Positions 1 through 64,000 of a stretch of DNA of 64,000 nt are shown piece after piece. Source of the stretch: an uncultured Candidatus Actinomarina sp. (GTDB lineage: Bacteria; Actinomycetota; Acidimicrobiia; Actinomarinales; Actinomarinaceae); NCBI GenBank assembly GCA_902566515.1, contig CACFIX010000001.1, forward strand, positions 32,220 to 96,219. The letters run 5' to 3'. The notes beneath the pieces were generated by a model that saw nothing but the letters and a program-made list of their open reading frames with translations, did not search any database and was not told where the DNA came from. Both the position numbers and the translations under genes were made by a program. Within the stretch, counting starts at the first letter, position 1, and each line of letters opens with the position of its first letter.

Positions 1-1
1 T

Positions 2-2221
2 GCTAAAGCATTTAATCCGACTCTAAATGTCAGTGCCATGTCAGATGAGCAATTTAAACAACTTTATAATCAAGCTAACAGCCAAATGCCTCCTGAGTTT
101 AAAGCTTTTGCAGCTGCACTTTTATCATCAACTTACAATGAAGATGAGACCACTGCATCAGCTGGCTTAGCAATTGTTACTATAGATAGTTCGATGATTG
201 TTGAAGAGTTTGGTGGTTCAGATGGAGTATTTATTGAACAACCTCGTATGGAAATAGCTCTTTTTGAAGCATTAGCAGAAATTTCAATAGGAGATATTAA
301 AGTCTCTGGTTTTTCTTTTGGGCTTTTACTTGGTAATGAAGGCGATGATTTTCTACAGGAAATTGGTATACTTTTTGGCCAAGCATTCATCATTATTCTT
401 GTTGTTCTAGCATATATATTTTTCATTAGACCAAGGAAAGGTTTTGGTATTCTCAAATCTGGAAGGAGAACATTTAGCGATTTACTTTTAAGCTTAGGTG
501 CAATACTTCTCTCAATAGGCTGGATGCAAGGCGCAGGAACAATACTCGGACCTGGCTATTTAGACATAATTGGAGCACCAAATCAGGTATCTCAAATTGC
601 TCCAATTATTTTGATTGGTCTTGGTGTTGATTATGCTATTCACTTTACTTCAAGATATAGGGAAGAGATTGGTTCAGGTAACTCAATAACTGGATCAACT
701 TCATCAACACTTAAATCTGTTGGTATTGCACTAACACTTGCAACGCTTGCAACAATAGTTGGTTTTCTAACAAACATAGTTTCCCCACTACCTGAATTAA
801 AAGACTTTGGAATATTAGTTTCTACAGGAATATTCTTTGCCTTTTTTCTTGTAATGACTTTTGTACCTGCAATAAGAACTTTATTAGATAAAAGAGCTGA
901 AACAAAAGGAAATATTAGTACCGAGGCTTTTTCATCATCTGGAGAAAGTGTATTAAACAAAATTGCTGCATCTAGTGGAATTATACCTAAGAGACTTAAG
1001 TTGGTAGCTTTAGCGTTGTTAGTAGCTATTTCTGGCTATGGTTATTTCAGTTTTACCAACTTAGAAACAATTTTTGAATTTACAGATTTTCTTCCTGAGG
1101 ATGATCCAGTTGTGCAAACTCTTGATTTATTAACTGAGGAATTTGGTGGTGGATTTGGAGAAACTACTGCAGTCTTAATTGAAGGAGAAAATTTAGCAAC
1201 TCCAGAAATACATAATGCACTTATTGAATCAATTAACAATCTGAGCGATAAGGAAAATATTGTAGTTTATGCTGGAAACGTTGCAGCTGAATCTGTTATT
1301 GGTACAGTCGGACAGTTATTAGCTCCACAAGGAGCAGCTCCTGGAGCACCACCAGCTATGCCAGACATGGAGCTTTTAGGAACACTCGGGTCTTTTGGTG
1401 TTGATTTAATGTCTGGATCTCAAGGTATAGATGCATTGAGAGTTAAAGACTCTGGCGATGTACAAGGACTTTATGAGTATCTTGTAAGTACTGACCCAGA
1501 AGCATTCTTAGCAAGCCTTTATTTTAATGAAGAAAGTACTGTAACTGCGCAACAAGTAAGAATTACAACTTCTGCAGGTTCTTTAGGTGCTGCCCAATTA
1601 AGAGATGATATATATGATGCATTTACGCCATTATCTTCTCTTGGTGTTTCAATTGCGGCTACTAACGATGCAATTGTTACTCAAAGTGTGAGCGATTTAA
1701 TTTCTGAATCACAATTTCAATCACTTATATTTGCAATTTTAGCTTCAATGACTTTCTTAATCCTTTATTACTTGATTGACATTAGAAGACCATTTCTTGG
1801 TGTCATTACAATTCTTCCAGTTGTTGCAATTGTGATGGGTACATATTTAGGTATGTATTTTCTTGATATTCCACTTAATCCTGTTACTTCAACATTGTCA
1901 GGATTAGCTATCGGTATTGGGGTACCTTTTGTAATTCATGTAACTAATAGGTTCAGAGAAACTCTCTTGGTAGCTCCTAATCCAGTTGAGGCAGTTAAAA
2001 CAACTTTAAAGACAACTGGTGGTTCACTGTTTGGCTCAGCATTTACGACTATGGCAGGCTTTGGTATTTTGATGACTTCATCACTAAAACCATTTCAACA
2101 AATGGGACAAGTTGTTGTTGTTGCTTTGGGTTTTGCATTGGTTGCATCAATTCTAATCTTGCCTACATTACTTGTATTTTGGGCAAATTACCACAATAAA
2201 AAAACTGCTAAATCTTTATAA
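2..2221 (+). CDS. MMPL/RND-superfamily membrane transporter (5' end probably outside window)
   Basis: Reading frame open to window edge (no in-frame stop before the first ATG at 38); two hydrophobic multi-TM bundles separated by large soluble domains, the layout typical of MmpL-like transporters. Confidence 0.55.
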   Translation, partial: AKAFNPTLNVSAMSDEQFKQLYNQANSQMPPEFKAFAAALLSSTYNEDETTASAGLAIVTIDSSMIVEEFGGSDGVFIEQPRMEIALFEALAEISIGDIKVSGFSFGLLLGNEGDDFLQEIGILFGQAFIIILVVLAYIFFIRPRKGFGILKSGRRTFSDLLLSLGAILLSIGWMQGAGTILGPGYLDIIGAPNQVSQIAPIILIGLGVDYAIHFTSRYREEIGSGNSITGSTSSTLKSVGIALTLATLATIVGFLTNIVSPLPELKDFGILVSTGIFFAFFLVMTFVPAIRTLLDKRAETKGNISTEAFSSSGESVLNKIAASSGIIPKRLKLVALALLVAISGYGYFSFTNLETIFEFTDFLPEDDPVVQTLDLLTEEFGGGFGETTAVLIEGENLATPEIHNALIESINNLSDKENIVVYAGNVAAESVIGTVGQLLAPQGAAPGAPPAMPDMELLGTLGSFGVDLMSGSQGIDALRVKDSGDVQGLYEYLVSTDPEAFLASLYFNEESTVTAQQVRITTSAGSLGAAQLRDDIYDAFTPLSSLGVSIAATNDAIVTQSVSDLISESQFQSLIFAILASMTFLILYYLIDIRRPFLGVITILPVVAIVMGTYLGMYFLDIPLNPVTSTLSGLAIGIGVPFVIHVTNRFRETLLVAPNPVEAVKTTLKTTGGSLFGSAFTTMAGFGILMTSSLKPFQQMGQVVVVALGFALVASILILPTLLVFWANYHNKKTAKSL

Positions 2222-2243
2222 ATTTATTATTACTATTAATTAA

Positions 2244-3014
2244 GTGAATGTTGGTAAATTACTAGAAACTGTAAATTCATTAGTTCCTCTTAATTATGCT
2301 TTTGATGATGATTTTGTAGGGTTAACTGTTGGTTCAGAAGATTCAGAAGTAAAAGGAGTAGCTGTTGCTCATGAATTAGAAAACTCTATTTTAGATTATT
2401 CAACTAACAACAACATCAACACTTTAATTACCTACCACCCACCTCCACTTAAAAAAATTTTAAAAGATGATGGCACTGATATTTTTGAAGATGACCTGTT
2501 AACAGCGAAATGTAGAGAGTCAGGATTAAATATTATTACCATCCATACTGCACAAGACGTTTGTAATGGTGGAAATGCAGACTCATTAGTTGATTTATTC
2601 GGTATTACAGACACTAAAGTTTTTGCTCATACTGTTGGAAAATTTGGAGCTGGCCGTTATGGAAATATAACTAAAACATCAAACAGTAAACTTAAAGCAA
2701 TTGTTGAATCGAAACTTAATACAAAAATTTTAAGAACAAACGAATATTTCCAGGAAATTAAGGAGATAAATACAATCGCAATCTTACCTGGATCAGGTAC
2801 CCAATTTATAGAAGAAATTATATCTAAAGTCGATGTTTTCATTACTGGTGATATTTCTCACAGATATCTATTAAAAGGCGACGAAACACATTTAGGATTA
2901 ATTCAAGTTAATCACTTATCAACTGAAATTCCGGGAATGACAAGATTCGTTAACAATTTAAGTAATCAGTTAGGAACACAGCTCGAGTATTTTTATAATA
3001 AGTATTATGAATGA
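2244..3014 (+). CDS. Nif3-family dinuclear metal centre protein (GTP cyclohydrolase 1 type 2 homologue)
   Basis: N-terminus ...LNYAFDDDFVGLTVGS... and C-terminal ...ILPGSGTQFIEE...FITGDISH... resemble Nif3/YqfO; GTG start; followed by COG1579 and RNase H as in actinobacteria. Confidence 0.7.
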   Translation: MNVGKLLETVNSLVPLNYAFDDDFVGLTVGSEDSEVKGVAVAHELENSILDYSTNNNINTLITYHPPPLKKILKDDGTDIFEDDLLTAKCRESGLNIITIHTAQDVCNGGNADSLVDLFGITDTKVFAHTVGKFGAGRYGNITKTSNSKLKAIVESKLNTKILRTNEYFQEIKEINTIAILPGSGTQFIEEIISKVDVFITGDISHRYLLKGDETHLGLIQVNHLSTEIPGMTRFVNNLSNQLGTQLEYFYNKYYE

Positions 3015-3714
3015 ACCTTTTTTGTTGAGTAATTTGATTGATTTACAAAATTTAGATAACGAAATATTTAAATTAATTGCAGAAAAGTCCAAAGGAGATA
3101 GTGTAAATATATTAAAAAATTTAGAAAAAAAATATAATGAAAGCACTTCGCTTTTAAACAAAAAGAAAGAAGACCTTACCAGTTATTTTGAAGAAAAAAA
3201 GAGAATTGAAAAGCAAATATTAGAAAACGAAAACAAATTAAAAAATATTTTAGAAAAACTTCAAAATCCTAAACTTGATGCTGGGGAACTGCAAAATTTT
3301 AATTTACAAAAGTCAAATGTTGAAAAAAATGTGAATGATTTAAGTCAATCACTTGAAAAACTAGATGAATTAAATTCGGAGGATCTGATAGATTATTCAA
3401 AAATAGAAGAATCATTGGAGGAATTAAAACCCGAATTAATTGAATATTCTAAAAAAATACAATCTGAATGGAAAGATTTAGATGTGAAAATAAACGACCT
3501 CGAAATTAGCAAATCAAAATTACTCAATTCTTTTCCAGAAGATATTGTAAAACTTTACGATCAATTAAAGCATAATGGTGTAGAGATAATTGCTGCATAT
3601 AAAAATGAGGATCAGTGTGGTTGTTGCGGAGTTAGTTTAACATCAAGTGAGTTAGATAAAATCGTTGATTCTAAATATAATCAGTGCCCATATTGTCAGG
3701 GTGTGGTTATTTAA
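3007..3714 (+). CDS. Coiled-coil protein with C-terminal C4 zinc ribbon (COG1579-like)
   Basis: Long K/E-rich coiled coil then CGCCGVSL...CPYCQG; conserved partner of Nif3 and RNase H. Confidence 0.55.
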   Translation: MNEPFLLSNLIDLQNLDNEIFKLIAEKSKGDSVNILKNLEKKYNESTSLLNKKKEDLTSYFEEKKRIEKQILENENKLKNILEKLQNPKLDAGELQNFNLQKSNVEKNVNDLSQSLEKLDELNSEDLIDYSKIEESLEELKPELIEYSKKIQSEWKDLDVKINDLEISKSKLLNSFPEDIVKLYDQLKHNGVEIIAAYKNEDQCGCCGVSLTSSELDKIVDSKYNQCPYCQGVVI

Positions 3715-4106
3715 TGTATGAAATATATTGTGATGGAGCTTCTCGCTCTAATCCTGGTGATGCTTCTATTGGAGTATCTATTAACAAAGATAAAGTGGAA
3801 ATTGATACTATTAAAAAAAAGATTGGAATTAACACTAATAATGTAGCTGAGTATTTAGGATTAATTGCTGCCTTAGAGTATTGTGTTGAAAACAAAGTAA
3901 ATAATGTAAGAATATTTTTAGATTCCTTATTAGTGGTTCAGCAAGTAAACATGGAATATAAAGTTAAATCAAAAAAATTACAAACTCACTATGAAAAAAG
4001 CCTTAAGTTAATAGATCAAATTGAAGATATTGAAATTCATCATATTAGAAGAGAATTCAACTCAAGAGCAGATCAGCTAGCAAATGAAGCCTTAGACGAA
4101 ATATGA
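3714..4106 (+). CDS. rnhA: Ribonuclease HI
   Basis: MYEIYCDGASRSNPGDASIG matches the RNase H DGxxxGNPG motif; start taken at the ATG overlapping the upstream stop (TAATG); the track ORF begins 30 nt earlier. Confidence 0.7.
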   Translation: MYEIYCDGASRSNPGDASIGVSINKDKVEIDTIKKKIGINTNNVAEYLGLIAALEYCVENKVNNVRIFLDSLLVVQQVNMEYKVKSKKLQTHYEKSLKLIDQIEDIEIHHIRREFNSRADQLANEALDEI

Positions 4107-4567
4107 TAATCTGGACATCAAGTATTTCTATATTTCTTTTTCGTTATATCTTTAAGGATTATGCAGCCGATTTAAGATTTATAATCATAGGAAGTTTATA
4201 TCCCTTGATACTTGATTCATTAAGTTATAACTTTGGAATTTCTAATAAAACTAAATTTTTAGGCCATAGCTTACTGTTTAATGTTTCTTTGTTTTTCTTA
4301 ATAATGATTATTACTAAACGTGGTTCAAAAATTAGAAGTAACGCTTTATTGTTTTCAATTGGTGCCTTTTTATACTTAGTTCTTAGTTTTACATGGACAA
4401 ATCAGAGTATTTTCTTATATCCTTTTTTTGAAAATGAACAAAATTTTATCGTTTTGTCATCACAGATTGAAATAGTTTTAAATTTAATAGGCATCTTATA
4501 TTTAATTATTAAATTTAAAAATTTTGGAAATTTGAAATTGTTTTTAAAAAATGGAAAATTACTTTGA
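4103..4567 (+). CDS. Hypothetical integral membrane protein
   Basis: ORF with four or more hydrophobic segments; no recognisable motif. Confidence 0.3.
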   Translation: MIIWTSSISIFLFRYIFKDYAADLRFIIIGSLYPLILDSLSYNFGISNKTKFLGHSLLFNVSLFFLIMIITKRGSKIRSNALLFSIGAFLYLVLSFTWTNQSIFLYPFFENEQNFIVLSSQIEIVLNLIGILYLIIKFKNFGNLKLFLKNGKLL

Positions 4568-5299
4568 TGTAAAAAACATATTTATTGAAACAAAAATTAA
4601 GAATATACCAAAACTAATATTTAAGATACTTTCAGAAATATTAAAAACAACATTACCACCAATTACAGACCCAGTGACACCAAAAATTCCAACATAAAGA
4701 CCGTTTTTAAAAGAATCTTTATTTTTACGGATTTTTGTAATAGTAGCTGTTAATGCTGTAGGAACTGTAGTAATTAAAGAAATACCTTGAGCAATAATTT
4801 GTTCAAAACCTCCAAGTAGGATTAACATTGGAATTCTTATTATCCCTCCGCCTATTCCAAGCAATCCCGATCCAATTCCAGATACAAATCCAACTAAAAA
4901 ATAAAGAAATAAGTTGTTTTCATATATTGCATTAACTGATGTTGAGAAAATCATTCTGTAAGCTGTTGCAATAAGTAATAAAGAAAAAATTCTTACTAAA
5001 ACTTTTGTATTTATTCTAGGAGTTAACTTACTCCCTAAATATCCACCAACAATCCCACCAGAAATTATCACAAGGGTTGCAAGTATAAGATTTGAACCTT
5101 TATTAAAGTCATTAAAAATGTAAGTTAAACTGCTCGCTGAAGCAACAAAGACGACCGCAAGTGAAGAAATTCCTGTATTAGTTTTAAAATCTATTTTTGT
5201 TAGATATGTCAATAGTGGGACAAAAATTACACCTCCACCTACTCCAAGAAGACCAGACAACATGCCTCCGGTAAAACCAATTATTAAATAAGTTAACAA
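4559..5299 (-). CDS. TSUP family (TauE/SafE) anion exporter
   Basis: Two repeats of the GGGxxxVPxL-like motif (GGGVIFVPLL; GGGIIRIPML), about 8 TM segments. Confidence 0.7.
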   Translation of the reverse strand: MLTYLIIGFTGGMLSGLLGVGGGVIFVPLLTYLTKIDFKTNTGISSLAVVFVASASSLTYIFNDFNKGSNLILATLVIISGGIVGGYLGSKLTPRINTKVLVRIFSLLLIATAYRMIFSTSVNAIYENNLFLYFLVGFVSGIGSGLLGIGGGIIRIPMLILLGGFEQIIAQGISLITTVPTALTATITKIRKNKDSFKNGLYVGIFGVTGSVIGGNVVFNISESILNISFGIFLIFVSINMFFTSK

Positions 5300-5300
5300 T

Positions 5301-6281
5301 TTATTTACGCAGTTTGGGTAAAAGTTCTTTACCTAATAACCTTATTGTTTCTTCTTGGTTTATTGAAGAGATTTGAATTGTTACAATCTCTGAGTCGAAT
5401 TCATTAACTAACGGCTTATAAATTTCATACAGTTCATCTATCGTTGAAGCTTTTGAAAATTTACCCATGATTTCTTCTTTAGGAAAACTATCTGCTTCAA
5501 GCCTCAAAGCTTCTGGATCTAGTTGTTGAAGCCTGCTGGGTGCACGTAAACCTCTCCATGATCTTAATGCAGTCCACGCATCATCATCATTCTCTGCAAA
5601 CATTGTCCATCTATATGTATGAACTGATAGGTTGTCTTTTTTTAACTCTGATGTTTTTTCTTTAGCCGGATCTATAACTTTTTCATAAGAATCCTTAGGA
5701 TCTTTGACGCTAATCATAAGCCCATCCGCATATTCAGCAGCCACTTGAGCTGATTTAGGACCGCCGGCAGCTAACCATATCGGTATATGTTTTAATGGTG
5801 GAGAGTATAACTTTGCTTTTTCAGTTTTATAATATTCTCCATTGAAAGAAAGTTTTTCACCATTGAGAAGTCTTCTAATAATTGTTAACGATTCAATTAG
5901 TCTGTTTTTTCTTTCTTCGTATTTAGGAAAGTCATATCCAAGAGGGCCCTCATTTATATTTTCTCCAGTGCCAACTCCTAAATGAAAAGTTGAAGACGAT
6001 AGTCTATCAACAGTTGCCGCTGCCTGCGCTACTACTCCAGGATGCATTCTCCAAAGTGGAGTTGTAACACCTGTACCAAGGTCTAAATCAGGAATTTTGT
6101 TAGCAAGAGCACCTAAAGTTGACCATGTAAAATTTGATGCAGAATAATCATCAACCCATGGGTGAAAATGCTCTGAAATTGTTAACATTTCAAATCCTGC
6201 TTCTTTAGCTATTTCAGCATGTTTAATTAAATCTTCTGGTTGCCATTGTTCTGATCCTAAGAAGTATGAAAATTTTGTCAT
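5301..6281 (-). CDS. LLM-class (luciferase-like) F420-dependent oxidoreductase, Fgd-like
   Basis: TISEHFHPW..., ...GTGV..P..R.HP...AQ..AT.D.LS..R..LGVGTGE resemble F420-dependent glucose-6-phosphate dehydrogenase/LLM proteins. Confidence 0.55.
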   Translation of the reverse strand: MTKFSYFLGSEQWQPEDLIKHAEIAKEAGFEMLTISEHFHPWVDDYSASNFTWSTLGALANKIPDLDLGTGVTTPLWRMHPGVVAQAAATVDRLSSSTFHLGVGTGENINEGPLGYDFPKYEERKNRLIESLTIIRRLLNGEKLSFNGEYYKTEKAKLYSPPLKHIPIWLAAGGPKSAQVAAEYADGLMISVKDPKDSYEKVIDPAKEKTSELKKDNLSVHTYRWTMFAENDDDAWTALRSWRGLRAPSRLQQLDPEALRLEADSFPKEEIMGKFSKASTIDELYEIYKPLVNEFDSEIVTIQISSINQEETIRLLGKELLPKLRK

Positions 6282-6339
6282 GAAACAATAATAGTTTGAT
6301 ATTTTTTTTAGGTGGGTGCCTCATAAAGAGGCACCCGAG

Positions 6340-6678
6340 TTTTGTGAAACTATAAGCCGGATTCTGTATACGCAATGCGCATGATAATCATCCATCTTGT
6401 ATATTTGTTACCAAATATATCTAGCTACTTACCCGCAATTATTAACCGAGCAGATTAATTGCTTCTTAGTATTGCTCCTAGAGGGGTTTGCAAGCTAGTT
6501 TAATTACTTAAACTACTGGTGGTCTCTTACACCACCTTTTCACCCTTACTTGCGTTAACAAGCGGTATATTTTCTGTTGCACTTTCCGTCAATTACTTGC
6601 CTGGGAGTTACCCAGCTCTATGCTCTACGGAGTCCGGACTTTCCTCGATAAATCGCGATTATCCATCTCACACTTCTT
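6340..6678 (-). ncRNA. rnpB: RNase P RNA, bacterial type A
   Basis: Minus strand contains GAGGAAAGUCCGGACUC (P4/CR-I), GGGUGAAAAGGUGGUGUAAGAGACCACCAG (P10-12 region), ACAGAAUCCGGCUUAUAGUUUCAC (CR-V plus 3' P1 strand). The region is GC-rich in an AT-rich genome; boundaries approximate. Confidence 0.8.
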
Positions 6679-6694
6679 ATTTTAATTGCATATA

Positions 6695-7198
6695 TCATTC
6701 ATTTGAATAAGAATTTATTATTTCTTCTAAATCACTCAAAGAAAGAGGACCAATATATTTTTTTACTATTTTATTATTTAAAATTATATGCGTTTCAGGA
6801 ACACCAAAAACCCCTGAATAGATAGCCAGCTTGCTTTCAGTATCGATTGCGTAAATTATATCTCCTCTTCCGTATTCATTAAGAAAATCTATTGAGTTCT
6901 CAATAGAATCTTGGAAAGATACAAGTATAACTTTATCAGTCAAGCCTCTTGTCTTTGATAATTCAATTAAGTATTGATGTTCTTCAATACATTCAAGGCA
7001 CCATGATGCCCAATAATTAATTATCACATAGCTTGATGTATCAATTATTAAACTTTCATTTGTTTCAAGTGTTATAAGATTGTTAAAAATACTTTGATCA
7101 ATTTCAATCTTCGAATCTTCAGTATCTACGGAGCATGAGATAATTAAAAAAAGTAATAAAACAAATCTAACTTTCATAAATTTCCAAAATCTCTTCAA
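6695..7198 (-). CDS. ccmG: Thioredoxin-fold thiol:disulfide oxidoreductase (CcmG/TlpA/ResA-like)
   Basis: N-terminal signal/TM segment then WASWCLEC (CxxC) in a thioredoxin-like fold; last gene of the ccm string. Confidence 0.6.
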   Translation of the reverse strand: MKRFWKFMKVRFVLLLFLIISCSVDTEDSKIEIDQSIFNNLITLETNESLIIDTSSYVIINYWASWCLECIEEHQYLIELSKTRGLTDKVILVSFQDSIENSIDFLNEYGRGDIIYAIDTESKLAIYSGVFGVPETHIILNNKIVKKYIGPLSLSDLEEIINSYSNE

Positions 7199-7703
7199 TA
7201 ATTGACATATCTTCTTCCGACAATGAAGGATTATTACGTAATGAGTTCAAAATAAGTATTCCCTCATCTCTTGTATCTGTTTGTTGAATTAAAATTATTC
7301 CTTTATAAGTTTCAGCTAATAATGACTTTGGGGATATTCTTAGTGCTTCATTTATATAATTTAAAGATGTATTTATATCTCCAGACTCATATACCATCCA
7401 ACCAATTTGAGATAATGACAGACTTTTTAAATCTATGTCATTAGAATTTTCAGCAACATACATGAAGTGAGGTAAGGCACTCGAATAATCAAACGCTTCA
7501 AAATACCTATTAGCTAGTGCTATTCTCATAGGCATTATGTCGGGATTCAGTTCAATTACTTTTTCCATTTCTTGATTTGAAACTTCATCCAAGTTTGTAG
7601 ATCGATTTGATGAATTCTCAGTATTGTTTTGTAGATTAACAAATAGAAAAATTGGAAATAAAATAATAAAAATTGATGAATAAAACCATTTATTTTTTAA
7701 CAT
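7167..7703 (-). CDS. TPR-repeat protein, CcmI/CycH-like
   Basis: N-terminal TM segment then TPR-like helical repeats; position between ccmH and ccmG. Confidence 0.4.
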   Translation of the reverse strand: MLKNKWFYSSIFIILFPIFLFVNLQNNTENSSNRSTNLDEVSNQEMEKVIELNPDIMPMRIALANRYFEAFDYSSALPHFMYVAENSNDIDLKSLSLSQIGWMVYESGDINTSLNYINEALRISPKSLLAETYKGIILIQQTDTRDEGILILNSLRNNPSLSEEDMSIIEEILEIYES

Positions 7704-8049
7704 ATAATTTCCTCAAAAAAATGTACATGAATATCAAAACTAAAAATAATGGAATCAAAACAATTTCATAATTTCTTTCAATAGGATTTGTAATTATTTT
7801 CTCACCATATCTAGTGACCCAAAACTTATAAATATCATTATCTGTCATATTGTTGTTTATTTGTTCTTGAAGAATAGTTCTCATGTCGTCTGCATATTCA
7901 GAAGGAGAATCATAAATAGTCTCACCTTGACATACAGGGCATAATAAGGACTTACTCCATTCATCAAATCTTGATTCATCATCTGGAAGAAATAATGGAA
8001 CTAATAACAAAATAGATATTAGAGCAAATGTTAAGTACTTTTTATACAC
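7690..8049 (-). CDS. ccmH: Cytochrome c-type biogenesis protein CcmH
   Basis: LLCPVCQGETIYDSPSEYADDMR...WVTRYGEKI closely resembles CcmH LRCPxCQ...ERYG; C-terminal TM helix. Confidence 0.75.
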   Translation of the reverse strand: MYKKYLTFALISILLLVPLFLPDDESRFDEWSKSLLCPVCQGETIYDSPSEYADDMRTILQEQINNNMTDNDIYKFWVTRYGEKIITNPIERNYEIVLIPLFLVLIFMYIFLRKLYVKK

Positions 8050-9931
8050 GTTTTTTTAACCTTGGAATAAATGAAATCGAGGATATAAATAAACCAATCC
8101 ACATAATTAAAATACCGTAGTTGTTCCTAACTATTAATTTATAACTATCTTCATCTATAAATTTTACAGTTATATAGATATCGTTAACCAATGATCTAAA
8201 TACAGCAGGAGAACTAATAGCTTGTTGTGAAGAATTTCTAAATATATTTAGAGAAGTATATTTTGTAGTAATCTCATTTGATATTGGGAGTTTGATAATT
8301 GTTTTTTCTGGTTTATTTTCTTCTATAGAGTCATATACGAAAAAAGATGTGTTATTAAATTCAAATTCTTGAAAAGAATTGATTTCCTTTTCAGTTGAGT
8401 AGCTTTGTGTTACATTTAAAATAATACCAAGTGCGAAGACAGCTATACCCAAATGAGCTATTTGTCCTGTCCAGTATGTTTTATTAGTGTTTGTAATTCT
8501 TATTCTTTTAACCATATTTTTAATTGTTAAAAGAATAAGAATTACAGATGCAGCAACGGTAACTACTAAAAAATAGCTATTGTTCAAATTTATTAAGAAA
8601 AATATAGCTATTACTAGTGATAAATTTAGTAAATTAGAGTTTTCAGTAAACCAAGAATTTAAATTTATATTTTTTACTGTAAGCTTTATAGAGAAAATCA
8701 TTAGGCCTAGTAAAACTAATAACATTGGGCCGACGAGTATATCGTAATAAGCTCTACCAATAGTAATTTGTCTGTCATAGATGGTTTCATAAAATAATGG
8801 GAATATTGTTCCAATAAATATTACTAAAGCTGAAGAAAACAAGATGATATTATTCAAAACAAAAAAACCTGACTTTCCAAACCAATTAGTAATTTTTTTA
8901 GAATCAGAAAAGTATTCAATATTCTTTGAACCAATAAATATAAATATCAAACTAAAAATCGTAAGACCAAATAATAGATAAGTACCGATATTTCCATTTG
9001 AAAAAGCATGAACTGATATTAAAACACCAGATCTTGTAACAAATGTTCCAAAAATTGTAGAAAGAAACATTAGTCCAACGAGTATGTAGTTCCAATTTAA
9101 TAATGTATTGCTAGATTTTTGAATTTTTGACGAGTGTAAAAATGCAGTTGCAAGCAGCCATGGGATAAATGATACGTTCTCAACAGGATCCCAAGCCCAG
9201 TAACCGCCCCAACCTAGAACTTCATATGACCATGCTGCGCCCAAAGTTATACCAATTGTTAAGAATAACCAAGGAACATAGGTTGTTCTTTCAGCTACCT
9301 CAATCCAGTCATCTGATTGGTCTCTTTTGAACAATCGACTAGTAGCGGCAACAAAAGGAAGCGTCATACCTACATAACCTATATAAAGCATTGGAGGGTG
9401 AATGGCCATCAAGGGGTGATTTTGTAATAAAGGATTTGGTCCTCTTCCTAAATCACTCATAAGGGTATTTTGAAATGGAATTAAGGTTGATTTGTTGCAA
9501 CCAACTATTGCTAATTCAATACATCCCGCAAAAGGAGAGGAACTGAAAACTGTATAACCAACAAAAAATATAGTTATAAATGAAAATATTTTTATGTCTA
9601 GGTTTGAATTTTCAATTTTATAGTACTTTAGATAAAAAAACATAAATATGCTCAAACACAAATTCCACAATAAAATTGAACCATCAAGAGAACCCCACAA
9701 GGATGCAAACTTATAAAGCGGGGGAGTAGAAACTGCTGAGTAATTGGCAATATAGGACACAGAAAAGTCATTTAAGAACAAGCCTATTTCCAATAAGCAA
9801 AATAAGAAAATTTGTAAAAATAGATTTATTCGAACAAGCAAATGAACTCTATATTTGCTTTCAGTAAAAAACAGATATATTAAAACCGAAAAGCTTAACC
9901 AACTAATTAAAATACCAAGATTGTATATCAT
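8042..9931 (-). CDS. ccmF: Cytochrome c-type biogenesis protein CcmF (haem lyase subunit)
   Basis: 629 aa polytopic protein with WWD-domain signature WGGYWAWDPVENVSFIPWL. Confidence 0.85.
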   Translation of the reverse strand: MIYNLGILISWLSFSVLIYLFFTESKYRVHLLVRINLFLQIFLFCLLEIGLFLNDFSVSYIANYSAVSTPPLYKFASLWGSLDGSILLWNLCLSIFMFFYLKYYKIENSNLDIKIFSFITIFFVGYTVFSSSPFAGCIELAIVGCNKSTLIPFQNTLMSDLGRGPNPLLQNHPLMAIHPPMLYIGYVGMTLPFVAATSRLFKRDQSDDWIEVAERTTYVPWLFLTIGITLGAAWSYEVLGWGGYWAWDPVENVSFIPWLLATAFLHSSKIQKSSNTLLNWNYILVGLMFLSTIFGTFVTRSGVLISVHAFSNGNIGTYLLFGLTIFSLIFIFIGSKNIEYFSDSKKITNWFGKSGFFVLNNIILFSSALVIFIGTIFPLFYETIYDRQITIGRAYYDILVGPMLLVLLGLMIFSIKLTVKNINLNSWFTENSNLLNLSLVIAIFFLINLNNSYFLVVTVAASVILILLTIKNMVKRIRITNTNKTYWTGQIAHLGIAVFALGIILNVTQSYSTEKEINSFQEFEFNNTSFFVYDSIEENKPEKTIIKLPISNEITTKYTSLNIFRNSSQQAISSPAVFRSLVNDIYITVKFIDEDSYKLIVRNNYGILIMWIGLFISSISFIPRLKKRV

Positions 9932-10329
9932 TTTGAGTAATTTTCTACATTATATGTTTCGCCATCGCTTGAAACATACTCATTATCATGCTTAACTAAC
10001 ATGTCGTCAGCAAGGAATAACTTATCATCAAATACTCCATCAAGAATTACACCCATATTTTCCTGAAAAAGTTCAGGAACAAATCCATCAAATACAATAT
10101 CAATATCTTTATTCCCATCAGTTATTGTAAAAAGTGTAAATTCTCCATCTTTAGTGACAGAATCTTCTACAACAAATCCTCCAAGTTTTATTCTCTCTTC
10201 ATTTGATATTTCTATTCCCAAAGTCTCTGAGGTCGTGTAATAGTAAATAGTATTTCTAGATGCAATTACAGAACTTGCATAAATAATCAAGCCAATGCCC
10301 AGTAGGACAATTAATAGATTTTTTTTCAC
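9928..10329 (-). CDS. ccmE: Haem chaperone CcmE
   Basis: N-terminal TM anchor, OB-fold region, C-terminal LVKHDNEY (haem-binding His context). Confidence 0.75.
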   Translation of the reverse strand: MKKNLLIVLLGIGLIIYASSVIASRNTIYYYTTSETLGIEISNEERIKLGGFVVEDSVTKDGEFTLFTITDGNKDIDIVFDGFVPELFQENMGVILDGVFDDKLFLADDMLVKHDNEYVSSDGETYNVENYSK

Positions 10330-10334
10330 TTTAC

Positions 10335-11003
10335 TTAAATTTTAGCTCTTGATTGAGGATTTAAATAATCTTCCCACGATATATCATTTGATATTCTGAA
10401 TCTTTTAGTAAGAAAAATATGAACAAGTGTTACCAGTAAAACACTAATTAGTAGAGTTACAAGGATATCACTAGACATAGGTGCATCACCTGAAGCTACA
10501 GTTTCCTGACTTAATATGCTTGCTTGTTGGTGAACAGATCTCCACCATATAACACTGAAATGCAAAATTGGAATTTGTATAACTCCAAAGATTCCAATAA
10601 TTGATGAATTTTTTGCAGTTTTAGCTAAATCTTTATTGAATTGTCTTGAGGCTATGTAACCCAAATAAACTAGTAAAAGTATTGCTGTTAAATTAAGCCT
10701 TGCATCGCCCCATACCCACCATGTTCCCCAGGTGAGCTTTCCCCAATATGATCCGGAAAGTAAAGTAACAATGGTAAAAATTACGCCAGATTTTGCATTA
10801 GCAACTGCAAGTGAATCGTATTTTTCTTTTTTGGTAAAGAAATATAAAACCGAGTACAAAAAAGTAAGCGAGTAGCCTAAATATGCAACCCAAACTGTAG
10901 GTACGTGAACGTATAACAATTTTGATGAAATACCTTGGGTGACATCGTAAGGCCCAAAAGACGCTACGGCGACCCAAACCAATAGAGGTCCATATAGCAT
11001 CAT
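10335..11003 (-). CDS. ccmC: Haem exporter protein CcmC
   Basis: WGKLTWGTWWVWGDARLN tryptophan-rich WWD motif, 6 TM. Confidence 0.8.
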   Translation of the reverse strand: MMLYGPLLVWVAVASFGPYDVTQGISSKLLYVHVPTVWVAYLGYSLTFLYSVLYFFTKKEKYDSLAVANAKSGVIFTIVTLLSGSYWGKLTWGTWWVWGDARLNLTAILLLVYLGYIASRQFNKDLAKTAKNSSIIGIFGVIQIPILHFSVIWWRSVHQQASILSQETVASGDAPMSSDILVTLLISVLLVTLVHIFLTKRFRISNDISWEDYLNPQSRAKI

Positions 11004-11635
11004 TATGATTTTCTTAAATAAAAATTAGTGAAAGAGTAAATGACCATAGTTATTCCTAAAAACATCAATATATAAATATTACTTATTTCTTGATTTACAC
11101 CTAACCAGAGGGGTGCGATTAAAATTGCGAAACCAATATAAATAGGAACAATCAATGTAAATTGCACAAATCTATTACTGAAAGAAGTAAAAATTTGGAA
11201 AAATAAATTTATCATGATTGTGTTCAAGCAAAAAAATAAAACTGATAAACATATATGAAATAAAGATGAATTTAACGAAGTGTTTGTAAAACCTGAAAAG
11301 AGAATTAACAAAATAATTATTTGTGGATAAAAAATTATTAATTCTGAGGATGTCTTGCTATAAAAATAATCTACTTTCTTTATAGAACCAAAATTTAGTT
11401 CTTTTATTAATTTCTGCTCATTTAGGGGGTTTCTGATTGAAAAAAGTGTTGTAAATATAATTAAAAATAAAAGCTCAACAATCAAAAATATATCATTTTC
11501 AACACGAAATCTATTTTCTGACAAAATGGGAAAAACTATTATTAAAACGCACATTGTGGGAGTAATTAGAAATAAAGATGTATTATTTCTAAATTCCATA
11601 TTTAGTTCTTTTTTTATAATGTATTTTTTAATCAT
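11003..11635 (-). CDS. Putative CcmB-like ABC-2 permease (divergent)
   Basis: 210 aa, about 6 TM, located between ccmA and ccmC; canonical CcmB motif not recognised. Confidence 0.4.
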   Translation of the reverse strand: MIKKYIIKKELNMEFRNNTSLFLITPTMCVLIIVFPILSENRFRVENDIFLIVELLFLIIFTTLFSIRNPLNEQKLIKELNFGSIKKVDYFYSKTSSELIIFYPQIIILLILFSGFTNTSLNSSLFHICLSVLFFCLNTIMINLFFQIFTSFSNRFVQFTLIVPIYIGFAILIAPLWLGVNQEISNIYILMFLGITMVIYSFTNFYLRKS

Positions 11636-12221
11636 TTAAATTAAATGACCTTTCAATTGACGTAAATGCACCAATACTTTCTTGACTAGACAAAATGGAA
11701 GTATTACCTTCCTTTTCTCTTTTTTTAATAAGATTTAGTAATAGGTCAACTCCGTTCTCATCAAGATATACTCTGGGCTCATCAATACAAAGCACCTTTG
11801 GGTTTTTAATGTCTGCAATTGCAATTTCACTTCTCTTAACCATTCCACTTGAAAAATCTCTAACTAGATCACTCTTAAAACTTTCTAGTTCATATTTATT
11901 AAGAACATTCGATATCATGTTTTCATTAATATTGTCGTTAAATAAAAAATATTTAATATTTTCCAGCAAAGAAAGTTCGGGCATTAGAGATGGGGAAGAG
12001 CCAATTTCCATTAATGAAGTGTCTTTTCTGCGTATATTAGAGTTAAAAGTGTTTCCTATAAAATTATTACTTATACACATGATTAGCGTAGTTTTCCCCG
12101 AACCATTTTTTCCTGTAATTTCATAATTTTTTGAAAAGTTTAAAGAAATTTCTAGATTTTTAATTACAAGTTGATTGCCGTAACCGAGCGTTAGATTGTC
12201 AGATTCAAAAAATAAACTCAT
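11628..12221 (-). CDS. ccmA: ABC transporter ATP-binding protein CcmA
   Basis: Walker A GKNGSGKTTL, signature FSSGMVKR, Walker B LCIDEP; about 200 aa as for CcmA. Confidence 0.7.
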   Translation of the reverse strand: MSLFFESDNLTLGYGNQLVIKNLEISLNFSKNYEITGKNGSGKTTLIMCISNNFIGNTFNSNIRRKDTSLMEIGSSPSLMPELSLLENIKYFLFNDNINENMISNVLNKYELESFKSDLVRDFSSGMVKRSEIAIADIKNPKVLCIDEPRVYLDENGVDLLLNLIKKREKEGNTSILSSQESIGAFTSIERSFNLND

Positions 12222-13732
12222 AATACTATTGTATTAGCTTCTGATTTTCTTAGGTAACGCAAAATTATTTGAAGTTCACTTAAGAAATGTTGAAAAGAAT
12301 ATTCCTCATTCAAATTATTGATTTCAAATAAATTATTAGAATCGTTAAAACTTTCTACAAAAATTTGTTTTCCTTGAATCTTAATTCCATGATTTGATAG
12401 CTTTGAATTAAGGTCTTCATTATTTTGTAGTATTTTGTTAAATAAATCTGAAAATTCTTGGTGTTCCACAAGTATGGATAACAATAATTTGTATTTTTGA
12501 GCATTTTCAAAGTCTAAATTTTTAGAGTAATTCTTAATTAATTTTTTTATTTCTGAAATATTTATATCTAGATTCTCAAAATAATTTTTAAACTCTTCAT
12601 TTTTTTGGATTAAGTAATTTTCTAAACTGAAATTTTCTATACAAGCGCATTGAGAATTTAATAATAATGAAATATCACATATCTCTTTTCTTGCATTATT
12701 TTTCTTGCACTTTATTAATTGAAATATTTCTTCTATAGACCTTTTATAATTAACTGCTTTTGAGTAACTTAGAAAAGGTCCAAATTTGTAAAGTGTATTT
12801 TTTGTATTTTCAATTTTAGAAATTTCAAGTCTAAGTTTATTATTTTTTAACTTAACCCAATAAATATTTTTTGGTACTTTACCGCTTCTATTGTAAATTG
12901 GTTTGAAAAAATTAATTATTCTATGCTCTGCAATGAGTGCTATTAATTCATTATCCAACTCAATAAAATTTAAAGTATTTGAATTAGTTACTATTTTATT
13001 TGACTTATAACTTCTCGCATAACTTAGGTGTGATCCAATTCTATTTCTTAGATTGTTTGATTTTCCTACATATTGAATTTTGTTATTTTGCAAAAAACAA
13101 TAAATACCAATTGAATTAGGTATATCTTCATAGGAAAATTTAACTTTTAATTCATCATCAACTTCGTTTAAAAAAGAATTTAAATGTGAAATATTTTTTT
13201 TATTTGTAATTCTTTCATCACTAGCAAGATTGTTAAATACTTCATAAGTTGTTAGAACATCGGCTTTTGCGTTATGGTCATTCTTATTAGTTGTCTTAAA
13301 GTAACGACTTAATGTAGATAATTTATGATTTTTAACTTTATTCCTCAACAGAGCTCTTGATAACTTTAACGTATCAATATTTTCGTTAGCAATATTTTGA
13401 AACCCATTATTTATTAGGTCATAATTTAAAAAAGATAAATCGAATTTTAAATTATGACCTATAACAACAGAATCACTTATAAAAGTTTTAATATTTTCAA
13501 TTTCCTGATCAATTGTGGGGGAGGAATTGACATGCCATTGATATATCCCTGTTAAATTTGAAATGAATAATGGAATTTCAATTTCTGGATTAAATTTTGA
13601 ATGATATTCTTCTAGAACTTCATTGTTGTAAACTTTCAGCATATAAAGTTCAATAATTTTGTCAGTATTAGCTTTTATTCCAGTAGTTTCAATATCTAAA
13701 ACAACAATATTTTTATTCTTTATAAATTCCAA
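12218..13732 (-). CDS. DnaQ-family 3'-5' exonuclease fused to a GIY-YIG nuclease domain, with an uncharacterised C-terminal region
   Basis: N-terminal VLDIETTG (DEDD exo I motif); mid GIYCF...YVGKSNNLRNRIGSH...ELDNELIALIAEHRIINFFKPIYN (GIY-YIG with Arg/His/Glu/Asn); about 220 aa C-terminal region of unknown fold. Confidence 0.65.
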   Translation of the reverse strand: MEFIKNKNIVVLDIETTGIKANTDKIIELYMLKVYNNEVLEEYHSKFNPEIEIPLFISNLTGIYQWHVNSSPTIDQEIENIKTFISDSVVIGHNLKFDLSFLNYDLINNGFQNIANENIDTLKLSRALLRNKVKNHKLSTLSRYFKTTNKNDHNAKADVLTTYEVFNNLASDERITNKKNISHLNSFLNEVDDELKVKFSYEDIPNSIGIYCFLQNNKIQYVGKSNNLRNRIGSHLSYARSYKSNKIVTNSNTLNFIELDNELIALIAEHRIINFFKPIYNRSGKVPKNIYWVKLKNNKLRLEISKIENTKNTLYKFGPFLSYSKAVNYKRSIEEIFQLIKCKKNNARKEICDISLLLNSQCACIENFSLENYLIQKNEEFKNYFENLDINISEIKKLIKNYSKNLDFENAQKYKLLLSILVEHQEFSDLFNKILQNNEDLNSKLSNHGIKIQGKQIFVESFNDSNNLFEINNLNEEYSFQHFLSELQIILRYLRKSEANTIVL

Positions 13733-14524
13733 TTATTTTGTCAGCTCCCACATTGCTATAGCTGCTGCTGTAGATGCATTTATTGAGTCAACATTATTTG
13801 TTGATCTAATAAATAGGGAAGTGTAGTTAGAGTTAAACCAATTATCAGATATACCATATTGTTCAGCACCAACTACCAATGCAAAATTCTGATTAGGAAT
13901 AAAACCTTCAAGACTCTCATCTCCCTCAGGGTCTAATAACAGTACTTGGTAATCATTAGCCTCCAATAATGAAATTATTTCATCATTACTTCCACTAGAT
14001 ATATTTGAATTAAATAAGTGACCTATTGAAGCTCTTATAACATTAGGATTATATACATCAGTTATTTCATCAGATAATAATATATTATTTATACCAAATG
14101 ATTTTGAGGTTCTAATCATGGTTCCTAAATTTCCAGGTTTCTCAATTTGGTCAGGTATAAGAATAGGGCCAGAAATTGTTTTGGGTAACTTGTTTTTAAT
14201 TACATCAAATATAGAAATAATTCCGTCTGGTTTATCACGATAAGATATTTCTTTAAATACTTTAATTGCTACTTGTACAATTCGAATATTTTTATTTTCA
14301 AATTTTCTAATCAGTTTTTCATTATTGTCACCTACAAATAATTCTGGACAAATATATAAAGTGTCTACATTTAAGCTAGATTCGATTAAGTTTAAGTTTT
14401 CCCGGTATCCTTCAGCAATAGATTTATTTTCAGATTTTCTATTTCTATTTTTTTTGAGAGAAATTAAAAATTTATATTCTGGATTATTTAAAGATTCAAT
14501 ATATTTATTTATTGAATTGCTCAT
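13733..14524 (-). CDS. TrmH/SpoU-family RNA 2'-O-methyltransferase (RlmB-like)
   Basis: SpoU methylase motifs ...LLLDPEGDESLEGF...ALVVGAEQYGIS... Confidence 0.65.
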   Translation of the reverse strand: MSNSINKYIESLNNPEYKFLISLKKNRNRKSENKSIAEGYRENLNLIESSLNVDTLYICPELFVGDNNEKLIRKFENKNIRIVQVAIKVFKEISYRDKPDGIISIFDVIKNKLPKTISGPILIPDQIEKPGNLGTMIRTSKSFGINNILLSDEITDVYNPNVIRASIGHLFNSNISSGSNDEIISLLEANDYQVLLLDPEGDESLEGFIPNQNFALVVGAEQYGISDNWFNSNYTSLFIRSTNNVDSINASTAAAIAMWELTK

Positions 14525-15113
14525 AATGTACTAGTTTTTTCTTTAATTTTGGATTTGATTTTTTGTCAACTTCAATATTATCTTCTATCCCTGCAGTAAT
14601 CATTCCAATAATTTTATATGTATTTGGAATACTTAACATTTTATGTATGCCATCCCTATCTGTATTATGTAATCCCATAAATCCACTTTTGAATTCTTGC
14701 TCTTCAATTAATAACATACAATTCATCATTGCTGCACCTGCATCTACATACCAATAAGGAATATCCCAATCTTTTGAACTTACGCTTTTAATTTTGTCAG
14801 AACTCTCGTACCTCTCATGGTAAGCATTCTCATTTAATAAGATAAAAAATAAACAAATGGAATTTGATATCCATTTTGGCTTTCCTTTTTTGATATACTC
14901 TAGCTCATTAAAGTGTTTAGCAATATTCTTAATGTTTTGTTTATTAGTTACTTGTAAAATTTCTATCCCACGCGAAAACCCTGCAGTTGGGATTTTTACG
15001 CTAAATTTTGAGATATTTTTTAATTTTTTAGGGTCAAATTCGCTTTTTTTATAATTTCTTACAACTTTTCTATTTGATAAAAGGTTTTCTAGGTAAGTGA
15101 AATCTTCACTCAT
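14505..15113 (-). CDS. Nitroreductase-family protein
   Basis: N-terminal LLSNRKVVRNYKKSEF resembles the nitroreductase RRSxRxF motif; about 200 aa. Confidence 0.55.
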   Translation of the reverse strand: MSEDFTYLENLLSNRKVVRNYKKSEFDPKKLKNISKFSVKIPTAGFSRGIEILQVTNKQNIKNIAKHFNELEYIKKGKPKWISNSICLFFILLNENAYHERYESSDKIKSVSSKDWDIPYWYVDAGAAMMNCMLLIEEQEFKSGFMGLHNTDRDGIHKMLSIPNTYKIIGMITAGIEDNIEVDKKSNPKLKKKLVHYEQFNK

Positions 15114-16173
15114 TTAAATTAGATAATTCTTCAACTACTGAATCACCAACTTCTTCAGTAGACATTCCCATTTTCCCAGCTGAAAGAGAATCTAATTTAA
15201 TTGCCGTGTTAATGATTGCTTTTTCAATATCGGATGCATATTTTTCTTCACCTAATTCTTTGACCATCATTGCACCAGCACCTATACAAGCAAGAGGATT
15301 GATGATATTTTTACCTGTATACTTTGGTGCAGATCCTCCTATAGGTTCAAACATTGATGTTCCTGAAGGATTGATATTACCGCCTGCAGCGATTCCCATT
15401 CCTCCCTGAATCATTGCACCTAAATCAGTAATGATGTCTCCAAACATATTATCTGTAACAATGACATCAAACCATTCTGGATTTTTAACCATCCACATAC
15501 AAATTGCATCTACATGTCCATAATCAGTTTCAATTTCAGGATAATCTTTTGCAACATCATAAAAAATCCTTTCCCATAAATCATGTGCATAAGTTAGTAC
15601 ATTTGTTTTTGCACAGAGAGTAATTTTTTTTCTATTGTTGTTCTTTGTATATTCAAAAGCGTATTTTATGCATCGGTAAATTGCATGATATGAATTTATT
15701 GATTCTTGAGTTGCTATTTCATTTTCAGTTCCATAATGAATATAGCCTCCAGCTCCAGCATATAATCCTTCTGTATTTTCTCTGACAACAATAAAATCAA
15801 TATCTCCAGGCTCTTTATTGGCAAGTGGGGTTTCTACACCGGGATATAAAATGACTGGTCTGAGATTAATATATTGGTCAAACTCTTTCCTAAGTTTGAG
15901 AAGAATACCTTGCTCTAATATTCCAGGTTTTACATCTGGGTGGCCAATTGCGCCGAGAAGTACCGCATCAGAATCTTGAAATTGTTTAATATCATTATCT
16001 GTAACTAAATCTCCAGTTTTTAAATATCTATCTCCTCCAAGATCATTCTGAGAGAAATTGAATTGAGTATCGTAATAAGATGAGGTTTTACTTAGTACTT
16101 TAACTGCTTGATTGACTACTTCAGGACCTGTACCATCTCCAGGGAGAAGTGAGATATTAAAAGTTTTACTCAT
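15106..16173 (-). CDS. leuB: 3-isopropylmalate dehydrogenase
   Basis: IDH/IMDH family motifs ([23 protein letters not shown]); adjacent to leuA. Confidence 0.8.
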
Positions 16174-17660
16174 TTATTTAATGCATTTAGGAATGATTCA
16201 ACTGAACCTTGAACTACATCTGTAGATACAGCACGTCCTTGTTTCATCAAATGTCCATCATTTACTATTGTAACGATTTCTGCAGTTGCATCTGAACCTT
16301 TAGTAATACTTTCTACACGGTAATCAATTAATATTGCATCAGAATCTAGTATCTTCTTTACCGCAGTAAATGCTGCATGAATCATTCCGTCACCGGTTGC
16401 CTCTTCTGTCACTTCATTTTCGCCTACCTTAAGTGTTACTTTTGCAGATGCATATTCATCCTTACTATTTACGGATACAGATATTAACTTTGTTGAATTT
16501 TCTTTGTTTTCAACTTGTCCAACAATAGCTCTTAATTCATTTTCAACTATCTCACCCTTTCTATCTGCAATTTTCTTAAAAGTATCAAATGCATTACTAA
16601 ATGAATCATCATCAAGGCTTATATTTAAATTGTCCAGAGCATCTTTAAATCCAGCGCGACCAGAATGTTTACCTAAAATTATTTTTGCTTCTTGGCCTAC
16701 AGAGTCTGGGGACATTATTTCGTAAGTCATAGTATTTCTTAAATAACCATGTTGATGAATTCCAGACTCGTGACTGAATGCATTTTTTCCAACAACCGCT
16801 TTATTGTATTGAACAGGATATCCTGTTAATTTAGAAACTAACCTAGAAGTTTCAAAAATTTCAGTAGTTTCTGCTTTTATATCCACTCCAAACTGATCTT
16901 GTCTTGTTTTTATTGCCATAATGATTTCTTCTGTTGAAGTATTACCAGCTCTTTCCCCGATACCATTAATTGCACCTTCTATTTGTCTTGCTCCTGCGGT
17001 TATTGCCGTAAGAGAGTTAGCAACTGCTAATCCAAGATCGTTGTGACAATGAGTAGAAATAATGACATCTTCATTACCGCCCTTAACATCTTCATATACT
17101 GATTGAAGAAGGTCTAGATAATCCTTTGGAGTTGCATAGCCTACTGTGTCAGGAACATTTATAGTTGTAGCGCCCTCTTCTACAGCAATTTTTAACACTT
17201 CTATTAAGAAGTCTTTATCTGTTCTTGTTGCATCTTGTGCAGAAAACTCAACATCTTGACATAATTTTTTTGCATACTTTACAGATTCTCTTGTGTCTTT
17301 AAGAATGTCTTCCTTTGTTTTTCGTAGCATATGTTCCATATGAATTTCTGATGTAGAGGTAAAGACATGAATCCTTGAATCTTTAGCAACTTTGATTGCT
17401 TCCCAAGCTTGTTCAATATCATCTGGATGACATCTTGCAAGAGATGCAATTTTAGAATTTTTAATATTTTTTGCAATTAAATTAACACCTTCCCAATCAC
17501 CAGGAGAGGATGCTGCAAACCCCGCTTCAATTACATCAACTTTAAGCTTTTCTAACTGCTGTGCTATTAATAGTTTTTCTGACGGAGTTAAAGCAATACC
17601 CGGACTTTGCTCTCCATCTCGAAGCGTAGTATCAAATATTACAAGTCTATCTTCACTCAT
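16170..17660 (-). CDS. leuA: 2-isopropylmalate synthase (citramalate synthase not excluded)
   Basis: [20 protein letters not shown]-like TIM barrel plus C-terminal LeuA regulatory domain. Confidence 0.75.
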
Positions 17661-18673
17661 TTATCTTTTTTAACATCTTTAGCATCCAAAAAAGGCATCA
17701 TATTTCTTAAATTTTTTCCAATTGCTTCAATCTGATGAGCTGAAGCCTCTTCTCGCTTTTGATTTAGAAATGGTGCACCTTCTCTTGCTTGTGACATCCA
17801 CTCTTTTGCAAATGCACCAGATTGTATTTCTTCTAGTACTTTTTTCATTTCATTTTTTGTTTCACTTGTAATTATTCTTGAACCACGTGAAAAGTCACCG
17901 TATTCAGCTGTGTCTGAAATTGAATGTCTCATCCACTCAAAACCACCTTCATACATTAAGTCAACAATTAATTTAACTTCATGAAGAGTTTCAAAGTAGG
18001 CACTCTCAGGCTGGTATCCAGCTTCTACAAGTGTTTCGAAACCATTTCTAATCAATTCTGTTAACCCACCGCAAAGAACTACTTGTTCACCAAATAAATC
18101 AGTTTCTGTTTCTTCCTTAAAAGTAGTGTTTAGAATACCAGCACGTCCACCACCGATAGCTGAAGCGTATGAAAGAGCAATTTCATGTGTGTTTCCACTT
18201 GAGTCTTTTTCGACAGCTACTAAGCACGGCATCCCACTTCCTTCTTCATAAGTTCTTCGTAATAAATGACCTGGACCTTTCGGCGCAACCATACCAACAG
18301 ACAAATCTTCTCTTGGAATGATCTCATTAAAATGAATATTGAATCCATGAGCAAATAGTAAAGTTGCACCTTCTTTTATATTGTCTGCAATCTCAGAGTT
18401 ATAAACATCTGCCATAACCTGATCTGGAAGAAGTAACATTACAACGTCTGCACCGGACGCAGCATTTGCTAAGTTTTCAACTTTTAAACCCATTTCCTGT
18501 GCTCTTGAGAATGATTCTGAATCCTCTCTAAGGCCAACAGTAACGTCTACACCTGAATCATGTAAATTTAATGCATGTGCATGACCTTGGCTACCAAATC
18601 CAATAACAGTAACTTTTAAATCTTTAATTAGATTTTTATCAATTGATGAATCGTATATAATTTTTGTTTCCAT
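17657..18673 (-). CDS. ilvC: Ketol-acid reductoisomerase
   Basis: [25 protein letters not shown]-binding motif; 338 aa class I KARI. Confidence 0.9.
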
Positions 18674-18681
18674 ATCTCTCC

Positions 18682-19155
18682 TTACAAATTCGTTTGAATA
18701 GCAATCCTTCCACCTCTAACCATTTCAATTATTCCAAACGGTTTCATTAAATCCTCAAATTTATTTAATTCTTTTGATGAACCTGTAAGTTCAAAAACTG
18801 CATAATCTTGGCCTACATCTACCGAATTAGCTCCTGAGAGGCTAGCTTTTTCAATTACAGATGTTTGGCTATCTTTATTTATTGACACTTTTAATAATAA
18901 AACTTCAGTCTCTATTGTCATCTCTGGATCTAGCTCAACAATTTTTATAACATTAACTAATTTATTGAGCTGTTTTTTTACTTGTTCTACTGCATCAAGT
19001 TCAGTAACGATCGTCATTTTTGATCTTCCTTCTATGTGAGTAGGTCCTACAGACAAAGAATTTATATTAAAACCTCGTCTTGAAATAGTAGATGCAACTC
19101 TAGCTAGTACACCAGGTTTATCTTCAACCAAAACTGATAAAATTCTTTCGCTCAT
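18682..19155 (-). CDS. ilvN: Acetolactate synthase small (regulatory) subunit
   Basis: ACT domain [33 protein letters not shown]. Confidence 0.85.
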
Positions 19156-20864
19156 AAATTTTTCAAATCTTCTTCATTTAAAATTATTTGGTCGTTGCTA
19201 CCACCAGCTGGGACCATAGGAAATACCATATCTTCAGGATCTACTACACAGTCAATTAACACAGGTTTATCATTTATTTTTAACATTTCCGAAAAGACAT
19301 TTTTTACTTCTGATTTTTTAGTCATTCTTAAACCTACAGCACCCATTGACTCAGCTAGCTTTACATAATCAGGAACTACATGACCTAATTCAGATGCAGA
19401 GAATTTACTATTGTAAAATATTTTTTGCCACTGTCTAACCATTCCATGATTACCGTTGTTAAATACTACAATTTTGACTGGTATATTTTCTGTGGATGCA
19501 GTAATCAATTCCTGACAAGTCATTTGAAAACAACCATCTCCATCTAAAGCTAGTACTAATTTTTCAGGATATGCAGTTTTGGCACCAATAGCTGCAGGTA
19601 ATGAATACCCCATAGTTCCAAGACCACCTGAATTTAGCCAAGTATTTGGTTCAGTAAAATTCCAATGTTGTGAAATCCACATTTGGTGTTGTCCGACACC
19701 TGATACAACAATTGCCTCTTCTTCAGTTAAATTTTGAAGCTCCTCTAGAACAAACGGAACTTTCAAAGGACCATTTTCGTTTTGATTATAAGAAAGTGGA
19801 AATTCATTTTTCATACTGTTTAATTCATTTATCCAATTTTCAGTATTAAGTTTTATATCTCCAAGAGCATTAATAAGGCCTAATATTACGCTCTTTGCAT
19901 CACCAACTATAGGCACTTGAGCTTCTCTTACTTTTCCAATTTCAGCAGGATCAATATCAGCATGAATTACTTTTGCATTCTGTGCAAAAAATGAAGGATT
20001 AGCAGTTACTCTATCATCAAATCGAACACCTATAGCAATAAGTAGATCTGATTTTTGTATAGAAGTTGTAGCTGTATAGTTTCCATGCATCCCAGGCATT
20101 TCTAAACATAACTCATGACCGTCGGGGAAAGCACCTCTGCCCATTAATGTTGTAACAACAGGAATGTTAAATTTAGTTGCTAAGTTAAAAAGTTCTTGGT
20201 TTGCTTTGGAGTGAATAATTCCACCACCAACATAAAGTATTGGTTTATTTGAATTTTTAATTAAGCTGGCTGCTTGCTGAATCATTTTTGGATTTGGTTC
20301 TAATGTAGGCTTGTATCCAGGTAAATCAAGTGGACCTGGTTCAACCCAATCAGATTTTTGATTTAAGATATCCTTTGGAATATCAATTAAAACAGGACCA
20401 GGCCTCCCTGAAGTTGCAATATACTTTGCCTCTTTTAACACTTGGGGTATTTCAGAAGCATTCGTTATTAAATAGTTGTGTTTTGTAGCAGCCATAGAAA
20501 GCCCCACAGTGTATGCCTCTTGAAAAGCATCATTACCAATTGCTTCAGAAGCTACTTGACCAGTGATAGCTAACAAAGGAGTGGAATCCATCAATGCGTT
20601 TGCTAAAGGAGTTATAAGATTTGTAGCTCCAGGTCCAGAAGTGGCGATTACAACACCAAGTTCGCCAGTTGATTGTGCATATCCCTCAGCCATGTGGCCA
20701 GCACCTTGTTCGTGTCTTGCAAGAATATGTCGTATAGGACTATCGTATAACGGATCATATGCAGGTAAGATTGCACCACCAGGCACTCCAAAAACTGTAG
20801 ATACCTTAAGGTACTCTAATCCTCTAATAACTAATTCCGCGCCTGTAAGTTGTTCTTTACTCAT
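19152..20864 (-). CDS. ilvB: Acetolactate synthase large subunit
   Basis: ThDP enzyme, 570 aa, GDG...NN ThDP-binding motif (DGDGCFQMTCQEL...NNG). Confidence 0.9.
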   Translation of the reverse strand: MSKEQLTGAELVIRGLEYLKVSTVFGVPGGAILPAYDPLYDSPIRHILARHEQGAGHMAEGYAQSTGELGVVIATSGPGATNLITPLANALMDSTPLLAITGQVASEAIGNDAFQEAYTVGLSMAATKHNYLITNASEIPQVLKEAKYIATSGRPGPVLIDIPKDILNQKSDWVEPGPLDLPGYKPTLEPNPKMIQQAASLIKNSNKPILYVGGGIIHSKANQELFNLATKFNIPVVTTLMGRGAFPDGHELCLEMPGMHGNYTATTSIQKSDLLIAIGVRFDDRVTANPSFFAQNAKVIHADIDPAEIGKVREAQVPIVGDAKSVILGLINALGDIKLNTENWINELNSMKNEFPLSYNQNENGPLKVPFVLEELQNLTEEEAIVVSGVGQHQMWISQHWNFTEPNTWLNSGGLGTMGYSLPAAIGAKTAYPEKLVLALDGDGCFQMTCQELITASTENIPVKIVVFNNGNHGMVRQWQKIFYNSKFSASELGHVVPDYVKLAESMGAVGLRMTKKSEVKNVFSEMLKINDKPVLIDCVVDPEDMVFPMVPAGGSNDQIILNEEDLKNL

Positions 20865-20890
20865 AAAAACTAAGTTACTCCATCTTTATC

Positions 20891-20916
20891 AAAAAAAAAC
20901 CTCCCGATTTGGGAGG
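20891..20916 (-). terminator. Intrinsic terminator of the ilvB leader (attenuator)
   Basis: Minus strand CCUCCCAAAUCGGGAGG followed by U9, preceded directly by a second hairpin GCGCUCAU-N9-AUGAGCGC (20917..20939). Confidence 0.6.
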
Positions 20917-20939
20917 CGCTCATCACAGCAAAATGAGCG

Positions 20940-20990
20940 CTAAATAAGTAATAGCACCAATACTGAAATGAATACAGATAAATTTTTCAT
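20940..20990 (-). CDS. ilvB leader peptide MKNLSVFISVLVLLLI (16 aa)
   Basis: ATG..TAG minus-strand ORF read codon by codon; 10 of 16 residues are Leu/Val/Ile; stop codon abuts the hairpins and terminator upstream of ilvB. Confidence 0.55.
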   Translation of the reverse strand: MKNLSVFISVLVLLLI

Positions 20991-21019
20991 TAAAATAACT
21001 ATAGTAAAATCAAAAAAAA

Positions 21020-22114
21020 ATGAAAGATATAAATCTTAATAATTTCATAATAGAAAATTCTCTTGATATTCCAGTTGATGTTTCTATTGGAGTCGCATCA
21101 GTACCTACAGGCTTAAATTATTCTGATCAGATCAAAAAAGTAAAAGAGCAAAATCAACATGCGAACATGAAATTTACATTTTCTGATCCAGACTATTCAG
21201 GTCTTGTTGATAAATTTGATTGGGCAAATTCTGCCCTAATTTTTGCATATGATTACAAAAACAAGGTTAATTATTCAAATTTAACAAATAAAGGATACGG
21301 TCAGATAGCAAGATTTGCACAACAAGATTTTTATTTACCATTAAAAAAAATAATCAATCAATTTGAAGAAATATTTAATGACTTAAGTATCAAGCATCAA
21401 ACATTTATTGACAATCCAAAACACTACGATAGATCTTTTTTTGAAAAGTCTGGGATGGGATGGCAGGGTAAAAGTACAATGATGCTTAGTCCTGGTATTG
21501 GTCCATGGCAACTACTCGGAACAATTTATGTTGAAACTAATTTTCAGTCTACAGATGAAAGAACTTACTCATGTGGAGAATGCAACTTATGTCAGATTTC
21601 CTGTCCAACAGGTGCATTGGATAATGAATACAAACTAGATTCAAATAAATGTATATCGTATTGGCTTCAGTCGCCTGAAATAATTCCGTACGATATGAGG
21701 GAATCAATTGGAAATAGATTCTATGGTTGTGATGAATGTTTGATATCATGTCCACCTGGTCAAAGTAATAAAATTAAAATTAAAACAAAAAATGAATTTG
21801 AAGTAAACCTAGAAGAGTTACTTGAAACAAATGATGAAGTGTTACTCAAAAATTATTATTGGTTTTATATTCCTAAAAGAAATGTTGATTATTTAAAAAG
21901 AAATGCAGTAATTGCATTAACAAATAATCCTAATAAAAGTACTTTTAATTTTTTTTTGAAATTGTACACAAATTCTTCAGATTTTTTGAAGATTTATATT
22001 TTGTGGGGATTTTGGAAGTTAGGAAAAATTTTTGAAATAAGTAGTTTGCTTGATAATGAAGTAAATGAAAATTTAAAACTTGAATATGAAAAATTAAAAA
22101 GTATGACTTCATAG
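21020..22114 (+). CDS. queG: Epoxyqueuosine reductase
   Basis: [12 protein letters not shown]..., two 4Fe-4S motifs [12 protein letters not shown] and [24 protein letters not shown]; C-terminal HEAT-like region. Confidence 0.8.
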
Positions 22115-22137
22115 TTGAAATAATCTATTCTTATTCT

Positions 22138-23799
22138 ATGGAAAAAATATCTGATGACGTTACAAAAGGAGCTAGTAAATCTGCTGCTAGAGCGATGTTA
22201 AGGGCTGTTGGGCTGCAAGATGATGATTTTAATAAGTTTCAAGTAGGAGTTGTTTCGGCGGGTAATGAAGTTACTCCATGTAATTTGACAGGTCCAGAAT
22301 TATCTGAGTTTGCTAAAAAAGGCGTAAATGGATCTGATTCTGCTGCATTGATATTCTCTACAATTGCTGTTTCTGATGGTATTTCAATGGGTCATGAGGG
22401 GATGAGAGCATCTTTAGTTTCTAGAGAAGTAATTGCTGATTCAGTTGAATTGGTAATGCATGCAGAAAGATTTGATGGAATGGTGACAATTGCAGGATGT
22501 GACAAATCTCTTCCAGGAATGTTAATGGCTGCAGGAAGAATTAATCGTCCAGCAATATTTCTATATGGTGGAAGTAGTTTGCCTGGAGTTTACAACGGAA
22601 AAGATATATCAATAGTTGATGTATTTGAAGGTATAGGTGCTTTTGAAAAAGGAATCATCTCAGAAGAAGAACTTTACAATATTGAGTGTGCGGCTTGTCC
22701 TGGAGTAGGGTCGTGCGCAGGAATGTTCACTGCTAACACAATGGCGTCAGTTGGTGAAGCAATAGGAATGAGTTTACCTGGTACCGCTGCTATCCCAGCT
22801 GAGGATGCAAAGTTACGAGATGCTGCTGTTGAATCTGGAAAGCAACTCAATTATTTATTAAAAAATAATATAAAACCCAGTGATATTATGACTCATGATG
22901 CATTTACTAATGCTATCACAACCGTACTTGCTCTCGGTGGAAGCACAAATGCCGTACTTCACTTATTAGCTATTGCACATGAAACAGGGGTTGAACTATC
23001 GATCGATAAATTTGACGAACTTAGTAGAAACGTTCCTCACTTAGCTGATATGAAACCATTTGGAAAATATCATATGGTTAATTTAAATGAAATAGGAGGG
23101 GTTCCTGTTGTATCAAAAATACTTCTTGAAAATAAATTAATTAATCCGGATTGCATGACAGTTACTGGACGAACTATTGGTGAGAATCTTGAAAAAGTAA
23201 AAATTCCTAAAAACCAAAATGTCATTAGTTTTCCGGACAATCCTATATCAAATGAGGGTGGCATTGCAGTTCTTAAAGGTTCATTAAGTCCAAATGGATC
23301 AGTGGTAAAAACTGCAGGAATAGATATTAATACTTTCTCTGGACCCGCAAATGTTTTTGATTCTGAACAAGATGCTTTAGATGCTTTGTTTAATAACAAA
23401 ATTTCAAAAGGAGAAGTTATAGTTATTCGAAATGAAGGTCCTAAAGGGGGGCCAGGAATGAGAGAAATGCTGCAAATTACTGCCGCAATTAAAGGCGCAG
23501 GATTGGGTAAGGATGTTTTGCTAATAACTGATGGAAGATTTTCTGGAGGTACTACTGGTTTGTGTATTGGCCATGTTGCTCCAGAAAGTTTTGACAAAGG
23601 ACCTATTTCAGTATGTCAAAATGGAGATATCATCACTTTAGATATAGAAAATAGGTCTTTAAATTTAGATATTGAAAAAAATGAATTAGATGAGAGAATA
23701 AGTAAATTAAAATTGCCTCCTCCAAGATATAACTCAGGTGTTTTATACAAATATTCAAAGCTAGTTAGTGGTTCCGATAAAGGTGCTGTTACAAATTAA
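22138..23799 (+). CDS. ilvD: Dihydroxy-acid dehydratase
   Basis: IlvD/EDD family: [28 protein letters not shown]. Confidence 0.9.
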
Positions 23800-23802
23800 T
23801 AG

Positions 23803-24570
23803 ATGATATTTATTTCAGACGTCCATCATCAATTAGAATTTTTAAAATTATTGCCAAAAAAAAATGAGCCTGTAGTTATATTAGGCGATTTAATCAATTG
23901 GATAGATTACAGAAATGGCAATGGCATAGCCAAAGAGGTATTTGGATTAGAAAACGTGCAGAAGCTTATTAATTTAAGAAAAGAGCACAGATTTGAAGAA
24001 AGAAAAGATTTATGGAAAAGTTTATACTCTGATGATCCAGAAATGATTATGAAAAATATGAGAGATGCTATTGAAAATCAATATGAAGAAGTTTTTAAGA
24101 TTTTAAAAAAATATCACGTATGGTTTATTCCTGGGAATGTAGATGACGTTGAGATTATGAATAGCTACACGTCATCTACTATAAAAAATGTTGATGGTCT
24201 TTTAATTGAACATCAAGGCACTAAATTAGGTTTTGCAGGAGGGGGAGTACCTACTCCTATCAACGCAAGAGGAGAAATTAGTGAAAATGAATTTTCAAAA
24301 AAATTAAATAAGCTTGAACAGGCTGAAATTATTTGTACCCATGCACCACCGTATGTAGATGAATTAATGACAGATGTAGTTACAAATAAAATAGAACAGG
24401 GATGGAAAAGTCTGCTAGATTTTATAAATACAAATCATCCTAAATTTGCGCTTTTTGGAGATGTTCATCAACCTAAAGCTTCTACTTGGATAATAAACAA
24501 TACAAAATGTATTAATACTGGTTACTTTAGAGCCACTAACCAATATTTAGAATTATCATCAATAATATAA
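23803..24570 (+). CDS. Calcineurin-like metallophosphoesterase
   Basis: ISDVHH...ILGDLINW...GNVD...THAPP metal-ligand motifs. Confidence 0.55.
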   Translation: MIFISDVHHQLEFLKLLPKKNEPVVILGDLINWIDYRNGNGIAKEVFGLENVQKLINLRKEHRFEERKDLWKSLYSDDPEMIMKNMRDAIENQYEEVFKILKKYHVWFIPGNVDDVEIMNSYTSSTIKNVDGLLIEHQGTKLGFAGGGVPTPINARGEISENEFSKKLNKLEQAEIICTHAPPYVDELMTDVVTNKIEQGWKSLLDFINTNHPKFALFGDVHQPKASTWIINNTKCINTGYFRATNQYLELSSII

Positions 24571-25478
24571 TGAATTGTTTATCTTTTGACGTTGGAGGCA
24601 CAACAATAAAATATGGAGTTATAAACAATAGTTATGAAGTCATTCACAAAGATAAAATCCCCACCCCCAAAGATGAAGGAAAGTTTATAGAGTCGCTCTC
24701 AGAAATTATTCAAAAAAACATTAATAACATTTCAAAAGTATCTGTAGGAATGCCAGGATACGTAAATGTAGCAAGTAAAAAATATTTGTACGGTCCGCAT
24801 TTACCATTTGAAATTGATTTTTCAAAATTATCAAATTTTTCAGACTACGAATTTTATCTAGACAATGATGGAAATGTTGCAGCTTATTGTGAATATTTTT
24901 TAAATTATAAAAATAAATACTCAAATTTGATTATGTTAACTTTTGGTACAGGGGTCGGCGGGGGAATAATTTCTGAAGGTAGTTTGTTAAGAGGAAGCGG
25001 AAATGCAGGAGAGGTTGGGCATATGCTCACTTCAAATGATAGAGATATTGAGGGCGATAGTGGAAAGAAAGGTAGTTTTGAGACATCAGTTGCAGCATCA
25101 GTATGGACCAAAAAATGTCACGAATTAACTGAAAAAAATCAAGATTCGGAACTTGCTAAAGCATTTGCTTTAAAAAATATTGGTTCAGTACTTTTCGATA
25201 CTACATTAAACTTAACGGACCAAGAAGCCACTGTAAGAGATGAAATAATTCAAAATATTTCAAATGGACTTTTAAGCTTATTTGAAATATTTGACAATGA
25301 AGCTTTTATTCTTGGCGGAAGTATGTCCTCTGAACCTTTTGATTTAATCGATCTTATACAAATCGATATTAAGAACAGATACAAATTTCCTTCTAGAACT
25401 TTTCCTGAAGTATTTATTGCTTCACAAGGAGAAGATTCTGGGATAATTGGTGCTGCAGCATTAGCGTTTGATGAATAA
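24570..25478 (+). CDS. ROK-family sugar kinase (glucokinase-like)
   Basis: SFDVGGTTIKYGV N-terminal ATPase motif, LDNDGNVAAYCEY, GTGVGGGII. Confidence 0.6.
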   Translation: MNCLSFDVGGTTIKYGVINNSYEVIHKDKIPTPKDEGKFIESLSEIIQKNINNISKVSVGMPGYVNVASKKYLYGPHLPFEIDFSKLSNFSDYEFYLDNDGNVAAYCEYFLNYKNKYSNLIMLTFGTGVGGGIISEGSLLRGSGNAGEVGHMLTSNDRDIEGDSGKKGSFETSVAASVWTKKCHELTEKNQDSELAKAFALKNIGSVLFDTTLNLTDQEATVRDEIIQNISNGLLSLFEIFDNEAFILGGSMSSEPFDLIDLIQIDIKNRYKFPSRTFPEVFIASQGEDSGIIGAAALAFDE

Positions 25479-26151
25479 AAAAAATTCTTTACTACTCCCA
25501 CCACAATTTTTTGAGAATGATTCTGATAAAAAAATAAGGTCTATTCTTGATTTCGGTGTTGATGCACTGTATCTTTTTGATCATTTTAAAAATCCCACAG
25601 ACTCAATTAAGCCAACTTATATATTTACTGAAGAAATCTTTAGCTTATATAAAAAAGTAAAAAATGAAATTGAAGTTGGTGTTTGTGTATTGAATGTTAA
25701 TTCAAGAGATTTAAATATATTATTTAAAGATATTATTGATCCTCTTCTTGAGCTTAAAAATATAAATATAGGTTTAGGTACTGGTGATAACAAATATGAA
25801 AAGCATGATGAGATATTTGATAATGATATTGAGGTAGTTATTAACTATATTTTGCAAAATAATAATTTTATTTCAAATAATTCAACATTATTTATCGGAG
25901 GAAATTCACGATCTAAATTAGATTTAGTACAAAAGTACAATTTAGGGATTAATCAGTGGATGGGTTCCGATTCTGATTTTATAGATAAACAAAACGTATA
26001 TAAAAATTTAATAAATCCCATAGGGAGACTTTCAAGATGTGTTACTAATAAAAAGATATATGAATTTGATTACGAGAAAATATTCGTTGTAAAAGATTCT
26101 AATTTGAAGATTTTTCATGAAACTATAGATAATATTTTTAAAAATGACTAA
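25468..26151 (+). CDS. Hypothetical; short LLM-like (luciferase-like) TIM-barrel protein?
   Basis: C-terminal LFIGGNSRSKLDLVQKYNLGINQWMG resembles the LLM GGsxxxxlxxAaxxgDGW motif; only 227 aa. Confidence 0.3.
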   Translation: MMNKKNSLLLPPQFFENDSDKKIRSILDFGVDALYLFDHFKNPTDSIKPTYIFTEEIFSLYKKVKNEIEVGVCVLNVNSRDLNILFKDIIDPLLELKNINIGLGTGDNKYEKHDEIFDNDIEVVINYILQNNNFISNNSTLFIGGNSRSKLDLVQKYNLGINQWMGSDSDFIDKQNVYKNLINPIGRLSRCVTNKKIYEFDYEKIFVVKDSNLKIFHETIDNIFKND

Positions 26152-27316
26152 ATACTCAAACAATTTAATTGATAACTTTCCTGATTATTTGTTTAATAAA
26201 ATTAATCAGCAAAAACTAGCTTTGCGTCAAAGTGGTGAGGATGTTATTGATCTGGGCTATGGGAATCCTGATATTCCCTCTCATGAATTAGTTGTAGAAA
26301 AATTAATTGAGTCTGCTCAAATAAAAAAGAATCATAAATACTCTGTTTCAAAAGGCATTCATGGTTTACGAAATGCTATTGCAAATAAATATTTGAGGGA
26401 ATACGAAATTAATTTAGATCCAAGTAAAAATGTTGTAAATACAATTGGTAGTAAGGAAGGATTGACTCACTTACTAATGTCTATAATAAACAAGGGTGAT
26501 AATGTTGTTGTTCAGGACCCTAGTTATCCTATTCATCATTATGCTCCATTAATTGCTGGTGCAAATGTAATTAAAATTGAATGTTTAAGTAGTGAAAATT
26601 TTTTAAATAATTTAAATACAACTTTAACAAGTCAAAAAGTTAAAGCAGTGCTTGTATCATTTCCACACAATCCAACTACGTTAACAGTAAATCAAGAGTT
26701 TTATGACGAACTTGTGAATCTTGCACGAAGATATAATTTTTTGATAATAAATGATTTTGCTTATTCGGATATATATTTTAATGAAGAAAAACCCCCATCT
26801 TTATTAAATTCTGATCCACAATTTGACCACACAGTAGAACTTTATTCACTCACTAAAGGTTATTCTATGGCTGGATGGAGAGTTGGCTTTGCCGTTGGTA
26901 ACGAAAGCGCTATAAGTTCTCTTACAAAACTTAAATCTTATATCGACTATGGAACTTTTCAACCAATACAAATTGCATCAACAGTTGCTATAAATGAATT
27001 AGACGATTATCCAAAAGAAGTATCTTCTATTTATCAGGATAGAAAATTATTGGCAGAAGAGTATTTAACAAAATATGGATTCGAAGTCTATAAAAGTACT
27101 GCAACAATGTTTTTATGGGCGAAACTACCTGACATATATAAAAATGATTCTATGAAATTTTCAATTGACCTGCTTTCTAAATCTAATGTTGCAGTTTCTC
27201 CAGGTGTTGGTTTTGGAAACTTTGGAGAAGGACATATAAGACTTGCTTTGGTTGAGAACAAACAACGTATAAGGCAAGCAATGAAAAATTTTGCAAAAAT
27301 AATTGATAGTGTTTAG
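26144..27316 (+). CDS. Class I/II pyridoxal-phosphate-dependent aminotransferase
   Basis: ...NTIGSKEG...D.AYSD...YSLTKGYSMAGWRVGF (PLP-Lys context). Confidence 0.75.
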   Translation: MTKYSNNLIDNFPDYLFNKINQQKLALRQSGEDVIDLGYGNPDIPSHELVVEKLIESAQIKKNHKYSVSKGIHGLRNAIANKYLREYEINLDPSKNVVNTIGSKEGLTHLLMSIINKGDNVVVQDPSYPIHHYAPLIAGANVIKIECLSSENFLNNLNTTLTSQKVKAVLVSFPHNPTTLTVNQEFYDELVNLARRYNFLIINDFAYSDIYFNEEKPPSLLNSDPQFDHTVELYSLTKGYSMAGWRVGFAVGNESAISSLTKLKSYIDYGTFQPIQIASTVAINELDDYPKEVSSIYQDRKLLAEEYLTKYGFEVYKSTATMFLWAKLPDIYKNDSMKFSIDLLSKSNVAVSPGVGFGNFGEGHIRLALVENKQRIRQAMKNFAKIIDSV

Positions 27317-28535
27317 AAAATTTTTATCTGAATTATTTTTCAATACCTCTTTAGGTAGTGGTTTTTATTCAGATCTATCTTCAGGAACAATTGCAGTATT
27401 AATTATTTTTACAATTTTGAGCTTCCTATTAATCAAGTTTTCAGAATATATAAAAGTTGAATTTCTTTTTGGCTTAGGCTTGCTATTAAGTTCTATAACA
27501 ACAATTAATGTTTTAAGGTACAAGCCGTATGGTGGTGATGCAAAGATTTATTGTGATTTAACTTTTCTATCAAAATCAAGTAATTTATCAATATATGATG
27601 TTGAATATAAGTACACCTTTAATTACCCACCTATTTTTAGGCAAATATTAGATTTTTTCTGTGATTTTGGATACCAAACAAAATACTTCTTCTTTTTACT
27701 TCCTGCTTTGATTCTATTTTTATTAATTTTAAGATATGAAAACAGAAATGCTTTTATAAGCTCTGTGTATTTATTTGGAGCTTTTCTAGCTCTTCGATGG
27801 GTTCTTAAGACTGGAAACTTTGTTATGTTGGAGTTAGTATTTCTAATTTTGTTTGTTTGGAATTACAAAAAGAAAAGTCATTTAACGTATTTGTTTTTGA
27901 TTCTTTTTGGAATTCAAAGAATTTGGTTTCTTTTACTAGTTCCGATTCTTCTTTACTTGGACAATAATAATTTTTCTAAAAAAGTAAAAACAATAATTTT
28001 TACTTCACTGTTTGCGATGTTAGTAAATATTAATTCTTTTAATGAATTTTTAAGGAGTATTTTCGATTCAAATTCTCAATATAACATTTTGAGAGAAGTA
28101 CCTGGTCACAATACGCCTTCAATATATTTAGGTCTATTAGACATAATTAATATTGATTCAAATTTATTTTTACTTATTATATATGTCTTAGTTGGTATCT
28201 ATATTTTGTTTTTAATTTTAAGAAAATTCAAAATGTCTGCTGATATAAAACTTATAACAACTTTCACTTCAGTTTTACTTATCAATCCTTATCTAAAGCC
28301 TTATCATTTTATATTTATTGTTCCTTGTTTATTACTAGTTAGTGATTCTTTTCTTAAAGATAAGAGAAGCATTATCACTGCAATTATTATGCCAAATTTG
28401 TTTTGGATAATATTTTCAAACTTATCTTCAGGCACCTCTATAGGATTTTTTCAATTATCGTTTATAATTGCATTTATCATTAATCTCATATCTTTAGATA
28501 AGGAAAAAAATGAAATTGATCGATTTAAGATCTGA
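27303..28535 (+). CDS. Polytopic membrane protein (possible GT-C-type glycosyltransferase, DUF2029-like)
   Basis: 410 aa, at least 10 predicted TM helices, F/L/I-rich; no diagnostic motif. Confidence 0.3.
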   Translation: MIVFRKFLSELFFNTSLGSGFYSDLSSGTIAVLIIFTILSFLLIKFSEYIKVEFLFGLGLLLSSITTINVLRYKPYGGDAKIYCDLTFLSKSSNLSIYDVEYKYTFNYPPIFRQILDFFCDFGYQTKYFFFLLPALILFLLILRYENRNAFISSVYLFGAFLALRWVLKTGNFVMLELVFLILFVWNYKKKSHLTYLFLILFGIQRIWFLLLVPILLYLDNNNFSKKVKTIIFTSLFAMLVNINSFNEFLRSIFDSNSQYNILREVPGHNTPSIYLGLLDIINIDSNLFLLIIYVLVGIYILFLILRKFKMSADIKLITTFTSVLLINPYLKPYHFIFIVPCLLLVSDSFLKDKRSIITAIIMPNLFWIIFSNLSSGTSIGFFQLSFIIAFIINLISLDKEKNEIDRFKI

Positions 28536-29541
28536 TACAGTCACTAAACCTGACAAAAATATAATTGAGGAGGCTTTACAAGCTGAATTAGGAGATGATG
28601 AGTATGGTGAAGATCCTACTGTAAATAATCTTCAAGAAAAATGTGCAGAACTCTTAGGTTTTGAAAGTGGCCTTTTTGTTTCTTCTGGGCTTATGGGAAA
28701 TCAAATCTCACTACTAATACACAATTCACCTGGTACTGAAGTTATTACAACATCTGATTCACATATTAAAAATTATGAACATGGTGCAGCTTCATTTCTC
28801 TCTAGAGTTCAATTTAGAGAAATAGATCATAAAGATGGGGCGTTAAATTTAGATTCAATAAAAAGTGTTTATGAAAAATCAAAAGTACATAAACCTCAAA
28901 TTAAGACTATCGCACAAGAAAACACTCATTTAGCTTCAGGAGGGTCGGTAGTTTCTTATAACCATCTTGCTGAAGTTCATTCTTTTGCAAAAGAAACAGG
29001 TATAAATATACATATAGATGGAGCAAGATTATGGCATGCAATACTAGGTGAGGGATCTACAACAAATTATGGAAATATTTCTGACAGTTTGACTTTTTGT
29101 TTTTCAAAAGCATTGGGTGCTCCTATAGGTTCAATGCTTCTTGGCAGTAAGGAATTTATTACAAAAGCCAGAGAGTACCGAAAAATACTTGGAGGCGGAA
29201 TGAGACAAGTAGGAGTAATAGCTTCAATGGCAAATAAATCACTAGATTTACGGGAAAGAATATTAGAGGATCACCAAAAAGCTAAAGATGTTTTTGATTT
29301 TATAAGTGAAAAACAAGAATTTGATGACTTTTTTAAAGCAGAATATAAAAATACAAATATGATATTTCTTAAATTTAGTGATGGAACAGATTCTCAAAAT
29401 TTTATAAAAAACCTAGAAAAAGAAGGTGTGCTATCAGGATTAATAAATGATAAAACGGTTAGACTAGTTTTTCACAAGGATGTTTCAACTGATGATTTGG
29501 TACATGTAAAAGAGAAAATTTATTCCTCTTCATTAATTTGA
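28510..29541 (+). CDS. ltaE: Low-specificity L-threonine aldolase
   Basis: MKLIDLRSDTVTKP start typical of threonine aldolases; PLP fold-type I. Confidence 0.8.
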   Translation: MKLIDLRSDTVTKPDKNIIEEALQAELGDDEYGEDPTVNNLQEKCAELLGFESGLFVSSGLMGNQISLLIHNSPGTEVITTSDSHIKNYEHGAASFLSRVQFREIDHKDGALNLDSIKSVYEKSKVHKPQIKTIAQENTHLASGGSVVSYNHLAEVHSFAKETGINIHIDGARLWHAILGEGSTTNYGNISDSLTFCFSKALGAPIGSMLLGSKEFITKAREYRKILGGGMRQVGVIASMANKSLDLRERILEDHQKAKDVFDFISEKQEFDDFFKAEYKNTNMIFLKFSDGTDSQNFIKNLEKEGVLSGLINDKTVRLVFHKDVSTDDLVHVKEKIYSSSLI

Positions 29542-29759
29542 TTCCATTCAGTAATAGATTTTTCTGAGAGATTAACCAAAATCATAGTTCCCATTAAAGA
29601 CGAAAGATTAACCACAAATATATATAGAGCTATATCATTAAAGCAATCACCATTAGAATCAGCTAAACAGAATGCATTTCCTAAAAGATAACCTATATAA
29701 GTAGAAAATAAAATAACTATAGAAAAAATTAAAAAACGTGTTTTGTTGCTAAATCTCAT
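29520..29759 (-). CDS. Small hypothetical membrane protein
   Basis: 79-aa ORF with 2 TM; weak. Confidence 0.2.
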   Translation of the reverse strand: MRFSNKTRFLIFSIVILFSTYIGYLLGNAFCLADSNGDCFNDIALYIFVVNLSSLMGTMILVNLSEKSITEWNQINEEE

Positions 29760-29782
29760 ATTTATATTAACTTTAGCTTATT

Positions 29783-30007
29783 ATGAATTTTCCTAGTCCT
29801 TGGATAACGATTTTAACTTTTGTTGCAATATTTTTTTCGGGTTTCTTTTCTTTTATGTTTAGCAAAAAGACTGTGGAGTTTTATTTATCAAAAGTTGAAA
29901 CTAAATTTTTGAAATCTTTAGAACCGCTTATTGGATCAATTGGTTTTGTCTCTTCATTTGGATTAAGTTTATTAATTTTATATTATTTTATAATTCAAGT
30001 AAGTTAA
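29783..30007 (+). CDS. Small hypothetical membrane protein
   Basis: 74-aa ORF with 2 TM; weak. Confidence 0.2.
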   Translation: MNFPSPWITILTFVAIFFSGFFSFMFSKKTVEFYLSKVETKFLKSLEPLIGSIGFVSSFGLSLLILYYFIIQVS

Positions 30008-30016
30008 ATAACCTAA

Positions 30017-30562
30017 CTAGATCAAGGTGCGTATTTTATTATTATCAATAAATTGAATTTCACAATTTTTAGGTCTATTCATTGAAAAATTTTCGTCATT
30101 TGTAAAAAAATATGTAAAAGCTCTTATTGTGTCTTGATGAGAGACAAATAATGTATTCACATTATTTTTATATTCTATAGCAACTCTTTCATATACACTT
30201 TTTAATGTCTCCTCAACGGGACTCAAATCTAAAGATGATTTTCTCTCTGAATATCCTTGTGAAGATTTAATCTCTTCAATTGTCTTTCCTATCCAGTTGT
30301 TAATCCCAGTCCACTCTGTCAGATTATTTGAAAAGAATATAGGAATTTTTAAAATTTCAGAGATAATTGAAGAAGTTTCGCGTGCTCTTAATAGGGGAGA
30401 TGTAATAATTTTTTCAATTTTTTTATTGCTATTTTTTAATAATTTTCCAGCTGCATCACTCTGCTCTTTCCCCCGGTCACTTATTTGAAATCCTGGTAAA
30501 TTAGCATATTGAATATTTTTCTTATTTAGTACTTCAGCATGTCTTAAAAATAAGTTTGTCAT
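30017..30562 (-). CDS. Histidine phosphatase family protein (phosphoglycerate-mutase-like)
   Basis: LFLRHAEV (RHG-type motif) near the N-terminus once the start is moved to Met-59 of the track ORF (MTNLF...); this also removes the overlap with the DUF3040 gene. Confidence 0.55.
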   Translation of the reverse strand: MTNLFLRHAEVLNKKNIQYANLPGFQISDRGKEQSDAAGKLLKNSNKKIEKIITSPLLRARETSSIISEILKIPIFFSNNLTEWTGINNWIGKTIEEIKSSQGYSERKSSLDLSPVEETLKSVYERVAIEYKNNVNTLFVSHQDTIRAFTYFFTNDENFSMNRPKNCEIQFIDNNKIRTLI

Positions 30563-30600
30563 AAATTTAGCGTAGTGTGGTAAATGATTAAAATCTACAT

Positions 30601-30948
30601 ATGGCGTTAAACAAAAAAGAACAAGAAATTTTAAACCAAATTGAGCAAGAACTTTTGAAAGAAGATCCTGAACTTGCGAACACAGTAAAAGAATCAACTC
30701 TTTCCAAATACACAAGAACAAGAGCTGTTGTTTCATTTTTTATTTTTTGTATTGGCTTTTTAACTATGTTTAGTACCTATATCATTCAACCAACTTTAGC
30801 CTTAGCAGGTTTTGTTATTATGGCATTGTCTGCATACATTTTTGTATCCAATACAAGAGCACTTTTAAGCGCTGAAAATATTTCTGAATGGAATTTCAAA
30901 CAGGTATATAAAATTTTAAGAAACAAAGATACCTCTAGACAAAATTAA
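30601..30948 (+). CDS. DUF3040-family membrane protein
   Basis: MALNKKEQEILNQIEQEL... N-terminus plus two TM; family characteristic of actinobacteria. Confidence 0.55.
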   Translation: MALNKKEQEILNQIEQELLKEDPELANTVKESTLSKYTRTRAVVSFFIFCIGFLTMFSTYIIQPTLALAGFVIMALSAYIFVSNTRALLSAENISEWNFKQVYKILRNKDTSRQN

Positions 30949-30998
30949 ATCTTTAAATTAAATTAGATATACATCGATTTTTTTATAGGAGTAAGGTT

Positions 30999-31490
30999 TT
31001 GAAAAAAGATGCATTTACATCTAAGCAAGCTTGTTATTTATCTGGCTGTACATCTCACCAATTAAGGTATTGGGACAAAGTGAATCTTGTTAACCCTTCA
31101 ATACAATCATCAAATGGAAAACCCGGTGTTCCAAAGATGTATTCTTTCAGAGATATTGTTGCATTAAGAGTAATTAAAACTTTACTTGATAATGGAATGA
31201 GTATTCAAAGAGTAAGAAGAGCTTGGAGATACTTATCAAAAAATGGAGATTTGACCCAACATTTGACCGAAGTTAAATTAGTTTCTGACGGAAGCACAAT
31301 TTATTCTGTAGGTGATGAAGAGGTGTTCGATGCTCTTAAAAATGGACAACTTACATTTTTTGAGACAATTGATAGTATTACAAAAGAAGTTAAAGAAGAT
31401 GTATCAAAATTTGAATTAGATAAAGAAAGATTTTTAAATTTATTGACTAAAGTAGAGGATGATGTACTTAGTCAACAATTGCAAGCATAA
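30999..31490 (+). CDS. MerR-family HTH transcriptional regulator
   Basis: TTG start; N-terminal HTH ...KQACYLSGCTSHQLRYWDKVNLVNP...YSFRDIVALRVIKTL. Confidence 0.5.
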   Translation: MKKDAFTSKQACYLSGCTSHQLRYWDKVNLVNPSIQSSNGKPGVPKMYSFRDIVALRVIKTLLDNGMSIQRVRRAWRYLSKNGDLTQHLTEVKLVSDGSTIYSVGDEEVFDALKNGQLTFFETIDSITKEVKEDVSKFELDKERFLNLLTKVEDDVLSQQLQA

Positions 31491-31512
31491 AATTTTTACC
31501 TCATATTAATTT

Positions 31513-32025
31513 ATGGAAAAATATCGTAGCCATAGAACTCTTATTCTGAATTCCACTTACCAGCCGCTGTCTGTTGTTCCATATAACAGAGCAATATCAT
31601 TATTAATCAACAAAAAAATAAATTCCATAAACGATTCTGAAATAATATTTAAATCAGAAAATAAACAAATTGCTTTACCTAATGTTGCATTATTGAACTA
31701 TTTTGTCAATGCACCTTATTCAAGGAGAGTTGCCTTGAATAAGGAAAATATCTTCATAAGAGATTTTTATACTTGTCAATATTGTGGGGACCAAGCAGAA
31801 TCGGTAGACCATATCATTCCCAAATCTAAAGGAGGAGAGCATATCTGGGATAATGTTGTTGCTTGTTGTAAAAAATGTAATTTAATTAAAGCTGATAAAG
31901 ATCTCACAGATACAAGGTTAAAATTAAAAAGAAATCCTCAACAACCTGTCGGAGCTTTTTGGATAAAAACAATCGTTGGTTCAAATCCGGATCCATCATG
32001 GGAAGAATATTTAATTTCAGCATAA
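31513..32025 (+). CDS. HNH endonuclease
   Basis: CQYCG...DHIIPKSKGGEHIWDNVVACCKKCNLIK HNH motif. Confidence 0.75.
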   Translation: MEKYRSHRTLILNSTYQPLSVVPYNRAISLLINKKINSINDSEIIFKSENKQIALPNVALLNYFVNAPYSRRVALNKENIFIRDFYTCQYCGDQAESVDHIIPKSKGGEHIWDNVVACCKKCNLIKADKDLTDTRLKLKRNPQQPVGAFWIKTIVGSNPDPSWEEYLISA

Positions 32026-32043
32026 AAAAATTTTTATCAAAAA

Positions 32044-32088
32044 GTGTTGCAAAGTGGTAGATAGTGTCATATAATGTGTAAAAGTGGT
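32044..32088 (+). promoter_or_regulatory. mraZ promoter (TTGCAA-17 bp-TATAAT) overlapped by five phased AWAGTGKT repeats (candidate MraZ operator)
   Basis: GTG cores at 32044, 32054, 32064, 32076, 32084 (about 10-bp phasing); -35 at 32047-32052, -10 at 32070-32075; SD AGGCGGAG before the GTG start at 32112. Confidence 0.45.
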
Positions 32089-32111
32089 TCAAGGCACGAA
32101 AGGCGGAGAAA

Positions 32112-32537
32112 GTGTTCCTTGGTGAGTTTCAACATACAATGGACTCTAAAGGTAGGGTTGTAATACCATCCAAGTTTAGAGACGAGCTTCAACAGGGCTG
32201 TGTGATCACCAAGGGGCAAGACAACTGTCTCCAAATACTAACTAAATCAAATTGGGAAGAAGAGGCAATGAAAATGGCTTCACTTCCATCCACAGACAGA
32301 ACATCAAGGCAATTAAGAAGGGCTTTATTCAGTGGTGCTATTGATGTAAAAATAGACTCAGCAGGAAGGGTACAAATACCTGAAAACTTACGAGTATATA
32401 GCGGAATTGACATCAATGAAGAAGTTACTGTAACGGGTTCAGGTCCTGTTGTGGAAGTTTGGTCAACTAGAAGTTGGAAGAAAATTCAAAGTGAAGCTGA
32501 TCGAGCCTTTGCAAATATAAACGAAGTGAAAGGATAA
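32112..32537 (+). CDS. mraZ: Transcriptional regulator MraZ
   Basis: MFLGEFQHTMDSKGRVVIP... duplicated SpoVT/AbrB-like halves. Confidence 0.9.
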   Translation: MFLGEFQHTMDSKGRVVIPSKFRDELQQGCVITKGQDNCLQILTKSNWEEEAMKMASLPSTDRTSRQLRRALFSGAIDVKIDSAGRVQIPENLRVYSGIDINEEVTVTGSGPVVEVWSTRSWKKIQSEADRAFANINEVKG

Positions 32538-32540
32538 GTT

Positions 32541-32627
32541 CATAGCCAGCTCTCTAGACAACTAAATTGGAACACCCTTACTCCGCCCAACTTTCCAATT
32601 GGTGCCAGTGCTAGAGAGCTGGGTATG
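32541..32627 (+). promoter_or_regulatory. GC-rich nested inverted repeat spanning the mraZ-rsmH gap and the rsmH start codon
   Basis: Outer 17-bp arms CATAGCCAGCTCTCTAG / CTAGAGAGCTGGGTATG (1 mismatch); inner 8-bp AATTGGAA / TTCCAATT; right arm includes the rsmH ATG. Confidence 0.4.
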
Positions 32628-33539
32628 AATAACAACAGGGTAGGATACTTAAAGCATAGCGGAGTGATGATATCCGAAGTTAATAAAATAGTTTCTAATT
32701 CACCTGCAGGAATATTTGTAGATGCTACTTATGGTTATGGTTCGCATTTTAACTACTTAAAACAAAAGAACAGCCATCTTGAATTTATTGGTATAGATAG
32801 AGATTTAGAAGCAGTTAAGAATTCCTCTGATGAAGTCTTAAATATAAAATTTTCAAACATTACTGATATATTATCTATTAAAAAAATTTTGAATATATCA
32901 GGAGTTTTCTATGACTTTGGTATTTCCTCACATCAAATTGATAACCCAGATAGAGGATTTTCATATTTGAATACGGGACCACTAGACATGAGAATGAACC
33001 AAGATGACAAAATTACTGCAGATGAAATATTAAATCAATTTGAAGAGGAAGATATTGCAAATATTTTGTATAAATATTCTGGTGAAAAAAATTCTCGTAA
33101 AATAGCAAAAGCAATTTCTGACTCAAGACCATTAAAATCTACCGAAGATTTTTCTAACGTTTTGAAAAACGTATTAGGAAAACAGAATCCAAAATATATA
33201 AATCAGACAATAAAAAGATGTTTTCAAGCAATAAGAATTTATGTAAATAATGAACTTGAAGAGATTACTTTATCGATAAATAAAATTAAAAACTTTATTA
33301 AACCTGGTGGTGTAATTGTTTGTATTACCTATCACTCTCTTGAAGACAAAATAGTTAAAGATATTTTTAATGATTTAACTGTTAAATGTATTTGCAATCC
33401 GAGAATTCCAATTTGCAGTTGTAATACGATTCAAAAATTTAAATTTGGTAAAAATAAAAAATTATTTCCTTCAGATGATGAAATCAATAAAAATTCAAGA
33501 TCAGCTTCAGCTATTTTGAGATATGTGGTGAAAATATGA
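32625..33539 (+). CDS. rsmH: 16S rRNA (cytosine1402-N4)-methyltransferase
   Basis: MraW family; SAM-binding DATYGYGSH... and FDFGISSHQID motifs. Confidence 0.9.
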   Translation: MNNNRVGYLKHSGVMISEVNKIVSNSPAGIFVDATYGYGSHFNYLKQKNSHLEFIGIDRDLEAVKNSSDEVLNIKFSNITDILSIKKILNISGVFYDFGISSHQIDNPDRGFSYLNTGPLDMRMNQDDKITADEILNQFEEEDIANILYKYSGEKNSRKIAKAISDSRPLKSTEDFSNVLKNVLGKQNPKYINQTIKRCFQAIRIYVNNELEEITLSINKIKNFIKPGGVIVCITYHSLEDKIVKDIFNDLTVKCICNPRIPICSCNTIQKFKFGKNKKLFPSDDEINKNSRSASAILRYVVKI

Positions 33540-33856
33540 AATTTAGAAATATTATGTTTCTAATGGCAAGTGTTTTTATTTTGTCAATGCTTTCAGATTT
33601 GTATTTCAACTTAAAAATTAATGAATCGTCTAGTGATTTAGAGCAAATAAATAATGAAATTCTAATACTTCAAATTGAAAAGTCTAAAGTTCATTTAAGA
33701 CATACTGAAGAATTTTCAATTGGAAATATTGAAAAACTTTCAAAGGAAATTAATTTTAAAAGATTAGATATTCACAAGAAAAATTTTGATTTGGTAAGAC
33801 CCTACAAATTGATTGAAGATTCTAATCCTGTAATTGTTATGGGTTTTGGAAAATGA
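33536..33856 (+). CDS. ftsL: Cell division protein FtsL-like (small bitopic protein)
   Basis: 106 aa, one TM plus coiled coil; position between rsmH and ftsI. Confidence 0.5.
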   Translation: MKFRNIMFLMASVFILSMLSDLYFNLKINESSSDLEQINNEILILQIEKSKVHLRHTEEFSIGNIEKLSKEINFKRLDIHKKNFDLVRPYKLIEDSNPVIVMGFGK

Positions 33857-35529
33857 TCAATTTTCAAAGATTAAAAAATTATTTTCTAATCTTTGTAGTG
33901 TTTTTTACAGTTTTAGGTTCTTCTTATGTTTTTATATCAACAGTTTATGAACTTCAATTTACAAATTCTGATTATTTTAAAAACCAAGCTTTATCTTATC
34001 GAGTTAAAACTGAAAAGTTAAAAGCGTCAAGAGGCAATATTTATGACAAAAATCTTTTGGTATTATCTTCAAGTTCTCGGTCTTACAATATTGGAGTTTT
34101 TCCAACAAAAATTGACAATTTAAATGAAGTAGTAAATTCACTATCTGCAATATTATTTATAGAAAAAGATTTATTACATAAAAGGATAATATCCACAACT
34201 AACTTTTTTTATCTTGATAGAAATATAGATTATGAAAGAGGAGAAGAAATAAAAAGTTGGAATCTTGAAGGGGTTGTTCTAGAACCTTCATTTAATCGTG
34301 TAATACACACTAATTCAGTTTCAAAAATTATAGGAAAAGTTGATCCTGATGAAAATGGCATAGAAGGGCTGGAGCTTTATTTTGACTCATCACTTAAAGG
34401 AATAGATGGTGAAATTAAATATGAAGCTTCACCGAATGGAAAAATTATTCCTCAAGCACCTATTACAACTATTCAACCAACTCACGGAAAAGATTTAATT
34501 TTGACACTAGATTCAGAATTGCAATTTGTAAGTGAAAATCTATGTTCTGAGGCGTTAGAAATAACCGAAGCATTAAATTGCTCTATTGTTTTTGCTAACG
34601 CAAATACAGGAGAAATATTAATTGCTGCCGAAAAAAGTGGATATCTTGAAAATAGTTTAAACATAGACCTTTTGAGTATTAGAGCTCAGTACGAGCCTGG
34701 TTCTTCATTAAAAATCTTTTCTATAGGTGCAGGTATCGAACAAGGATTATTTGATGAAAATACTAAATATTTAGTTGACGATAAAATCGAAATTATAGAG
34801 GGATCCTGTGCCAAAAATTATGATGGTCTAAAAGGATGTTACAGAGATTTCTTAAAGCATGACCCGTATGAAATGTCTATTAAGGAAATAATAGAGCGCT
34901 CATCAAATGTTGGGACAATTCTTGCAACCAAAGATTTGGACATAAATTATTTAGAAGACTATCTTAATAAATTTGGTTTTGGTGAAAGAACAGGCGTGGA
35001 ATTGACCGGTGAGATAAAGGGAAGTTTCACTGAATATAACATTTGTAAAACCTGTTTAAGTTCACTATCAATCGGTTACTCAGTTAATGTAACGCAACTT
35101 CAAATGGTCAAAGCATATAGTATTATTGCAAATGGTGGTAAGAATATAAATTTGTCATTAGTTAAAAAACCTACAGAAAGTTCGAATCTTCAACAGGTAA
35201 TAAGTGTTGAAATGTCTGAAAGACTGAGGAATCTCTTAATAAATGTTGTAGAAGGTGTTAACGGAACAGGAAAGTCATTGAAACTTGAAAATTATATAAT
35301 TGGAGGAAAGACTGGGACTAGTAGAACCCATATTGAGGGAGATGGCTATTCAGATTTTAGATTTAATACTTCTTTTACTGGATTTATTGAAACATTAGAA
35401 GGACCTGTTGTTGGATCAGTTATTTTATGGGGAGCTTCTGTTAACCCAGCATCTGAATACGTTACGGGAGGATCAACTGCTGCTCCGATATTTAAAACAA
35501 TTGTCAGCAACCTAGTACCAGGAGAGTAA
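33853..35529 (+). CDS. ftsI: Peptidoglycan D,D-transpeptidase (class B PBP, FtsI-like)
   Basis: SSLK (SxxK), SSN, KTG motifs in order; N-terminal TM anchor. Confidence 0.85.
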   Translation: MINFQRLKNYFLIFVVFFTVLGSSYVFISTVYELQFTNSDYFKNQALSYRVKTEKLKASRGNIYDKNLLVLSSSSRSYNIGVFPTKIDNLNEVVNSLSAILFIEKDLLHKRIISTTNFFYLDRNIDYERGEEIKSWNLEGVVLEPSFNRVIHTNSVSKIIGKVDPDENGIEGLELYFDSSLKGIDGEIKYEASPNGKIIPQAPITTIQPTHGKDLILTLDSELQFVSENLCSEALEITEALNCSIVFANANTGEILIAAEKSGYLENSLNIDLLSIRAQYEPGSSLKIFSIGAGIEQGLFDENTKYLVDDKIEIIEGSCAKNYDGLKGCYRDFLKHDPYEMSIKEIIERSSNVGTILATKDLDINYLEDYLNKFGFGERTGVELTGEIKGSFTEYNICKTCLSSLSIGYSVNVTQLQMVKAYSIIANGGKNINLSLVKKPTESSNLQQVISVEMSERLRNLLINVVEGVNGTGKSLKLENYIIGGKTGTSRTHIEGDGYSDFRFNTSFTGFIETLEGPVVGSVILWGASVNPASEYVTGGSTAAPIFKTIVSNLVPGE

Positions 35530-36923
35530 TGAATAAAATTTACAATTATGACCAATATTTGGGAATGAATTTAGATTTTTCGTTAATTGTAAATTCAACA
35601 CTTGACCTAAAACCTGGTTCAATTTTATGTATTGATAATGAAGATATTGAAAAGTTAGATTATTTGATAAAAGAAGCATTGAATAAAGATGTAGACAAAA
35701 TTTTAACTAGTTCAAAATCCAAAATTTCCGATGAAAAGGTATATAGATTCGAAGAATATGAAAAAGTTTTTGAAGATATTTTGAAGAACATAAATCCTAA
35801 TTTTAAAAATAAAACATTTTTTGGTATTACAGGAACAAATGGAAAAACAACTACTGCTCATTTACTAAACTCTCTACTTGGAGATTCCTCAATTTTTGTA
35901 GGAACTATTGACGAAGATAATCTTTTTGAATTTACAAAAGAGGAACATTTAACAACACCAAAACTATTTAATCTTGTAAAAATGTTGTCCTTAGTTGATA
36001 GAGATGTAAGCAATGTAGTGCTTGAGGTTTCTTCACATGCTTTAGATCAAAAAAGATTAAATGGTTTATATTTCAAAATGTCTGGATTTACAAATTTAAG
36101 CCAAGATCATTTAGATTACCACAACACAATGGATGAGTATTTTGAAGCAAAAACAAAGCTATTCAATAAACAAACTTCAGAAGAGTTTGCATACATAGTT
36201 TCAAACTATGGTGAAAAATTAAATAAAATTTATGATTCTAAAGGTTTTTCTATTGGCAATACAAAGAATAATAATGTTCAATTAAATTCATATACTATAG
36301 ATTCAATTGATTTTGATATTGATGGAATAAATGTGAATTCAAAACTTTACTTATCAGGTCCAGAAATTATTTACAATTTTCTATTGGCTTTTAGCATGGC
36401 TTATTTTTCAAAAGTTAAAAACATTAATGAGCTTAAAGATCAAATACCCCTTCTAAAAAATCCAAAAGGAAGATACGAAATTATCAAATATACAAAAGGT
36501 GATATCATCGTAGACTATTCCCATACACCTGAGGCAATAGAAAAAGTGATTAAATACACAAAAGAAAGATATAAAAAAGACGTAATTGTAGTTTTTGGAG
36601 CAGGAGGGAATCGTGATAAGTCAAAAAGAAAATTTATGGGTACAGCATCTCAAAATGCTGAAAAAATAATTATTACTAACGATAACCCAAGGAAAGAAGA
36701 TCAACTTGATATATCAAAACAAATACTTGATGGAATTGATCTTAAGAAAAACGTAGAGATCATCATAGATAGAAGAGAAGCTATAAGCAAAGGTGTAAAA
36801 CTTCTAGATGGTAAAAGCACACTACTAGTATTAGGTAAAGGACATGAAAAATTTCAAGAAATAGGTGATGAATTGTATGAATTTGATGATGTTGAAGTTG
36901 TTAGAGAACAGATAAGCATCTAA
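35529..36923 (+). CDS. murE: UDP-MurNAc-L-Ala-D-Glu:meso-diaminopimelate ligase
   Basis: GITGTNGKTTTAHL P-loop; DNPR motif (TNDNPRKED) diagnostic of DAP-adding MurE. Confidence 0.85.
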   Translation: MNKIYNYDQYLGMNLDFSLIVNSTLDLKPGSILCIDNEDIEKLDYLIKEALNKDVDKILTSSKSKISDEKVYRFEEYEKVFEDILKNINPNFKNKTFFGITGTNGKTTTAHLLNSLLGDSSIFVGTIDEDNLFEFTKEEHLTTPKLFNLVKMLSLVDRDVSNVVLEVSSHALDQKRLNGLYFKMSGFTNLSQDHLDYHNTMDEYFEAKTKLFNKQTSEEFAYIVSNYGEKLNKIYDSKGFSIGNTKNNNVQLNSYTIDSIDFDIDGINVNSKLYLSGPEIIYNFLLAFSMAYFSKVKNINELKDQIPLLKNPKGRYEIIKYTKGDIIVDYSHTPEAIEKVIKYTKERYKKDVIVVFGAGGNRDKSKRKFMGTASQNAEKIIITNDNPRKEDQLDISKQILDGIDLKKNVEIIIDRREAISKGVKLLDGKSTLLVLGKGHEKFQEIGDELYEFDDVEVVREQISI

Positions 36924-37981
36924 TGATTGGAATAATTGTATCAGGAGGATTAAGTTTTTTATTTGTTCTTGTATCAACATTCTTGGGCGTAAATTATTTC
37001 AAGAGTAGAAATATAGGACAAAATATTCAAGAAGAAGTTGTTCAACACGAACATAAAAAAGGGACACCTACAATGGGTGGAATTTTCTTGATTCTTGGTA
37101 CTTCTTTTGGATTTTTTGCTTCACACATAAACTTTTGGACTATAGGTAGAGGTTTTGAGGTTGTTTTAAGAAGAATTAATGAAGATGTTTTAGCTTTATT
37201 AATTATTGCGATTGTGATGGCTTTAGTTGGTTTAGTTGATGATTATTTAAAAGTAAAAGGTAATAGAAATTTAGGTCTTACGGTCAAGCAAAAATTTGGA
37301 CTACAGTTTTTAGCAGGTATATTTGCAGCTGTATATATTTACAATTTAGACTACTCAACACAACTATATATATTTAGTGGTTTTGGTGTAGACATTGGAT
37401 TTTTCAAATGGATATTAATAGTTTTTGTATTTGTAGGTATTACTAATGCGGTAAATCTTACGGATGGTTTGGATGGGCTAGTAGCTGGAAGTAGTTCAAT
37501 TAGTTTTGCTGGTATTTTAGTTATTTCATTTTGGATATATAGGCATCCAGAATATTATTCAAATTTTATAAGTGATTCTTTTTTAACAGTAGATATTTCA
37601 CTTTTAATTTCATCTGTTTCAGGTGCTTGTTTAGGCTTTTTGTGGTGGAATACTAATCCAGCAAAAATAATCATGGGTGATGTCGGCGCACATTTTATTG
37701 GTGCGATGTTTCCATTAATTTTGGTTTCATTAGGTGCAGAAGGGCTACTTCTATTTTTTTGTTTCTTATTTTTAGTAGAAGCTGGATCAGTAATAATTCA
37801 AGTCGTTTCTTATAGATATAGAAAAAAACGAATTTTTAAAATGGCACCATTACACCATCATTTTGAAATGAAAAACTGGGCTGAAACAACAGTAATTGTT
37901 AGATTTTGGATTATTAATGGAATTTTTGTAGTGCTTGGTTTAGGGCTCTTTTATGCTGACTGGGTTTTGTTTGGAAATTAA
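36923..37981 (+). CDS. mraY: Phospho-N-acetylmuramoyl-pentapeptide transferase
   Basis: PTMGG, NAVNLTDGLDGL, 10 TM. Confidence 0.9.
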   Translation: MIGIIVSGGLSFLFVLVSTFLGVNYFKSRNIGQNIQEEVVQHEHKKGTPTMGGIFLILGTSFGFFASHINFWTIGRGFEVVLRRINEDVLALLIIAIVMALVGLVDDYLKVKGNRNLGLTVKQKFGLQFLAGIFAAVYIYNLDYSTQLYIFSGFGVDIGFFKWILIVFVFVGITNAVNLTDGLDGLVAGSSSISFAGILVISFWIYRHPEYYSNFISDSFLTVDISLLISSVSGACLGFLWWNTNPAKIIMGDVGAHFIGAMFPLILVSLGAEGLLLFFCFLFLVEAGSVIIQVVSYRYRKKRIFKMAPLHHHFEMKNWAETTVIVRFWIINGIFVVLGLGLFYADWVLFGN

Positions 37982-39175
37982 GTGAAAAAATTAATATTTG
38001 GATATGGTGAAACAGGCAAAGCTGTAGAACAATTTTTTATTAATAACAAAATAGATTTTGAAATCTATGATGATAATATTTCTGATTTCGACAGAGATAT
38101 TTCTAACAATCTTATGGAATTTGATGAAGTAATAATTTCTCCTGGTATTCCTCAAGATAATTTACTACTTTCAAAAATAAAATCACAGAATTTAAATATT
38201 TCTACTGATTTAGATCTCTTTTTTAGGCACAACGATAAAAGTATCAAAGTTATTGGAATAACTGGAACAAATGGCAAAACATCATTTGTAAATATAGTTA
38301 AAGAATTTTTAGATAAGAATGGTCATAAAGCAATATCGTCTGGCAATATAGGAACCTCACCGTTAAATTCAATAAATAAGGATTTTGAATATCTTGTATT
38401 AGAGCTATCTAGTTACCAACTTCATTATTCTAAGAATTTATCACTTGATTTTGGAGTGGTTTTAAATATTGCAAGCGACCATCTAGACTGGCATGGAAGT
38501 TTTAAAAATTATTTAAAAGCTAAGTCCAAGATTATTAAATTCACTAAAAAGAATAATATGCTTGTTTATAGTGATTTAATTCAAGAGTTTGCAGATTATG
38601 AAACTAAAAAAATTGTTAATGCTGATTATTCATCCTTTGAAAATATAGATACACCTTTTTCAAATGAATTATTAGTACCTTTTTTAGATTTAATTTATTT
38701 ATTGGATTTAAATATAGAAAATATAGAAGAAGCTTGTTATAAATTCTTAGTAGGCTTGGAACAGTTAGAACATAGATATGAAAGAATCGATTTTAAAGGA
38801 AATATAAAATTTATAAATGATTCAAAAGCCACAAATTTTCATGCCGTAACTAATGCAATCAATAGATCAAAAAATATAATTCTTATTCTTCATGGTCTAA
38901 CTAAGAATATTCCTAATGAAGAATTAAAACTTACATCTGATGTTAAAAAAATTATTGTACAGTCTGAAATGAAATTAAATTTAAATGAATTTTATGGAAA
39001 AACTATTAAATACGAATCAATCAATGAAATTAAAAACTTGATAAAGTCTGAGATGCAAGAAGGTGATACAGTGCTCTTTTCATGTGGTGGTGCAAGTTTT
39101 AACGACTTCCAAAATTATAGAGAGAGAGGAAATTTTTTCAAAAAACTAGTAAATGAGATTGATAGTGAAACTTAA
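37982..39175 (+). CDS. murD: UDP-MurNAc-L-Ala:D-Glu ligase
   Basis: GTG start; N-terminal Rossmann GYGETGKAV, GITGTNGKTS P-loop; short (397 aa). Confidence 0.8.
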   Translation: MKKLIFGYGETGKAVEQFFINNKIDFEIYDDNISDFDRDISNNLMEFDEVIISPGIPQDNLLLSKIKSQNLNISTDLDLFFRHNDKSIKVIGITGTNGKTSFVNIVKEFLDKNGHKAISSGNIGTSPLNSINKDFEYLVLELSSYQLHYSKNLSLDFGVVLNIASDHLDWHGSFKNYLKAKSKIIKFTKKNNMLVYSDLIQEFADYETKKIVNADYSSFENIDTPFSNELLVPFLDLIYLLDLNIENIEEACYKFLVGLEQLEHRYERIDFKGNIKFINDSKATNFHAVTNAINRSKNIILILHGLTKNIPNEELKLTSDVKKIIVQSEMKLNLNEFYGKTIKYESINEIKNLIKSEMQEGDTVLFSCGGASFNDFQNYRERGNFFKKLVNEIDSET

Positions 39176-40268
39176 AACATATTTTGACGAGTATCTGATA
39201 AAACTAAATGGTATTTCAATAATACTTCTTCTAGTCTTCGGAGTATTCCTTGTATCTTCAGCTACAGCTGTAGAGTCTCAGAGAATTTATTCAGATAGTT
39301 TTTATATGATTGCTAATCATGGATTAGGTATATTAATCGGGGTTGGGATGTTCTTATTAATAAAAAGATTTAATTATTTGTATTTTTTTAAATTTCTAAT
39401 ACCTCTAGTTTTAGTAATGATTGTTGCTTTATTTGTCTTACCAACAATGGGAGTCAATCTATTTGGTAGTACACGTTGGTTAGATATTGGCAATATAAGA
39501 ATTCAACCCAGTGAATTAGCAAAACCTATTATTATTCTTTGGGTAGCGAGACAACTATCAAATGAAAAAATAAAGGAACATGATCTGAAAACAATTTGGC
39601 GAGCAGGATTTATTCCAGGTTTAGCTGTAATTTTAATTTTTCTTCAACCTGATTTTGGAACTACAGCAACTATTGCTTTTATAGTGTTAATACAATTTTT
39701 GTTTTCAAAAACAAAACTAATCTACCCAGTGTTACTTTCATTAGTAGGTTGGTTTATTGGAAGATATTTTTTAGAATCAGAATTTTACAGGGCTGAAAGG
39801 CTTAGAGTTTGGAGCGAGGGGATATGCAATCAGGGCCAAGAACTTCTTGGTGCATGTTTTCAAGTCCATCAAAGTAGAATTGCTATCAGTTCTGGGGGCA
39901 TGTTTGGCTTAGGTCCAGGAACTTCTAGGGCAAGGTGGGGTTCTTTGCCAAGCGCTTATTCAGATTTTATTTCATCAATAATAGGTGAAGAATATGGTTT
40001 CATTGGATACTTAATATTTATATTTATTCTTTCGATATGCATTATTACTTTTTTCTTAATTGCTGTAAGAGAAAATAATGAATTTAAAAAAATATTTATT
40101 TCTGGTTTAGGAGCATGGATACTTTTTCAATCCGTTTTAAATTTAGGTGCTTCTGTATACTTGTTACCAATTACAGGAATTGTATTGCCATTTGTATCAT
40201 ATGGGGGTACGGCTATGGTTTCTATTTTTGTAGCACTTGGGATAATGCATTGTAGGGTTGATGAATAA
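39153..40268 (+). CDS. ftsW: SEDS-family peptidoglycan glycosyltransferase FtsW
   Basis: FtsW/RodA family TM topology and motifs (IQPSELAK, DFGT, SDFIFS-like). Confidence 0.85.
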   Translation: MRLIVKLKTYFDEYLIKLNGISIILLLVFGVFLVSSATAVESQRIYSDSFYMIANHGLGILIGVGMFLLIKRFNYLYFFKFLIPLVLVMIVALFVLPTMGVNLFGSTRWLDIGNIRIQPSELAKPIIILWVARQLSNEKIKEHDLKTIWRAGFIPGLAVILIFLQPDFGTTATIAFIVLIQFLFSKTKLIYPVLLSLVGWFIGRYFLESEFYRAERLRVWSEGICNQGQELLGACFQVHQSRIAISSGGMFGLGPGTSRARWGSLPSAYSDFISSIIGEEYGFIGYLIFIFILSICIITFFLIAVRENNEFKKIFISGLGAWILFQSVLNLGASVYLLPITGIVLPFVSYGGTAMVSIFVALGIMHCRVDE

Positions 40269-41274
40269 AGGTGTATTTTTATGTGTTGGTACTGGTGGAC
40301 ACGTTCTGCCAGCTTATAACGTAATTAAATCAATGCTTAATCAAGGAATTGATAAAAAAAATATTCTAATAGTTACTGATGAAAGAGGTATTGAGTATTT
40401 CAAAGAAAAAGACTTTGAGACTATAGTTTATCCTTTTGTGTCCTCTCGAAAAGGAACTATTGGCTATCTACTAAATCTTGGAAAAATTTTTAAAAGTATT
40501 GTGTATTTGTATAAAAGTTTAAAAAAGTATAAACCCCAATTTCTATTTACAACTGGTGCATATATTGCTCCAGTTTCAGCAATTGTTTCAAAATTATTGA
40601 AAGTAAATTTCTATATACAAGAACAGAATATATATTCAGGTTTAGGAAATAAGCTTTCGGCTCCCTTCGCTAAAACAATCTTTACATCTTTTCCTGATAC
40701 AAAAAATATTCAAAAGAACAAGATTCAATATTGCGGACCAGTTTTAAATTTAGATTTAAACAACATTGAAATTAATAAAACTTCTAATTTTACAATAGGA
40801 TTTCAAGGTGGAAGCCAAGGGTCAAAAGAAATAAATAATCTTGTTTACAAATTTTGTGAAGATGAGAAGTATATAGATATTGATATCATCCACATTGTGG
40901 GTAAAAATAATGAAATAGTTAATACAAATAGAAAAAATTATATTTCTCATAATTATATTGATGACATGCAGTCATTTTATAATTCAATCCATTTACAAGT
41001 TTCTCGTGCAGGCGGAGGTAGTCTTGAAGCTGCGTATCTCAATATCTACCAGTTACTCATTCCCTTTAAGCACGGAACTACTTCAGAACATCAACAGCTT
41101 AATGCTGAGTATCTGGAAAAAATAAATGCTGCGAGAATTGTTAAAAATTATAAAGATTTTACAGATCAAGTTGATTATTTTCTTAAAAATTATACTGAAA
41201 ATATAGAGAAAATTAAAATTGAACCAGGAAATTTAACAATTAGTGAAAAATTAGTAGATGAACTTATTAAGTAG
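40258..41274 (+). CDS. murG: UDP-GlcNAc:lipid I GlcNAc transferase
   Basis: GGTGGHVLPA, GGSQGS motifs. Confidence 0.85.
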   Translation: MMNKGVFLCVGTGGHVLPAYNVIKSMLNQGIDKKNILIVTDERGIEYFKEKDFETIVYPFVSSRKGTIGYLLNLGKIFKSIVYLYKSLKKYKPQFLFTTGAYIAPVSAIVSKLLKVNFYIQEQNIYSGLGNKLSAPFAKTIFTSFPDTKNIQKNKIQYCGPVLNLDLNNIEINKTSNFTIGFQGGSQGSKEINNLVYKFCEDEKYIDIDIIHIVGKNNEIVNTNRKNYISHNYIDDMQSFYNSIHLQVSRAGGGSLEAAYLNIYQLLIPFKHGTTSEHQQLNAEYLEKINAARIVKNYKDFTDQVDYFLKNYTENIEKIKIEPGNLTISEKLVDELIK

Positions 41275-42571
41275 TTTCAAAAAAATCTTCATCATGGGTA
41301 TCGGTGGCTCAGGGATGAGTTCAATTGCAAAATATCTCAAACAAAAAGGCCATCATGTTGATGGTTATGATCAAAGAATTTCTTATATTACTAACCTTTT
41401 AGAAAGTGATGGAGTAAAAACTTGCCAAAACCTTGAAAATTTTAAATATCAAGAAGATGTACTATATATTATCTCATCTGCAATTAACCTTGAGGACACT
41501 TTTCTTGCGAATTATACTAAAAATGAAAATGTAATTTCAAGACCAAAATTTTTGGAATTATTATCTAAAGAAGTAGAAATTCTTGGTGTAACTGGTACTC
41601 ATGGAAAAACTTCTACTACAGCTTTGGTTTCTCATATATTTCATTTTAATAATAAAAATGCATCATTTATTTATGGAGGGGTTAGTGGTTTTGGTAATTT
41701 AGGCGGTCATTTTGGTGAGAAGACACAACCTTTAATACTTGAAACTGATGAAGCATTCAATACATTTAAAAATATAAATATAAAAAATTTAATTGTTACA
41801 AATATAGATAATGATCATATAGATTTCTATGAATCGTACGAGAATTTAATTGATGCATTTAATCATGTTATTAAAAATGTAAAAGGAGTGAAAGTTTTAA
41901 ATTACGATGATGAAAATCTCAGGTTAATAAGTGATAAAAACATTATATCGTATTCAAGAACACAAACGTCAGATTACAAAATTAATCTCCCTAACTCGTT
42001 TGAACATGAAGGTAAGTCTTATGAAGTATCAACAAAGTTAATTGGAGACCATTATCTTTCCAATATTGTAGCTGCAATAGCAATTTGTAATGTTTATGGT
42101 ATCTCGACAGAAGATAGCATAAAAGCTATATCTGAGTTTGGAGGAGTTAAAAGAAGAATGGAGTATATAGGAACTTATAACAAAACGAAATTCTACGATG
42201 ATTACGGACATCATCCAACAGAAATGAAGGCAACCATTAGTGCTTTAAAAAGCATAACAAAAGGGAAGTTGTATGTTATTTTTCAACCTCACCGCTACAC
42301 AAGAACACGTGATAATTTTGAAGCATTTAAGAACAGTTTGAAGGTTGCTGACACACCGATAGTTACAGATATTTACTCAGCTGGGGAAGAGCCAATACCT
42401 GGTGTTTCAAGCAAAAATTTTTCAAACAGTAAAATTAAATATATTAAATCGATTCGATCAGTACCAATTTTTATTAAAAGTAATATTAAACCTGGAGATA
42501 ATGTCTTAACTCTTGGAGCGGGAGACATTACCTTATTAGGTCCACAGATACTAAAATATTTAAATGATTAA
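41258..42571 (+). CDS. murC: UDP-MurNAc:L-Ala ligase
   Basis: IFIMGIGGSGMSSIA N-terminal motif, GVTGTHGKTSTT P-loop. Confidence 0.85.
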   Translation: MNLLSSFKKIFIMGIGGSGMSSIAKYLKQKGHHVDGYDQRISYITNLLESDGVKTCQNLENFKYQEDVLYIISSAINLEDTFLANYTKNENVISRPKFLELLSKEVEILGVTGTHGKTSTTALVSHIFHFNNKNASFIYGGVSGFGNLGGHFGEKTQPLILETDEAFNTFKNINIKNLIVTNIDNDHIDFYESYENLIDAFNHVIKNVKGVKVLNYDDENLRLISDKNIISYSRTQTSDYKINLPNSFEHEGKSYEVSTKLIGDHYLSNIVAAIAICNVYGISTEDSIKAISEFGGVKRRMEYIGTYNKTKFYDDYGHHPTEMKATISALKSITKGKLYVIFQPHRYTRTRDNFEAFKNSLKVADTPIVTDIYSAGEEPIPGVSSKNFSNSKIKYIKSIRSVPIFIKSNIKPGDNVLTLGAGDITLLGPQILKYLND

Positions 42572-43421
42572 TCAAAAAGTTCTATTAAAAAATGAAACAA
42601 CTTATCGTTTTGGAGGTATGTGTAAGAACTTCTTTTTACTTGATGATAAAAAAGACTTGGATAATTTTGATGAATATGACATTTTTGATGAATATTTTAT
42701 TCTAGGAAAAGGGTCAAATATTGCATTCTCAGAAAATGAATTTGATGGAGCTGTAATTCAATCAAAAATTAACTATATAAATTTTGATAACAAAACAAAT
42801 AAACTTGAATTAGGTTCAGGAACTTATTTACCAGATCTTTCTAGGTTTTTAAAATCCAAAAATTTAAGTGATGGGGAATTTCTTTTAGGCATACCTGGAA
42901 CAGTTGGGGGAGCTTTATCTATGAATGCTGGTTGCTATGGATATGAATTTTTAGATTATGTAGAGTCTTTTGAATATTTTGATATAAAAAGTAAAAAAAT
43001 TAAAACAATTAACAAATCTCAAATAAATTATGGTTATAGATTTACAGACATTGATGATTCAATAATCTTGTCAGTCACAATGATATTTCCTGATGGAGAT
43101 CCAGAAAAAATTAGTAAGAATATGAAAGAATTTACAAATCATAGAAAAAATACCCAGCCCTCTGCTTTGTATAACGCTGGTAGCGTATTTAAAAACGGTG
43201 AAGATTATTACGCTGCTGAATTAATTGAAAATGCTGGTCTTAAGGGGTATAAGATAGATGGCGTTAGGGTGAGTGAAAAGCATTCTAATTTTTTTATTGC
43301 TGATAAAGATGCTAAATCATCAGCCTTGTATAAATTGGTTAATTTTGTAAAAGATAGTATTTTTGAAAAATTTGATGTGATGCTTCAAGAAGAGATTATA
43401 TTTGTTGGAGATTTTTCTTGA
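42564..43421 (+). CDS. murB: UDP-N-acetylenolpyruvoylglucosamine reductase
   Basis: FAD-binding domain YRFGG...GKGSNI; Ser/Arg catalytic region. Confidence 0.75.
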   Translation: MINQKVLLKNETTYRFGGMCKNFFLLDDKKDLDNFDEYDIFDEYFILGKGSNIAFSENEFDGAVIQSKINYINFDNKTNKLELGSGTYLPDLSRFLKSKNLSDGEFLLGIPGTVGGALSMNAGCYGYEFLDYVESFEYFDIKSKKIKTINKSQINYGYRFTDIDDSIILSVTMIFPDGDPEKISKNMKEFTNHRKNTQPSALYNAGSVFKNGEDYYAAELIENAGLKGYKIDGVRVSEKHSNFFIADKDAKSSALYKLVNFVKDSIFEKFDVMLQEEIIFVGDFS

Positions 43422-44119
43422 TAAAAGGAAATATCGATATAGAAAAAACTAGTTTTAGAACTTTTTTAGTATTTTCCTTTTTCTTATTGGTAATACTCCT
43501 TACTTCATACCTTATATTTTCTACTAAATACTTGGTTAGAAATATAGAATTTTCTCCAAAATACCAAGTTGACAGTTCTTTTTTAGAAACACTGTATGGT
43601 GAATCTATATGGACATTGGATGAAACCTCGGTCGAGAGTCTTTACAGCGCAGATCCTACAATAGAAAAAATTGAACTAACTAAAATCTTGCCATCTAAAT
43701 TAGAAATTAAACTTAAGCTTTATGAACAAGTAGCTGAAATTTCTGACTTAAGGGGATCTCAGCCTAAACTATTTGTTTTGTATAAAAACTTATACGTTAC
43801 AGAATCTATTGGTGAGTCTAAAAACACATTATCAGTGACAATTGTAAATGGACCTGTTGATAACGGATTCAATGGAGAAATAGTAGCACTTTTTATGACT
43901 TTAAGTAACTTTGATGATATTAATACGGGTTCTCTAAAACTAACTCACCTAGGTACCAGTGTCATAGGTTACTACAAAGACATTGAGATACTTTTTGGTA
44001 ATCCGATTGACCTGGCCACTAAAGCCGCTGCAGTAGGAGAGCTCTTATCAGACGGTTCTTGTCAAGGGACTGTAAGATTTGTATCAACAAGCTCATTTGT
44101 AACTGATTGTAATATCTAA
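43418..44119 (+). CDS. ftsQ: Cell division protein FtsQ/DivIB
   Basis: Bitopic topology (N-terminal TM) plus POTRA-like region; position before ftsZ. Confidence 0.6.
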   Translation: MIKGNIDIEKTSFRTFLVFSFFLLVILLTSYLIFSTKYLVRNIEFSPKYQVDSSFLETLYGESIWTLDETSVESLYSADPTIEKIELTKILPSKLEIKLKLYEQVAEISDLRGSQPKLFVLYKNLYVTESIGESKNTLSVTIVNGPVDNGFNGEIVALFMTLSNFDDINTGSLKLTHLGTSVIGYYKDIEILFGNPIDLATKAAAVGELLSDGSCQGTVRFVSTSSFVTDCNI

Positions 44120-44209
44120 ACCTAAAGTATAGGTATAGATAAAAAAGTAAAAAATATATTGTTTATATTTATATATGATGATAATCTAGTTTCATTAATT
44201 GGAGATTTT

Positions 44210-45277
44210 ATGGCACAAAAAAGTAAAAAAACAAATCAAAAGGGAGTGAATCTTAATATGAGACCAAGAAATTATACAGCTGTAATAAAAGTTGTTGGTG
44301 TTGGTGGTGGAGGAACCAATGCTGTTAATAGAATGATCAAGATGGGTATTAAGGGTGTAGATTTTATTGCTGCAAATACAGATGCTCAAAGTTTACTTGG
44401 TTCAAAGGCTGACGTTAAATTAGACCTTGGTAGAAAAACAACAAGAGGACTTGGTGCTGGTGCTAATCCAGAAGTAGGAAGGCAAGCAGCACTGGATTCT
44501 GCAGATTTAATTAAAGAAGCGTTAAAAGGATCAGACATGGTATTTATTACAGCAGGTGAAGGTGGAGGTACTGGAACAGGTGCTTCACCAGTTATTGCTG
44601 AAATAGCTCATGAGCTGGGCGCATTGACTGTAGGTGTAGTTACTAGACCTTTTGGCTTTGAAGGAAGAAGAAGATCTGTTCAAGCAGAAGAAGGCGTTCA
44701 AGCTTTAAGAGATGTGCTTGATACTTTGATAGTTATACCTAATGATAGACTTCTACAAATTAGTGATAACAATGTAAAAGTAAATGAAGCCTATTTAAAA
44801 TCAGATGAGATTTTATCAAATGGTGTAAAGGGAATTTCAGGATTAATTACACAACCAGGTGTGATTAATGTTGACTTTGCAGATGTAAAAACTATTTTGA
44901 AAGATGCAGGCAGTGCCGTACTTGGAATAGGTAGATCAACTGGTGAGCAACGAGCACCAAATGCTGCACAAGCCGCCATATCTTCACCGCTACTCGAAGC
45001 AAATATGGACGGAGCAGAGGGTGTATTAATAACTATTACAGGTTCTGCAGACCTAAAACTTCAAGAAGTTGATGAAGCAGCAAGAGTTATTACAGAACGT
45101 GCTGATGACAACGCTGAAATCATCTTCGGTCACATTGTAGATGAATCTCTTGGTGATGCTGTAGAAGTTACAGTTGTTGCTGCTGGATTTGGTCCAAGAC
45201 CAAATAGAAGAATAAAGAATGATTCAGAGCAAATTGATAATGGAGGTGACGGTCTTCCTGATTTCATTAAGGGATGA
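44210..45277 (+). CDS. ftsZ: Cell division GTPase FtsZ
   Basis: [10 protein letters not shown] tubulin signature; start moved to the ATG preceded by GGAG (track ORF begins 51 nt earlier). Confidence 0.95.
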
Positions 45278-45864
45278 TTCGCTCTCAAAATTTAAATAAC
45301 GCTTTCTTCTCATCGGCAAATGATGGAAGTTTAGAAGAAATTTTAGAAAACATTGGTTTTCAAAATCAAGTTGCAACAATGGATCAAACTCATTCATCTA
45401 AAATTGCGTTTGCTTACTCAAATATTTCTTATAAATGTGATGGTATTTACACAAATAAAATTAAATTACCATTGGTCGTAAAAACTGCTGATTGTGTTCC
45501 TCTTTTAATGGAATCAAACAAAGGAGTTTCTGCAACCCATGTCGGCTGGAGGGGTTTAGAAAAATCAATATTTGAAAAAAGTTTAGATATACATGAAATA
45601 TCTAGTTTAAAAATTTCAATAGGGCCACATGCTAGAAAATGTTGTTATGAAGTTGGAGTTGAGTTTCTAAAGACATTTGATAATTCAATCGATAAAGTTA
45701 ATGATAAATATTATCTAGATTTAACAAAAAAAATTAAAAAATTTGCATTTGAAAATAATATAAATTTAGAGGATATGGATGTATGTACTATTTGTAATAA
45801 TGAATATTTTTCATACAGAAAAAACAAGACAAATGAGAGACAATTTAGTTTCATATGGATATAG
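45274..45864 (+). CDS. pgeF: PgeF/YfiH-family purine nucleoside phosphorylase (laccase-domain protein)
   Basis: TADCVPLL and HVGWRGL motifs. Confidence 0.75.
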
Positions 45865-46472
45865 AAAAAAATTTAAACAGTATTTCTAAAAAGTTATCAA
45901 ACTATGACGCAAAACTAATCCCAGTTATTAAAAATAGAACTGTTGAGGAAGTGAAAAAGGTTTATGACTGTGGTTTTAGAGAATTTGGCGAAAATAGGCT
46001 TGAAGATTATTATTTGCATTCAGAAAAATTTAATGATGCTATCTTTCACTTTATTGCTCCTCTACAATCTAGAAAAATTAGGAGTATTTTTGAAAATTTT
46101 GAATTTGTTCATACTGTAAGTCGTTACAAAGAGATAGATTTGATTTCGAAATTAAATAACAAAAGAGAAGTTTTTCTTCAAGTAAATATTGATAATGATA
46201 AAAATAAGTCAGGTATAATTCCTGATTTAATTTTTGAGTATTTTGAATACTCAAAAGATAGAATAAATTTACCAATTGGCCTTATGTGTATTCCAAATAT
46301 TCAATCAGATCCAAAAATAGTATTTTCAAAAATGCAAAAAATTAACACTGAGTTAAAAAATATATATAGTGATTACAAAGGAGAGCTTTCAATGGGAATG
46401 TCAGAAGACTATGAAATAGCTCTAGATTATGGTGCTACTATAGTTCGAGTAGGAAGTAAAATATTTAAATAA
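45855..46472 (+). CDS. yggS: YggS-family pyridoxal-phosphate homeostasis protein
   Basis: Alanine-racemase N-terminal-like TIM barrel; HFIAPLQSRKI. Confidence 0.7.
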   Translation: MDIEKNLNSISKKLSNYDAKLIPVIKNRTVEEVKKVYDCGFREFGENRLEDYYLHSEKFNDAIFHFIAPLQSRKIRSIFENFEFVHTVSRYKEIDLISKLNNKREVFLQVNIDNDKNKSGIIPDLIFEYFEYSKDRINLPIGLMCIPNIQSDPKIVFSKMQKINTELKNIYSDYKGELSMGMSEDYEIALDYGATIVRVGSKIFK

Positions 46473-46909
46473 TGTTAGAAAAATTTTTGATTTCGATTGG
46501 TTTAAAGCAACCTGAATCTATTCCAGAATCATATACTGAAACTACTACAACAGTTAGACCGTCGGGTGAAAATAGATTTATTGATAATGAAAATATTTCA
46601 GATGTTAGAATTCATTCACCTAAAGACGAAGTAGAAATTAAAGCTCTTAGATCGTTTAATGAAATACATAATTTAGGTGTTGCAATTAAGGATGAATTTA
46701 TTGTGGCAATGGATATAAGAGACATTCCAGATCAAGGAGAAAGAAGAAGAATTCTTGATTTTGTAACCGGTATGGCTTTCATGAGTAATGCAACTATTAG
46801 GTCTATAAATAGAGATGGCGTATTTCTAATACTTCCCACAAATTCATCACTTTCAACTGAAGAACGGGAAAGACTCCAACAACTCGGTTTGTATAAATTA
46901 AATGTGTAG
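46472..46909 (+). CDS. sepF: Cell division protein SepF
   Basis: C-terminal SepF domain ...VAMDIRDIPDQGERRRILDFVTGMAFMSNATI... Confidence 0.8.
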   Translation: MLEKFLISIGLKQPESIPESYTETTTTVRPSGENRFIDNENISDVRIHSPKDEVEIKALRSFNEIHNLGVAIKDEFIVAMDIRDIPDQGERRRILDFVTGMAFMSNATIRSINRDGVFLILPTNSSLSTEERERLQQLGLYKLNV

Positions 46910-47168
46910 TATTACATTTCTTTTTTTTAGAGTATTTTATTACAGTTTGTTTGCCTGGATAATATTAAGTTGGATTCAAGTTCCATATGATCATCCTATT
47001 GGACAAATAAAAAGTTTCTTAGATAAATATTTTGAAAAAATACTTTATCCAATACGTAGCAGGATTCCAGCCCTAAGAATAGGAATGGCTGGTATTGATT
47101 TGTCACCATTGATTTTAATTTTTGGAATTAATTTCCTTCAGCCGTATATTTTAAGAATTGTTTGTTAA
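46902..47168 (+). CDS. yggT: YggT-family membrane protein
   Basis: 88 aa, 2 TM, YYSLFAWIILSWIQ. Confidence 0.7.
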   Translation: MCSITFLFFRVFYYSLFAWIILSWIQVPYDHPIGQIKSFLDKYFEKILYPIRSRIPALRIGMAGIDLSPLILIFGINFLQPYILRIVC

Positions 47169-50100
47169 CTTTTTAATATCTAAGGAAACATTTTTATCAA
47201 AAATTAAATCTTGTGTTTCTTCTTCTATAAAGTTAAGTTCAACCGCTAATGTTTCATTTTTCACATAATCATCGTGAATATTTAAAGATTCCTTAACAAA
47301 ACTATCATTTGAAGTAATAGTTAATTTAATTCTATCAACTACATCTAAGCCAGAATCCTTCCTTAGTTTCTGAATTGAAGACACAAGCTCTCTTGAGAAT
47401 CTCTCCATGATTAAATTTTCATCTAATGAAGTATCAAGAAACAAAGAGAAATCATCGACGATATCTTGGTTTTTGGTGTCTTCTTTTTTGTTTAAAATAA
47501 TGTCAATTTCACCTGACGAAACTTTTATATCATCAATAACAACTCCATTTCCTTGAAGAATATCATTACTAATGTTTTCGTCGACATTTTTTAGATACTC
47601 GCTAAGAACATTTATTTGTTCTCCTAACTTAGGTCCAAGTGCTTTAAAATTAGGTTTAAATTCATAATTTATCCAATTATCTACATCAAAATCAAAAAGT
47701 ACTTCTTTAACATTCACTTCATTCTTAATCAAGTCACTTATGACTTTGAGTTTCTCTTCAATTTCTTTATCTTTAGTAATTATTTTTACAGAATTCAGCG
47801 GTTGTTTGTTTGGAAGTTTTAATTTTACTCTCAAATTCCTTACGCTTTTTATAACTTTTTTTGCAAGTTCAATATTATCTTCTAATTCTTTATCAATTAA
47901 ATTTTCATCTGCTTCTGGATAGTCACAGTAATGAATACTTACATTATTTTCTTCAATTAATCCTTGATAAATTTTCTCACAAATAAATGGTAAAACAGGT
48001 GCCATCGATTTTGAGAACTCTAAAAGCACTTCGTGAAGAGTTTTAAAAGCATTTATTTTATCTATATCATTTTCATCTTTTTCTTTCCAGAATCTTTTTC
48101 TGTTAGATCGAACATACCAATTTGTTAATTCGTCGACAAAATTCATTAACGGAGGAATAACTTCATAGAGATAATAATTTTCCATTTTTTCGTTAACGGT
48201 TTTGATCAATGATTGCATTGATGAGATTATCCATCGATCCATCATTGGACGATCTTCTACTGGAGATGCTTTTTTAAGAACTTCAAAAGTAATGTCATCA
48301 GCATTTGCGTATGTTGAAAAAAATGAAAATGAATTCCACAAGGGAAGAATGATGTTTCTTGTAACTAACTTAACACCCTCTTCAGAAAATTTTAAAGGTT
48401 CTCCTCTTACAACAGGGGAATTTATTAAGTAAGCTCTTAAACTGTCTCCACCATAGCTATTTAACAACTCTTCTGGATCTGGGTAGTTTTTTAGACTTTT
48501 GCTCATTTTTCTTCCATCTTCAGCAAGAATCATGCCAGTAGTTATACAGTTTTTAAACGCTACAGAATCAAATAATGCAACAGCAAGCACAGTCAATGTA
48601 TAAAACCATCCTCTTGTTTGGTCTAGGCCCTCTGCGATAAAATCTGCTGGAAATCCATCAAAGAAATCCTCTTCATTTTCAAAAGGGTAATGTTGTTGAC
48701 CATATGGCATTGCTCCGGATTCAAACCAGCAGTCCAGTACTTCCGATGTTCTTTTGTATGTTTTTCCATCAATTTCAATATCTAAATCGTCTAAAAAGTG
48801 TCTATGTAAATCAGTAATTTTCTGTCCTGATAATTTTTCTAATTCTTCAACGGAACCAATACAAAGCATATCTTCTGGGTTATCAGTATTTATCCAAACC
48901 GGTATGCAGCTTCCCCAATACCTATTTCGACTAATTGCCCAGTCTCTAGCATTTCCAAGCCAGTTAGAGAATCGTTTTTCACCAATAAAACCAGGAACCC
49001 AATGAGTAGACTGATTTAGTTCAACCATTCTATCTCTAATTTTTTCGACATTCACAAACCATGTTGGTATAGCTTTGTATATCAATGGCGTTCCAGTTCT
49101 CCAGCAAAAAGGATAAGAGTGCATCTCAGTTGTTTTGGAAAATAAATTACCTCTTTCCTCTAGCTGGTCCATAATTAATTTGTCCGCATCCTTTACATTT
49201 AATCCATCTAATTCTTTAAAGGTACTGTCAAACTTACCTGAGAGAGTTACTGGATCTGCGATTACATCTATACTTGCATTTTTTAAGGCATAAAAATCAC
49301 TTTCCCCATATGCAGGTGCTTGAGAGACTAGACCAGATCCAGATTCAGTATTTGTATCATCGCTGTGGATTATACGAAAAGCACCATCTTTGAATAAGTG
49401 CTCATATTCGGAATAAGCAGGTATATATGTTGCTCCTATTAAATCTTCACCAATAGAGGTCTCTAGAACCTCTATTTCATAATCACTCATTTCAAACAAT
49501 CTATCTGAAGCTATCCAATAAAAGTTGTTTTTAATTGAGATTCTTGAATATTCGATTTCTTTTCCTATGGCAATTGCTAAATTTCCAGGGATACACCATG
49601 GTGTAGTGGTCCAAACCAAGAATTTATCACCTTTTACTACTTTCTTATAATCATCCCTTGCGTCAAGAGTAAAATAGATTGAAGGATCTTCAACATCTCT
49701 GTAGTCCATATTTGCCTCAAAGTTTGAGAGAGGTGTTGAAGCTGCCCATGAGTAGGGTAGTACTTTATAATCTTGATAAATTAAATCTTTAGACCACAAT
49801 TCTTTAAATACCCACCAAACACTTTCCATAAATTCAATATCCATAGTTTTGTAGTCGTTTTCAAAATCAACCCATCTACCAATTTTTCTTGTAATTTTTT
49901 CCCAATTTTCAGTATTTGTTTGGACTTGTGATCTACAAGCTTCATTAAATTTATCTATGCCATAATCATCAATTTGTTGTGGGTCATCTAAATTTAATTT
50001 CTTTTGAACTTCCATTTCAATTGGAAGACCATGGACATCCCAACCAAACCTTCTTTCTACGTAAAAACCACGCATTGTCCAATATCTTGGAACTATATCT

Positions 50101-50294
50101 TTTATTACTCCAGCTAGAAGATTTCCATAGTGAGGACTTCCAGTTGGAAACGGAGGACCATCATAAAATCTAAAAGTTTTATCATTTTTGCGATTTTCAA
50201 CAGATGTTTCAAACGCATTTATCTTGTCCCAATATGCAGATATTTCTGATTCCACAGAAGGAAGATCTATATTTGCATTTACTTTTTTAAACAT
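47151..50294 (-). CDS. ileS: Isoleucine--tRNA ligase (type 2, eukaryote/actinobacteria-like)
   Basis: HIGH-region PFPTGSPHYGNLLAG, KMSKS, 1047 aa. Confidence 0.95.
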   Translation of the reverse strand: MFKKVNANIDLPSVESEISAYWDKINAFETSVENRKNDKTFRFYDGPPFPTGSPHYGNLLAGVIKDIVPRYWTMRGFYVERRFGWDVHGLPIEMEVQKKLNLDDPQQIDDYGIDKFNEACRSQVQTNTENWEKITRKIGRWVDFENDYKTMDIEFMESVWWVFKELWSKDLIYQDYKVLPYSWAASTPLSNFEANMDYRDVEDPSIYFTLDARDDYKKVVKGDKFLVWTTTPWCIPGNLAIAIGKEIEYSRISIKNNFYWIASDRLFEMSDYEIEVLETSIGEDLIGATYIPAYSEYEHLFKDGAFRIIHSDDTNTESGSGLVSQAPAYGESDFYALKNASIDVIADPVTLSGKFDSTFKELDGLNVKDADKLIMDQLEERGNLFSKTTEMHSYPFCWRTGTPLIYKAIPTWFVNVEKIRDRMVELNQSTHWVPGFIGEKRFSNWLGNARDWAISRNRYWGSCIPVWINTDNPEDMLCIGSVEELEKLSGQKITDLHRHFLDDLDIEIDGKTYKRTSEVLDCWFESGAMPYGQQHYPFENEEDFFDGFPADFIAEGLDQTRGWFYTLTVLAVALFDSVAFKNCITTGMILAEDGRKMSKSLKNYPDPEELLNSYGGDSLRAYLINSPVVRGEPLKFSEEGVKLVTRNIILPLWNSFSFFSTYANADDITFEVLKKASPVEDRPMMDRWIISSMQSLIKTVNEKMENYYLYEVIPPLMNFVDELTNWYVRSNRKRFWKEKDENDIDKINAFKTLHEVLLEFSKSMAPVLPFICEKIYQGLIEENNVSIHYCDYPEADENLIDKELEDNIELAKKVIKSVRNLRVKLKLPNKQPLNSVKIITKDKEIEEKLKVISDLIKNEVNVKEVLFDFDVDNWINYEFKPNFKALGPKLGEQINVLSEYLKNVDENISNDILQGNGVVIDDIKVSSGEIDIILNKKEDTKNQDIVDDFSLFLDTSLDENLIMERFSRELVSSIQKLRKDSGLDVVDRIKLTITSNDSFVKESLNIHDDYVKNETLAVELNFIEEETQDLIFDKNVSLDIKKLTNNS

Positions 50295-50413
50295 ATCTTA
50301 GAATTTTAAAGGGTTTCTCTTACAATTTGTGTAAATATTGAAGTTTTAAAAAAATATAAAAATCTTTGATTTATTTTAAAAATGGCTAATATACGTTCAA
50401 CAATAAAAAGAAC

Positions 50414-50791
50414 ATGGCTAGAAAACTTTCACCAAATACAATTAATAAGTTCAAAAAAAAACTTGAAGCTGAAAAAGAACAGCTTTCATCTATGTTAGAG
50501 TTACATCAGCAAGAAAGGGAAAAAATAAGGCTTTCTGAAGCTTCAGCTGAAAGAAGTCCTGATCCAACATCTGCCGATGGAGGATCTATGGCATTTGAAC
50601 TTGAAAAAGAGCTTACACTGGATGAAAACACTAAACATTTACTTAACCAGGTAGAGCAAGCTCTTGTTTTAATTAAAAAGAAAAAATATGGGAACTGTGA
50701 GAATTGTGGAGAACCGATCCCTGTTGCCAGACTTGAAGCAATTCCTTACTCAACTATTTGCAAAAATTGTGCTGAGTTAATTGAATCTTAG
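50414..50791 (+). CDS. TraR/DksA-family C4 zinc-finger protein
   Basis: CENCGEPIP...CKNC C4 finger after a coiled-coil region; upstream of lspA as in actinobacteria. Confidence 0.65.
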   Translation: MARKLSPNTINKFKKKLEAEKEQLSSMLELHQQEREKIRLSEASAERSPDPTSADGGSMAFELEKELTLDENTKHLLNQVEQALVLIKKKKYGNCENCGEPIPVARLEAIPYSTICKNCAELIES

Positions 50792-51239
50792 TAAGAAAAT
50801 ACTTCCGTATCTTTTTGCAGTTATTTTTGCTTCATTAGATTTAATAACAAAATACCTTATCCGAATTAATAACATACAAGAACAAATAATTATTGATAAT
50901 TTCTTAACTATAGATCTTACATATAATACAGGAATTGCATTTGGTCTTTTTAGCGAATATACATTAATAACATTTGTATTTTCAATTTTTGTTTTTACTT
51001 GGTTAATTTTTCAATTTAGAGAAGTTAAAAATGGAACAATTGAGTTTTATTCACTAACACTTATTCTTGCTGGGGCAATAGGAAACTTAGGCGAAAGAGG
51101 CTGGAATCTAGTTTTCAATAATAACGGTAGAGTAACAGATTTTGTTGAACTTCTGTTTATACCAAGCTTTAATTTAGCTGATACTTATATTTCTTTTGGA
51201 ATCGTTTTGCTTTTATACTCGGAGATTAAAAATAAATAA
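50781..51239 (+). CDS. lspA: Lipoprotein signal peptidase II
   Basis: NTGIAFG and FNLADTYISFG motifs, 4 TM. Confidence 0.85.
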   Translation: MNLSKKILPYLFAVIFASLDLITKYLIRINNIQEQIIIDNFLTIDLTYNTGIAFGLFSEYTLITFVFSIFVFTWLIFQFREVKNGTIEFYSLTLILAGAIGNLGERGWNLVFNNNGRVTDFVELLFIPSFNLADTYISFGIVLLLYSEIKNK

Positions 51240-51897
51240 TATTGAGATAGTTTTTAAGAGTGACCAATTTTTGGTTTTAAACAAACCATACGGAATGTTG
51301 TCACATCCAACAAGCCATTCTAAAGAAATTACAATTAGAGACTTTTTGATTAATGAATTTAACTTACCAATTAAAAATGATAATCAAAGAGAGGGAATTG
51401 TTCATAGGTTAGATAGAGTAACTTCTGGATTGATGGTCTGTGTTTTGGATGAGAATATTTTTGCATACTTTCAATCTCAATTTAAAAACAGATTAATTAA
51501 TAAAAAGTACAGAGCAATAGTAGAAGGTTGTCCAAATACAAAAAGTGGTGAAATTAATCTTCCCCTTGCAAAATCAAAAAAAAATAGAAAAAAAAGAGAA
51601 GTTAATAAAACTGGAAGAGAAGCTATAACAAAATTTAAAATAATAAACAGAACTGAAGAGAAAGCTCTTTTAGAATTAGACCTAGTTACTGGTCGTAATC
51701 ATCAAATTAGAGCACATTTAGAGCATTTAAAAACCCCAATTGTAAATGATCAACTTTATGGCGCAAAAAGGGACAAGAATGTACCGGAGAATGCAATCTG
51801 CTTACAATCATACTATTTGGGCTTCACTGTAAATAATGAAGATTATGAATTTGAAATTGATATGCCTGATTATTTTAGTTCAATAATGAACATGTAA
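51196..51897 (+). CDS. RluA-family pseudouridine synthase
   Basis: LVLNKPYGMLSHP, HRLDRVTSGLMV (catalytic Asp); TTG start in the track overlaps lspA by 44 nt, true start may be near 51241. Confidence 0.75.
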   Translation: MESFCFYTRRLKINNIEIVFKSDQFLVLNKPYGMLSHPTSHSKEITIRDFLINEFNLPIKNDNQREGIVHRLDRVTSGLMVCVLDENIFAYFQSQFKNRLINKKYRAIVEGCPNTKSGEINLPLAKSKKNRKKREVNKTGREAITKFKIINRTEEKALLELDLVTGRNHQIRAHLEHLKTPIVNDQLYGAKRDKNVPENAICLQSYYLGFTVNNEDYEFEIDMPDYFSSIMNM

Positions 51898-51925
51898 TTT
51901 CTAAAAAAAACTTTACAATAAATTT

Positions 51926-54900
51926 ATGACTAAATCATTTGTTCATCTACATGCACATACAGAGTATTCAATGTTAGATGGTGCTGCAAAAATTGTTGAT
52001 TATTTAAGAAAAGTAAAAGAGTTAAACCAACCAGCTGCTGCAATAACTGATCATGGAAATCTTTACGGTGCAATGGAGTTTGTTCAAAAAGCAAATGATT
52101 TAGGAATCAAACCAATTATTGGATATGAAGCATATATCACGCCAGGTTCCAGATTTGATAGGCCAGATAGAGAAAATAATAAAAGATATCATTTAACTTT
52201 ATTAGCTGAAAATAATAATGGATACCAAAATTTAGTTGAATTAGTCAGTAAAGCATACACAGAGGGCTATTATTATAAACCCAGAATTGATTACGAACTT
52301 TTAGATCAACATCATGACGGCTTAATCGCTTTATCTGGATGTCTTGGAGGAGAGCTAGCACAACACTTAGCACCGGACGGTTCAGTAGAAGAAGGCAATA
52401 CCTCAAATGAAAGAAGTTTTGAAAAAGCTTTAGAGATTGCAAAAAAATATCAATCCATATTTGGTAAAGAAAATTATTTTATTGAAATCCATAATCATGG
52501 AATCAAGCAACAACTTGATATTCTTGATGACTTAGTGGAAATTGCTGAACTAATAGATGCACCACTTGTCGCTGCGAATGATTCCCATTATGTAGAGGAA
52601 AATGGCGCAGAAGCACATGATGCACTTCTTTGCGTTCAAACAAATAGAACATTAGATGACGAAAGCAGATTTAGGTTTGACGGTTCAGGTTATTACGTAA
52701 AGTCTGCTGAAGAGATGAGAAAATTGTTTCCTGAAGATAAGTATCCAGGTGCCTGTGACAACACGCTTGTAATTGCGGATAGAGTAAATTATGAATTTAA
52801 TTTTGACAACAGCTATCTCCCAGATTTTCCAATTGAAGATAAAAACGTTTCTCCAGAAGAGCTTTTAAAAATAAAAGTATATGAAGGGGGAGAACGTAAA
52901 TATGAGACTTTGACTTCTGAGATTATTGAAAGAATAGATTATGAATTGGATGTCATAAATTCTATGGGATTTGCTTCATATTTTTTAATCGTTGGTGATT
53001 TAATTGAATTTTCAAAAAAAAGAAATATAAGGACAGGAGCAGGAAGAGGATCAGCTGCAGGATCAATAGTTTCATATTGTTTAGGAATTACTGGAATTGA
53101 ACCACTTGAATATGGATTAATCTTTGAACGATTTCTTAATAAAGGAAGAAAATCTCTTCCTGATATTGATATGGACTTTGATGAGAGATACAGAAATGAT
53201 GTAATCCAATATGCTATTGACAAATATGGTCAAGACAGGGTTGCTCATATAGTTACTTTTGCGACAATTAAAGCTAAACAGGCAATAAGAGATGCAGCAA
53301 GAGTATTAGGACTTCCTTTTTCTAGTGGTGATAGAGTAGCAAAATTAATGCCTCCAATGATACTTGGAAATACAGCAACTATTTCAGAGTGCTTAAGTCT
53401 TGATGAAGAAAACACTAGTGGTTATAGCAAAGAATTTTATTCTGCTTCAGAAGAGCTTAGAAAACAATACAAAAATGATGAGGAAGCTAAAAAAATTATT
53501 GATATCGCTTTAGGTCTTGAAGGCTTAAGAAGACAAGATGGAATTCATGCTGCAGCTATAGTAATTTCTCCAGATACTATAACAAAATTTTTGCCAATTC
53601 AACAAAAAGGCTCAAATGCAGAAATTGTTACACAATATGAAATGCACACAGTGGAGCAACTTGGTTTATTAAAGATGGACTTTTTAGGACTGAGAAATTT
53701 ATCAATAGTTGATAGAACTTTAGAGCTTATTGGTAGTGAAAGCATTGATATAGACAATTTAAAACTAAATGATGAAAAAACTTTTAAGTTATTTTCTGAA
53801 GGTAAAATGACTGGAGTATTTCAACTGGAAAGTAGAGTAGCACAGTCTACTTCAAGAAGTTTAAAGCCAAAAAGATTTGAAGATATAGTTGCACTGGTTG
53901 CTTTAATTAGACCGGGACCCCTTGGTGCTGGTATGCACAATGAATTTGCGGATAGAGCAAACAATAGAAAAGAGATTGAATATCTACACAATGATCTTGA
54001 AAGTATTTTAAATGAAACTTATGGAGTGATTTTATACCAAGAACAAGTTATGCAGATTGCCGAAAAAATTGCAGGATTTAATCTGCAAGAAGCAGACAAT
54101 TTAAGAGTTGCTATGGGAAAAAAAATTCCAAAAGTAATGGAAGAGCAGAGGAAAAAATTTACAGATGGAGCTGTTTCCAACAATTATTCAGAACAGTTTG
54201 CTATAGAGCTATTTGACCAAATTGCATATTTTGCTGGTTATGGATTTAACAAAAGCCATTCAGTTCCGTATGCATTATTGGCATATCAAACAGCCTATTT
54301 AAAAGCTAATTATCCTGCTGAATACATAGCTGCTTGCTTAACAGCAGTTAAAAGAGATAAAGATCGTACTGCAATCTTTTTATCTGAAGCCAGGGATATG
54401 GGAGTAAAAGTTTCAACCCCAGATATTAATTTAAGCTCTTCAGATTTCACAGTTAATGACAATGAGATTCTTTTTGGCTTGTCTGCAGTGAGAAATGTAG
54501 GAGATATTACAGCGGACAAAATAGTTTTAGAACGAGATAGTAATGGAGACTTTAAATCTATTGAAGATTTTTTATCTCGTATAGACTCAAGATCTCTTAA
54601 CAAAAGAGGAGTCGAGGCATTAATTCAAGGGGGAGGCCTTGACAAATTTGGTTTTACAAGAAAAGGAATGTTTGATTCTGCTATAGAATTGATTGAGAAT
54701 GCAAAAGAACTAAAAGCTAATAAAGAAAACAACCAAGGAACTTTATTTCCGATTGGAGATTCTAATTCAACAACCATAAATATAAAAAATACTGAGTGGG
54801 ATAAAAAAGAACTACTTGAAAGAGAAAGGGAAATGCTTGGTTTTTTTGTAAGCGAAGATCCCCTTGAAGGATATGGAGAAGTTTTAAAATCTGAGTCCTC

Positions 54901-55423
54901 CCATTCAATTATTGAACTACAGAGCGTAGGAGACGAAGAAGAATTAAATGTAACAATTTCAGGATTAATTTCAAATGTTCAAAAACGAGTTTCTAGAAGA
55001 GGTAATCCATGGATACAATTTGACATACAAGATCTTACAGGAACTTCAGGAGTACTTTTATTTAACAAGTTAGTAGATAAATATAATGCATCAATAGATG
55101 GAGAAATCTATCTCAAAGTTTCTGGAACTTATGTTGGAGGGTCTGAAAATACTATTAGAGCCAGAGATATTGAAGTCATAGAACCATCAAAAATGATTGA
55201 AAATTTAGATGTTTCACCACTTAGAATATCAGTTGATGAAGAAAAGTTAGACAAAAAAAACTTAGTGCTTTTGAAAGAATTGTTAGAAAAATTTCCGGGA
55301 TTATCTTCAGTTGAGCTTGAAGTGAACTCAAAATCTGGTTCAAGATTATTGGAATTAAAAGAAATAAAAGTAAAGAAAACCAATCAACTCAAGAATGAAA
55401 TTATTACATTACTGGCAAAATAA
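51926..55423 (+). CDS. dnaE: DNA polymerase III alpha subunit
   Basis: PHP domain FVHLHAHTEYSMLDGA, 1165 aa. Confidence 0.95.
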   Translation: MTKSFVHLHAHTEYSMLDGAAKIVDYLRKVKELNQPAAAITDHGNLYGAMEFVQKANDLGIKPIIGYEAYITPGSRFDRPDRENNKRYHLTLLAENNNGYQNLVELVSKAYTEGYYYKPRIDYELLDQHHDGLIALSGCLGGELAQHLAPDGSVEEGNTSNERSFEKALEIAKKYQSIFGKENYFIEIHNHGIKQQLDILDDLVEIAELIDAPLVAANDSHYVEENGAEAHDALLCVQTNRTLDDESRFRFDGSGYYVKSAEEMRKLFPEDKYPGACDNTLVIADRVNYEFNFDNSYLPDFPIEDKNVSPEELLKIKVYEGGERKYETLTSEIIERIDYELDVINSMGFASYFLIVGDLIEFSKKRNIRTGAGRGSAAGSIVSYCLGITGIEPLEYGLIFERFLNKGRKSLPDIDMDFDERYRNDVIQYAIDKYGQDRVAHIVTFATIKAKQAIRDAARVLGLPFSSGDRVAKLMPPMILGNTATISECLSLDEENTSGYSKEFYSASEELRKQYKNDEEAKKIIDIALGLEGLRRQDGIHAAAIVISPDTITKFLPIQQKGSNAEIVTQYEMHTVEQLGLLKMDFLGLRNLSIVDRTLELIGSESIDIDNLKLNDEKTFKLFSEGKMTGVFQLESRVAQSTSRSLKPKRFEDIVALVALIRPGPLGAGMHNEFADRANNRKEIEYLHNDLESILNETYGVILYQEQVMQIAEKIAGFNLQEADNLRVAMGKKIPKVMEEQRKKFTDGAVSNNYSEQFAIELFDQIAYFAGYGFNKSHSVPYALLAYQTAYLKANYPAEYIAACLTAVKRDKDRTAIFLSEARDMGVKVSTPDINLSSSDFTVNDNEILFGLSAVRNVGDITADKIVLERDSNGDFKSIEDFLSRIDSRSLNKRGVEALIQGGGLDKFGFTRKGMFDSAIELIENAKELKANKENNQGTLFPIGDSNSTTINIKNTEWDKKELLEREREMLGFFVSEDPLEGYGEVLKSESSHSIIELQSVGDEEELNVTISGLISNVQKRVSRRGNPWIQFDIQDLTGTSGVLLFNKLVDKYNASIDGEIYLKVSGTYVGGSENTIRARDIEVIEPSKMIENLDVSPLRISVDEEKLDKKNLVLLKELLEKFPGLSSVELEVNSKSGSRLLELKEIKVKKTNQLKNEIITLLAK

Positions 55424-55436
55424 CTAGAATTTAATT

Positions 55437-55646
55437 ATGACGTTAAATGTAGAAGATTTAATAAATAGATTTAAAGAGCGTGCTGAAGCTGTAAAGAATC
55501 GTTCTATTCCACCTGTAGGAGGGGATGATAGAATGGCATTTATTAAACAAGCTGAAACAGACTATCAAGATTTTATGATGATTGCTGATTCAGAAGTTGA
55601 AATTACTGAAAAATATTTAATTTTAAAATTTAAATTAGATAATTAG
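55437..55646 (+). CDS. Small hypothetical protein
   Basis: 69-aa ORF immediately after dnaE, convergent with thyX; no motif recognised. Confidence 0.25.
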   Translation: MTLNVEDLINRFKERAEAVKNRSIPPVGGDDRMAFIKQAETDYQDFMMIADSEVEITEKYLILKFKLDN

Positions 55647-56305
55647 TTTAAATTTTCTCCCATTGGAAAAATTTTATTAATCACATCCGCACATGCTATT
55701 GCAATTTCCATGTGTTCTTTTTGAGTTCCATTAGCTGATCTGAGTTCAATGTAATGTATCCAGCTTCTTAACGTTCCATTCATGTATAGACGACTTACAG
55801 TATTGCCTTCTGGCAAAACAGATCTTGCTTGCTCTTTAGCAATACCATTTTCAATTGCCCAGTTATAGGCTTCAGTTGCGTCTTTGATTATCTTTTCTTG
55901 TTTATTTTTCCAATTCTCTGATATTTCATCATTTTCAGTTTCGATAGAATTTTGTCTGTTTTTTGGATCTTGCATTCTTGCTTCTCTCACAATGAATTCC
56001 AAATCTTTTACGGGATTGGCATATCGTTGGCTAAATTCCTGAAAACTAAAAGATCTATGTCTCAACATTTGTCTTGCTATATCCCTTGTTGTTTCGATTT
56101 CTAGACAAGCGCTAACCATTTCTAGTGGTGACCAATGGGCATTGTTGATAAGATATTTTATTAATCTTTCACTAGTCTCTGTGTTTAGTTGATTTGATGG
56201 ATTAGAAACCCTTGCACAGAAAGCAACCAATTCTTGAGCATCGTCGATACCACTATCAGCAATTTCTTCAGTTGGTTTGGAATAACTTATTAATTTAACT
56301 TTCAT
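55643..56305 (-). CDS. thyX: Flavin-dependent thymidylate synthase
   Basis: ThyX motif RHRSFSFQEFSQRY. Confidence 0.85.
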   Translation of the reverse strand: MKVKLISYSKPTEEIADSGIDDAQELVAFCARVSNPSNQLNTETSERLIKYLINNAHWSPLEMVSACLEIETTRDIARQMLRHRSFSFQEFSQRYANPVKDLEFIVREARMQDPKNRQNSIETENDEISENWKNKQEKIIKDATEAYNWAIENGIAKEQARSVLPEGNTVSRLYMNGTLRSWIHYIELRSANGTQKEHMEIAIACADVINKIFPMGENLN

Positions 56306-56334
56306 TTATGTAACTATATTAAAATATTTAAAAT

Positions 56335-56598
56335 ATGTTTTTATTAAGAATAATAGTTTTTTTAATCTTGATTTCGCTAGTCATGATTCTTGCATATCCT
56401 TTATTAATTGTTTTCGATATTTCAACTGGTGGAAATGGTTTTGGTGTATGCGAAGATCTTTTGACTTGTACGATTCCAATTACTGCAGGCCCAAGATTAC
56501 TTGTAACTCTTATTAGCGCTTTTTTCTTTCTAGTTTTTTTACTAAGAATTATTATGAAATCTATAAATTACTTAAATAAAGAAGAATCTATTCTTTAA
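56335..56598 (+). CDS. Small hypothetical membrane protein
   Basis: 87 aa, 2 TM. Confidence 0.2.
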   Translation: MFLLRIIVFLILISLVMILAYPLLIVFDISTGGNGFGVCEDLLTCTIPITAGPRLLVTLISAFFFLVFLLRIIMKSINYLNKEESIL

Positions 56599-57427
56599 TC
56601 ACTAGAAATATTGAAAACAAAACTAGTGATACTCCAATCCAGCTCATCAATCCTAACATTTCACCAGCAATCAATATTCCGATAAAAAGAGCAAAAATTG
56701 CCTCCAAACTCAAAATTAATGCTGATGTAGATGCTTTAATTGCTTTTTGCCCATAAAGTTGAAGATAGAATGCACCAACATTTACAACTATTCCTAGAAA
56801 AGATATTGGTAATATATATCCAATTAGATTTGAAAACTCATTTATATTCAAAAAAGGAACGCAAAGAATAGCACCTGTTATTGATTGAACTGCCATGAGC
56901 TGAGAGATACTAAGATTGCTGACATATCTTTCAACAAAAACTATGTGCATTGCATATGCAATTGCGCAAATAAATGTAAAAATATTTCCAAAGATTTGGG
57001 AAAAATCAGTTATTGAAATAAAAACAATACCTAAGAATCCCAAAATGGAATACAAATAGTTACTACGGGTTAGCGAAGTTTTGTTAATTGCTCTAGAAAA
57101 AAAAGGAGTCAAAACAACATAAAAACCAGTCACTACTCCAGAATTAATTGTTGAGGTAGTTACTAGACCTTGAGTTTGGGAAATGTAACCAACCCAAAGG
57201 AAAAAACCCATCAGCACCCCTGGTTTCAAAGTTTCCTTTTTTGGTAATCCACCGATTATTAAGAAAAAGAATGCAGCAATTAAATATCTCATGAAAACAA
57301 CAAATGTTGGACTAAAAGTACCTAACAAGTTTTTAACAATTAAAAATGTTGAACCAAAGAACATTGCTGAAAAAAACAGCGCAAACAATGACTTATTTTT
57401 ATCACTTAACAACATATGGTTGAACAA
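56588..57427 (-). CDS. EamA/DMT-family transporter
   Basis: 10 TM, two EamA-like halves. Confidence 0.65.
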   Translation of the reverse strand: MFNHMLLSDKNKSLFALFFSAMFFGSTFLIVKNLLGTFSPTFVVFMRYLIAAFFFLIIGGLPKKETLKPGVLMGFFLWVGYISQTQGLVTTSTINSGVVTGFYVVLTPFFSRAINKTSLTRSNYLYSILGFLGIVFISITDFSQIFGNIFTFICAIAYAMHIVFVERYVSNLSISQLMAVQSITGAILCVPFLNINEFSNLIGYILPISFLGIVVNVGAFYLQLYGQKAIKASTSALILSLEAIFALFIGILIAGEMLGLMSWIGVSLVLFSIFLVIKE

Positions 57428-57451
57428 TAATATATTGTTTAAAATAGTGAT

Positions 57452-58093
57452 GTGATAACAAATAAAGAAAAAAAAGCGAATGATATTTTAGAAATACTTG
57501 AAAAATTATATCCTAAAACTCCAATTCCTTTATCTCACAAAGACCCTTATACACTATTGGTAGCAGTTGTACTATCAGCCCAATGTACTGATGAAAGAGT
57601 AAATAAAATTACTCCACTTTTGTTCAAAGAAGCAAACAATCCCAAAAAAATGGTAAAGCTTGGTGTAAGAAATATAGAAAAAATAATTAGACCTTGTGGT
57701 CTATCACCACAAAAATCTAAAGCAATCCACACTTTATCAAAAATACTTGATAAAAATCATGGTTCTAAAGTTCCAGAAAATTTTAAAGATCTTGAAAATT
57801 TACCCGGTGTTGGACATAAAACAGCCTCAGTAGTTATGAGTCAAGCATTTGGGTTCCCTACTTTTCCAGTTGATACCCATATTCATCGTTTAGCTTGGAG
57901 GTGGGGACTTTCAACAGGAAAAAATGTAGAACAAACTGAAAAAGATTTAAAACGCTTATTTCCTATGGATAAATGGAATAAATTGCATTTACAAATAATA
58001 TTTTATGGAAGAGAGTTTTGTCCAGCTAGAGGTCATGATTTAGAAAAATGTATTATTTGCTTGAAGCATAGAAGAAAAAATAATTTCAAATAA
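57452..58093 (+). CDS. nth: Endonuclease III (HhH-GPD DNA glycosylase)
   Basis: LPGVGHKTASVVM (HhH, catalytic Lys), VDTHIHRL (Asp); C-terminal Cys cluster atypical. Confidence 0.8.
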   Translation: MITNKEKKANDILEILEKLYPKTPIPLSHKDPYTLLVAVVLSAQCTDERVNKITPLLFKEANNPKKMVKLGVRNIEKIIRPCGLSPQKSKAIHTLSKILDKNHGSKVPENFKDLENLPGVGHKTASVVMSQAFGFPTFPVDTHIHRLAWRWGLSTGKNVEQTEKDLKRLFPMDKWNKLHLQIIFYGREFCPARGHDLEKCIICLKHRRKNNFK

Positions 58094-58144
58094 TCACAAG
58101 TATCATAAATATTCATAAAAAAAATCAAAGTATATATTTATATA

Positions 58145-58852
58145 ATGGACCTTAATTTTGGAATTGCATTTTTTTTTGGAGTCATATCATTTTTTTCACC
58201 TTGCGTCTTACCTCTAGTGCCTGGTTATCTTGCTATATTTTCATTAAATAAAAATGATCAAATTTCACGTATAATTGGATCATTACAGTTCGTACTAGGT
58301 TTCTCTTTTGTCTTTGTTAGTTTGGGTGCTCTGGCAACTACTCTAGGATCTTTTTTTAGTAGAAATTCCACAATTTTGTCACAAATTAGTGGATTCATAA
58401 TTATATTTTTTGGTTTAATACTTTTAATTCCTAAATTAAATACTCGATATTTTTATGGTTCTAATTTATTAAATATTGATAAATTCAATAAATCCAAAAA
58501 CTTACTTATGGGATTTACTTTTGGATTCGGCTTTACTCCTTGTATTGGTCCAGTTCTTGGAGCTCTATTAACACTTTCTTCAAAGGCAGAAACAATAAAT
58601 AGTGGAGTATTTTATTTAATTATGTTTTCTTTAGGTATGGGAATACCATTTCTTTCTATTGCTATTCTTTCAAATCGAATCAATCTTAAAAATAGGTTAT
58701 TCGTAAATTTTCAAAAATTCTCAAGTAAATTTTCAGGACTTGTTTTAATTGGAATAGGTTCACTTATTTATACAGACAAAATGTATATTTTGGCTTCTTT
58801 CTTTCAAGAGATACTGTATTTATTAAATCTTGATTGGTTGAGTACAATCTAG
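58145..58852 (+). CDS. ccdA: Cytochrome c-type biogenesis thiol-reductant transporter CcdA (DsbD family)
   Basis: FFSPCVLPLVPGYL and second Cys motif FTPCIGPVLGA, 6 TM. Confidence 0.8.
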   Translation: MDLNFGIAFFFGVISFFSPCVLPLVPGYLAIFSLNKNDQISRIIGSLQFVLGFSFVFVSLGALATTLGSFFSRNSTILSQISGFIIIFFGLILLIPKLNTRYFYGSNLLNIDKFNKSKNLLMGFTFGFGFTPCIGPVLGALLTLSSKAETINSGVFYLIMFSLGMGIPFLSIAILSNRINLKNRLFVNFQKFSSKFSGLVLIGIGSLIYTDKMYILASFFQEILYLLNLDWLSTI

Positions 58853-58855
58853 GAT

Positions 58856-59425
58856 ATGTCATTAAATATAAGCAGTGAAGTATCTTTAAAGTTTTCTGGG
58901 AAAGATGCCTATAGCTTTGTTGATTCACTTATTTCAAATTCAATCTCAGAATCTGAAATAAAGTTTTCATATCTTTTAGGACCAGATGGAAAAGTTATGT
59001 TTTGGTTTATTTGTTCACTAAACAGTCAAGAATTTCATATGTATCAATCCTTAGACGTACTTGAAGAAATGATAGAAGTATTTAATAAATATAAAATTAG
59101 GATTGATTGTGATATTGAAATATCTAAAAAAGCTACTAACTTTAAAATTCAAAAAGATGGTGATAAATTAAATGTTATTCCCTCAAACAAATTAGAGGAC
59201 AATAAATCTTGGGATATGTTGGGATTGTCGCTTGAACTACCTTTAAAAAATATTATTGATAACGGCATACTTCCAAATGAAGTTAATTGGCTAGAGAATT
59301 TTGTTGATTATTTTAAAGGTTGTTTTATGGGGCAGGAACAAACTTCGAGGGTTAAATATAGAGGCAGGCCCAGAAGAATTCTTAAAACGTTACCAAACTC
59401 AACTCAGGAAATAGTAAAAATCTAA
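58856..59425 (+). CDS. YgfZ/GcvT-like folate-binding protein (short form)
   Basis: N-terminal LKFSGKDAYSFVDSLISN and C-terminal KGCFMGQEQTSR (KGCYxGQE-like) motifs. Confidence 0.5.
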   Translation: MSLNISSEVSLKFSGKDAYSFVDSLISNSISESEIKFSYLLGPDGKVMFWFICSLNSQEFHMYQSLDVLEEMIEVFNKYKIRIDCDIEISKKATNFKIQKDGDKLNVIPSNKLEDNKSWDMLGLSLELPLKNIIDNGILPNEVNWLENFVDYFKGCFMGQEQTSRVKYRGRPRRILKTLPNSTQEIVKI

Positions 59426-59431
59426 AATTAT

Positions 59432-59749
59432 ATGGTTACAAATAAACCTAGATGCAGTTATTGTGGTCGCATTTTACACAAACAAGTTTCTGAAAAATAT
59501 TTTGTTTGCTCAATTAAATGTAAATATTTAATTAAAAATACAGAATATATTATTTCAGTAGATTCTATTGTCTTTAATCTTAATAGTTATAAGTGGAATA
59601 AAGTTGAAGATTTATTACAAAAAGCTCAAATTAATAAATTTGATTTTATATCCTCTGTAAGAAGACTTATTTATTTTCAAGCAAAGTTAAAAGCTAAAGA
59701 TACTAAAGAAATAAACCAAAAGTCTTTAATATCTAAAGTGAAAATATAG
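59432..59749 (+). CDS. Small hypothetical protein with N-terminal Cys4 ribbon
   Basis: CSYCGR...CSIKCKY. Confidence 0.25.
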   Translation: MVTNKPRCSYCGRILHKQVSEKYFVCSIKCKYLIKNTEYIISVDSIVFNLNSYKWNKVEDLLQKAQINKFDFISSVRRLIYFQAKLKAKDTKEINQKSLISKVKI

Positions 59750-60329
59750 CTCCTTTATCAAATTTTTTTAAAGATACTTGAACTATTGGTCCAATACTTA
59801 TTACCATAAACACAGTCCCTAAGCCAAAAGATCCTCCGAGGACAACCCCAGTTATAAATGCAGTAAAGTCAATTGCAATCCTTGTTACCCTTATGCTTGG
59901 ACCAAGTCTTGAAACTCCTACCATAATCCCATCTCTTGGTCCTGGTCCAAGTCCTGAACCGACATATATACCAATCCCTATACCAAAACAAATAGTTCCA
60001 AATATAAGATAGGCAATTTTTATAATCAAGTCATCTGGACTCTGAATGTAATGCATAGTTAAGTCAGTAACATTTCCTATAGTCAAAATATTTAAAATTG
60101 TGCCAATGAATGGTTTTTGTTTTAGAGGTATCCATCCTAACAAAACAATAAATCCAGTAATAACAGATGCTTGACCAATTTTTACATTTATTAATTTACT
60201 AAAACCATCATGAAAAACATCCCATGGGTTCAATCCTAGGTTGGCTTCAATTGTGAATCCCAAACCCATTCCACAAAGAAACAAACCTATCATTAGTTGT
60301 GGAAGTCTATTAATAACTCTTTTAGTCAT
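59733..60329 (-). CDS. YczE/YitT-like membrane protein
   Basis: 198 aa, 5-6 TM, ...GMGLGFTIEANLGLNPWDVF... Confidence 0.4.
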   Translation of the reverse strand: MTKRVINRLPQLMIGLFLCGMGLGFTIEANLGLNPWDVFHDGFSKLINVKIGQASVITGFIVLLGWIPLKQKPFIGTILNILTIGNVTDLTMHYIQSPDDLIIKIAYLIFGTICFGIGIGIYVGSGLGPGPRDGIMVGVSRLGPSIRVTRIAIDFTAFITGVVLGGSFGLGTVFMVISIGPIVQVSLKKFDKGAIFSL

Positions 60330-60699
60330 TATTTATAAAGAGATTTTCAAGTTGAGATATATTTTCAGGACATAGCTCGTAAGTAGATTGGAATCTTAAT
60401 ATAGGCACAATTCGGTCATCCTTATCAATTGATAAACCGTAATTATTTATTTGTGATGTGATTATTTCAATAGAAGAATTTTCATTAGTCCACTTTTCTG
60501 CATTAAGACAGATTTCTTTACCCAGATTGACTAAATCAGAATCGTTCAATTCATTTAACGTATCTTCACTATCCGCAATTCTGACTTGATTAATAAATTC
60601 ATCACCAAATATTTCAGAATTAAAAGTGCTATAACTTATAAAACCAATTACGGAAATAATAAAAATGACTATAAAAGTTATTAAAGTTTTATCGTTCAT
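60322..60699 (-). CDS. Hypothetical exported protein
   Basis: N-terminal signal/TM, acidic soluble domain. Confidence 0.25.
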   Translation of the reverse strand: MNDKTLITFIVIFIISVIGFISYSTFNSEIFGDEFINQVRIADSEDTLNELNDSDLVNLGKEICLNAEKWTNENSSIEIITSQINNYGLSIDKDDRIVPILRFQSTYELCPENISQLENLFINND

Positions 60700-60741
60700 A
60701 TTATATTATTAGCCCTTCTTTGATTTATTTTACTAAATTAG

Positions 60742-60823
60742 TACCCGGAGGGGGAGTCGAACCCCCACATCCGAAGATACTGGATTTTGAATCCAGCGCG
60801 TCTGCCAATTCCGCCATCCGGGC
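60742..60823 (-). tRNA. tRNA-Leu (anticodon CAA)
   Basis: Cloverleaf on minus strand: acceptor GCCCGGA/UCCGGGU, anticodon stem CUGGA/UCCAG with loop UUCAAAA, long variable arm, T-arm GGGGGUUCGACUCCCCC; CCA not encoded. Confidence 0.9.
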
Positions 60824-60888
60824 TTTATAAAGATTATATTCATATCAAAATAAATGAGAGAAAATTTTTATAAGTTTACAATAATATT

Positions 60889-63387
60889 GTGGTAATTCTC
60901 ATAGATGGTCATAGCATTGCTTTTAGAGCATTTTATGCACTTCCCGATTCTCTTGTTACAAAAGAAGGATTTCCTACGAACGTAATTCATGGTTTCTTGA
61001 TGATGATTTCTAAAATTATAAAAGATTTTGATACTGATAAATTAATAATTACATGGGATGTATCAAAAAAAACCTTTAGAACAGATTTATATAAAGATTA
61101 TAAAGGAAATAGAAAATCTGCTCCTGATGAATTCAAAATACAAGTAAAGGTTTTACAAAAACTAATAGAAAAATTCAATATTCCACAAGTATCTGTAGAA
61201 GGCTATGAAGCAGATGATGTACTCGGAACACTTTCAAAAAGTTTCAATGATAATAATGAAGAAGTTTTGATAGTAACTGGTGATAGAGATTCTTTTCAGC
61301 TAATAGGTGATAAAACAAATGTACTTTATACAAAAAGGGGAATTTCAGAAGTTGAGAGATTTGGTAAAGCAGAGTTTGAAGAAAAATTTAAAATTTCAAC
61401 TTCTCAATACATTGAATATTTAGGGTTAAAAGGTGATTCATCAGACAACATTCCAGGACTGCCAGGAGTAGGTGAAAAAACAGCAATTAATTTGCTTTCT
61501 GATTATGAAAATATAGAAAATATATATAAGAATCTTGATGACTTAACACCAAAATTAAGAGATACGTTCCAAGATAATAAAGATTTGCTGATGCTTAGTA
61601 AAGATCTTGCAACAATAAAGAGAGATTTAGACATTGATTTACCAGAAACAAAAATAAAAGATTCTATTTTTTTTAATGAGGAAGTGCTCGAAAATGCAAA
61701 AGATGAAATTATGAAATATGAACTAACAAGATTTTTAGGGGAAAGAAAAGATAGTACCATAATTAATAATTCTGAAGAACTAAAAATTGAATTTATTAAA
61801 GAAAAAATTGCTGATGAAAGTATAGTTTTTAATGTTGAAAATAAAAATTACTTTGTGAATAATAAATCATTTGGTGAATTTGAATCATTAGAACAATTTA
61901 ATAAGATAATTTCAATGTCATCACAAACATTTGCTCTAAATACAGAATTTGAGCTTAATATAGAAACTTTCTTGGCTTTTGATTGTTATTTGTTTTTAAA
62001 TGACCCAAGCATTAAACCAGACAATCTATTAAATATTGTCTATTACATTGATAAATATTCTGAAATTAATAAAAAATCAAATCTGACTGAATATTTATTA
62101 TTTTTTCAAAATAATTTTGATAATATAAAAAAACAATCCACAGACTTTAAAAAAGATAAAAAACTGTCCCAGATATACAAAGATATAGATTTTCCAATGT
62201 TAAACATTTTGTCTTCAATGGAAAAGGACGGCATATCGGTTTCGTTACCTAAGATGAAAAAACTATCAAAACAATTATTTAAAGAATTAGAATCTTTAAT
62301 CAATAAATGTTATGAGATTACAAATCAAGAATTTAATTTAAATTCTCCAAAACAACTTTCTGAAATATTTTATACTCAAATGAATTTTCCAGTTCTTAAA
62401 AAAACACCCAAAGGAGCGCCGTCTACAGATGCTTCAGTTTTAGAGGAATTATCAAAAGAACATGACTTACCAAAATATATTTTAAAATATAGAGAATTAG
62501 AAAAAATTAGATCAACATATGTTGATGGTTTAATTCCAGAAGTAACTAAACATAATAAAATTCACACTCACTTCAATTTATTTGGAACAGCAACAGGAAG
62601 ATTATCATCAGAAAAACCAAACCTACAAAATATTCCTAACAAGACAGATTTGGGTCAAAAAATAAGAGATTTCTTTATCAGTAAACCTAATTTTTCATTT
62701 ATTATCGCTGATTATTCTCAAATAGAGTTAAGGGTTCTTGCTCATTTGAGTCAAGATTCTACAATGATCGAAATATTAAAAAATAAAAAATCAGATATAC
62801 ATTCTGAAACTGCTTCTCGCATATTTAATGTACCAATAGGAGATGTTACTTCAGATATGAGAAGAAAAGCAAAAGAAGTAAATTTTGGCTTAATTTACGG
62901 GATGGAAGCCTTTGGACTTTCCAAAAGTTTAGATATAGAACAAAAAGAAGCTTCACAATTAATTGAATCTTATTTTTCTCAATTTCCTAAGATTAAAGGG
63001 TTTTTAGATAATATAGTCTTAAAAGCAACAAAAGATTCATTTACTGAAACTCTAATTGGTAGAAAAAGATATATTCGTGAACTAAATTCATCAAATTTTC
63101 AAGTTAAAGCTGCAGGGAAAAGAATAGCTATGAATGCTCCAATTCAGGGTACTGCTGCAGATATCATGAAAATTGCGATGATCAAAGTTGTGCATAAAAT
63201 AAAAGATTTAGACCAAACAAAATTACTTTTACAAATACATGACGAAATTATTATTGAAACCAAGAATTCATTAAGTTCCAAAGTAGAAAAAACTATTATT
63301 TCTGAAATGGAAAAAGCTATGAAATTAGACGTCCCTTTATTTGTAAATACTAAAGTATCTGGATCACTTGCAAATTTTAATAATTAG
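60889..63387 (+). CDS. polA: DNA polymerase I
   Basis: 5'-nuclease ILIDGHSIAFRAFYA, polymerase motifs ADYSQIELR, LQIHDEII; GTG start. Confidence 0.95.
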   Translation: MVILIDGHSIAFRAFYALPDSLVTKEGFPTNVIHGFLMMISKIIKDFDTDKLIITWDVSKKTFRTDLYKDYKGNRKSAPDEFKIQVKVLQKLIEKFNIPQVSVEGYEADDVLGTLSKSFNDNNEEVLIVTGDRDSFQLIGDKTNVLYTKRGISEVERFGKAEFEEKFKISTSQYIEYLGLKGDSSDNIPGLPGVGEKTAINLLSDYENIENIYKNLDDLTPKLRDTFQDNKDLLMLSKDLATIKRDLDIDLPETKIKDSIFFNEEVLENAKDEIMKYELTRFLGERKDSTIINNSEELKIEFIKEKIADESIVFNVENKNYFVNNKSFGEFESLEQFNKIISMSSQTFALNTEFELNIETFLAFDCYLFLNDPSIKPDNLLNIVYYIDKYSEINKKSNLTEYLLFFQNNFDNIKKQSTDFKKDKKLSQIYKDIDFPMLNILSSMEKDGISVSLPKMKKLSKQLFKELESLINKCYEITNQEFNLNSPKQLSEIFYTQMNFPVLKKTPKGAPSTDASVLEELSKEHDLPKYILKYRELEKIRSTYVDGLIPEVTKHNKIHTHFNLFGTATGRLSSEKPNLQNIPNKTDLGQKIRDFFISKPNFSFIIADYSQIELRVLAHLSQDSTMIEILKNKKSDIHSETASRIFNVPIGDVTSDMRRKAKEVNFGLIYGMEAFGLSKSLDIEQKEASQLIESYFSQFPKIKGFLDNIVLKATKDSFTETLIGRKRYIRELNSSNFQVKAAGKRIAMNAPIQGTAADIMKIAMIKVVHKIKDLDQTKLLLQIHDEIIIETKNSLSSKVEKTIISEMEKAMKLDVPLFVNTKVSGSLANFNN

Positions 63388-63452
63388 TTTGTAAAAAACT
63401 CAGATATGTTATTCTTATTGACGCAACACTATGATTGGAAAAAACTTAAATA

Positions 63453-64000
63453 ATGGCAAATAATAGCGACGAGGCATTAGTGCCCTCCAACGTAGTCTCT
63501 CTTCCAGATGATATAAAACCTGAGGATTTTCCGGAGCTTCTAGAACAAACTTTAGTATCTTTCAACAATGGCGATGTTATTGAAGGGACAATTGTAAGAG
63601 TTGACAGAAATGAAGTTATGGTTGATGTTGGTTATAAGTCAGAGGGTGTTATTCCATCAAGAGAGCTTTCTGTAAGAAAAGGTGTCAATCCTAAAGAAAT
63701 AGTAAATGAAGGTGACAAAATCCAAGCTTTAGTTTTAGACAAAGAAGACGATGAAGGAAGACTCATTCTTTCCGTTAAAAGAGCAGTCTATGAAAAAGCT
63801 TGGGAAGACATTCAAGAAATATCAGACAATAAGAAATCTATTAAAGGTACAGTTATTGAATCAGTCAAAGGCGGTCTCATTGTAGATATTGGTGTAAGAG
63901 GTTTTTTACCAGCGTCATTGATTGACGTCAGAAGAGTTAAAGAGCTTTCTTCATATATCGGTGAAGAAATTGAAGCAAAAATTTTAGAACTTGATAGACA
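63453..64000 (+). CDS. rpsA: 30S ribosomal protein S1 (3' end outside window)
   Basis: ATG at 63453 opens a frame to the window end: ...GDVIEGTIVRVDRNEVMVDVGYKSEGVIPSRELS (S1 domain); not in the ORF track because no stop is reached. Confidence 0.85.
   Translation, partial: MANNSDEALVPSNVVSLPDDIKPEDFPELLEQTLVSFNNGDVIEGTIVRVDRNEVMVDVGYKSEGVIPSRELSVRKGVNPKEIVNEGDKIQALVLDKEDDEGRLILSVKRAVYEKAWEDIQEISDNKKSIKGTVIESVKGGLIVDIGVRGFLPASLIDVRRVKELSSYIGEEIEAKILELDR

Follow-up and report, generated by a model that had tools for sequence, protein, structure and literature searches.

The locus described here raises the question of why an actinobacterium carries a System I (Ccm) cluster for cytochrome c maturation, and how this cluster operates with several of its usual features missing. 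The first-pass annotation of the window, i.e. the whole 64-kb stretch of DNA that was analysed, took System II to be the usual pathway of actinobacteria and therefore described the cluster as unexpected and possibly the result of a lineage-specific acquisition. Literature searches yielded no paper treating Ccm in Actinomarinales or Acidimicrobiia. Our data point to another answer: the cluster is very probably a functional and vertically inherited System I operon, which represents a streamlined form of an operon found across the Acidimicrobiia.

Gene content and host

The cluster occupies positions 6695-12221 on the minus strand and comprises eight overlapping ORFs, which constitute the complete System I set except for ccmD. 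The genes are arranged in the order ccmA, a gene for a 210-aa permease, ccmC, ccmE, ccmF, ccmH, a TPR gene and ccmG. In the ORF list, the ends of adjoining ORFs overlap by 1-32 nt or, in a single case, are separated by a 5-nt gap. Assignment with Pfam and NCBIfam models together with the motifs showed that the eight co-directional genes had been located and named correctly in the first-pass annotation. For CcmC, CcmE, CcmF, CcmH and CcmG, all catalytic residues were retained in the alignment columns.

Over its first 19 kb, the window is collinear with two single-cell genomes of Actinomarinales, with amino-acid identities of 40-87%, which supports the actinobacterial host proposed before. Synteny was observed with OCS155 and Ca. 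Actinomarina single-cell genomes, which belong to the Acidimicrobiia and have a GC content of about 30%. We assign the host to the marine 'Ca. Actinomarinales'. The ccm cluster does not differ in GC content from the housekeeping genes around it, and its flanking ORFs include no mobile-element genes. Within the 64-kb window, no ORF carries the CxxCH motif of a c-type cytochrome substrate. A scan for promoters and terminators was uninformative, yielding 43 sites compared to 54 expected.

Haem handling and thiol reduction

CcmC (10335..11003, minus strand), the WWD haem handler loading CcmE, matched PF01578 with 105 bits and TIGR01191 with 147 bits. H33, the WWD motif (W87-R102) and H158 are conserved, and the protein is 84% identical to its counterpart in the Actinomarinales locus L001. 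CcmE (9928..10329, minus strand), the membrane-anchored haem chaperone, was recognised by PF03100 and by NF009727 (100 bits). It shows H114 and Y118 within VKHDNEY, i.e. the HxxxY motif, in columns with a conservation of 90-96%. CcmF (8042..9931, minus strand), a subunit of the holocytochrome c synthase, matched PF01578 and PF16327 as well as TIGR00353 (292 bits) and retains the WWD motif at 241-252. Its residues H178, H266 and H308 were invariant in 81 sequences, and H493 was present in all 69 sequences aligned at this point. CcmH (7690..8049, minus strand; PF03918, 71.5 bits), the thiol-reducing partner of CcmF, carries the motif C37-P-V-C40, in which both cysteines represent invariant columns. 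In a variant System I described for archaea and some bacteria, CcmE carries CxxxY and CcmH is absent (Allen et al. 2006, as cited in PMC4429474). This variant is likewise a reduced System I, but since CcmE of the window comprises H114xxxY118 and CcmH is present, an assignment to the archaeal type was rejected.

The TPR gene (7167..7703, minus strand) gave only weak generic TPR matches and encodes a membrane-anchored, CcmI-like protein. In the loci with F-H-TPR-G order, the gene consistently lies between ccmH and ccmG, while the protein itself falls short of its Acidimicrobiia orthologues (260-280 aa) by about 85 aa. Inspection by eye revealed one N-terminal hydrophobic segment, compared to a two-helix N-terminal domain followed by TPR in the CcmI model. 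The model TIGR03142 for the CcmI N-terminus did not match the protein of the window, and the orthologue in L007 matched it weakly (E=0.012). The TPR protein is a probable apocytochrome chaperone.

The thioredoxin-like reductase CcmG/DsbE (6695..7198, minus strand) found its best match in TIGR00385 dsbE with 81.5 bits, which is below the cut-off of 123 bits. The motif W66-C67-x-x-C70, E73 and P134-E135 of the GVxGxPE motif are conserved. The true start is likely the ATG at 7177, which would give a protein of 160 aa with a lipobox-like IISC; the gene calls in close relatives comprise 160-162 aa. CcdA (58145..58852, plus strand), the membrane electron conduit, was found at the position given in the first-pass annotation and matched PF02683 DsbD_TM with 61.7 bits. 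Its neighbours are a 189-aa ORF and one that, by eye, looks like endonuclease III. Judged by size, no ORF adjoining ccdA is large enough to encode ResB or ResC.

Origin of the operon

In a CcmF scan with one genome per species, about 45 loci from Acidimicrobiia/Actinomycetota were among the best 80, and the relatives nearest after Actinomarinales were mostly labelled Acidimicrobiia or Actinomycetota. System I is therefore common in the closest relatives, an observation that the first-pass annotation had itself named as speaking against acquisition. A large subset of the Acidimicrobiia/Actinomycetota loci shows the identical order ccmA-B-C-(D)-E-F-H-TPR-G, and in every Actinomarinales locus examined the operon is surrounded by the same syntenic housekeeping genes. 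Outside Actinomarinales, the best matches of CcmF, with 30-36% identity, belong to loci with F-H-TPR-G order (e.g. L004, L007-L012 and L016 from Acidimicrobiia, and also L019 from Tersicoccus), which share identical gene content and order with the window. In this group, the 'DGSLE'-type motif of proteobacteria is already missing from CcmB. Contrary to the window, these loci encode a CcmD of 34-45 aa, a CcmB passing PF03379 with 47-67 bits, a CcmA with the H-loop histidine and a TPR protein of 260-280 aa.

Since System I is common in close relatives, the operon can be attributed to vertical inheritance. Judged by sequence comparison, it is inherited by the Actinomarinales from the class Acidimicrobiia and not foreign. 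A recent horizontal transfer was rejected based on the System I of Acidimicrobiia, the shared gene order and the uniform GC content. The more general possibility of a horizontal acquisition by an actinobacterium whose phylum normally has System II would agree with the reliance of model Actinomycetes, e.g. Corynebacterium, on System II (PMC9145763). In the CcmF phylogeny, for which a crude neighbour-joining (NJ) tree was calculated, Actinomarinales were found on a long, unresolved branch near the root and not clearly within the Acidimicrobiia clade, which would also be compatible with acquisition. Furthermore, the Actinomycetes genera Tersicoccus, Haloechinothrix and Amycolatopsis have the same operon type, which makes a degree of intra-phylum transfer plausible. 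Nonetheless, the affiliation of the closest CcmF relatives beyond Actinomarinales, the nine-gene order shared with many Acidimicrobiia, the constant syntenic context and the missing GC anomaly and mobile-element genes make an acquisition very unlikely. The statement that actinobacteria use System II holds for model Actinomycetes and fails for the class Acidimicrobiia, whose genomes, as far as sampled, carry System I as a rule.

The missing CcmD

Of 62 other loci from many phyla, about 60 carry a single-helix ORF of 34-55 aa encoding CcmD between ccmC and ccmE. In the window, this junction (10330..10334) consists of a 5-nt spacer, and CcmD is missing at the junction in all six Actinomarinales loci (window, L001, L002, L082, L083 and L084), where the two genes are separated by at most 7 nt or overlap by 8 nt. 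Because the Pfam CcmD model misses most CcmD peptides of Acidimicrobiia, a custom HMM was built and cross-validated. As a positive control, it recovered 30 held-out CcmD peptides with E-values from 4e-13 to 3e-4. Applied to all six frames of the 64-kb window it yielded a best E-value of 3, and in any frame of the six Actinomarinales loci, including the window, best values of 1.5-3, all of which represent noise. The absence of ccmD from the cluster reported in the first-pass annotation was hereby confirmed, as the gap leaves no room for the gene and the validated HMM finds nothing.

Another explanation would be that ccmD was not lost, but lies at another site of the genome or escapes recognition because of its shortness or divergence. 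CcmD is small and poorly conserved, with 37 to 100 aa (PMC12077264), the Pfam model itself fails on most Acidimicrobiia sequences, and the analysis covers 64 kb of a genome of roughly 1.1 Mb. On the other hand, the ccmC-ccmE junction is the site of ccmD in essentially every other locus across many phyla, and an HMM with 30 held-out recoveries stayed blank in the window and in five further Actinomarinales loci. In addition, moving a gene of about 110 nt would be unparsimonious in a genome whose spacers have a median of 2 bp and whose synteny is conserved (PMC7771536). A ccmD that is relocated or overlooked is therefore considered rather doubtful.

CcmA and the CcmB-like permease

CcmA (11628..12221, minus strand), the ABC ATPase in the module releasing holoCcmE, matched PF00005 and, with 72 bits and thus below the cut-off of the model, TIGR01189. 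Other ABC models gave about equal scores, while the PDB matches include the E. coli CcmA chains 7f02_A and 8ce1_a. The shortened protein has kept the signature motif as well as Walker A and Walker B (D147-E148). The catalytic set of Walker A/B, signature motif and H-loop histidine is nevertheless incomplete, since Q180 aligns to H184 of E. coli and the H-loop histidine is replaced. This column contains His in 46 of the 46 non-Actinomarinales CcmA sequences having a residue there, compared to Q, or L in L084, in Actinomarinales. In E. coli, H184 is essential, and the exchange H184A reduces cytochrome c to 0% (PMC9616876).

The gene between ccmA and ccmC (11003..11635, minus strand), which overlaps both at its ends, encodes a highly diverged ABC-2-type permease of 210 aa. 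It showed no Pfam or NCBIfam match even at E<=10, including PF03379, and its direct score against the CcmB HMM was 13 bits, i.e. at noise level. This agrees with the non-canonical CcmB candidate described in the first-pass annotation. Searches with phmmer and iterated HMMs starting from the permease reached only the orthologues in L001 and L002, and a PDB sequence profile search with the permease alignment A2 returned nothing. Among 1.84 billion proteins, the family comprises only 27 representatives. One of its members, P0241, matches PF01061 ABC2_membrane.

By sequence, the permease is linked to CcmB only through the intermediate P0257, which joins the family over its full length (E=4.8e-22 to the family profile) and is located in L084 in the same ccmA-ccmB-ccmC context. 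With 44 bits (E=1e-11), P0257 scored far above every non-CcmB ORF among 10,700 when compared to the CcmB HMM. Comparison with CcmB by hhalign resulted in a probability of 95.5% via P0257 and 84% for the profile led by the window protein, whereas a shallow Actinomarinales profile reached 1.8% and became informative only once P0257 was added. From an N-terminal K-[DE]-L-x-x-E-x-R motif common to both sequences, the alignment with CcmB continues collinearly.

AlphaFold with the shallow alignment A1 gave an unusable model (pLDDT 43), whereas the diverse alignment A3 resulted in an AF2 model with a pLDDT of 74.7 that resembles ABCG/ABC-2 transmembrane domains. In this model, size and helix count fit CcmB. 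The top Foldseek matches were ABCG/ABCH/NosY/KpsM, and E. coli CcmB was not among the 50 matches listed. Together with the missing family matches, the empty PDB profile search and the low and unspecific scores of CcmA on the ccmA models, this would be in line with a displacement of CcmB by an unrelated ABC-2 permease that brought along its own ATPase. However, the context and CcmB score of P0257, the collinear alignment, the fitting size and helix number and the presence of E. coli CcmA among the PDB matches of the partner ATPase render such a displacement improbable.

Selection and release of holoCcmE

Across all eight ccm genes, dN/dS ranged from 0.03 to 0.23, compared to 0.24 for the neighbouring exonuclease gene. 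Strong purifying selection was observed for ccmB (0.03-0.07), and across two comparisons the values for ccmB and for ccmA (0.11-0.14) were similar to those of ccmC and ccmF. Six loci from several genera show unbroken reading frames, and together with the low dN/dS this led to the rejection of a pseudogenised operon. A loss of the H-loop histidine that is essential in E. coli, a lost CcmD and an extremely diverged CcmB could also be expected if CcmAB were a decaying relic, if the operon worked without CcmAB or if it were degenerating as a whole. Given the dN/dS of ccmA and ccmB, the unbroken frames and the intact Walker A, Walker B and signature motifs of CcmA, decay appears extremely improbable.

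For a functional operon, we infer the biochemical roles of the parts from work on E. coli (PMC9616876, PMC12077264). CcmC would take up haem via its WWD domain and H33/H158 and hand it to CcmE, where it would be attached at H114. CcmA2B2 would spend ATP to free holoCcmE, and CcmF, CcmH and the TPR CcmI-like protein would join the haem to CxxCH apocytochromes, whose cysteines would stay reduced by CcdA feeding CcmG. Compared to other Acidimicrobiia, the release module was probably remodelled on the Actinomarinales stem by deletion of ccmD, by divergence of CcmB past recognition by the family model, by a shortening of CcmA with loss of the H-loop histidine and by truncation of the CcmI-like protein.

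Since the remodelled genes are under strong purifying selection, the release of holoCcmE most likely still depends on CcmAB, possibly with altered kinetics or coupling. In E. coli, H184A in CcmA stops the synthesis of cytochrome c (PMC9616876) and loss of CcmD lowers holoCcmE (PMC12077264), and therefore a canonical release cycle is not guaranteed. A minimal System I without CcmD in the entire genome, with a CcmA2B2 lacking the switch histidine and a release mechanism unlike the ATP-hydrolysis/CcmD cycle of E. coli, can be put forward tentatively. Release could then, for example, be driven by ATP binding or proceed through a slow hydrolysis that tolerates Gln/Leu, and the CcmB-CcmC interface would have co-evolved.

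Altogether, the operon is a reduced variant of the known System I pathway, and its lineage-specific simplification is consistent with genome streamlining. The operon lacks CcmD and CcmA H184, which are essential or important in E. coli, and its CcmB is extremely diverged, while all genes are under purifying selection. If functional, it would show which parts of the CcmABCD release complex a cell can do without and would offer a compact system for mechanistic work. In case of a minimal System I, it would represent a natural experiment on these parts in cells that are among the smallest free-living ones. The practical stakes are modest, and the pathway itself is well known.

Comparison with known systems

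With the proteobacterial System I (CcmABCDEFGH(I)) of E. coli, the window shares the WWD motif and two histidines of CcmC, HxxxY of CcmE, the WWD motif and four histidines of CcmF, CxxC of CcmH and WCxxC of CcmG, as well as an ABC ATPase and a six-helix permease upstream of ccmC and the order A-B-C-E-F. In contrast to E. coli, it lacks CcmD, its CcmB is not recognised by PF03379, and CcmA carries Q180 instead of H184 and misses about 10 residues before the Q-loop region. Moreover, the TPR (CcmI-like) protein is encoded by a separate short gene, ccmG is located last, and the host is a monoderm actinobacterium, in which the reductant conduit is likely CcdA and not DsbD. The plant mitochondrial System I (CCMA, B, C, E, F, H) runs without an identified CcmD (PMC10879542), which indicates that CcmD is dispensable in some lineages. 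Contrary to the window, this system is eukaryotic and organellar, with a split CcmF, no CcmG or CcmI and an independent reduction.

Operon content and genomic setting

Eight co-directional ccm-type genes occupy the minus strand from 12221 down to 6695, and the ORF listing showed overlaps of 1-32 nt at their junctions, except for a gap of 5 nt between ccmC and ccmE. Based on Pfam and NCBIfam, family assignments were obtained for CcmC (PF01578; TIGR01191, 147 bits), CcmE (PF03100), CcmF (PF01578 and PF16327; TIGR00353, 292 bits), CcmH (PF03918) and a CcmG/DsbE-type thioredoxin (6695-7198; TIGR00385, 81 bits), and every catalytic or ligand residue of these five proteins is conserved. The ABC ATPase matched the CcmA models with 70-72 bits, which is under their cut-offs, while the 210-aa membrane protein at the position of CcmB remained without a family even at E<=10. 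The TPR protein gave weak matches to generic TPR models alone and falls about 85 aa short of its orthologues, one of which weakly matched the CcmI N-terminal model; the designation 'CcmI-like' rests on position and architecture. CcdA is encoded at 58145-58852 (PF02683, 61.7 bits), next to an endonuclease III-like ORF (recognized by eye) and a 189-aa ORF, and no adjoining ORF has the size of ResB or ResC. According to the ORF listing and the family matches, the first-pass annotation had described the cluster and CcdA correctly. In gene content the operon is complete: the loading of haem is covered by CcmC and CcmE, its ligation by CcmF/H, and thiol reduction by CcmG together with the separately encoded CcdA. 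A cytochrome substrate (CxxCH) was sought among the window ORFs, and none was found within the 64 kb.

The start of ccmG is probably the ATG at 7177, resulting in 160 aa as in the relatives. From this start the protein begins with MKVRFVLLLFLIISC, which contains a lipobox-like IISC and has the appearance of a lipoprotein signal with a lipobox cysteine, as would fit a protein anchored on the outside of a monoderm membrane. In CcmC (10335-11003), residue 71 is Lys in the window and in two Actinomarinales-type loci (L001, L002) versus Glu in 91% of the other loci. K71 is the sole change among the strongly conserved charged residues of CcmC, in a lineage without CcmD.

The GC content is about 30% across the window, with no compositional step at the ccm cluster. 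The first 19 kb are collinear gene-for-gene (amino-acid identity 40-87%) with two single-cell genomes, 'OCS155 cluster bacterium AG-333-G23' and 'Ca. Actinomarina sp. AG-313-C18', and the layout recurs in more closely related sequences from marine metagenomes, Tara among them. These features fit the description of 'Ca. Actinomarinales', in which genomes measure about 1.1 Mb with about 32.5% GC, the median spacer is 2 bp and synteny is preserved (PMC7771536). The neighbours of the cluster are housekeeping genes (NIF3, RNase H, TauE, F420-type luciferase-like monooxygenase, SpoU methylase, nitroreductase, LeuB and LeuA).

Origin of System I in Acidimicrobiia

The CcmF scan covered one genome per prokaryotic species, and the best 80 loci were taken on. 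Two Actinomarinales ranked at the top with 61-64% identity, followed by dozens of genomes labelled Acidimicrobiia, Acidimicrobiales, Microthrixaceae, Iamia, Poriferisodalis or Actinomycetota with 30-36%. System I is therefore common in the closest relatives, which the first-pass annotation had named as speaking against its own proposal of an unexpected, acquired system. Mapping of the eight window proteins onto the 80 loci revealed two operon types in the class Acidimicrobiia, one with the order F-G-H and one with the order ccmA-B-C-(D)-E-F-H-TPR-G, and the window matches the latter exactly. Among loci L003-L080, the two types form separate CcmF clades. The proposed CcmF phylogeny was carried out as a crude neighbour-joining tree (distance only), in which the branch of the Actinomarinales is long and has no resolved position. 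Altogether, the best hits, the order of the genes and their syntenic context point to a probable vertical inheritance of System I inside Acidimicrobiia; the proposed acquisition is not supported. The premise that the phylum uses System II holds true for model Actinomycetes (PMC9145763), but not as a phylum-wide property, given System I in Acidimicrobiia.

The ccmF-H-TPR-G type was also observed in three Actinomycetes (Tersicoccus phoenicis, Haloechinothrix and Amycolatopsis ultiminotia), which suggests intra-phylum transfer or patchy retention. A locus labelled uncultured Gemmatimonadales (L011) carries a ccm cluster, including the CcmB and CcmD peptides, that is near-identical to that of an Acidimicrobiia locus (L010), and its CcmF is nested within the clade of Acidimicrobiia; it probably received its label through an error in binning or labelling. 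Public annotations already give these proteins the name CcmF, and a literature search found no paper on Ccm in Acidimicrobiia.

Loss of ccmD from the operon

In other loci, the interval between ccmC and ccmE comprises 100-180 nt with an ORF of 34-55 aa. The encoded peptide has a single hydrophobic helix and a tail rich in Arg, and follows approximately the pattern W.WV..GY..TYG.L..Y...L.RR. Two of these ORFs weakly matched the Pfam CcmD model (E=0.007 and 0.04). A custom HMM, built from 29 of the peptides and tested on unseen loci, recovered a peptide at the same junction of 30 held-out loci, which span many phyla (E 4e-13 to 3e-4), and on this basis ccmD is present in about 60 of the 62 ccmC-containing loci. 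Over the 64-kb window, L001 and L002, each searched in all six frames, the HMM gave a best E of 3, and a best E of 1.5 in three further Actinomarinales-type loci (L082, L083, L084). Since ccmC and ccmE in the Actinomarinales-type loci are moreover separated by at most 7 nt or overlap by 8 nt, the loss of ccmD at the operon level is judged to be real, and the remark that ccmD is undetectable was borne out. The loss is specific to this order and older than the split between the lineages of the window and L084.

A probable, strongly diverged CcmB

Orthologues of the 210-aa permease were found in Actinomarinales-type sequences only (27 representatives among 1.84 billion proteins). Its similarity to CcmB of other loci, which pass PF03379 (47 and 67 bits), was at noise level (13 bits), in agreement with its earlier description as non-canonical. 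HMM scoring was uninformative for the window protein itself, but succeeded for a relative. This library representative, P0257, matches the permease family profile over its full length (E=4.8e-22), and its gene in L084 lies between ccmA and ccmC, as in the window. It scored 44 bits with the CcmB HMM (E=1e-11 among 10,700 ORFs) and reached an hhalign probability of 95.5% with CcmB; the window-led profile including P0257 reached 84% (E=7e-6). The alignment to CcmB is collinear, starting at a common N-terminal K-[DE]-L-x-x-E-x-R motif, and another family member matches PF01061 (ABC2_membrane). The AlphaFold model (pLDDT 74.7, pTM 0.74) comprises an N-terminal helix, six long helices and one short helix (73-79), and resembles ABCG/ABC-2 transmembrane domains with weak E-values (TM-score 0.57-0.64 for ABCG25, 0.45 for ABCG16). 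We conclude from these comparisons that the permease is in all likelihood a true, strongly diverged CcmB.

A displacement of CcmB by another permease was rejected on account of the bridge via P0257 and the position between ccmA and ccmC. A decaying gene was likewise rejected, since comparison with two relatives gave dN/dS values of 0.03-0.07, which match the low values of ccmC and ccmF.

Two further representatives are chimeric: P0248 consists of the first ~90 residues of the CcmB-like protein followed by a C-terminal portion of CcmA, and P0242 joins an unrelated N-terminus to the C-terminal half of CcmB. Both are likely metagenome assembly or gene-call artefacts.

CcmA and the release module

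CcmA retains intact Walker A, signature (SSGMVKR), Walker B (IDEP) and D-loop motifs, and lacks about 10 residues preceding the Q-loop region as well as the C-terminal tail. The H-loop His is present in 46/46 other CcmA having a residue at that column. The column holds Gln in the window (Q180), L001, L002, L082 and L083, and Leu in L084. When aligned with E. coli CcmA of known structure (7f02_A), Q180 lies opposite H184. The exchange of H184 to Ala brought cytochrome c to 0% and ATPase activity to a low level, with holoCcmE still being formed (PMC9616876). S75 aligns to E. coli H81, for which an exchange to Ala is tolerated. With a dN/dS of 0.11-0.14, ccmA is still constrained.

Following the work on E. 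coli, holoCcmE would be released by CcmA2B2. CcmD binds CcmC only and is thought to help release or resetting (PMC9616876, PMC12077264). By extension from E. coli, it may be dispensable in the Actinomarinales operon, just as in plant mitochondria (PMC10879542). CcmD and the H-loop His would have been lost on the same branch on which CcmB accelerated, with purifying selection thereafter. This combination suggests that the release module of the Actinomarinales is co-adapted and simplified rather than that its function was lost. The locus carries a known system in a reduced form specific to its lineage, which is of modest interest.

Flanking elements

The stop codon of ccmG is followed after 20 nt by a bacterial class A RNase P RNA (6337-6674, minus strand, 272 bits), and a G+C-rich hairpin (6313-6337) separates this RNA from the start of the gene for the luciferase-like monooxygenase. 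The gene upstream of ccmA (12218-13732, minus strand) encodes a 504-aa protein in which a DEDDh exonuclease is fused to a GIY-YIG domain and a UVR motif, as it does in L082 and L083. At the same place L001 (5196-5693), L002 and L084 (6903-7403) encode an exonuclease of 165-166 aa alone, so that a domain was gained or lost inside the order.

What the first reader, a model, noticed from the sequence alone, without database searches (positions are those of the whole stretch)
20891..20990. Branched-chain-amino-acid leader peptide and terminator attenuator in front of ilvB
The minus strand upstream of ilvB encodes a 16-codon ORF, MKNLSVFISVLVLLLI-stop, in which 10 of 16 residues are Leu, Val or Ile. 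Its UAG stop abuts a GC-rich hairpin (GCGCUCAU-N9-AUGAGCGC). Immediately 3' of that lies a canonical intrinsic terminator (CCUCCC-AAAUC-GGGAGG + U9), about 25 nt before the ilvB start. This is the layout of ribosome-mediated transcription attenuation known for ilvBN and ilvGMEDA leaders. It would place the whole downstream co-directional string (ilvBNC-leuAB and beyond) under Leu/Val/Ile control. I could not identify a convincing antiterminator pairing by eye: the two hairpins are adjacent and not obviously mutually exclusive, so the exact switching mechanism is open.
Basis: seen in the sequence. Interest (0 to 1): 0.7.

Follow-up and report, generated by a model that had tools for sequence, protein, structure and literature searches.

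The report
Leader-peptide attenuator before ilvB operon
This is a short leucine/valine/isoleucine-rich leader ORF followed by a hairpin and a terminator in front of the branched-chain amino acid operon of a marine Candidatus Actinomarina, and it belongs to a known actinobacterial attenuator family, but neither it nor its validated M. tuberculosis relative shows the expected overlap between antiterminator and terminator.

Summary
On the minus strand there is a 16-codon ORF (20990-20940, MKNLSVFISVLVLLLI-UAG). Next comes an 8-bp GC hairpin that starts at the G of UAG, then a CCUCCC/GGGAGG terminator with U9. The ilvB start lies 26 nt further on.

The same layout sits upstream of ilvB in about 150 Acidimicrobiia loci. 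A covariance model built on it hits once per locus, and 12 of 13 base pairs covary. Codons S-5 to S-2 are Leu/Val/Ile in 68-72 of 74 loci. The rare GUA codon makes up 68% of leader Val codons against 2% in ilvB. The stop is UAG in 67 of 74. A -10 box lies 6-9 nt before the start codon, which points to a leaderless mRNA.

The M. tuberculosis ilvB1 leader was validated experimentally in 2026 and has the same architecture.

The switch itself stays open. No conserved antiterminator pairing exists, and the terminator is predicted to fold whatever the ribosome position, in M. tuberculosis too. In the window the two hairpins share only two nucleotides. Hairpin 1 most likely acts as a ribosome-controlled antiterminator through this junction overlap and its direct adjacency to the terminator.

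The parts
20998..21003 (-). -10-like promoter box TATAGT, 7 nt upstream of the leader ATG. It implies a leaderless or near-leaderless leader mRNA. The -35 region would lie inside the first codons of the divergent queG-like gene (start 21020, + strand).
   Evidence: Sequence. ACTATAGTTA is conserved in all Actinomarina variants. A [TC]A...T box lies 6-9 nt before an in-frame ATG/GTG in 55 of 74 relatives, against 1-2 of 74 in the other two frames. S. lividans ilvL is transcribed leaderless (PMC8079986). By the published coordinates the M. tuberculosis TSS lies about 1 nt before the uORF ATG.
20940..20990 (-). Leader ORF (ilvL-type): MKNLSVFISVLVLLLI plus UAG.
   Evidence: Length is 16 codons in all six distinct Actinomarina variants, and changes are conservative or synonymous.
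20943..20963 (-). Regulatory run of seven consecutive Val/Leu/Ile codons (GUA UUG GUG CUA UUA CUU AUU, codons 10-16), ending at the stop codon.
   Evidence: Across the family, positions S-5 to S-2 are BCAA in 68-72 of 74 loci.
20916..20940 (-). Hairpin 1. 5' arm GCGCUCAU 20940-20933 (its first G is the third base of UAG), loop 20932-20924, 3' arm AUGAGCGC 20923-20916. Proposed ribosome-controlled antiterminator.
   Evidence: Conserved with covariation: 6 of 6 modelled pairs show compensatory changes. The 5' arm starts at stop-codon base 2 or 3 in 61 of 74 loci.
20899..20917 (-). Intrinsic terminator stem-loop GCCUCCC-AAAUC-GGGAGGU (7 bp). G20917 and C20916 are shared with hairpin 1.
20891..20899 (-). 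U9 tract of the terminator. The first U can pair with G20917.
20919..20972 (-). Predicted ribosome-free alternative. Leader codons 7-13 (core GGUGCU) pair with the hairpin-1 region (core AGCGCU). This resembles a 1:2 structure and leaves the full 7-bp terminator free.
   Evidence: Minimum-free-energy (MFE) structure in all five Actinomarina variants folded. Prediction only. It is not conserved in high-GC relatives (CDS:H5 z about 0).
15106..20864 (-). Controlled operon core: ilvB 19152-20864, ilvN 18682-19155, ilvC 17657-18673, leuA 16170-17660, leuB 15106-16173. Four further overlapping or abutting genes follow, down to 11628.
   Evidence: No other strong terminator on this strand.

Best explanation
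This is a ribosome-mediated (leader-peptide) transcription attenuator of the actinobacterial ilvB/ilvL type. It controls ilvBNC-leuAB in a Candidatus Actinomarina genome.

Proposed sequence of events:
1. Transcription starts at or next to the leader AUG, so the mRNA is leaderless. A 70S ribosome translates the 16-codon ORF.
2. When charged Leu, Val and Ile tRNAs are plentiful, the ribosome runs to UAG. There it covers the 5' arm of hairpin 1, which begins inside the stop codon. Hairpin 1 cannot form, the full 7-bp terminator closes against the U9 tract, and transcription ends about 100 nt from the start.
3. When a branched-chain amino acid (BCAA) is scarce, the ribosome stalls in the run of seven BCAA codons, at least 3-4 codons before the stop, and hairpin 1 folds.
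4. Folded hairpin 1 takes the terminator's two bottom nucleotides (G20917, C20916) and sits directly against the terminator base. This weakens closure of the base pairs next to the U tract, so more polymerases read through into ilvB.

What is shown:
- The elements themselves.
- Their conservation and covariation.
- The coding constraints on the ORF.
- The geometry of the elements.

What is inferred:
- The direction of the response, taken from the validated M. tuberculosis homologue.
- The way hairpin 1 interferes with termination.
For: - **Elements and genes:**
- **One motif copy per locus, always upstream of ilvB:** 79 of 81 genome sources and 72 of 80 independent metagenome loci. There are no off-target hits in 0.9 Mb and only one hit in the window.
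- **Covariation:** 95% of cells are paired against 81.5% in shuffles and 41-61% when the partners are slid. 12 of 13 pairs show compensatory changes.
- **Coding constraints:**
  - U at codon position 2 in four successive codons in at least 90% of sequences.
  - BCAA at S-5 to S-2 in 68-72 of 74 loci, but at S-1 in only 12 of 74.
  - GUA makes up 68% of leader Val codons against 2.2% in ilvB.
  - A/U-ending BCAA codons are 48% against 9% (p = 1e-12).
  - The stop codon is UAG in 67 of 74.
- **Leaderless geometry:**
- **Experimental precedent:**
  - M. tuberculosis ilvB1: the leader gives a terminated transcript of about 120 nt, the uORF is translated, and LVVI->AAAA abolishes induction (PMC13236596).
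  - C. glutamicum and the Corynebacterium ilvB-II motif (PMC10272879).
  - S. lividans ilvL, MRTRILVLGKRVG, transcribed leaderless.
- **Same layout in M. tuberculosis:** the leader fetched here has LVVI, hairpin 1, a 1-nt spacer and a terminator. The Acidimicrobiia model matches it at 21 bits, E = 8e-5.
- **Window energetics:**
  - Terminator alone: 7 bp, -12.2 kcal/mol; 5 bp, -6.9 kcal/mol.
  - The three ways of sharing the junction are nearly isoenergetic (-20.1, -19.7, -19.2 kcal/mol).
Against: - No extensive mutually exclusive antiterminator exists.
- In equilibrium folding with the ribosome footprint masked, mean terminator pair probability stays at or above 0.94 across the 74 loci in every ribosome state. 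In the window it is 0.85 when stalled and 0.99 at the stop.
- The 2-nt overlap can be resolved by branch migration.
- 44 of 74 relatives show no overlap at all.
- Complementarity between hairpin-1 arms and terminator arms is lower than in shuffles.
- In S. coelicolor, mutating the ILVL codons was reported to have no effect (Craster 1999, as cited in PMC1262725).
- There is no transcript or expression data for this organism.
Confidence: 0.85

Rival explanations
1. It is the same attenuator, but the switch is purely positional rather than based on alternative base pairing. Folded hairpin 1 is held 0-3 nt from the terminator base, with a stalled ribosome just behind it. In that position it sterically prevents the terminator's lowest pairs from closing inside the RNA exit channel of RNA polymerase. 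When the ribosome melts hairpin 1, a flexible single strand is left and termination proceeds.
For: - No conserved alternative pairing exists, and cross-complementarity between the two hairpins is depleted.
- The terminator is predicted to fold in all ribosome states, including in the validated M. tuberculosis leader.
- The effective spacer between the hairpins is 0-3 nt in 64 of 74 loci, and 1-2 nt in six Actinomycetes leaders. By contrast the distance from terminator to ilvB varies from 13 to 152 nt.
- The start of hairpin 1 is fixed at stop-codon base 2-3, and the BCAA block is fixed 4-5 nt before it.
- The conserved UAG followed mostly by C is consistent with a need for a long dwell on the stop codon (the context effect is from general knowledge).
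Against: - I know of no experimental precedent for a non-overlapping adjacent hairpin acting as an antiterminator.
- 10 of 74 loci have spacers of 4-6 nt.
- Secondary-structure prediction cannot address sterics.
- Small overlaps of 1-3 nt exist in 30 of 74 loci and could be enough on their own.
Confidence: 0.3
2. The small ORF is incidental. The hairpin and terminator form a constitutive or protein/Rho/ligand-controlled 5'-UTR element, such as a riboswitch or a site for an RNA-binding protein, with no ribosome sensing.
For: - AT-rich DNA yields hydrophobic small ORFs easily. The mean L/V/I fraction of small ORFs in the window is 0.28, and 7 of 549 reach 0.6.
- The S. coelicolor codon-replacement result was negative.
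Against: - ORF frame, start, stop position, U-at-position-2 periodicity and rare-codon choice are conserved from 30% to 70% GC genomes.
- The -10 box tracks the ORF frame.
- No Rfam family matches: no T-box or ppGpp riboswitch hit.
- Only about 50 nt of structured RNA is present, too little for a known aptamer.
- In M. tuberculosis the codons are required.
Confidence: 0.04
3. The ORF encodes a functional hydrophobic micropeptide (a membrane peptide or toxin) with its own terminator, and ilvB is transcribed independently.
For: The peptide is strongly hydrophobic and is followed by a good terminator.
Against: - Peptide length varies (9-25 residues) and the N-terminal sequence is not conserved across relatives. 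Only the codon class at S-5 to S-2 is conserved.
- The ORF is always immediately upstream of ilvB and on the same strand.
- Only 26 nt separate the U tract from the ilvB ATG, and no conserved promoter lies there.
Confidence: 0.03

Closest known systems
Mycobacterium tuberculosis ilvB1NC leader attenuator (Eckartt et al. 2026, PMC13236596)
   Same: - It lies upstream of ilvB(N)C in Actinomycetota.
- The uORF is essentially leaderless.
- A block of four BCAA codons includes GUA and sits a few nt before a GC-rich hairpin.
- That hairpin is followed after 0-2 nt by a C-rich/G-rich terminator and a U tract.
- My folding shows both hairpins coexisting in every ribosome state, as in the window.
- The Acidimicrobiia model matches it.
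   Different: - In M. tuberculosis the uORF continues six codons through the 5' arm of hairpin 1 and stops (UGA) in the loop. In the window and in Acidimicrobiia the stop (UAG) sits at the base of the 5' arm.
- The window has seven BCAA codons running up to the stop, and the peptide is 16 residues against 19.
- The M. tuberculosis terminator has a larger, structured loop.
Streptomyces coelicolor/lividans ilvL (MRTRILVLGKRVG; Craster 1999, Seliverstov 2005, PMC8079986)
   Same: - A leaderless short ORF with an ILVL block, followed by hairpins and a U-rich stretch, upstream of ilvBHC.
- High-GC Acidimicrobiia relatives of the window encode M..ILVLG/ILVLP, with the same AUC CUC GUA CU(C/U) codons in L004 and L005.
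   Different: - I did not fetch the Streptomyces sequence, so its structure was not compared here.
- Mutation of the ILVL codons was reported to have no effect.
Corynebacterium ilvB-II motif / C. glutamicum ilvBNC leader (Morbach 2000; Narunsky 2023, PMC10272879)
   Same: - Two stem-loops, P1 and the terminator P2.
- A BCAA-rich uORF of 15-17 codons translated without a ribosome binding site.
- It acts as an OFF switch in rich medium.
   Different: - There the uORF spans most of P1.
- An antiterminator is drawn between the P1 loop and the 3' side of lower P2. No such loop-to-terminator complementarity is conserved here (HL:T3 z = -0.1).
- That leader lies about 150 nt before ilvB.
E. coli ilvBN (ivbL) and ilvGMEDA (ilvL) leaders
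   Same: The logic is the same: a leader peptide rich in Val/Leu(/Ile) and an intrinsic terminator before the operon.
   Different: - The enterobacterial leaders have a Shine-Dalgarno-led 32-codon ORF and extensive, clearly overlapping 2:3 and 3:4 helices (established knowledge).
- No sequence or Rfam similarity was found.

Membership tests
Leader-peptide (ribosome-mediated) transcription attenuators, classical trp/ilv type | A short ORF upstream of a biosynthetic operon, enriched in codons for the operon's end products. | tested here: met
   10 of 16 residues are L/V/I, with 7 consecutive. Across the family 74.5% of the last six codons are BCAA, against 22.5% in IlvB.
Leader-peptide (ribosome-mediated) transcription attenuators, classical trp/ilv type | The ORF is conserved as a coding unit in relatives. 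| tested here: met
   Start, frame and stop are kept in about 150 loci. There is U-at-position-2 periodicity and a rare-codon bias.
Leader-peptide (ribosome-mediated) transcription attenuators, classical trp/ilv type | An intrinsic terminator lies between the leader ORF and the first structural gene. | tested here: met
   A 7-bp stem plus U9. The stem is conserved with covariation.
Leader-peptide (ribosome-mediated) transcription attenuators, classical trp/ilv type | An antiterminator helix that shares a substantial strand with the terminator, so the two are mutually exclusive. | tested here: not met
   Only 2 nt are shared in the window. 44 of 74 relatives share none. No complementarity exceeds shuffles. 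The terminator folds in all ribosome states.
Leader-peptide (ribosome-mediated) transcription attenuators, classical trp/ilv type | A short terminated transcript, and read-through that rises on starvation for the amino acid. | not testable with these tools
   No transcript data for this uncultured organism. It has been shown for the M. tuberculosis homologue.
Actinobacterial ilvB leader (ilvL / M. tuberculosis ilvB1 attenuator) | It lies immediately upstream of ilvB-ilvN/H-ilvC in Actinomycetota. | tested here: met
   Gene identities. The closest genomes are Candidatus Actinomarina and Acidimicrobiia.
Actinobacterial ilvB leader (ilvL / M. tuberculosis ilvB1 attenuator) | Leaderless leader ORF: a -10 box a few nt before the start codon and no Shine-Dalgarno sequence. 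| tested here: met
   TATAGT lies 7 nt before the ATG. 55 of 74 relatives show this, against 1-2 of 74 in control frames. This is sequence evidence only; no TSS has been mapped.
Actinobacterial ilvB leader (ilvL / M. tuberculosis ilvB1 attenuator) | The BCAA block lies 2-7 nt before a GC-rich hairpin that directly abuts the terminator. | tested here: met
   Window; family; M. tuberculosis, M. xenopi, Nocardia and others.
Actinobacterial ilvB leader (ilvL / M. tuberculosis ilvB1 attenuator) | Sequence/structure similarity to a validated member. | tested here: met
   Model R1, built without mycobacteria, matches the M. tuberculosis leader at 21.3 bits (E = 8e-5) and M. xenopi at 17.4 bits, in the right place. 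The match is weak, and the E-values are rough and computed over only 4.3 kb of sequence.
Actinobacterial ilvB leader (ilvL / M. tuberculosis ilvB1 attenuator) | Use of rare BCAA codons (GUA, CUU) as sensors. | tested here: inconclusive
   The bias is strong in high-GC relatives. In this 30% GC genome A/U-ending codons are the norm, so the criterion carries no information for the window itself.
Rfam-curated ilvB-associated or amino-acid leader RNAs (T-box, ppGpp riboswitch, Leu/Phe/Thr/His/Trp leaders) | A match to the family covariance model at the gathering score. | tested here: not met
   The best hit is Phe_leader at 20 bits against a gathering score of 55, and it matches only through the terminator. 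Nothing was found in 12 relatives or over the M. tuberculosis leader.

The most novel reading that the evidence does not exclude
In this family the antiterminator does not compete with the terminator for bases. The family includes the window's element, about 150 Acidimicrobiia loci and the validated M. tuberculosis ilvB1 leader.

A hairpin is either allowed to fold or melted by the ribosome. When folded it blocks termination simply by sitting 0-3 nt from the terminator base, possibly with the stalled ribosome tethered right behind it. The lowest terminator pairs then cannot close in the polymerase exit channel.

That would be a steric, position-based attenuation switch rather than the textbook switch based on alternative helices.
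Probability: 0.25. Interest if true: 0.7.

Novelty: new member of a known kind. Interest (0 to 1): 0.38.

Why it matters
It shows that a streamlined, uncultured marine actinobacterium with very few regulators still controls branched-chain amino acid synthesis with a leaderless leader peptide. This device is shared with Mycobacterium, Streptomyces and Corynebacterium, so it is probably ancient in the phylum.

It yields a specific covariance model for a family that Rfam did not match in any sequence scanned here.

It also sharpens an open mechanistic question. The hairpin called the antiterminator and the terminator are adjacent but essentially non-overlapping, even in the validated M. tuberculosis element. 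How ribosome position is relayed to termination is therefore not explained by the textbook model, and it can be tested with simple spacer and hairpin mutants.

Tried and rejected
- **Rfam.** Scans of the window region, 12 relatives and six Actinomycetes leaders found no family.
- **Search for an antiterminator.**
  - With the terminator 5' arm masked, the 3' arm pairs mostly with the leader coding region. That complementarity equals the composition-shuffled expectation (z = 0.07), and it would give the wrong regulatory logic.
  - A pseudoknot between the loop of hairpin 1 and the terminator 3' arm looked attractive in one subclade (L022: CUCUCGC against GCGAGGG). It is not general (z = -0.1) and is absent from the window.
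  - Pairing of the hairpin-1 3' arm with the terminator 5' arm is depleted relative to shuffles (z = +1.1).
- **Ribosome-occlusion folding**, done as in the M. tuberculosis paper, gives no switch.
- **Frameshift or UAG read-through** carrying the ribosome over the terminator. Frame 0 stays open for at least 10 codons after UAG in the five distinct Actinomarina sequences checked. This is not significant, there is no slippery site, and there is no link to BCAA supply.
- **The GGGAGG arm as a Shine-Dalgarno site for ilvB.** It lies at least 21 nt from the start codon, so this is rejected.
- **A second copy of the motif in the window.** None was found.
- **A promoter between the terminator and ilvB.** Nothing is conserved there.

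Full report
**Observation**

On the minus strand the sequence reads: TATAGT, 7 nt, then AUG AAA AAU UUA UCU GUA UUC AUU UCA GUA UUG GUG CUA UUA CUU AUU UAG. It continues CGCUCAU UUUGCUGUG AUGAGCGC CUCCC AAAUC GGGAG G U9, and after 25 more nt reaches the AUG of ilvB.

- The ORF runs 20990-20940.
- Hairpin 1 runs 20940-20916.
- The terminator and its U tract run 20917-20891. The terminator scan reports a 7-bp stem with 5 GC pairs.
- The intergenic RNA folds with a z-score of -4.9.

One correction is needed. With the 7-bp terminator they share G20917 and C20916.

Within the window, 7 of 549 small ATG-ORFs reach 60% Leu/Val/Ile. Only this one is followed by a strong terminator.

**Context**

The downstream genes are ilvB, ilvN, ilvC, leuA and leuB. 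They are followed by a weak nitroreductase-like ORF, a TrmH-family methyltransferase, a DEDD exonuclease and an ABC ATPase. All of these overlap or abut one another. No other strong terminator is predicted on that strand.

A QueG-like gene starts divergently at 21020, only 29 nt from the leader ATG.

The window has about 30% GC. The nearest genomes are Candidatus Actinomarina, with IlvB 84-85% identical, and then other Acidimicrobiia at 64% or below. A metagenome contig, LUMT01000008.1, is 99% identical.

**Conservation**

Upstream of ilvB in nearly every related locus the same layout recurs:
- A short ORF ends in a run of Leu/Val/Ile codons.
- Its stop codon overlaps the base of a GC-rich hairpin.
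- A C-rich/G-rich terminator with a U tract follows.

A covariance model was built from 71 sequences.
- It finds exactly one hit per locus, always just upstream of ilvB on the same strand.
- It hits 79 of 81 genome sources and 72 of 80 independent metagenome loci. Most of the misses lack upstream DNA.
- It finds a single hit in the 64-kb window.

Both helices covary. 95% of cells are paired, against 81.5% in shuffles and 41-61% when the partners are slid. 12 of 13 pairs have compensatory changes.

**Coding signature of the ORF**

- Four successive codons have U at position 2 in at least 90% of sequences.
- Positions S-5 to S-2, counted back from the stop, are Leu/Val/Ile in 68-72 of 74 loci. 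S-1 is Leu/Val/Ile in only 12 of 74 and is mostly Thr.
- In the high-GC relatives GUA supplies 68% of leader Val codons against 2.2% in ilvB.
- A/U-ending Leu/Val/Ile codons are 48% against 9% (p = 1e-12).
- The stop codon is UAG in 67 of 74 loci.
- A -10-like box lies 6-9 nt before an in-frame ATG/GTG in 55 of 74 loci, against 1 and 2 of 74 in the other frames. The leader mRNA is therefore leaderless or nearly so.
- All six distinct Actinomarina variants encode 16 codons, and the strain at 99% identity differs by one conservative and one synonymous change.

**What is known about this kind of element**

- Candidate leader peptides with terminators upstream of actinobacterial ilvB genes were described in 2005, with the mode of regulation called unclear (PMC1262725).
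- S. lividans ilvL (MRTRILVLGKRVG) is transcribed leaderless.
- The Corynebacterium ilvB-II motif has P1, a terminator P2 and a uORF.
- In 2026 the M. tuberculosis ilvB1 leader was shown to give a terminated transcript of about 120 nt. Its uORF is translated, and it loses induction when LVVI is changed to AAAA (PMC13236596).

I fetched the M. tuberculosis locus. The uORF is MDKAGKPGMLVVIGRRVGA, and by the published coordinates the TSS lies about 1 nt before its ATG. After the LVVI block come hairpin 1 (CGCGUUGGUGC...GCACCAACGCG), one spacer nucleotide, and the terminator CCCUCG...CGAGGG with U6.

The Acidimicrobiia model matches this leader at 21 bits, E = 8e-5. Five more Actinomycetes leaders have the same layout.

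The stop codon position varies across the phylum. It sits at the base of hairpin 1 in Acidimicrobiia and in L165. It sits inside the 5' arm or the loop in Mycobacterium, Nocardia and Pseudonocardiales.

No Rfam family covers any of these sequences.

**Mechanism: geometry**

A ribosome with its A site on a codon covers about 9 nt beyond that codon (general knowledge; the M. tuberculosis paper uses a footprint of 13 nt to either side).
- Stalled at S-5 or S-4, it leaves hairpin 1 intact.
- On the stop codon, it covers the whole 5' arm. That arm begins at stop base 2-3 in 61 of 74 loci.

So the folding state of hairpin 1 reports the ribosome's position, as helix 2:3 does in the trp attenuator.

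**Mechanism: the missing link to the terminator**

What is lacking is the usual link from this hairpin to the terminator.
- No pair of segments is more complementary than shuffled controls. Complementarity between hairpin-1 arms and terminator arms is depleted.
- With the ribosome footprint masked, mean terminator pair probability stays at or above 0.94 in every state across the 74 loci. The M. tuberculosis terminator also persists in every state.
- What is conserved is adjacency. The effective spacer is 0-3 nt in 64 of 74 loci.
- Small overlaps of 1-3 nt occur in 30 of 74 loci.

In the window the overlap is 2 nt. The terminator alone is worth -12.2 kcal/mol at 7 bp and -6.9 at 5 bp. The three ways of dividing the junction are nearly isoenergetic.

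Without a ribosome, the leader codons (core GGUGCU) pair with the hairpin-1 5' arm (core AGCGCU) in all the Actinomarina variants folded. This leaves the full terminator free and resembles a 1:2 structure.

I therefore commit to hairpin 1 as the ribosome-controlled antiterminator. It would act through competition at the junction and through its position against the terminator base. I treat a purely steric mechanism as an open and more novel variant.

**Rivals**

- A chance ORF with a ribosome-independent element is contradicted by the coding constraints and by the M. tuberculosis codon mutants.
- A functional micropeptide gene is contradicted by the variable length and N-terminal sequence, and by the strict linkage to ilvB.

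**Verdict**

The element is a new member, in Candidatus Actinomarina and Acidimicrobiia, of the known actinobacterial ilvB leader-peptide attenuator family.

The element itself is of modest interest. The family-wide lack of an overlapping antiterminator, shared with a validated member, is the part worth following up.

Noticed in passing
window 20875-20883 (minus strand): A minimal ORF, AUG GAG UAA, lies between the U tract and ilvB. Its GGAG is the only Shine-Dalgarno-like sequence, 13 nt before the ilvB AUG. It is present in the 99% identical strain (L081) but not in the other Actinomarina variants.
   Followed up: partly
window 20889-20939 (minus strand); L001, L003, L082, L083: The reading frame of the leader stays open for at least 10 codons past UAG in the five distinct Actinomarina sequences checked. 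[quoted passage not shown] Stop-codon read-through would therefore carry a ribosome over the terminator. The openness is not statistically significant.
   Followed up: partly
window 11628-15113 (minus strand): Four genes unrelated to branched-chain amino acid synthesis follow leuB, with overlapping or abutting ends and no predicted terminator. They are a nitroreductase-like ORF, a TrmH-family RNA methyltransferase, a DEDD exonuclease with a UvrC-like region, and an ABC ATPase. They may be co-transcribed with ilvBNC-leuAB.
   Followed up: partly
window 20998-21022: The leader's -10 box lies 16 nt from the start codon of the divergent QueG-like gene (21020, + strand). The leader's -35 region must therefore lie inside that gene, and the two divergent promoters overlap. 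The same arrangement is seen in L001, L003, L082 and L083.
   Followed up: no
L065 about 2813-2900; L079 2522-2609; L070: These are variants.
- In L065 the leader ORF lacks the stop at the hairpin base and reads on through the terminator. Its model score is only 24 bits.
- In L079 the motif sits about 400 nt upstream of ilvB.
- L070 has no motif at all.
   Followed up: no
L161 535-660 (M. tuberculosis ilvB1 leader): The published model calls the antiterminator and terminator mutually exclusive. In my folding the two hairpins are separated by one nucleotide and both form in every ribosome state. The sequence CUCGU occurs in both the uORF and the terminator 5' arm, and GCGAG occurs in both the hairpin-1 loop and the terminator 3' arm.
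   Followed up: partly
Family alignment A1/A2 (terminator columns): The terminator stem sequence is unusually constant from 30% to 70% GC genomes. The 5' arm is CCUCC-like, resembling the anti-Shine-Dalgarno sequence, and the 3' arm is GGAGG-like. Two C-G pairs are the same in 77 of 78 distinct sequences. No reason for this was found.
   Followed up: partly

Follow-up and report, generated by a model that had tools for sequence, protein, structure and literature searches.

What is encoded in the short spacer between mraZ and rsmH of an uncultured Candidatus Actinomarina sp., in which an inverted repeat runs over the start codon of the downstream gene? In the stretch of 64,000 nucleotides analyzed here (termed the window), mraZ is located at 32112..32537 on the forward strand, with a GTG start and a TAA stop at 32535-32537 (open reading frame list; Pfam MraZ, 1.7e-31). 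It is followed on the same strand by rsmH (mraW) at 32625..33539, which starts with the ATG at 32625-32627 and encodes a Pfam Methyltransf_5 domain (MraW/RsmH family, 7.7e-81) from residue 10. Further downstream, the list of open reading frames places an ftsL-like gene (33536-33856), ftsI (33853-35529) and murE (35529-36923); judged from these coordinates, rsmH, ftsL, ftsI and murE form an overlapping chain, with overlaps of 4 nt and 1 nt. Near the locus, just one sigma-70-like promoter was found (TTGCAA-17-TATAAT, 32047..32075 on the forward strand); it lies upstream of mraZ amid AGTG(G/T)N repeats, and no promoter or terminator match was found in the gap between mraZ and rsmH.

A hairpin filling the mraZ-rsmH spacer

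The nested inverted repeat that the first-pass annotation had placed at 32538-32630 is present. The repeat finder returned arms of 19 nt at 32539-32557 and 32611-32629, which are 95% complementary with a single G.G mismatch at 32545/32623, and a perfect 8-bp pair (32565-32572 and 32593-32600) is nested within them. Just as annotated, the downstream arm spans the GGG at 32621-32623 as well as the ATG of rsmH. The 17-mer and its partner were the only two matches in the 64 kb at three or fewer mismatches, while 0.03 were expected by chance. The repeat had also been described as GC-rich in AT-rich DNA, which holds mainly for the downstream side: the G+C content reaches its maximum of 0.46 over the element and is about 0.2-0.3 in rsmH, but it is 0.36-0.44 in mraZ.

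The element is approximately 93 nt long in the window and approximately 107 nt in GC-rich relatives, and it occupies the entire spacer. Folding energy against shuffled controls, which the first-pass annotation had proposed as a check, favored a structured RNA. The forward-strand RNA of the window folded at -39.0 to -39.3 kcal/mol with z-scores of -4.9 to -6.5, and 0 of 200 dinucleotide shuffles were as stable; the minus strand folds too (z = -3.2). The same hairpin was recovered from five divergent representatives folded singly (-39 to -61 kcal/mol; z-scores of -4.5 to -7.9).

In the minimum free energy (MFE) folds, the basal helix P1 is formed by GUUCAUA (32538..32544) and UAUGAAU (32624..32630), the latter of which contains the AUG of rsmH; this helix is also backed by covariation across relatives. 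P2 pairs CCAGCUCUCUAG (32546..32557) with CUAGAGAGCUGG (32611..32622), as seen in the MFE folds and in compensatory changes. Above an asymmetric internal loop, the 5' strand of P3 comprises ACUA and AAUUGGAA (32561..32572), which includes the perfect 8-bp repeat and corresponds to P3a GCCA plus P3b GGAAG in GC-rich relatives. Its 3' strand, UUCCAAUU followed by GGU (32593..32603), agrees with the repeat, the folds and the covariation. The terminal loop (32573..32592) bears the core CCCUUACUCCGCCC at 32575-32588, which is unpaired in the folds of the window, and the folds of the GC-rich relatives L041 and L027 add a 3-bp mini-stem in this loop. The 3'-side bulge GCCAG(UG) at 32604..32610 is likewise unpaired and reads GCCAGCGCU in GC-rich relatives. 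All of these segments are on the forward strand. P1 and P2 together amount to 19 pairs stacked on P3 in the window and to 25-27 pairs in GC-rich relatives, in which the helix extends into codons 2-5 of rsmH.

The 3' strand of P2 holds a purine run, AGAGAG in the window and GGGGGG in GC-rich relatives, which is located 6 nt ahead of the AUG. From this spacing we take the run as the probable Shine-Dalgarno equivalent; the AGAGAG of Actinomarina is a poor Shine-Dalgarno match. The bases of the rsmH AUG were predicted to be unpaired with a probability of at most 0.001, and the mean predicted probability of being unpaired over -15..+5 was 0.079 for rsmH versus 0.24-0.56 for seven neighboring genes. 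The idea that an RNA stem occludes the translation initiation region of rsmH is thus supported by a predicted pairing probability of at least 0.999 for the AUG and by the covariation of the arms. The element goes beyond the stem first described: it is larger, fills the spacer, and carries a 14-nt invariant loop and a conserved 3' bulge, neither of which a simple occluding stem requires.

Conservation, covariation and strand

The 43 loci of Acidimicrobiia retrieved via the MraZ protein (the protein-anchored set) each contained the element once, and always at the mraZ-rsmH junction (43/43, being 41/41 plus 2/2). The genes flanking the element were the same in all related loci. Among 120 matches to a search pattern in metagenomes, approximately 100 were genuine elements at the mraZ-rsmH junction, and the others were due to chance or cut by contig ends. 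GCCAG was fixed by this pattern, so that the metagenome loci are uninformative on its conservation. The conservation of the loop and bulge in the metagenome loci is partly imposed by the pattern as well, and the unbiased sample is that of the 43 protein-anchored loci only.

The first-pass annotation had staked its reading on arms that are conserved and covary in related genomes, and both were found, with compensatory changes in 100+ sequences. In the model-based alignment, 91.7% of the cells at paired positions were paired, versus 34-52% with the partners slid by 1-3 columns, and 20 of the 34 base pairs had changes on both sides. The cells with double changes numbered 303 versus 80 +/- 9.5 in shuffles, and 0 of 500 shuffles reached 303, a figure that is not a probability because the shuffles ignore phylogeny. 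The picture was unchanged in an alignment made by MAFFT only. In P2, CUCUCU/AGAGAG is replaced by CCCCCC/GGGGGG, CUCCUC/GAGGAG or CUCCCU/AGGGAG in relatives, all of which are compensatory. P3a is closed by a G-C pair in 70 sequences and by an A-U pair in 27, without a single broken case, and one relative (L165) shows a swap from A-U to U-A in P3.

Two observations bear on the strand. The alignment contained 225 G.U/U.G cells versus 72 A.C/C.A cells, and the scores of the covariance model were 64-127 bits on the plus strand versus 19-40 bits on the minus strand. The excess of G.U and the asymmetry of the model scores place the structure on the mRNA strand. Altogether, the mraZ-rsmH spacer encodes a sense-strand structured RNA and not a chance palindrome.

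The loop core CCCUU[A/U]CUCCGCC[C/U] was found in all 43 protein-anchored loci, in a single form throughout the Actinomarinales loci; the variants come from the L027 group, whose sixth base is U, and from L170, whose core ends in U. The 3' bulge was conserved among the protein-anchored loci, reading ACCAG in L170. Across 26 species of Ca. Actinomarina, 3 of the 87 sites of the spacer were variable versus 112 of the 141 third codon positions of mraZ, and the pairwise diversity was 0.008 in the spacer, 0.328 at the third codon positions of mraZ and 0.436 at those of rsmH. No other stretch of the locus is as conserved as the element, which in these species shows approximately 40 times less variation than synonymous sites. 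It persists from genomes of approximately 30% G+C to those of approximately 70% via compensatory changes, while the loop and bulge stay unchanged. The invariance of the 14-nt loop and the 3' bulge over this range exceeds what a plain occluding stem explains.

Possible gating of rsmH and cleavage by RNase III

We propose, with a probability of about 0.62, that the element is a cis-acting hairpin that gates the translation of rsmH and of the overlapping ftsL, ftsI and murE, and that it needs active opening. The spacer would act on the operon mRNA as a long irregular hairpin, with the rsmH AUG in P1, the Shine-Dalgarno-like run in P2, the asymmetric internal loop with its 3' bulge, and P3 capped by the 14-nt C/U-rich loop. 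The initiation region of rsmH would be locked in the helix at equilibrium, so that free ribosomes could not start on rsmH, and the block would reach ftsL, ftsI and murE owing to the gene overlaps of 4 nt and 1 nt. The expression of rsmH would then require the helix to be opened actively, and the candidate openers are a ribosome terminating on mraZ (in Actinomarinales), cleavage by RNase III, and a factor on the loop CCCUUACUCCGCCC. With rsmH, ftsL, ftsI and murE chained behind the hairpin, whatever opens it would determine how much of these essential division and cell-wall proteins is made.

The mraZ stop ends one base before the helix in Ca. Actinomarina, and the UAG stop of mraZ lies inside the 5' arm in the relatives L162 and L165; in Actinomarinales the stop adjoins the helix or sits within it. 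Because the stop is one base before P1, and inside P1 in sister genera, the likeliest opener in Ca. Actinomarina would be the ribosome finishing mraZ, which would open P1 along with some of P2 and pass on to the rsmH AUG, that is, translational coupling. The first-pass annotation had suggested that the stem uncouples rsmH translation from mraZ; the direction may be wrong here, as the position of the stop favors coupling. Coupling to mraZ termination was rejected as a general mechanism, since the distance from the mraZ stop to the conserved CAG of P2 ranges from 1 to 275 nt (median 37) among 103 loci. With spacers of up to 275 nt in relatives, an RNase III cut of the helix of approximately 27 bp or a factor binding the loop and bulge would have to contribute.

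Hairpins that sequester a ribosome-binding site and are opened by translational coupling or RNase III reportedly exist in the MS2 coat-replicase operator region, the lambda N leader and the E. coli adhE leader. As in these systems, a stable helix takes up both the start codon and the Shine-Dalgarno region; here, the upstream cistron terminates at the base of that helix, the length of which suffices for RNase III. In contrast to those hairpins, which have no need of one, the present element has a sequence-invariant apical module.

A possible alternative, though one to be held tentatively, is that RNase III cuts the near-perfect helix (approximately 20 bp here and approximately 27 bp in GC-rich relatives) and thereby separates the mraZ mRNA from that of rsmH. 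Such a cut could free the Shine-Dalgarno sequence and AUG, destabilize the downstream message, or yield a stable small RNA in the form of the apical hairpin; it is plausible, and it overlaps with gating without excluding it. Activating cuts by RNase III are said to have precedents in lambda N and E. coli adhE. A continuous helix of at least two turns has been kept by covariation, and the length expected of an RNase III substrate (about two turns, 20 bp or more) is reached by the 19 pairs of P1 and P2 stacked on P3 and by the 25-27 pairs of relatives. A stability of -39 to -61 kcal/mol is also too high for unaided opening. On the other hand, RNase III requires no specific loop sequence, which leaves the invariant loop unexplained. 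In Corynebacterium glutamicum, the mapped 5' end of mraW falls within the 3' portion of the classical mraW motif (PMC3890552), but the cleavage described in that species (a 2016 study cited in PMC12957436) is in the mraZ coding region, outside the element. Stable RNA fragments arise from dcw operon mRNAs in enterobacteria (PMC6156199). The decRNAs of E. coli (PMC6156199) and UpsM of Rhodobacter sphaeroides (PMC5089854) are likewise structured segments of dcw operon mRNA, and the element here is more conserved than the surrounding codons. They differ from it in their location within coding regions or the mraZ 5' leader, in occurring in Proteobacteria and in being unrelated in sequence, and the excision of the present element is putative.

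The mraW motif and other readings

The mraW RNA motif (Rfam RF01746) is a candidate cis-regulatory RNA of uncharacterised function (Weinberg et al., 2010, PMC2864571), the terminal loop of which is, according to its authors, a highly conserved CUUCCCC (PMC2864571). We regard it as rather doubtful that the present element is a divergent member of RF01746 that drifted past recognition and retained a function in common. The two share the phylum Actinomycetota, the position at the start of the dcw cluster, between mraZ and mraW/rsmH and directly upstream of the latter, a conserved terminal loop rich in C and U, and a long three-stem hairpin with variable internal loops, a generic feature that P1/P2, P3a and P3b represent here according to the folds and covariation. 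Both also contain CUUCC followed by GG(U/C)GCCAG. However, RF01746 yielded no match at E <=10 on the window and the loci of 17 relatives, and none on the window or relatives at the Rfam gathering threshold of 50 bits, while it found a locus of Actinomycetes (L032) used as the positive control at 26.6 bits (E = 0.0018); conversely, our model of the element (R1) had no match in L032. In nhmmer comparisons of the element with 20 RF01746 seed sequences, nothing appeared at E <=100 in either direction, whereas comparisons among the seed sequences recovered all of them. CUUCCCC was absent from the loop in all 43 protein-anchored loci, in which the core is CCCUUACUCCGCCC.

The registers differ as well: the classical motif has CUUCC in its loop and GGUGCCAGG in a stem, whereas the present element has CUUCC in a stem and GCCAG in a bulge. 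The start codon is approximately 25-120 nt downstream of the classical motif, in the rows examined, but inside the hairpin here. The element is further set apart by its 14-nt core loop, other stem sequences, the conserved 3' bulge GCCAGCGCU and the Shine-Dalgarno-like run together with the AUG inside the helix, and it occurs in Acidimicrobiia and Actinomarinales instead of Actinomycetales. The mraW motif is the closest known element to the one described here, which appears to be distinct from it. Gathering-threshold and permissive Rfam scans of the window and relatives found no relevant family, and our literature searches found no description of the element. For the problem posed by the mraW motif, there is now another, independent structure in that position, the regulatory logic of which can be read from the start codon inside the helix. 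The seed alignment and model of this Rfam-absent family are usable for annotating Acidimicrobiia and marine metagenomes.

The loop CCCUUACUCCGCCC is fixed while the stems change their composition fully, which suggests that any partner of the loop would itself be invariant across the class. A translational operator, on which a conserved protein binding the loop and bulge would set the output of rsmH-ftsL-ftsI, appears unlikely to us; the protein could be RsmH itself, or a ribosomal or cell-division protein. ErmC and KsgA are reportedly autoregulated rRNA methyltransferases and would serve as the analogy for RsmH. ACUCCGCCCG in the loop resembles positions 1396-1405 of 16S rRNA, which we take to be ACACCGCCCG and to hold the RsmH target C1402, but 8-28% of shuffled loops aligned with it equally well. 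Moreover, RsmH works on assembled 30S subunits and is not known to act on naked RNA. Mimicry of 16S rRNA is not supported: aligning the apical domain to the C1402 region or the 3' end of 16S rRNA gave no significant result. Autoregulation of RsmH or regulation through an RsmH leader was not found in our literature searches. Similar to the leaders of ErmC, KsgA and ribosomal protein genes, an invariant single-stranded segment precedes a gene for an rRNA-modifying enzyme, but the 10-nt likeness to 16S rRNA around C1402 is within chance here, as opposed to those rRNA-mimicking leaders.

In a broader form that we also consider improbable, the apical module (P3, the loop CCCUUACUCCGCCC and the GCCAGCGCU bulge) would serve as a device that recognizes a conserved partner acting in trans. 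Possibly, RsmH or some other factor of the ribosome or of cell division binds the module and autoregulates the head of the dcw operon; if the binder is RsmH, the loop may mimic the region around C1402. It is also possible that the apical hairpin is cut out by RNase III to give a stable small RNA, the C-rich loop of which would act on G-rich targets, for which the actinobacterial 6C RNA is the model. If true, such a device would represent a new regulatory RNA class that ties ribosome modification or RNA processing to the dosage of cell-division genes, acting in an actinobacterial lineage that is among the most abundant in the ocean.

A riboswitch, with the internal and terminal loops as the pocket for a ligand (e.g., SAM, the cofactor of RsmH) that controls access to the start codon, is very unlikely. 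The unpaired positions are extremely conserved at the nucleotide level and several single-hairpin riboswitches likewise have the start codon in their basal helix, but no Rfam riboswitch family matched, the basal helix of 19-27 pairs at -39 to -61 kcal/mol is far too stable for switching by a ligand, and an alternative fold supported by covariation is absent. A DNA-level palindrome (the protein-binding alternative of the first-pass annotation, such as an operator for MraZ), an antisense RNA, a mobile repeat or a terminator is hardly credible: the inverted repeat and the folding of the minus strand would fit, but G.U exceeds A.C by 3 to 1, the sense model score is 2-3 times the antisense one, the arms covary, the conserved loop is not palindromic, MraZ-type repeats sit upstream of mraZ instead, the element is single-copy per 64 kb and per locus, and no T-run follows. 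A dispersed repeat (REP/MITE) was dismissed because the 64-kb window and each of 51 loci contained a single copy, and an intrinsic terminator because 31950-32800 has no terminator-like site, with AAUAACAACAGG directly after the stem.

Three further candidates within the element were discarded. An upstream open reading frame from the AUG in GGAUGCC, which many GC-rich relatives possess, is missing in the L027, L063 and L170 groups and in Actinomarina, and indels in P3 break its frame. The inner helix CGCC/GGYG proposed by RNAalifold clashes with the closing pair of P3a, which is G-C in 70 and A-U in 27 sequences and never broken. Pairing between AGCG of the bulge and CGCU, located 3'-terminally in the loop, is not supported, as it exists in two states only, equivalent to one evolutionary event, and is broken in L007.

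GGCGGAG at 32102-32108, ahead of mraZ, is the exact complement of CUCCGCC in the loop. Pairing of the loop with the Shine-Dalgarno region of mraZ was rejected, as the duplex between the loop and the initiation region had a mean z-score of +0.39 versus shuffles over 83 distinct loci. GGCGGAG recurs in the window twice, at 4846 and 41011, with no start codon closely following; these two sites are hence not Shine-Dalgarno sites. Beyond Actinomarinales, only a generic GGAG remains of the GGCGGAG on the mraZ side.

Conservation of the inverted repeat among relatives

The repeat finder recovered the inverted repeat described between mraZ and rsmH in the first-pass annotation, with arms of 19 nt at 32539-32557 and 32611-32629 (+ strand, one mismatch) enclosing a perfect 8-bp pair (32565-72/32593-600, + strand). 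The arms are flanked by the ORF encoding MraZ (32112-32537, + strand) and that encoding the MraW/RsmH methyltransferase (32625-33539, + strand), and the ATG of the latter (32625-27, + strand) lies within the 3' arm, as had been claimed. The 17-mer and its partner were the sole two matches in the 64 kb when up to three mismatches were allowed (0.03 expected). Folding against shuffles, the comparison proposed in the same annotation, gave approximately -39 kcal/mol for the + strand RNA (z = -4.9 to -6.5). The sole Rfam matches at the gathering level in the window were bacterial RNase P RNA class A (6337-6674, - strand, 272 bits) and a tRNA (60742-60823, - strand).

A MraZ-anchored scan with one genome per species retrieved loci from 26 Ca. 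Actinomarina species, with MraZ identities of 87-98%, together with three from GC-rich Acidimicrobiia (47%) and others from Clostridia and Actinomycetes. The 87-nt mraZ-rsmH spacer was nearly constant in all of the 26 Actinomarina species (pairwise diversity of 0.008; 3 of the 87 sites variable) and the adjoining codons varied freely: diversity at third positions was 0.328 in mraZ (112/141 variable) and 0.436 in rsmH, and that at the second positions of mraZ was 0.034. The three GC-rich loci shared the architecture with other stem sequences (e.g., CCCCCCGG/CCGGGGGG and CUCCUCGG/CCGAGGAG vs. CUCUCUAG/CUAGAGAG in the window), a loop identical to that of the window, and the ATG at the equivalent position of the 3' arm. 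A loop-plus-bulge pattern designed to exclude Actinomarina matched at least 120 metagenome stretches; among those listed, about 100 were true elements, a dozen matched by chance, and a few were truncated by contig ends. The elements with enough flank continue directly into the rsmH N-terminus. As the search pattern fixed the loop, this set is biased for loop conservation. For an unbiased sample, we fetched the contigs of MraZ homologues at 41-78% identity in the protein database and found the element in all 13 loci from 10 proteins. Altogether, each of the 43 protein-anchored Acidimicrobiia loci possessed one copy of the element, and the loop core in the unbiased loci was CCCUU[A/U]CUCCGCC[C/U]. 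Ca. Actinomarina belongs to the class Actinomycetes in the NCBI taxonomy; the element and MraZ similarity link it to MAGs labelled Acidimicrobiia, in agreement with its GTDB placement. In four metagenome contigs (L048, L078, L140, and L146), the mraZ stop and the element were separated by 100-145 nt packed with short tandem and inverted repeats, such as CCAGTTCCCAGTTCCCAGTTACCAGT and GAGTCAAGAGTCAAGAGTCGAGAGTCG.

A hairpin of the operon mRNA

The hairpin comprises three stems from base to apex. P1 contains the start codon (and codons 2-5 as well in the GC-rich relatives), and P2 pairs a 5' pyrimidine run with a 3' purine run ending 6 nt upstream of the AUG. P2 and P3 are separated by an asymmetric internal loop, on the 3' side of which is a conserved bulge (GCCAGCGCU; GCCAGUG in the window). 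P3 consists of P3a (GCCA/UGGC) and P3b (GGAAG/CUUCC) and is capped by a terminal loop of 14-20 nt. The same hairpin was obtained from five divergent sequences folded singly (-39 to -61 kcal/mol, z of -4.5 to -7.9). In the covariance-model alignment, 91.7% of the cells were paired (34-52% with slid partners) and both sides changed in 20 of the 34 pairs; together with the 43/43 loci, the conservation and compensatory changes sought by the first-pass annotation are both present in the relatives. Double-change cells numbered 303 against 80 +/- 9.5 in shuffles, none of 500 being as high. This alignment is biased toward structure and the shuffles ignore phylogeny, but the slid control and the MAFFT alignment, in which 89.4% of the cells were paired (35-48% with slid partners) and both sides changed in 20 of 36 pairs, are free of these weaknesses. 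Two Actinomarinales genera with 71% MraZ identity added more compensatory swaps in P2 and P3. A CGCC/GGYG helix proposed by RNAalifold in competition with P3a was excluded, because the P3a closing pair is G-C in 70 sequences, A-U in 27, and broken in none.

The cells with G.U/U.G (225) exceeded those with A.C/C.A (72), the covariance model scored 64-127 bits on the sense strand and 19-40 bits on the antisense strand, and the element occurs once per window and per locus. The promoter and terminator scan of the locus detected no T-run at the element and no promoter match between mraZ and rsmH; the sole promoter-like site nearby lies upstream of mraZ. Thus, the element is a structure of the operon mRNA. 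The base-pair and strand asymmetries, as well as the non-palindromic loop, argue against the protein-binding palindrome offered earlier as an alternative, and, with the single copy and the lack of a T-run, we reject readings of the element as DNA operator, repeat, terminator, or antisense gene.

Predicted occlusion of the rsmH start and its proposed opening

The proposal that the stem hides the rsmH initiation region was supported and extended. The predicted P(unpaired) of the AUG bases was <=0.001 when 250 nt of sequence context was folded, and positions -15 to +5 averaged 0.079, as compared with 0.24-0.56 in seven neighbouring genes. The start codon and a Shine-Dalgarno-like run are therefore predicted to be locked inside the helix. 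Downstream of the hairpin, rsmH, an ftsL-like ORF, ftsI, and murE form a putative translationally coupled chain, with overlaps of 4, 4, and 1 nt (33536-33539, 33853-33856, and 35529, respectively), so that rsmH initiation likely sets the flow into the whole chain.

A helix of such stability would not open unaided. In the window, the mraZ stop ends one base upstream of P1, so that a ribosome terminating on mraZ would melt the 5' strand away from its partner, releasing the rsmH AUG. Thus, we prefer translational coupling to mraZ as the reading for Actinomarinales. In two other genera of this order (71% MraZ identity), the 5' arm itself includes the stop codon of mraZ, a UAG (L162:2450-2462, L165:2114-2126, and L166). 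The rsmH start called automatically in L162 and L163 was an in-frame ATG within the element, probably a miscall. Across 103 loci, the distance from the mraZ stop to the invariant CAG of P2 ranged from 1 to 275 nt (median 37), and the ancestral opening mechanism must therefore have been other than coupling to mraZ termination.

RNase III acting on the helix is the obvious candidate. The length of 20-27 bp suits this enzyme, which acts on the mraZ mRNA of Corynebacterium according to Maeda (2016, as cited in PMC12957436), and the mapped 5' end of the C. glutamicum mraW transcript (2,266,932) falls within the classical mraW motif (2,267,021-2,266,916; PMC3890552), in its 3' portion. The mapped end could be a processing site instead of a transcription start. 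Neither coupling to mraZ nor RNase III explains the invariant loop and bulge, which point to a partner likewise unchanged throughout the class. On the modelled structure, the gating logic of the element appears clear and testable, and the recognition module unexplained.

Relation to the mraW motif and candidate partners of the loop

Among described elements, the mraW motif (RF01746) comes closest; it is a three-stem hairpin with a CUUCCCC loop before mraW in Actinomycetales. The two share the position, phylum, and general shape but differ in every specific feature tested. The loop of the mraW motif contrasts with the longer core of our element, and the former is followed by its start codon at a distance of about 25-120 nt (in the rows read), whereas the latter has it inside the helix. 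The RF01746 model found no match at E <=10 on the window or on 17 loci of relatives, albeit detecting the Actinomycetes locus L032, in which the covariance model built from our element found none, and HMM searches between the element and the RF01746 seed sequences yielded no match in either direction. The two may share ancestry, though this is less likely than not, and our literature searches retrieved no description of the element. Judged from these comparisons, the element is a distinct undescribed variant as a family. It is well supported as a new cis-regulatory RNA family, heading the cell-division operon in a marine lineage of high abundance.

Three specific ideas on the partner of the loop found no support. 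Over 83 loci, pairing with the mraZ initiation region was no stronger than in shuffles (mean z = +0.39). Resemblance to 16S rRNA, either around C1402 or at the 3' end, was not significant against shuffles (p of 0.08-0.28), and a uORF is excluded because its AUG is not conserved. The mraZ 5' leader GTGGTTCAAGGCACGAAAGGCGGA(G/T)AAAGTG (32080-32111) is near-invariant across Actinomarinales, including the genera at 71% MraZ identity (L162 and L165); the GGCGGAG within it is exactly complementary to the hairpin loop, a match not retained outside Actinomarinales. Upstream of mraZ (32030-32092), four AGTG(G/T)(T/C) repeats spaced at about 10-11 nt overlap the promoter TTGCAA-17-TATAAT and are probably MraZ operator boxes; GTGGG repeats occupy the equivalent place in the GC-rich relatives. 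The gene order of DUF3040, a MerR-family regulator, and an HNH endonuclease followed by mraZ is kept across Actinomarinales (30601-32025 in the window; L161-L166).
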